Shown here: piece after piece, positions 1-15,424 of the stretch
Layout: the number at the start of each line of letters is the position of its first letter
How positions within the stretch are numbered: position 1 is the first letter of the stretch
From: an uncultured archaeon
Lineage (GTDB): Archaea; Asgardarchaeota; Jordiarchaeia; Jordiarchaeales; Jordiarchaeaceae
Assembly (NCBI GenBank): GCA_964510585.1
Contig: CAZECW010000024.1
Span: forward strand, 1 to 15,424
Length of the DNA stretch: 15,424 nucleotides
Reading direction: 5' to 3'
Translations under genes and position numbers: made by a program
The notes under the pieces: generated by a model
The model's input: the letters and a program-made list of their open reading frames with translations, nothing else
Database searches by the model: none
Told to the model about the DNA's origin: nothing

Positions 1-109
1 CCCTAGAATACTCCTCTAACACTCCGGGTTCTCGGGAAACATTACTCCGACCAACAATCTCAACCAACCCATCGAAAAACCGGCTTCCAACCACACTAAA
101 ACTCTCCAA
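1..109 (-). CDS. N-terminus of a probable FAD-binding oxidoreductase (GlcD/D-lactate dehydrogenase-like), truncated by the window edge
   Basis: Not in the ORF track. My translation from TTG at 109 is MESFSVVGSRFFDGLVEIVGRSNVSREPGVLEEYSR, open to the edge. The L-x-x-I-V-G...V-S...L-x-x-Y-S-R pattern resembles the start of FAD-linked oxidases. The exact start codon is uncertain. Confidence 0.55.
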   Translation of the reverse strand, partial: MESFSVVGSRFFDGLVEIVGRSNVSREPGVLEEYSR

Positions 110-161
110 CCACCATTTTTAAAATGAATTAAGTCAAACAATTGTCAAGCTGTAAATTAAA

Positions 162-177
162 ATTTTACTTGTAAAAT
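162..177. promoter_or_regulatory. Inverted repeat ATTTTAC-TT-GTAAAAT in an AT-rich divergent intergenic region, candidate operator
   Basis: Perfect 7-bp arms, just upstream of a TATA-like TATAAAT at 182-188. Function is inferred. Confidence 0.35.
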
Positions 178-237
178 CTGATATAAATCTCTTCTTATTG
201 CACCTTACTCCTATTTTTTAGCCGAAGCATCTCCACG

Positions 238-498
238 GTGCGATTAACAGTTACAAACGCAGAAGGAGATGTAGGCGGGAGTTTAGAATTAAATGTTACG
301 AGCAGAAGTTTAAACAGTTGAATAATCAAAAAAGATAAAATAGCAGTTAAGGGAAGAAAAATCAGAGACAACGCGTAAACGTCTAGGAACCCGGGCGAAG
401 TGGGAGACACAATGATAATTACATTCCCAATTAGAGGAAGCAATAACAGAGGTAAAAGTGTGAAGGACACAAAGAAGCCCAAAAAAATGGGAGAATGA
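238..498 (+). pseudogene. Possible degenerate small gene (CDC48 N-domain-like or ubiquitin/ThiS-like) with two in-frame stops
   Basis: The frame from GTG 238 reads MRLTVTNAEGDVGGSLELNVTSRSLNS*IIKKDKIAVKGRKIRDNA*TSRNPGEVGDTMIITFPIRGSNNRGKSVKDTKKPKKMGE*, with internal stops at 319 and 376. It has soluble-protein composition, a TATA-like box upstream, and ends convergently with the 517-603 fragment. Family resemblance is by eye only. Confidence 0.3.
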
Positions 499-516
499 GT
501 GTGGTCTTCTCTATTT

Positions 517-603
517 TTACCAAGCTTCGTAGTTTAGGCCCATGTCTTGCAGTTCTTTCTTCATTTTTGAGTTGAGTTCGATATACTCCTTATTGGGTTT
601 GAA
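517..603 (-). pseudogene. Orphan 3' end of an unidentified gene (FKPNKEYIELNSKMKKELQDMGLNYEAW*)
   Basis: Protein-like reading ending in TAA at 519-517, followed on the minus strand by an oligo-T run (complement of 481-487). Upstream of about 603 the DNA is the opposite strand of the MtrH fragment, so no 5' part exists here. Confidence 0.4.
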
Positions 604-961
604 TAAAAAACATATTGGTTGACGCAACTCTTCTGGATGTGGTAAGTAAGGCTTACGCGGTATCCTCTATTCAAGTAATTAAGGGGATTTTGGGGTCACC
701 CTCTGGATGCTCGCCCGCAAACTCTTTTGATATGTGGCAGAAGGTCAAAGATTACGGAAAACTCTCCTCAGGGCATGTTTAAGCTCCCTTTGCGTATTCG
801 TCCAGCGTTTCGGTGCAGATTTTATCCTCCACGGCCCTATAAGAATGGCTGACGTAGTGTTTCCCGCTTGTGCCATAGCAGACGCAATACTCACTTACAG
901 CGCCGTTACAGGGGGCCATGAACCTAAGGACAAGAACATACCACTCTATAAAATATTTTAG
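603..961 (+). pseudogene. mtrH: C-terminal ~119-codon fragment of an MtrH-family methyltransferase (tetrahydromethanopterin S-methyltransferase subunit H-like), 5'-truncated and frameshifted
   Basis: 603-761 reads IKNILVDATLLDVVSKAYAVSSIQVIKGILGSPSGCSPANSFDMWQKVKDYGK. After a one-base shift in the A4 run at 758-761 it continues TLLRACLSSLCVFVQRFGADFILHGPIRMADVVFPACAIADAILTYSAVTGGHEPKDKNIPLYKIF*. GADFILHGPI, FPACAIADA and the terminal PLYKIF match the MtrH C-terminal signature (G-x-D-F-x-L-Y-G-P-I...F-P-A-x-A-M-x-D...H-P-x-x-K-x-x). Confidence 0.85.
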
Positions 962-1074
962 CAGGCAGCCATTATCAACTTGTTACGTTTCCCTTCTTCT
1001 ATTTATAAAATCGTGTTAGAGGCATTGTCTCCCCTTTTTTTGTCAAGTATTTTTGGTCTGCTGAAGGCTTCAGC

Positions 1075-2562
1075 TCACTCCATTTTTGGTCTCAGGTCTA
1101 GTATTCTTGTGGCCTTCAGCGAAGTTCTGGGATCAAAGATTTCGAAGGGCGACGAGACAAACTCTACATCAGGCCTCATCTCAGCAGCCTTAATAACAGC
1201 GTCTGTGATACCTTCCCTAACCTTTTCTAACGGCTCCTCCCCTGTTGGATAGACCCTTACTAAGAGTTTGTCTAGTGAGTAGGGGTCGCTGGAGTCAACT
1301 TTTGTGAAGATCACTTGGTACTCCATTATTCCCCCCACATTTTCTAGAGCGTCAACTAGAAGGCTTGGATTAATTAGGGTTCCCTTAACCTTAACCAGAT
1401 CCTTTGTTCGGAAAGTGTAAACGCTACCCGAAATGGGTATCATTCTCTCACTTGTTCTACCGCAGTGGGGGCAGGGTTCATAGGTAACCTTCCCAATGTC
1501 TCCCAGGAGGTATCTTAGGAGCACTGTGCCCCTCCTATTGAGGTGGGTCACTGCTACGTGGCCTTCCTCGCCTTCAGCTACACGTTCGCCAGTCTCAGGG
1601 TCTACAACTTCCACAAAGTAGAGGCTGGGATCCGGATTGTGGCAGCCAGCGAGTTCGGCGCACTCTGGAAAAGCACCCTGGCACTCGGTGAATCCATAGG
1701 CGTTGCCAATTGATGGAGCATCTGCACCCAGTTCCTCCAGTCTCCTTGTCATATCATCCCTCATACTTTTAGGGCAGGGCTCCCCCAGGGCATGTATCCC
1801 TCTCACATTTGAGAAGTCTACTCCCAATTCTTGGGCCCTCATGATGAATCTTCTCATGTAGCTTGCTATGCCCAATGCGCCGGTGCACTTGTAGGCTTCC
1901 ATGAGCCTTATGGCGTCGTCCATCCTTCTATGAATTGGAAAATCGGGGTGGGGCAATCCAGTGTGCCCCGCAACCACCGCGCACCCTGCAGCTAAAGATG
2001 CTGTGAGTGTTCTTATGTATGCCATGTGTGGAATTGGCCCCATGGGGAAGGCGTTAAATGTTATGTCTTCGCCTGGTACTGCATAACTGATCTTTGAGCT
2101 TCTTATGAAGAAAAGGTTTTGTGCGTAGAAGTCGTGGGTAGTATTATAGAAAATTGAGGGGATACCCATAGTTGTTCCTGTGGTCATGGTGACGTCCCAG
2201 AGGATTAGTTCGTAGAAGGGTCTCGAGGGGTCTAGCTTGAGCCGGAAGGCCTCTGGATTCTTCATGTAGTCAAACTTGCTTGTGAGTGGAAGCTTTTCCA
2301 AGTCATCAATGGTTTTTATGGATGAGGGATCAATGTCGCATTCCTTAAACAACGCGCTGTAGTAGGGGCTGTACTTTGCACATAGCTCCAATTGGACTCT
2401 GAGATTCTTGTTTCTAACCTCATTCAACTCTCTTTTTTCAAGAAATGCGGGGTCGCTCTTATCCTCCCGGTAGAGGGGAACCATATCAATGAATTTCTTC
2501 ACTTTTTCGGGGGTAACCACTCGGTCCCTCAACATTTCCTTAACTTTCTCTATTATAGTCAT
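1075..2562 (-). CDS. paaK: Phenylacetate-CoA ligase family protein (PaaK / coenzyme F390 synthetase-like adenylate-forming enzyme), 495 aa
   Basis: DLEKLPLTSK, P-loop TTGTTMGIP, YGFTE, GEEGHVAVTHLNRRGTVLLRYLLGDI and RTKDLVKVKG all follow the PaaK pattern. A purine-rich RBS lies upstream. The symbol is family-level and the substrate is unknown. Confidence 0.88.
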   Translation of the reverse strand: MTIIEKVKEMLRDRVVTPEKVKKFIDMVPLYREDKSDPAFLEKRELNEVRNKNLRVQLELCAKYSPYYSALFKECDIDPSSIKTIDDLEKLPLTSKFDYMKNPEAFRLKLDPSRPFYELILWDVTMTTGTTMGIPSIFYNTTHDFYAQNLFFIRSSKISYAVPGEDITFNAFPMGPIPHMAYIRTLTASLAAGCAVVAGHTGLPHPDFPIHRRMDDAIRLMEAYKCTGALGIASYMRRFIMRAQELGVDFSNVRGIHALGEPCPKSMRDDMTRRLEELGADAPSIGNAYGFTECQGAFPECAELAGCHNPDPSLYFVEVVDPETGERVAEGEEGHVAVTHLNRRGTVLLRYLLGDIGKVTYEPCPHCGRTSERMIPISGSVYTFRTKDLVKVKGTLINPSLLVDALENVGGIMEYQVIFTKVDSSDPYSLDKLLVRVYPTGEEPLEKVREGITDAVIKAAEMRPDVEFVSSPFEIFDPRTSLKATRILDLRPKME

Positions 2563-2786
2563 ATTCCCTCTCTCTCCAAAATATTTAGTTAATGTAATTT
2601 ATGTATATTTCAAAACTTATATAGCTTTTCGAGAATTTCAGTACTTGAAAAATAATAATTCGGAGCAAACTACCCTTTTAGGGATCAAGCCAAATTCTCC
2701 AAAATACTCCTTTTTGGAGATGAAAAGTAGGGATACTAATATTATATAAGGGTGTTTATCGAAAAAAATGGAGGAGGATTGAAAAA
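2563..2786. promoter_or_regulatory. Divergent archaeal promoter region with two TATA boxes and a 9-bp-arm inverted repeat
   Basis: Minus strand GAAAAGCTATATAAG (2630-2616, BRE plus TATA). Plus strand TTATATAA (2742-2749). TCTCCAAAA-N7-TTTTGGAGA at 2696-2720. RBS GGAGGAGG before ATG 2787. Confidence 0.6.
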
Positions 2787-4151
2787 ATGATGGAGAAGGA
2801 ATTTGATGCCGCCGTTGTAGGCGGAGGAATTGGTGGTTTCGGTGTTGCAGCTCAACTCCAGAAGATGGGTCTGAGAACTGTTCTTGTGGATGAGCATTCC
2901 CGGATAGGCGGGAGAGCAACCAGTTTTGAGTATATGAAGGGCTGGCTAATTGACATGGGTCACCATGGAATTAACTTGGCGGAAAAGTCTCAGATAAATG
3001 AGCTTGTTGAACTGGTGGGAAAGAAGATAGCTTGGGCTAAGCCCATAAGGGGGGTGCAGGTTTACCGGAAAAGGAAGTGGAGCAACTTCATTGAGGCCTT
3101 CGAACTTGATAGGAGTGACTTCGAGGAAATTGAAGTAATAACGAAAACCGTCAAAAAAATGAGCGACGAAGAAATTAACAGTTTGGACAACACATCGTTT
3201 AGAGACTGGATTCTACAATACACTGAGTCGGAAAACCTGCTGGAAATGTTTAGAACAATGGGTATGGGTTACACTACCATCCCAGACATGGAGTCACAGG
3301 CCGCCAGCGAAGTTCTATGGCTATACAGAGAAAACATGGAAAAAATGGGTGAATTTAGCGAAAGACCTGGGGGCGTTCCAATAGGCGGAGCCATAAGCCT
3401 AGTTAAGCCACTAGCAGAAGCATTTACTGAAAATGGGGGCATCATAAAACTTAGAACCAAGGCCGAAGAGGTTTTAATGAAGGATCAAAAGGCAATGGGC
3501 ATCCGGGTCCAAGAAAAGGGAGGAGAAGAATACACAGTTAAGGCGAGGTTAGTTGTTTGCGCCATACCCATAAATCGATTGTCCGAAATACTCTTCACCA
3601 AGGAGAATCTTCCACAATTGGAAGGTAGTTGGGTTAAGAGAATGGAGAGTGTAAAGGACCAGGTTTCAGCAAGTATAGGATACATTGCTGGCCTTTCAAA
3701 GCCAATTTACAGTGAAACATCCTTCAAATGTTCCCCCGAACTGCCTCACTCCAAGACTGCATTCCAAGTTTTTGCACAGTCAAATTGTGATGAAACTGTG
3801 GCACCGAAAGGCAAGATGCTCATCTCCATGGGGGCAGCAATCAAAAAATCAAAGGTCACCGACGAGGAATCACGAAAAAAACTATTCGAACTAATCTGGA
3901 TGGACGTCGAAGAAATGTTTCCAGGAATAAAGGAACTAGTAGAGTGGAATATTCCCGGATTCTTCATTGGACCGGACGGGCTGGAAAGAAAGCCGGGATT
4001 GGTAGGCAAGCTCCGACCAGACATCAAAGCTCCAGGAGTAGAGGGACTATACTTTGCAGGGGACAACTATAGGGGAAGGGGTGTAGGAGTAAACAATGCA
4101 GCCAGAAGTGCCATGATTTGCGCAGAACAAATATTCAAAGACTTAAAATAA
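2787..4151 (+). CDS. NAD(P)/FAD-dependent oxidoreductase, phytoene desaturase-like superfamily, 454 aa
   Basis: N-terminal dinucleotide motif VVGGGIGG...E-x5-GGRA, then IDMGHH, GGVPIGGAISLVKPLAEAF and C-terminal PGVEGLYFAGD...G-x-G-V-x-x-A. Strong RBS. Confidence 0.85.
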   Translation: MMEKEFDAAVVGGGIGGFGVAAQLQKMGLRTVLVDEHSRIGGRATSFEYMKGWLIDMGHHGINLAEKSQINELVELVGKKIAWAKPIRGVQVYRKRKWSNFIEAFELDRSDFEEIEVITKTVKKMSDEEINSLDNTSFRDWILQYTESENLLEMFRTMGMGYTTIPDMESQAASEVLWLYRENMEKMGEFSERPGGVPIGGAISLVKPLAEAFTENGGIIKLRTKAEEVLMKDQKAMGIRVQEKGGEEYTVKARLVVCAIPINRLSEILFTKENLPQLEGSWVKRMESVKDQVSASIGYIAGLSKPIYSETSFKCSPELPHSKTAFQVFAQSNCDETVAPKGKMLISMGAAIKKSKVTDEESRKKLFELIWMDVEEMFPGIKELVEWNIPGFFIGPDGLERKPGLVGKLRPDIKAPGVEGLYFAGDNYRGRGVGVNNAARSAMICAEQIFKDLK

Positions 4152-4187
4152 AAAATTTGGAAGAAGTGGGTTTTTTATTATTTTTTT
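4150..4187. terminator. Convergent oligo-T terminator zone between the flavoprotein and the first four-Cys protein
   Basis: T6 (4171-4176) and T7 (4181-4187) on the plus strand after the stop at 4151. The A-run at 4150-4155 gives oligo-T on the minus strand after the stop at 4178. Confidence 0.5.
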
Positions 4188-4645
4188 ATTTCTAAGACTA
4201 TGTTGCAGTGGTCGTCTCCTTTTGCCAGGCATTTGGTTATTGAAAGCTGGGCTTTGGGATTCATTTTGGCTAACATTGCTCCGCCCCAATCGTATATGAG
4301 TAAGTCGCAGAACTGGGGGCAGGTCTTTATGTATCTAACAAGGGGGCAGAATGATTCTCTTTTCACCATTTTGTTGGGGGATGTTTCTACCCACTCTCCC
4401 TTAACTCCCATGATCTCATCCATGTAATCCACTACTTTTGCCATGTCCTTCGCATTAGACGCATTTACCTGGAGTGCTTTTTGCAACAGAGGGCCGAATT
4501 CTTTGCCCCATTGTTGGAAATCCTCTTTTAATACTTGTAGTGCTTCGTCTCCGAACTCTTTGAAGACTGGAACAAGAATATTTTGGATAAACATTCCCAT
4601 GCTGTTCACGGTAAGCTTCCATTTTTGTTCTATGGGCATTTCCAT
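4178..4645 (-). CDS. Small four-Cys protein, V4R / L-2-amino-thiazoline-4-carboxylate-hydrolase-like fold, paralog 1, 155 aa
   Basis: C100-P-x7-C109-P-x-F-C113-x33-C147, ending TKCLAKGDDHC, typical of V4R/ATC-hydrolase-like domains. GGAGG RBS. Aligns without gaps to paralogs 2 and 3. Confidence 0.85.
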   Translation of the reverse strand: MEMPIEQKWKLTVNSMGMFIQNILVPVFKEFGDEALQVLKEDFQQWGKEFGPLLQKALQVNASNAKDMAKVVDYMDEIMGVKGEWVETSPNKMVKRESFCPLVRYIKTCPQFCDLLIYDWGGAMLAKMNPKAQLSITKCLAKGDDHCNIVLEIKK

Positions 4646-4924
4646 TTTTTTATTCCTCCGTGTTAATTTCCTCCTATAATCGAGGAGGTATTAAAGTGTT
4701 ATGGCGATAATTGCTCATAATGTTAAAAAAACTTTAGTTAAAAGAAGTTTTATTATTAAATTTTAATTTTAAATATTTAAAATTCTTAATTAATATATGA
4801 AAATTTATAATGAATTACCTTATCTTTAAATTAAACAAAAAAATTATATATAACATCATTATATGTTAAAAAAACTTACATCCTTTTCAAAGGGTGGAGT
4901 TTTTAAATAAAAAAGAGAGGAGAG
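4646..4924. promoter_or_regulatory. AT-rich divergent promoter region with repeats
   Basis: 15-bp direct repeat ATGTTAAAAAAACTT (4720-4734 and 4863-4877). Inverted repeat TAACAT-N6-ATGTTA (4851-4868) next to TTATATA (4844-4850). 20-bp palindrome AATTTTAAATATTTAAAATT (4765-4784). CCTCCT-N7-AGGAGG (4670-4688). Confidence 0.6.
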
Positions 4925-6520
4925 ATGAGAGTGTCTTCTTATGAAGAATACCCTTTTAGACGCCTTGTTTTGGGTCCGATTTTGACAAGGAACGCCAACA
5001 AGTATCCCGCCCGCCCAGCCATCGTCGATCTTTTCCGAAACAAAAGATTCACCTACAAAGAATTCAATGATCGCGTCAACTCCCTAGCGAACGGCCTCTT
5101 AGACCTAGGCATTCGCCCAGGCGACCATGTGGCAATTATGTTCTTTAATGAACATAGAATTCTTGAGTCATATTTTGCCGTTTGGAAAATAGGGGCGGTA
5201 GCCGCACCCCTTAACTTCCGCTACGGACCCAATGACCTGAGATATGTTTTGCCTCATTCCGACTCTGTAGCCCTAATATTTAGTGGAGACGTCTTGCCCG
5301 TTGTGAATGAGGTTAAAAAAGATGTGAAAAATGTAAAACATTATATTTGTGCGAGTGACAACCCACCTCAAGACATGCATAGCTACGAGGAACTTATAAG
5401 GAAATACCCCAACACTGAGATACCTGGAAAATACTGGCCCCACGACGATGACCCCTGTCTACTTCTTTACACAGCAGGAACCACAGGAAGACCAAAGGGA
5501 GTAATTCACACTCATAAAGATCGTTACATAGCAATATGTGATTACAACATACATGTAGGGTCGAGGCCTTTTGGTGTAACAGGTGTAATTACACCCATAT
5601 TTCACTGTTCCGCTCTCACTGGACTCTTAGCAACAATATACGTTGCCGGAAAGTGTGTAATTATGATGCCCGGCCCACCAGAGCAGTTCTTAGAGGCCTT
5701 AGATAAGGAAAAAATAGAAGCCACATTCCAAATACCGGTTATGTGGATTTGGACCGTTCGCTCACCTAAATTTGGGGAATACGATGTCAGTTCCCTGAAA
5801 CATTTGGTTACAGGTGCCCAACCCACTCCACTCACAGTAAAAAAGGAATTGATGGAAAAGTTCCCAAACGCAATGTTCCACGACCAATTCGGCCAAACTG
5901 AGGCTTTGCCGCCAGCCACAGATCTCAACTCAGAGTTCTGTGACATATATGGAAAGGCCGACTCTCTTGGAGTCCCCCTGTTCTGCGTAGAGGTCAGAGT
6001 TGTTGATGAGAACGGCAACGATGTTCCCCCTGGAGAAATTGGAGAGGCGGTATACCGAAGCCCACATATAATGACTGAATACTACAAGGATCCAGAAAAA
6101 ACTAAGGCTGCATTTGAGGGAGGCTGGTTCCATAGCGGAGACATGGTGCGCAAGGACAAAGATGGATACATTTATTTTGTCGAGAGAAAGGATGACATGA
6201 TTATTACGGGTGGCGAGCATGTCTATCCCACGGAGATAGAGGAGGTTCTTTACACACATCCCAAAGTTATGGAGGCTGCGGTTATTGGTGTTCCCAGCGA
6301 AAAGTGGGGACAAACTCCAAAGGCATTCATAGTCCTGAAGAAGGGTGAAAAAGCCACCGAAAAGGAGATTCTCGACTATTGCAAAGACAAACTAGCAGGA
6401 TACAAGAAGCCCACAATGATTGAATTCGTGGAATCCATACCAAAAAGTGTAGTGGGAAAAACACTCCGAAAAGTCCTCAGAGACATGGAAAGAGAAAAAT
6501 ACGAGAAAAGCAAAAAGTAG
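4925..6520 (+). CDS. fadD: Long-chain-fatty-acid--CoA ligase-like AMP-binding enzyme, 531 aa
   Basis: LYTAGTTGRPKGV, QFGQTE, GWFHSGD, RKDDMIITGGEHVYPTEIE and KSVVGKTLR are class I adenylate-forming acyl-CoA synthetase motifs. The symbol is family-level and the chain-length preference is unknown. Confidence 0.9.
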   Translation: MRVSSYEEYPFRRLVLGPILTRNANKYPARPAIVDLFRNKRFTYKEFNDRVNSLANGLLDLGIRPGDHVAIMFFNEHRILESYFAVWKIGAVAAPLNFRYGPNDLRYVLPHSDSVALIFSGDVLPVVNEVKKDVKNVKHYICASDNPPQDMHSYEELIRKYPNTEIPGKYWPHDDDPCLLLYTAGTTGRPKGVIHTHKDRYIAICDYNIHVGSRPFGVTGVITPIFHCSALTGLLATIYVAGKCVIMMPGPPEQFLEALDKEKIEATFQIPVMWIWTVRSPKFGEYDVSSLKHLVTGAQPTPLTVKKELMEKFPNAMFHDQFGQTEALPPATDLNSEFCDIYGKADSLGVPLFCVEVRVVDENGNDVPPGEIGEAVYRSPHIMTEYYKDPEKTKAAFEGGWFHSGDMVRKDKDGYIYFVERKDDMIITGGEHVYPTEIEEVLYTHPKVMEAAVIGVPSEKWGQTPKAFIVLKKGEKATEKEILDYCKDKLAGYKKPTMIEFVESIPKSVVGKTLRKVLRDMEREKYEKSKK

Positions 6521-6610
6521 CATAACCACTTAATAACATAATATAAAAAATCATTACCTTTTCTCCTTTATTTTTTTGGATTAAACTGATAAATTCTGGA
6601 GTTGATGATT

Positions 6611-7078
6611 TTGGAGATGACCCTTGAGCAAAAGTGGAAGTTAGCTGTGAATAGTATGGGTATGTTTATGCAGCACCTGCTGGTTCCCATATTGAGAAAA
6701 TTTGGGGAGAGAGGCTACAGGGTTATGGAAAAATATTTCAGAGAGCAGGGTGAAGCCTTAGGTCCCCTAGTTGTTAAAGCCTTAAACATAGAGAAACTGG
6801 ATGCTGAAGGTGCTGCCAAGATAATAGACTATCAAGACACCATTCTGGGAGTGGAGGGCAGATGGGTGGAACGCACACCCAAAAGAGCTGTAAAGGTGGA
6901 GCACTTCTGTCCTATGTACCGATACATAAAGGACTGTCCCCAGTTTTGTGACCTCATCATATGGGCTTGGGGAGAAGCACAAGTAAAGAAACTTAACCCC
7001 AAAGCAAAGGTTCTATTTCCCAAACGCATGGTTGACGGAGACGAGACCTGCGAAGTAATCATTGAAATAGAATATTAA
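6611..7078 (+). CDS. Small four-Cys V4R/ATC-hydrolase-like protein, paralog 2, 155 aa
   Basis: Start moved to TTG 6611, which sits 5 nt after GGAGTTGA and aligns with the paralog 1 start. Cys at 100/109/113/147. About 77 of 155 residues are identical to paralog 1 by hand count. Confidence 0.85.
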   Translation: MEMTLEQKWKLAVNSMGMFMQHLLVPILRKFGERGYRVMEKYFREQGEALGPLVVKALNIEKLDAEGAAKIIDYQDTILGVEGRWVERTPKRAVKVEHFCPMYRYIKDCPQFCDLIIWAWGEAQVKKLNPKAKVLFPKRMVDGDETCEVIIEIEY

Positions 7079-7238
7079 AAACTGAGATTCCAATCCCAAT
7101 TTTTGCCCATTTAGAAAAGAAGCCTAGTGGACTAAAATTTTGGAAAAATTTCCCTTTGTGAGCAATATAGACCTATTTATTTACTGATTATTAGAGCTAT
7201 TCTTCAAAAAAGGGGGAGAGTTAGGTTTGTGGGATTTT

Positions 7239-9146
7239 CTATGGTGGGAGTCCTAACTCTTTAAGTTTTTCTTTAGTGGGAATGCCGTTTTTGTCCCATC
7301 CTCGTTCATCGTAGTAGTCGTCGATTAGTTTTTCCACATCCGCTTTTGTGTACTGTTTGGTCATGTAGTAGTCCTTCCACCAGAACTCCATGTTGCCCAG
7401 TTTTAGAGGTTCCTCAAGCCACTTTTGAGGGTAGCTGTCATCCTTTCTTGAGAAACCTTCGCGAATATTAATGATTCTTTGAAGATTGTTGATTTTTTCA
7501 CCGAATCTAAGGAGCTCCCTTGCAGTAATTTCGACACCAGTCGCTGCGGTGAACAGTTCTGTTACGGTGTTGAGGTTGTAATTAACGGCTATGGGATGTC
7601 TAAAACAAATTCCCAAGATATTCATTACACCATACCAGTCTTCGATCCACTTTGTGAATCTTGCCATGTTGAGTTCCGGTTGAAAAATGTTGGTCATTCT
7701 GTCTTCTGGTACTCCTATCCGGTTACAGTGCCTCATCAACTTGTCGGGGGTTCTTCCGGGCACCATGGTTGGTGATAATGCCGGTACAACGTGGAAGCCC
7801 CCTCTGGGATTCACAATTTGCTCAAAACACTCCGAGTTAAAAATCATTCGTGGATCACTCAGAACATCTAACCCCTTGATGATAAAAGCATACTTCTCCG
7901 CTTCTTCACCAAACCTCCTAATGCACGAAAGCCACCCTTCAGCAAGTATATTTCCCAAGCCCTGCCTATTTGTAATCTGTTCAACAAGTGTTTTCGCAGT
8001 TTCAAAGTTTCTCATGAGTTCCAAGCCCTCGGTGACATCGTCGCTAATTATTCCCCTCTCATAAAGGTCTATAGCATAGTCTATTATCGCTGAGGTTGTT
8101 ACTGTTTCCAGCCCATAATCGTTTGCCATTTCCTCCAGTTTAACCCCTCTACTATAGTCCTGCAAGTCAAATCTTATCCCCCAAAATACCGCAACTCCTC
8201 CGAAATGTGCCATAGTGGCCTTCAAACCCTTGTACTCTCCATCCATAGCTTCCATCTTGAACTTGCAACCAATGGGGCAAGTGGGACAAGCAATATTTGA
8301 CCTCTTTACTTTCTCAAGTACTTTAATGCCATAAAGCTTGTTGGCTTGGCCTGGAGGATATAGTTCGCTCCAGTTCTTGTAAGGATAAGTGATTTCTGGG
8401 AAAGAGCCCCAAGCATACATTGAACCTTGTCTTGACCATCTCTCCCTGTCAGGCCACTGTCTAATGTTCTCAATTATGGGATTAATCAGTTGCCTGAACT
8501 TCTTTTTGTTCGCAACCCTTATGCCCTTGGTGCCTTTAACAACTACTGCCTTCAATTTTTTAGAACCCATAAGTGCCCCTAGGCCACCTTTACCGAGGGT
8601 ACTTGCCTTGTTTATCAGAGAGAAACTGAACCTAACCAGATTTTCTCCCGCCTGTCCAATAGCTTGCACCGCGCAGTCGTGTCCAAACTGCTTCCACAAT
8701 TCATCTGTGGTGTGCCGGATGCCCTTGCCCCAGAGGTGACTTGCATCCCCCAACTCCACGTCATCGTCAAAAATCTTGATGTAAACCGGCTCTTCAGACT
8801 TTCCAGTAATCACTAGATAATCGTAACCCGCGTATTTTAGCTGGTGTGCTAAACCCAAACCACCAGCAGCCGGAGCAACCACACCGTTAAGGGGAGCCTT
8901 GTAAACAGCGAACATCTTGGTGGCTCCGGGTACAGAGGTTCCTACCAATATGCCTGTTCCGTAGATTATGGGGTTCTGTGGAGATAGTGGATCTATTCCT
9001 GGTTTTATTAAGTCGTAGGCTAGTTTGAACTGTATTCCCCATCCTCCAAGAAACTCCTTTTTCAGACTTTCCTTTAGCTCCTCTTTTTTCACGCTTCCCT
9101 CTTTCAAGTCGACGTAAAGAATATTTCCACCATAAGGCTCATCCAT
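7239..9146 (-). CDS. aor: Aldehyde:ferredoxin oxidoreductase family (tungsten-pterin, [4Fe-4S]) protein, 635 aa
   Basis: Start moved to ATG 9146 (MDEPYGGNILYVDL), preceded by a GGAGGT RBS. Motifs include GALMGSKKLKAVVVKG, CPTCPIGC, SDPR, NPRGGFH and the C-terminal YYDERGWDKNGIPTKEKLKELGL. The symbol is family-level. Confidence 0.92.
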   Translation of the reverse strand: MDEPYGGNILYVDLKEGSVKKEELKESLKKEFLGGWGIQFKLAYDLIKPGIDPLSPQNPIIYGTGILVGTSVPGATKMFAVYKAPLNGVVAPAAGGLGLAHQLKYAGYDYLVITGKSEEPVYIKIFDDDVELGDASHLWGKGIRHTTDELWKQFGHDCAVQAIGQAGENLVRFSFSLINKASTLGKGGLGALMGSKKLKAVVVKGTKGIRVANKKKFRQLINPIIENIRQWPDRERWSRQGSMYAWGSFPEITYPYKNWSELYPPGQANKLYGIKVLEKVKRSNIACPTCPIGCKFKMEAMDGEYKGLKATMAHFGGVAVFWGIRFDLQDYSRGVKLEEMANDYGLETVTTSAIIDYAIDLYERGIISDDVTEGLELMRNFETAKTLVEQITNRQGLGNILAEGWLSCIRRFGEEAEKYAFIIKGLDVLSDPRMIFNSECFEQIVNPRGGFHVVPALSPTMVPGRTPDKLMRHCNRIGVPEDRMTNIFQPELNMARFTKWIEDWYGVMNILGICFRHPIAVNYNLNTVTELFTAATGVEITARELLRFGEKINNLQRIINIREGFSRKDDSYPQKWLEEPLKLGNMEFWWKDYYMTKQYTKADVEKLIDDYYDERGWDKNGIPTKEKLKELGLPP

Positions 9147-9151
9147 TTTTG

Positions 9152-9400
9152 TTATACCTCCTTCACAAGCTCTAGAGTTCCATAAACGCAGAACTTGGCG
9201 CAGATTCCGCACTGATTACAGTCCTCAGTAAAGGTGATTTTGTTTCCGTTTGTGGGATTAATAATAATTCTGGCGGCAGATGGGTTAAATGTGTCAGTAT
9301 AGTTGAAGGAGCAGGCCAGCTGACAGCTCTGACACCCCGAACATTTTTCCGGATGTACAAGGATCTTCCACTTTTTACTTTCCGCCGTTTTTACCACCAC
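9152..9400 (-). CDS. Small 2x[4Fe-4S] ferredoxin-type protein, likely electron-transfer partner of the AOR
   Basis: CSGCQSCQLAC and CNQCGICAKFC motifs. Packed between the ligase stop (9402) and the AOR start (9146). The start codon is uncertain (see findings). Confidence 0.9.
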   Translation of the reverse strand: MVVKTAESKKWKILVHPEKCSGCQSCQLACSFNYTDTFNPSAARIIINPTNGNKITFTEDCNQCGICAKFCVYGTLELVKEV

Positions 9401-9401
9401 A

Positions 9402-10946
9402 TCATTTCCCGGAGTAGATTTTTCTTAGCTCTCTTTTTAGAACCTTACCCGCCGCAGTCATTGGCATAGTTTCGGCAAAAACCACTTTTTTGGGAGCTTT
9501 ATAGTGCGCCAGTCTCGCTCTACAGTGCTCAATTATTTCTTTTTTGAGTTCCTCGCTGGGCTTTATTCCTGGTTTCAACTGTACCACTGCCATGGGAACC
9601 TCTCCCCACTTTTCATCAGGTGTACCTATTACACCCACAAACATCACAGCCGGATGGCTCTGTATAACATTTTCCACTTCAACTGGGTACACGTTTTCGC
9701 CTCCAGTCTTTATCATATCCTTCTTCCTATCAACGATGTATACGTATCCCTGCTCATCCATTCTTGCCAAGTCCCCTGTGTGGAACCAGCCTCCCCTCAA
9801 AGCCTCAGCTGTTTCTCTCGGCCTCTTCCAATACTCCTTCATTACGCGGTCTCCTTTGACAATAATCTCGCCAACCTCACCTACTGGAACATCCACATCC
9901 TCGTCGTCAACTATCCTGACTTGGACGCCCATCATCTCTTTCCCACATGAAGTTATGGTTTTGTAATTTTCCGCCTCTATCTTTTCCCTGGTTTCATTAT
10001 AGAGAAGTACTGTAGCTGTGGTTTCAGCACAGCCGTACGATTGTGCGATGCCTCCGGGGAAAATTTCCATAGACTTTTTAGCTATTGTTTCTGAGAGGGG
10101 AAAAGCCCCGAAAACTGAGCCTCTAATACTGCTGAAATCATATTTTTCAATGTTGGGTATTGAAAAGAGAAAGTAGGCCATAGTAGGAACTAGCGGGCAG
10201 CAATTGATTTTTTCATTCTGAATCACTTCTGCAATCTCTTGGGGATTGAAACCTCTAAGGGTTACATTAACGCCGCCGCCCCAGAAGCAGGTTATGGGTA
10301 TTAGAACCGCAACATGAAAGTAAGGGAAAACGTAGAGCAGTTTGTCTCTAGGATAGAAGCCATAGTGTACCATATAGTCGTAAGCCATAGATACTGCTCC
10401 CTTATGTGTTAACACTGCTCCCTTAGGTACTCCCGTTGTTCCGCTAGTGTACTGAATCATAAAGGGATCGTCCTCACGTAGATCGACTTCTGGGTTAGTC
10501 GCAGGATTATTCTTTATTAAGTCCTCGTAGTACCGCATACCTTCAATGGGCTTTTCAAAGCAGATATAGAATTTTACGGTTTTCAGATCAGACTTTATTG
10601 ATTTTAGGAGTTCTAAATAGCTTTCACCGATTATGAGTGTGTTGGCTTCACTGTCATTTATTTGGTAGGCTATTTCTTGACCCGAAAGTCTAATGTTTAA
10701 GGGCACAGCTATGGCTCCGACCTTGAAAATAGCAAATAGCGTTTCCAAGTATTGGTGACAGTTGCCTTGTAAGATGGCTACTCTGTCGCCCTTCTTTATT
10801 CCGATACTAAGCAGACCATTTGCAAGCCTATAGATCCTCTCTCCAAATTGTCTAAAGTTAAATCTTTTTTTCTGAGTGATGTCTACAAAACACAACTCGT
10901 TGGCATGTCTTCTGATGGCCATATCTACCATATCGCCTAATAACAT
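9402..10946 (-). CDS. fadD: Long-chain-fatty-acid--CoA ligase-like AMP-binding enzyme, 514 aa
   Basis: YTSGTTGVPKGA, SYGCAET, GWFHTGD, RKKDMIKTGGENVYPVEVE and AAGKVLKRELR. Start moved to ATG 10946, which lies 5 nt after a GGTGG RBS. The symbol is family-level. Confidence 0.9.
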   Translation of the reverse strand: MLLGDMVDMAIRRHANELCFVDITQKKRFNFRQFGERIYRLANGLLSIGIKKGDRVAILQGNCHQYLETLFAIFKVGAIAVPLNIRLSGQEIAYQINDSEANTLIIGESYLELLKSIKSDLKTVKFYICFEKPIEGMRYYEDLIKNNPATNPEVDLREDDPFMIQYTSGTTGVPKGAVLTHKGAVSMAYDYMVHYGFYPRDKLLYVFPYFHVAVLIPITCFWGGGVNVTLRGFNPQEIAEVIQNEKINCCPLVPTMAYFLFSIPNIEKYDFSSIRGSVFGAFPLSETIAKKSMEIFPGGIAQSYGCAETTATVLLYNETREKIEAENYKTITSCGKEMMGVQVRIVDDEDVDVPVGEVGEIIVKGDRVMKEYWKRPRETAEALRGGWFHTGDLARMDEQGYVYIVDRKKDMIKTGGENVYPVEVENVIQSHPAVMFVGVIGTPDEKWGEVPMAVVQLKPGIKPSEELKKEIIEHCRARLAHYKAPKKVVFAETMPMTAAGKVLKRELRKIYSGK

Positions 10947-11058
10947 TACAACCACCTTAAACTTTTAAATAAAATTTTTAATTTTTAACTATTCATATTT
11001 AATATTTCCTGAAATATACGAACCACAATTATGTTTCAAAAAAATTATATCTACTATG

Positions 11059-11526
11059 CTAGTCTTCTACCCACACACTACCAGAGCATATATCGTCTCC
11101 CCGCGCTAACAGCTTATCAAAAGACATTTTTACTTTGGGATTCAACTCACGATACATTGACGCAATCCAAGCGGCCATAATATCCACACAGAACTCGGGG
11201 CAATCCATAAGATCGCTCAAAATGGGACAATACGTTACATGCTTTGTAGCTCTTTTGGGGCCCCGCTCAACCCACTTCCCCTTAACTCCTATAAGAGTAT
11301 CTTGCCAATCAATGATTTTCGCCAAGTCGTCAGCATCAAGCTTCTCCAAGTTTAACAGGTTCTTCATTACAGGAGCCATAAACTTTCCCAAGTTGTCAAA
11401 ATGTTCCCTCAAAACATTCAGAAACCGGTCTCCAAACCTCTTTTTAAGGGGCACCATTAAGTGATGAACAAACATTCCCAAAGTTTTAGAAGCAAGTTCC
11501 CATTTCCTCTCAATCGGCATCTCCAT
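11059..11526 (-). CDS. Small four-Cys V4R/ATC-hydrolase-like protein, paralog 3, 155 aa
   Basis: Start moved to ATG 11526 (5 nt after GGTGA; MEMPIERKW aligns with MEMPIEQKW of paralog 1). Cys at 100/109/113/147, ending LLARGDDIC. Confidence 0.85.
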   Translation of the reverse strand: MEMPIERKWELASKTLGMFVHHLMVPLKKRFGDRFLNVLREHFDNLGKFMAPVMKNLLNLEKLDADDLAKIIDWQDTLIGVKGKWVERGPKRATKHVTYCPILSDLMDCPEFCVDIMAAWIASMYRELNPKVKMSFDKLLARGDDICSGSVWVED

Positions 11527-11629
11527 ACCATTCACCATCCATTTTGTTTAATCAAAAACGTTTTTTGTTGAGTTTGCAGCCCAAAAATTGTGTAATATTG
11601 ATCTCAAGCTCCACCCAACCATTTCCAAA

Positions 11630-12751
11630 CTATTTTACTGAGAGAAGAGCTCTGTCAATTGCATCAATGATGGGTTTGGCAATGTCTTCAGGGGAAATTG
11701 CTAGGTAATCTACCCCTTTGGTGTGATAATGCTCGCTAATTTTGCTCTTAATTAACTCTTTGTTAGTGGCGTCCAATCCTTTTAGTGCCTGTTCTAGGGC
11801 ATCCGCCGAATTTGGCGGAACAACCATAAAGTCTCCGCAAATCATGATGTCCGCAATTTTCTTATTTCTATCAATTAGTACATCGGCGGTTATCAGTTTT
11901 CTAGCTTTGAATTTGGCTTTAGCATAGCCGTAGCCCTCTTGTATTTTGGCGAATCTCCTCTTTGAAGATCTTAAAAATTTAAATTCATCTTTGGAACACT
12001 TATCGATGGTATCCTTCAAAGCCTTACTTTCATCCTCAGTTAATGACCTCTCCTCCAGTTTAACACCCAAAACCTCGTCAAGACGCCTAGCAAGTGCCTC
12101 TATATAGTCCCTTGTACTTATCTTCCTACCCGCCTCATCGGAAGCATTTACCACGTATTGCTCAATGCCACTCACACCCTTATCCAAGAACTTTTCGGGG
12201 GGTATGTTTAAGACCTGTTTCAGTAACTCTGGATTCTTTGGTGGCCTCAGATTTACGAATCCTCCTGAACCATAGATTCCAAGGCTGGCTATGTAGAAGT
12301 ATGACGAACCTCCTATTTTCCTCTCTCCTATTTTCATATCTCCTGGATGAACGTATCTCACGTTTTTAGCTCCTAGTAGTTTTAGCGCTCCAACCATAAT
12401 ACCTTCTATGAATTCCTTCATCATAGTTTCAGGGTCACTCCAATGCTTCTCATAGCTTTGTTTGTTAAGCATCGCCACAAGAGTGGGACTCCCCTCGTGG
12501 TAAAGAACATGCCCCGCACCAATAAATCTGCGGCAAATTGAGACTCCATACTTTTCACATTTGTCTACATGTAGTTCTTCGTCTATGTCTCCATAGTAAC
12601 CGAGAGCCATCGTAGGTCCGGTATAGTCTGTTATATACATTGTTGGGGGAATTTTTCCAAAAGCTAAAAGTAGAGGAGCGCTAGTCTGCTGAAAGGTTGC
12701 GAGATGCGCATCGCCCTTCATGTAAACTAGGCTCCACAAATCTTCGGACAA
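11630..12751 (-). CDS. lplA: Lipoate--protein ligase family protein, catalytic and C-terminal domains fused
   Basis: ICRRFIGAGHVLYHE corresponds to the RRxxGGGxVYHD motif. GDMKIGERKIGG carries the catalytic-Lys motif, and IADIMICGDF...LEQALKG marks the C-terminal domain. The likely start is TTG 12751 after GAGGTG; the ORF track uses GTG 12760. Confidence 0.8.
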   Translation of the reverse strand: MSEDLWSLVYMKGDAHLATFQQTSAPLLLAFGKIPPTMYITDYTGPTMALGYYGDIDEELHVDKCEKYGVSICRRFIGAGHVLYHEGSPTLVAMLNKQSYEKHWSDPETMMKEFIEGIMVGALKLLGAKNVRYVHPGDMKIGERKIGGSSYFYIASLGIYGSGGFVNLRPPKNPELLKQVLNIPPEKFLDKGVSGIEQYVVNASDEAGRKISTRDYIEALARRLDEVLGVKLEERSLTEDESKALKDTIDKCSKDEFKFLRSSKRRFAKIQEGYGYAKAKFKARKLITADVLIDRNKKIADIMICGDFMVVPPNSADALEQALKGLDATNKELIKSKISEHYHTKGVDYLAISPEDIAKPIIDAIDRALLSVK

Positions 12752-12760
12752 AATACACAC

Positions 12761-12968
12761 CTCTCCTTTTGTTTATGGATAATTAACTTTCTTATAAAAA
12801 TACTTTTTGGTTGTAAATTATTGAGTAAAATTATGAAAATTAACACAATTGCAGTGTATTTTAGAATAATTTAAATAACATATTTATAGCATTTAATTTA
12901 AAAATAAGCGTACAAGATAATAATTAAATATTTAATATACCATTAATGGTGTTGCTATTGTCTAGGAG
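12761..12968. promoter_or_regulatory. AT-rich divergent promoter region between lplA and the Fe-S cluster
   Basis: Very AT-rich, with perfect palindromes ATTAAATATTTAAT (12923-12936) and ACCATTAATGGT (12939-12950), and TTTATA at 12883-12888. Confidence 0.5.
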
Positions 12969-13805
12969 ATGAAAAACTTGTGCAAATTGTGCGACTTGTT
13001 TGGTGGTGGAGAAACTTGGTATTTTAAACCCGAAAACTATGCTCGAAACATATACAAACTAAGAACGCCGGGGCACAAGGCGGGCTCCGGTAAGGATCCT
13101 GAAACTGTTGCTGGGGAGCTTATGATGGGAGCTCTCCAAGTGAAATTTAATAACCCCGAGAAATTTCCCCAACTAAGAGAGGAAGTCAACAAAAAACTGC
13201 TAGAAGTAAACATATGTCAAGTTGTAACACTGGAGGAATGTAACTACATAATCGAGAATTTAGCGCACCCACTTGCTTTAGTCTCTTGCATCTGCAGACG
13301 TTTACTCCGCGCAAGGGAGGAGACAGATTGGGATAGCTACTCCTGCCTAGCCATTGGAGTGGGGGTCTATAAATGGGAAAGGTGGCCCGAGAGATATAAG
13401 GGAGGTGTTTTATTTGTTTCGCCACAGGAGGCTAAGGAGTGGATTGCCAATTGGGATAAAAAGGGTATGGTTCACCTAGTAATGACCTTTGGTTCCCCCT
13501 ATATAGGAGGAATCTGCAACTGCGACTATGACTGTTTGGCACTGAGGATGCGTCAGTTCTATGATTTTGAATATGTACTTAAAGGACACTATGTGGCCAA
13601 AATTGACTTTGAAAAGTGCAAGGGCTGTGGAACTTGCGCCACAAGATGCCAGTTCGGAGCGATAAGAAAAATTGTGACTAGGAACAAGTTTGTAATTGAC
13701 ATGACCAAGTGCTATGGATGCGCAGTCTGTGTAACAGGCTGTAAAAATGATGCAATCAGCCTAATAAAGCGGGAAAGCTCACCCTCCTTAAAAAATCTGT
13801 GGTGA
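12969..13805 (+). CDS. Cys-rich 4Fe-4S dicluster-domain protein of unknown function, 278 aa
   Basis: C-terminal CKGCGTCATRC and CYGCAVCVTGC ferredoxin motifs, plus an upstream Cys-rich domain (CKLC, SCICR, SC, GICNCDYDC). Confidence 0.85.
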   Translation: MKNLCKLCDLFGGGETWYFKPENYARNIYKLRTPGHKAGSGKDPETVAGELMMGALQVKFNNPEKFPQLREEVNKKLLEVNICQVVTLEECNYIIENLAHPLALVSCICRRLLRAREETDWDSYSCLAIGVGVYKWERWPERYKGGVLFVSPQEAKEWIANWDKKGMVHLVMTFGSPYIGGICNCDYDCLALRMRQFYDFEYVLKGHYVAKIDFEKCKGCGTCATRCQFGAIRKIVTRNKFVIDMTKCYGCAVCVTGCKNDAISLIKRESSPSLKNLW

Positions 13806-13811
13806 TTGAAT

Positions 13812-14060
13812 ATGAGCAAGACTGTACCTAAGATAAGAATTGATAACTCCAAATGTACCACACCTTTTGCTTGCAAAAAGTGTTTGGAAATATGTCCTCA
13901 AGGAGTTTTTGGGGTGATGGCGATTAAAAACGAAATGTATAAAGAGACCGATCCTAAAGAGCCTGGATCTTATCTTCTCATGCCCCTACTAGCTGATAGA
14001 TGTGTGATATGTGGGGACTGCATTAATGCGTGCCCCGTTAGCGCAATAAAAATCAGTTGA
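13812..14060 (+). CDS. Small 2x[4Fe-4S] ferredoxin-type protein, 82 aa
   Basis: CTTPFACKKCLEICP (C-x5-C-x2-C-x3-CP) and CVICGDCINACP. Start moved to ATG 13812, 6 nt after a GGTGA that overlaps the upstream stop. Confidence 0.88.
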   Translation: MSKTVPKIRIDNSKCTTPFACKKCLEICPQGVFGVMAIKNEMYKETDPKEPGSYLLMPLLADRCVICGDCINACPVSAIKIS

Positions 14061-14070
14061 GGAATGGACT

Positions 14071-14643
14071 TTGACCGAAATGTATTTTGATATTAACCAA
14101 AAAATCATCGACGCAATATATGAGGAATTCAACGCAGAAAAAACAGTAAACAAATTAGTTAAAAAAACCTCAGAATTAATAGGCGCAGAACTGGAGGATA
14201 CATTGAAAAATTTTTTCACAGAGTACGGCCTGAGTCTTATGATGAGAGCTCTTGACCTGGGCGAAAGATACCAAGATACAACCTATAAAGTAATAAAGGC
14301 TCACGCAGGAAAAGTTGGACCGTTTCCGAACGTACCCCAAAGGTTCATTGAAATATGTTACCTTAGTGTACTTCAAATAGAGAAACTTACTATAACGGAG
14401 AGCAATCTTAAGAAACTGGGCTACAAGATAGAAAAGTGTTCAATCTATAACACAATCAGAGAGAAAATGGGTGAAAAAGTATCCAATCAAATGTTCTGCA
14501 AACATGCATGTTCCACACTAGCCAAAACATTGTATGAGAATATGAAAATTGAAACTGATTTCCACATTAAGGCACTAATGGCAAAGGACAACTACTGCTA
14601 CTTTGTCTCAGAGAAAAAAACAAATCAGAAAAATAAAATCTAG
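14071..14643 (+). CDS. Hypothetical protein with a C-terminal four-Cys V4R-like motif, ~190 aa
   Basis: Third gene of a tightly spaced run. KC-x19-C-x3-C-x28-C ending LMAKDNYCYF parallels the LAKGDDHC ending of the 155-aa paralogs. The start may be TTG 14071 or ATG 14080. Confidence 0.75.
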   Translation: MTEMYFDINQKIIDAIYEEFNAEKTVNKLVKKTSELIGAELEDTLKNFFTEYGLSLMMRALDLGERYQDTTYKVIKAHAGKVGPFPNVPQRFIEICYLSVLQIEKLTITESNLKKLGYKIEKCSIYNTIREKMGEKVSNQMFCKHACSTLAKTLYENMKIETDFHIKALMAKDNYCYFVSEKKTNQKNKI

Positions 14644-14705
14644 TCCACAAAAATTAATATTGTATTACAAAAGTTTCACTCCGCTGTTCCATGATTTTCT
14701 CGAAT

Positions 14706-14928
14706 GTGGATAAAGTGGCAAAAACTTTCGATGACGAGGGAGGTATAGTTCTTACTCCAGAGAGGCATAAAAAGTGGGATAGAAAAGTGCTTTTAATTAG
14801 GCTCGGTGTAGATGAAATTTTGGTGACCTCTAAGGAAAAAGTTGGCGGGTTTAATTCATTCAATAGAAATTAGTGACGTAAACGACTCCACGGATACCCC
14901 CTAGTTGAGGGAAGCATTATATGAGTAA
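14706..14928 (+). pseudogene. Decayed AbrB/MazE/SpoVT-type (VapB-like) DNA-binding protein gene
   Basis: VDKVAKTFDDEGGIVLTPERHKKWDRKVLLIRLGVDEILV resembles the AbrB-like D-x-x-G-R-I-V-L-P pattern. An acidic-then-helical tail continues in the +1 frame from about 14851 (LIHSIEISDVNDSTDTP*LREALYE*), with an in-frame TAG at 14902. Confidence 0.5.
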
Positions 14929-15047
14929 AACGTGCAAACAAAATTTCTTTGGCTCACAAATTGACTTCACGCCAGCAAAGCATTTTAAATAATTAGTCCA
15001 ATCTCTTAATGATTATAGTGGATAACTTTTGACCGGAGAAGAATAGC

Positions 15048-15424
15048 ATGGCCAAATTTAAAGATGTAAATATTGACGCTGAGATAGATAGGTTGGCTGA
15101 GCAGTTTAAGGATAGGATTTCCAAGGAGCCCCAATCGTTCTTGGAGAGGTTCACAAAGATTATGTTTTTTCAAGAGCCGGACAGAATGCCCGTCTCAACA
15201 ACGGTGCACCAGTTCTCAGCAAGAATTGCGGGGATAACAATTAGGGAACTTTGCACTGATGCTAAAAAAATGCTCTACGCCCAGCTCTACACAGCTGTGA
15301 AATTCAAGATGGACACTGTAGTCAACCTTTCTGACCTTTACAACTTTGAGCCCGAAGCGTTGGGAGCAAAAATGTCCTATCCTGAAAACAGTTGGCCAGT
15401 TATCCTTGAACCCCTAATTAAGGA
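15048..15424 (+). CDS. Uroporphyrinogen decarboxylase / MtaA-CmuA methylcobamide methyltransferase family protein, truncated by the window edge
   Basis: Not in the ORF track. My translation from ATG 15048 (GGAG RBS) is MAKFKDVNIDAEIDRLAEQFKDRISKEPQSFLERFTKIMFFQEPDRMPVSTTVHQFSARIAGITIRELCTDAKKMLYAQLYTAVKFKMDTVVNLSDLYNFEPEALGAKMSYPENSWPVILEPLIK. EPDRMP, EPEALGAK and P-x-I-x-EPLIK are family hallmarks. Confidence 0.82.
   Translation, partial: MAKFKDVNIDAEIDRLAEQFKDRISKEPQSFLERFTKIMFFQEPDRMPVSTTVHQFSARIAGITIRELCTDAKKMLYAQLYTAVKFKMDTVVNLSDLYNFEPEALGAKMSYPENSWPVILEPLIK

What the first reader, a model, noticed from the sequence alone, without database searches (positions are those of the whole stretch)
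4178..11526. Candidate undescribed system: three 155-aa four-Cys V4R-like paralogs, each next to an acyl-CoA ligase
Seen: once starts are set by RBS spacing, all three genes are 468 bp, align without gaps, and keep C100-x8-C109-x3-C113-x33-C147 plus W9, G17-M-F, D-x-x-D, GV-x-G-x-WVE, W120, NPK and GD. Paralog 1 is divergent from ligase 1, paralog 2 follows ligase 1, and paralog 3 precedes ligase 2 and the ferredoxin-AOR genes. Paralogs 1 and 2 share only about half their residues, so these are not recent identical copies. Established: V4R domains (the effector-binding region of XylR/DmpR) belong to a fold group with H-NOX and TRAPP Bet3 that binds small hydrophobic ligands, and V4R Cys residues bind zinc. 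These proteins have no DNA-binding or catalytic fusion. Inference: they are stand-alone metal-binding (Zn or Fe-S) acyl or lipid carrier, sensor or substrate-delivery partners of the ligases, each perhaps tuned to a different acid. The automatic label ATC hydrolase would hide this.
Basis: partly seen in the sequence, partly recalled or inferred. Interest (0 to 1): 0.82.

Follow-up and report, generated by a model that had tools for sequence, protein, structure and literature searches.

The report
Three zinc-cysteine Bet3/V4R-fold paralogs
Three small cysteine-rich proteins in an Asgard archaeon's fatty-acid and aldehyde gene island are real members of a known ligand-binding fold family (Bet3/V4R), but comparison with other genomes does not support the idea that they are dedicated partners of the neighbouring acyl-CoA ligases.

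Summary
Three 155-aa paralogs (41-50% identical) align without gaps and keep all four Cys and every listed motif. All three are under strong purifying selection (dN/dS 0.04-0.06).

They belong to the Pfam ATC_hydrolase (PF14196) sequence family. A confident AlphaFold2 model (pLDDT 96) has the Bet3/TRAPPC3 - V4R - H-NOX fold. C100, C113 and C147 are family-wide. C113 and C147 align with zinc ligands of Shewanella H-NOX. The fourth Cys sits at different positions in different relatives, as expected for a Zn site.

The three genes arose by one lineage-specific triplication, found only in one genus-level Freyarchaeota/Lokiarchaeia lineage. Among 78 other Asgard loci, 3 have a FadD-like ligase within about 7 kb, which is about chance. 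Relatives sit beside many different enzymes of organic-acid metabolism: GlcD/CCG oxidases, AOR, 2-hydroxyacyl-CoA dehydratase, glycyl-radical enzymes and acyl-CoA dehydrogenases.

Stand-alone four-Cys Zn TRAPPC3/V4R proteins of Asgard archaea, proposed to bind ligands, are already published with crystal structures (PMC10933270). So is the shared Cys cluster of V4R and ATC hydrolase (PMC5847659).

Most likely these are small Zn-stabilised ligand-binding accessory proteins of this island. They are a new member of a known kind and of modest interest.

The parts
4178..4645 (-). Paralog P1, 155 aa. ATC_hydrolase-family protein with the Bet3/V4R fold. Cys at 100, 109, 113, 139 and 147.
   Evidence: ORF and translation; PF14196 at 40.2 bits, cut-off 28.1; AF2 pLDDT 96; fold matches; dN/dS 0.04 against L007
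4646..4924 (.). AT-rich 279-bp divergent intergenic region between P1 and ligase 1, with an AT palindrome at 4754-4795.
   Evidence: Sequence; inverted repeat I1; no Rfam match. A promoter or operator role is only inferred.
4925..6520 (+). Ligase 1, a FadD-like AMP-forming acyl-CoA ligase of 531 aa.
   Evidence: PF00501 + PF13193; NCBIfam PRK06187 at 466.7 bits, just under the 476 cut-off; 38% identical to ligase 2
6611..7078 (+). Paralog P2, 155 aa if it starts at TTG 6611 (alternative starts at 6602, 6605 and 6617).
   Evidence: No Pfam hit on its own at E<=0.01, but 215 bits to the family HMM. dN/dS 0.06.
7239..9212 (-). Tungsten-type aldehyde:ferredoxin oxidoreductase (AOR). The true start is probably near 9146-9161, just after the ferredoxin stop.
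   Evidence: AFOR_N + AFOR_C. The L007 orthologue is 640 aa and starts 5 nt after the ferredoxin.
9152..9400 (-). Small 2x[4Fe-4S]-type ferredoxin of 82 aa.
   Evidence: Fer4 family hits
9402..10955 (-). Ligase 2, a long-chain-fatty-acid--CoA ligase subfamily protein of 517 aa.
   Evidence: PF00501 + PF13193; PRK06187 at 508 bits, above the 476 cut-off. Beyond its own lineage, the nearest relatives are about 46% identical bacterial fatty-acid ligases.
11059..11526 (-). Paralog P3, 155 aa from ATG 11526 (the ORF reaches 11538). First gene of the run P3-ligase 2-ferredoxin-AOR.
   Evidence: PF14196 at 20.4 bits, below the cut-off. 207 bits to the family HMM. dN/dS 0.05.
11630..12760 (-). LplA-like lipoate/octanoate-protein-ligase-fold gene upstream of P3 on the same strand. 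It is syntenic in the related genomes.
   Evidence: PF21948; NCBIfam LplAB/LplB partial hits, all far below cut-offs; synteny in L007, L008 and L042; about 12 paralogues in the genome

Best explanation
P1, P2 and P3 are stand-alone, non-fused members of the ATC_hydrolase (PF14196) branch of the Bet3/TRAPPC3 - V4R - H-NOX fold superfamily. Each is a helix-plus-sheet protein of about 18 kDa. Its C-terminal beta-sheet is tied to a helix by a tetrahedral Cys4 metal site, most likely structural Zn2+. Three ligands are fixed (C100, C113, C147) and the fourth, specific to this clade, is C109. As in Bet3, MopR/PoxR and Thor-TRAPPC3, the fold probably encloses a cavity for a small, largely hydrophobic ligand. 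The three genes arose by one lineage-specific triplication inside a conserved island that handles carboxylic acids and aldehydes. That island holds an LplA-like gene, P3, ligase 2, a ferredoxin, AOR, P2, ligase 1 and P1. The most likely role is an accessory ligand-binding protein that buffers, carries or senses the acids or aldehydes processed there, not an obligate ligase subunit. Shown: the sequence family, the fold, the Cys conservation pattern, purifying selection, the single-event origin and the heterogeneous neighbourhoods. Inferred: the metal identity, the cavity and ligand, and any protein partner.
For: Family: PF14196 hit for P1, and 66 of 101 relatives match PF14196, with a few matching MetOD1, V4R or DUF6125. 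The ESM Atlas neighbours carry the same families. Fold: AF2 pLDDT 96, pTM 0.87. Foldseek E-values of 1e-6 to 1e-4 to TRAPPC3, MopR, DmpR, PoxR and H-NOX. VIA-align Z 12.9 to Bet3, 10.8 to MopR and 9.8 to Thorarchaeota TRAPPC3 7yh3. Metal site: C100 is present in 119/119 relatives, C113 in 114/119 and C147 in 116/119. The family profile aligns C113 and C147 with Shewanella H-NOX C139 and C172, which are zinc ligands (PMC7108781). The fourth Cys wanders between positions 109 (25 sequences), 139 (17), 146 (16) and elsewhere, as reported for Asgard TRAPPC3/V4R Zn sites (PMC10933270). Real genes: dN/dS 0.04-0.06. Single origin: the three paralogs with their orthologues from G121 and L007 form one clade (SH-aLRT 93). 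Island conserved while one flank differs. Published precedent for ligand binding by Zn-Cys4 Asgard TRAPPC3.
Against: No ligand, metal or partner has been measured. The model's coordinates are not exposed by the tools, so Cys convergence and cavity size could not be checked. Family-wide invariant acidic and polar residues (D73, D76, E87, N129, D144) look more like an active or specific binding site than a passive lipid pocket. The family's founding member is reported to be an enzyme. The varied neighbourhoods give no single ligand class beyond 'organic acids and acyl-CoA metabolism'.
Confidence: 0.45

Rival explanations
1. They are dedicated ligase partners. Each paralog would bind and deliver a different acid to, or regulate, its adjacent acyl-CoA ligase through direct protein-protein contact.
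For: All three lie within 300 nt of a FadD-like ligase, and this arrangement is kept in three related genomes despite near-saturated synonymous divergence (dS 1.4-1.9). Three independent relatives also sit near a ligase (L051/L058 and L116), and one further superfamily member in this genome lies 3.3 kb from a ligase on contig C62.
Against: The adjacency is one evolutionary event, and the orientations differ: divergent, downstream and upstream. Outside the lineage, 3 of 78 Asgard loci have a ligase within about 7 kb, against about 4% expected from 5-16 AMP-binding genes per genome. The nearest outgroups sit in GlcD-like/CCG operons or after an AOR. The nearest ligase homologues have no such neighbour. 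The two ligases are only 38% identical, so no protein-ligase pair was duplicated as a unit.
Confidence: 0.15
2. They are small Zn-dependent enzymes of the ATC-hydrolase type that act on an intermediate of the island, using the Cys-bound metal or the conserved acidic residues for hydrolysis or ring-opening chemistry.
For: P1 passes the Pfam cut-off for PF14196, whose founding member is reported to cleave the thiazoline ring. D73, D76, E87, N129 and D144 are conserved. In the wider family 31 of 119 relatives have only the three core Cys in the C-terminal region, which could leave an open coordination site.
Against: In this clade a fourth Cys (C109) would fill the coordination sphere. P2 and P3 do not reach the Pfam cut-off. 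All structurally characterised relatives of the fold found here are binding or sensor proteins, not enzymes. Identity to any characterised ATC hydrolase was not established.
Confidence: 0.2
3. They are thiol/redox switches. The Zn-Cys4 site would be oxidised to disulfides under oxidative stress, changing conformation and modulating the oxygen-sensitive enzymes nearby (AOR, ferredoxins).
For: The homologous Zn-Cys site of heme-free Vibrio H-NOX works as a reversible redox sensor (PMC7108781). Relatives recur next to C_GCAxxG_C_C 'redox-active' proteins in both Asgard and bacterial contigs, and next to oxygen-sensitive enzymes such as AOR, glycyl-radical enzymes, 2-hydroxyacyl-CoA dehydratase and CCG proteins.
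Against: No output domain or identified target. The association with anaerobic enzymes may simply reflect the lifestyle of the hosts. The extra Cys positions are not conserved.
Confidence: 0.12

Closest known systems
[quoted passage not shown]
   Same: Direct sequence family. P1 scores 40.2 bits (cut-off 28.1), and 66 of 101 collected relatives match. They share the three-Cys cluster noted for this family (PMC5847659).
   Different: P3 scores below the cut-off and P2 gives no hit at E<=0.01. This clade adds a fourth Cys (C109). Nothing here links the genes to ATC or cysteine metabolism, and enzymatic activity is untested.
Asgard TRAPPC3/V4R proteins (Thorarchaeota TRAPPC3, PDB 7yh3 and 7yh2; PMC10933270)
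   Same: Stand-alone Asgard proteins of about 155 aa with the same fold (VIA Z 9.5-9.8). Zn is bound by four Cys that tie the sheet to a helix. They have internal cavities and a proposed ligand-binding role.
   Different: A different sequence family (PF04051 TRAPP versus PF14196). The positions of the metal ligands differ. The published proteins are discussed in a membrane-trafficking context, not inside a catabolic enzyme island.
V4R effector-binding domains of MopR / DmpR / PoxR (PF02830)
   Same: Same fold (Z 10-11). The Zn site lies in the same region. P1 even keeps the C-x7-C spacing (C139...C147) seen in H-NOX and, from memory, in these V4R sensor domains. They bind small hydrophobic ligands.
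   Different: Those are N-terminal domains of sigma-54 activators with AAA+ and HTH outputs, whereas these proteins stand alone. The three paralogs give no PF02830 hit. The third metal ligand has moved to C100.
Eukaryotic Bet3/TRAPPC3 (for example 6aq3, 1wc8)
   Same: Best structural matches (Foldseek E 9e-7; Z 12.9 over 145 residues). Bet3 holds a fatty acyl chain in its cavity.
   Different: Identity is 12-15%. The three paralogs have no Cys before residue 100, so the Bet3 acylated Cys has no counterpart (the position mapping is inferred). Bet3 lacks the Zn site.
H-NOX sensors with a Zn-Cys site (Shewanella oneidensis 4u9b, Vibrio cholerae)
   Same: The only PDB sequences reached by the family profile (E 0.002). 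C113 and C147 align with Zn ligands C139 and C172.
   Different: The three paralogs share no invariant His for heme ligation. Only the C-terminal 48 residues align by sequence.

Membership tests
Pfam PF14196 ATC_hydrolase | Score at or above the curated gathering cut-off (28.1 bits) | tested here: inconclusive
   P1 scores 40.2 bits (met). P3 scores 20.4 bits (below). P2 has no hit at E<=0.01. All three form one clade with PF14196-positive relatives.
Pfam PF14196 ATC_hydrolase | Conserved three-Cys cluster shared with V4R and MetOD1 | tested here: met
   C100 in 119/119, C113 in 114/119 and C147 in 116/119 relatives. The cluster is described in PMC5847659.
Pfam PF14196 ATC_hydrolase | Hydrolysis of L-2-amino-thiazoline-4-carboxylate | not testable with these tools
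   Needs an enzyme assay. No cysteine or ATC pathway genes are in the window.
V4R domain (PF02830; XylR/DmpR/MopR/PoxR sensor) | Match to the PF02830 profile | tested here: not met
   No hit for P1-P3 at E<=0.01. Only 1 of 101 relatives hits, at E 0.006.
V4R domain (PF02830; XylR/DmpR/MopR/PoxR sensor) | Fold of the effector-binding domain | tested here: met
   VIA Z 10.1-10.8 over 146-148 residues to MopR, DmpR and PoxR; Foldseek E 2e-5
V4R domain (PF02830; XylR/DmpR/MopR/PoxR sensor) | Zn site with ligands at the canonical positions (Cys, Glu/His, C-x7-C) | tested here: inconclusive
   Two positions are homologous (C113, C147). The C-x7-C partner (position 139) is Cys only in P1. C100 and C109 replace the others. 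Geometry could not be measured because the coordinates are not exposed.
TRAPP Bet3 family (PF04051) | Profile match, and the acylated Cys in the N-terminal helical half | tested here: not met
   No PF04051 hit. No Cys before residue 100 in any paralog. The fold itself matches (Z 12.9).
H-NOX (PF07700) | Proximal heme-ligating histidine | tested here: not met
   No invariant His among the three paralogs. Only the C-terminal Zn-site segment aligns.
   3 of 78 Asgard loci outside the lineage, against about 4% expected. None of the metagenomic relatives examined has a ligase nearby.

The most novel reading that the evidence does not exclude
The three paralogs could be acyl-chain-binding Bet3-like proteins, perhaps assembling into hetero-oligomers as the TRAPP Bet3-family subunits do. 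In that reading they take up the fatty acid, aldehyde or acyl-CoA made by the adjacent AOR and long-chain ligases and pass it between enzymes. This would be an archaeal, metabolic forerunner of the fatty-acyl binding seen in eukaryotic Bet3.
Probability: 0.1. Interest if true: 0.65.

Novelty: new member of a known kind. Interest (0 to 1): 0.3.

Why it matters
If these proteins do carry or sense fatty acids or aldehydes, they would give a concrete metabolic role to the many stand-alone Bet3/V4R-like proteins of Asgard archaea. This genome alone has about 15. The superfamily is usually discussed only as an ancestor of eukaryotic trafficking components. As things stand, the result mainly corrects an over-reading. 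The gene-ligase adjacency is one lineage-specific event. The family as a whole is a promiscuous accessory of anaerobic organic-acid enzymes with no single conserved partner. The label 'ATC hydrolase' is uninformative here, but 'new system' is not warranted either.

Tried and rejected
1. Co-folding of ligase 2 with P3, using alignments A4 and A5, gave 'no answer' (score 0.00). It is neither support nor evidence against binding.

I used the genome search plus fetch from genomes instead.

3. A PDB sequence search with the three-sequence profile gave only spurious helical hits such as interferon gamma. The 101-sequence profile reached H-NOX.

4. AOR looked like a candidate general partner. It is immediately upstream of relative P0008 and within 7 kb of 5 of 13 loci of one 173-aa clade. 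It was absent from all 40 loci of the second batch, so I rejected it as a family-wide rule.

5. Fourth V4R-like gene at 14071-14643. The broad family HMM gives E 4.8e-5, but hhalign probability is only 1.6% and the AF2 model is unusable (pLDDT 45). This is undecided.

6. Rfam and repeat scans of the island found nothing relevant.

8. One literature query was too loose and returned nothing useful. A search for BchJ/V4R carrier literature found nothing relevant.
Full report
**What is in the window.** The window is the whole of contig C24 of a 3.78-Mb Asgard MAG that is 96% complete. Its closest database relatives are labelled Candidatus Freyarchaeota or Lokiarchaeia. The gene map is:
- PaaK-like adenylate-forming enzyme, 1075-2562(-)
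- FAD amine-oxidase-like protein, 2787-4151(+)
- P1, 4178-4645(-)
- FadD-like ligase 1, 4925-6520(+)
- P2, 6611-7078(+)
- AOR, 7239-9212(-)
- ferredoxin, 9152-9400(-)
- ligase 2, 9402-10955(-)
- P3, 11059-11526(-)
- LplA-like protein, 11630-12760(-)
- two Fe-S proteins, 12969-14060(+)
- a 190-aa protein of unknown family, 14071-14643(+)
- the start of a URO-D/MtaA-like gene, 15048 onward

**The observation.** It is confirmed.
- The three 155-aa proteins align without a gap, and 45 columns are invariant.
- Pairwise identities are 39-50%.
- They are under strong purifying selection against their orthologues in a related genome (dN/dS 0.04-0.06).
- The equal length depends on a TTG start for P2. 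The orthologous codon in L007 is GTG, which fits a start codon, but the start is not proven.

**Family and fold.**
- P1 passes the Pfam cut-off for PF14196 (ATC_hydrolase). P3 is below the cut-off and P2 gives no hit.
- A full HMMER scan of 1.84 billion representatives found only 139 relatives at E<=0.001. The nearest outside the paralogs' own cluster are 31-41% identical.
- Of 101 relatives, 66 match PF14196, and a few match MetOD1, V4R or DUF6125.
- An AF2 model of P1 built on these relatives is confident (pLDDT 96, pTM 0.87).
- Its best PDB matches are eukaryotic Bet3/TRAPPC3 (Foldseek E 9e-7; VIA Z 12.9 over 145 residues). Next come the MopR/DmpR/PoxR V4R sensor domains (Z 10-11), Thorarchaeota TRAPPC3 7yh3/7yh2 (Z 9.5-9.8), V4R protein MJ1460 (Z 8.2) and H-NOX (Z 6.7).

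**The metal site.**
- Across 119 relatives, C100 (119/119), C113 (114/119) and C147 (116/119) are near-invariant. C109 is present in only 25.
- The fourth Cys wanders: position 109 in 25 sequences, 139 in 17, 146 in 16, and another position in many others. Thirty-one sequences have only the three core Cys in this region.
- The family profile's only significant PDB sequence hits are Shewanella H-NOX entries. There C113 aligns with C139 and C147 with C172, and both are zinc ligands (PMC7108781).
- P1 also keeps the H-NOX/V4R C-x7-C spacing (C139-C147).
- Three fixed ligands plus one movable ligand is what Tran et al. report for Asgard TRAPPC3/V4R Zn sites, which tether the sheet to a helix and create cavities (PMC10933270).
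- I therefore favour a structural Zn(Cys)4 site over an Fe-S cluster. I could not measure the Cys geometry because coordinates are not exposed.

**Origin of the three copies.** In a maximum-likelihood tree the three paralogs, each with its orthologues from G121 (same genus) and from GCA_041862095.1 (L007), form one clade (SH-aLRT 93). P3 is sister to P1 plus P2 (the quick tree). Four other genomes of the same genus lack the cluster and keep only a distant family member. The core order, from the LplA-like gene through P3, ligase 2, ferredoxin, AOR, P2 and ligase 1 to P1, is kept in the three genomes, while the flank beyond P1 differs. The ligases are only 38% identical to each other, and the three protein-ligase arrangements differ in orientation. 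'Each paralog next to a ligase' is thus one evolutionary event in one lineage, not three independent observations.

**Neighbourhood test.** A profile search of 400 Asgard genomes found family members in 195. I fetched about ±7 kb around 78 loci outside the lineage.
- A FadD-like ligase was present in 3 of the 78 loci: L051 and L058, which belong to one near-identical clade, and L116.
- Five sampled genomes of 2.3-4.2 Mb carry 5-16 AMP-binding genes each. This predicts about 4% by chance, so there is no enrichment.
- The closest Asgard outgroups (G005, G003, G006, G008) place the gene in a tight operon with an FAD_binding_4 (GlcD-like) oxidase and a CCG/Fer4_8 protein.
- Other clades sit beside PFL-like glycyl-radical enzymes, an aminotransferase, an RraA-like aldolase, acyl-CoA dehydrogenase, CMD, an alpha/beta hydrolase and C_GCAxxG_C_C proteins.
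- Metagenomic relatives follow an AOR (P0008), a MoeA gene (P0010) or a 2-hydroxyacyl-CoA dehydratase with its activator (P0016). Others precede a DUF6125 paralogue near ECH and thiolase genes (P0171), or a C_GCAxxG_C_C protein near an acyl-CoA dehydrogenase (P0163).
- The nearest homologues of ligase 2 lie in ordinary bacterial beta-oxidation clusters without such a gene.
- AOR recurs in one 173-aa clade and next to P0008, but not in the second batch of 40 loci.
- The common theme is anaerobic organic-acid and acyl-CoA redox metabolism, with no conserved partner.
- This genome alone holds about 15 superfamily members. That lowers the surprise of finding some next to any given enzyme family.

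**Interpretation.**
- Best reading (about 0.45): Zn-stabilised proteins of the Bet3/V4R fold that bind a small ligand and act as accessory carrier, buffer or sensor for the acids or aldehydes processed by the island.
- An enzymatic role of the ATC-hydrolase type (about 0.2) is kept alive by the conserved D73, D76, E87, N129 and D144.
- A thiol-redox switch (about 0.12) is suggested by the H-NOX precedent and the recurrent oxygen-sensitive neighbours.
- The idea that BchJ, a V4R protein, acts as a substrate carrier rather than a reductase is from my memory only and was not verified here.

**Comparison with what is known.** Galperin et al. 2018 already link V4R, ATC_hydrolase and MetOD1 through a three-Cys cluster. 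Tran et al. 2024 already show stand-alone, dimeric, four-Cys Zn TRAPPC3/V4R proteins in Asgard archaea and propose ligand binding. The present genes add a triplicated ATC_hydrolase-family clade embedded in a ligase/AOR island. That makes them a new member of a known kind and of modest interest.

**Earlier scan notes.** Notes on this genome report further V4R-like genes in other modules. One sits next to a ligase. One is an HTH-V4R regulator beside a GlcDEF-like set. One is a possible fourth V4R-like gene at 14071-14643 of this window. They fit the picture of a pervasive, promiscuous domain. I could only partly test them.

Noticed in passing
window 14071-14643 (+): This 190-aa protein ends a three-gene Fe-S module. 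Its C-terminal C...C-x3-C...C motif weakly resembles the paralogs: broad family HMM E 4.8e-5, but hhalign probability 1.6% and an unusable AF2 model (pLDDT 45). It has two 28-29% identical paralogues elsewhere in the genome, on contigs C8 and C7.
   Followed up: partly
whole genome G000 (contigs C25, C20, C196, C214, C105, C70, C62, C191, C150, C76, C79, C9): The genome carries about 15 members of the ATC_hydrolase/V4R-like superfamily, some fused or tandem (for example proteins of 396-566 aa with two hits). Other families are also expanded: at least 17 FadD-like ligases, about 9 PaaK-like enzymes, 10 AORs and about 12 LplA-like genes.
   Followed up: partly
L064 (G307:C5:353000-372000), L061, L063: One Asgard family (f28) has arrays of up to eight tandem family members within 9 kb, a much larger local expansion than the three copies in this window.
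   Followed up: no
L043 (G005:C20) and L044 (G003:C194); also L045 and L046: The nearest outgroup homologues form a tight operon: family member, then a GlcD-like FAD_binding_4 oxidase, then a CCG/Fer4_8 Fe-S protein. In L043 this operon is divergent from a fused 3-hydroxyacyl-CoA dehydrogenase/enoyl-CoA hydratase. This was the most recurrent partnership seen in the Asgard sample.
   Followed up: partly
contigs C208 and C203 of G000 versus window 1075-4151: Contig C208 holds a 96% identical copy of the PaaK-like gene, and C203 holds a 93% identical copy of the FAD oxidase. This suggests a second strain or a duplicated segment in the MAG, whose contamination estimate is 4.8%.
   Followed up: no
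window 11630-12760 (-): The LplA-like gene is kept upstream of P3 in all related genomes. It scores far below every NCBIfam lipoate-ligase cut-off and has about 12 paralogues in the genome. Its substrate is unknown.
   Followed up: no
window 4754-4795: A 21+21-nt AT-rich palindrome lies in the divergent P1/ligase 1 intergenic region. It could be an operator.
   Followed up: no
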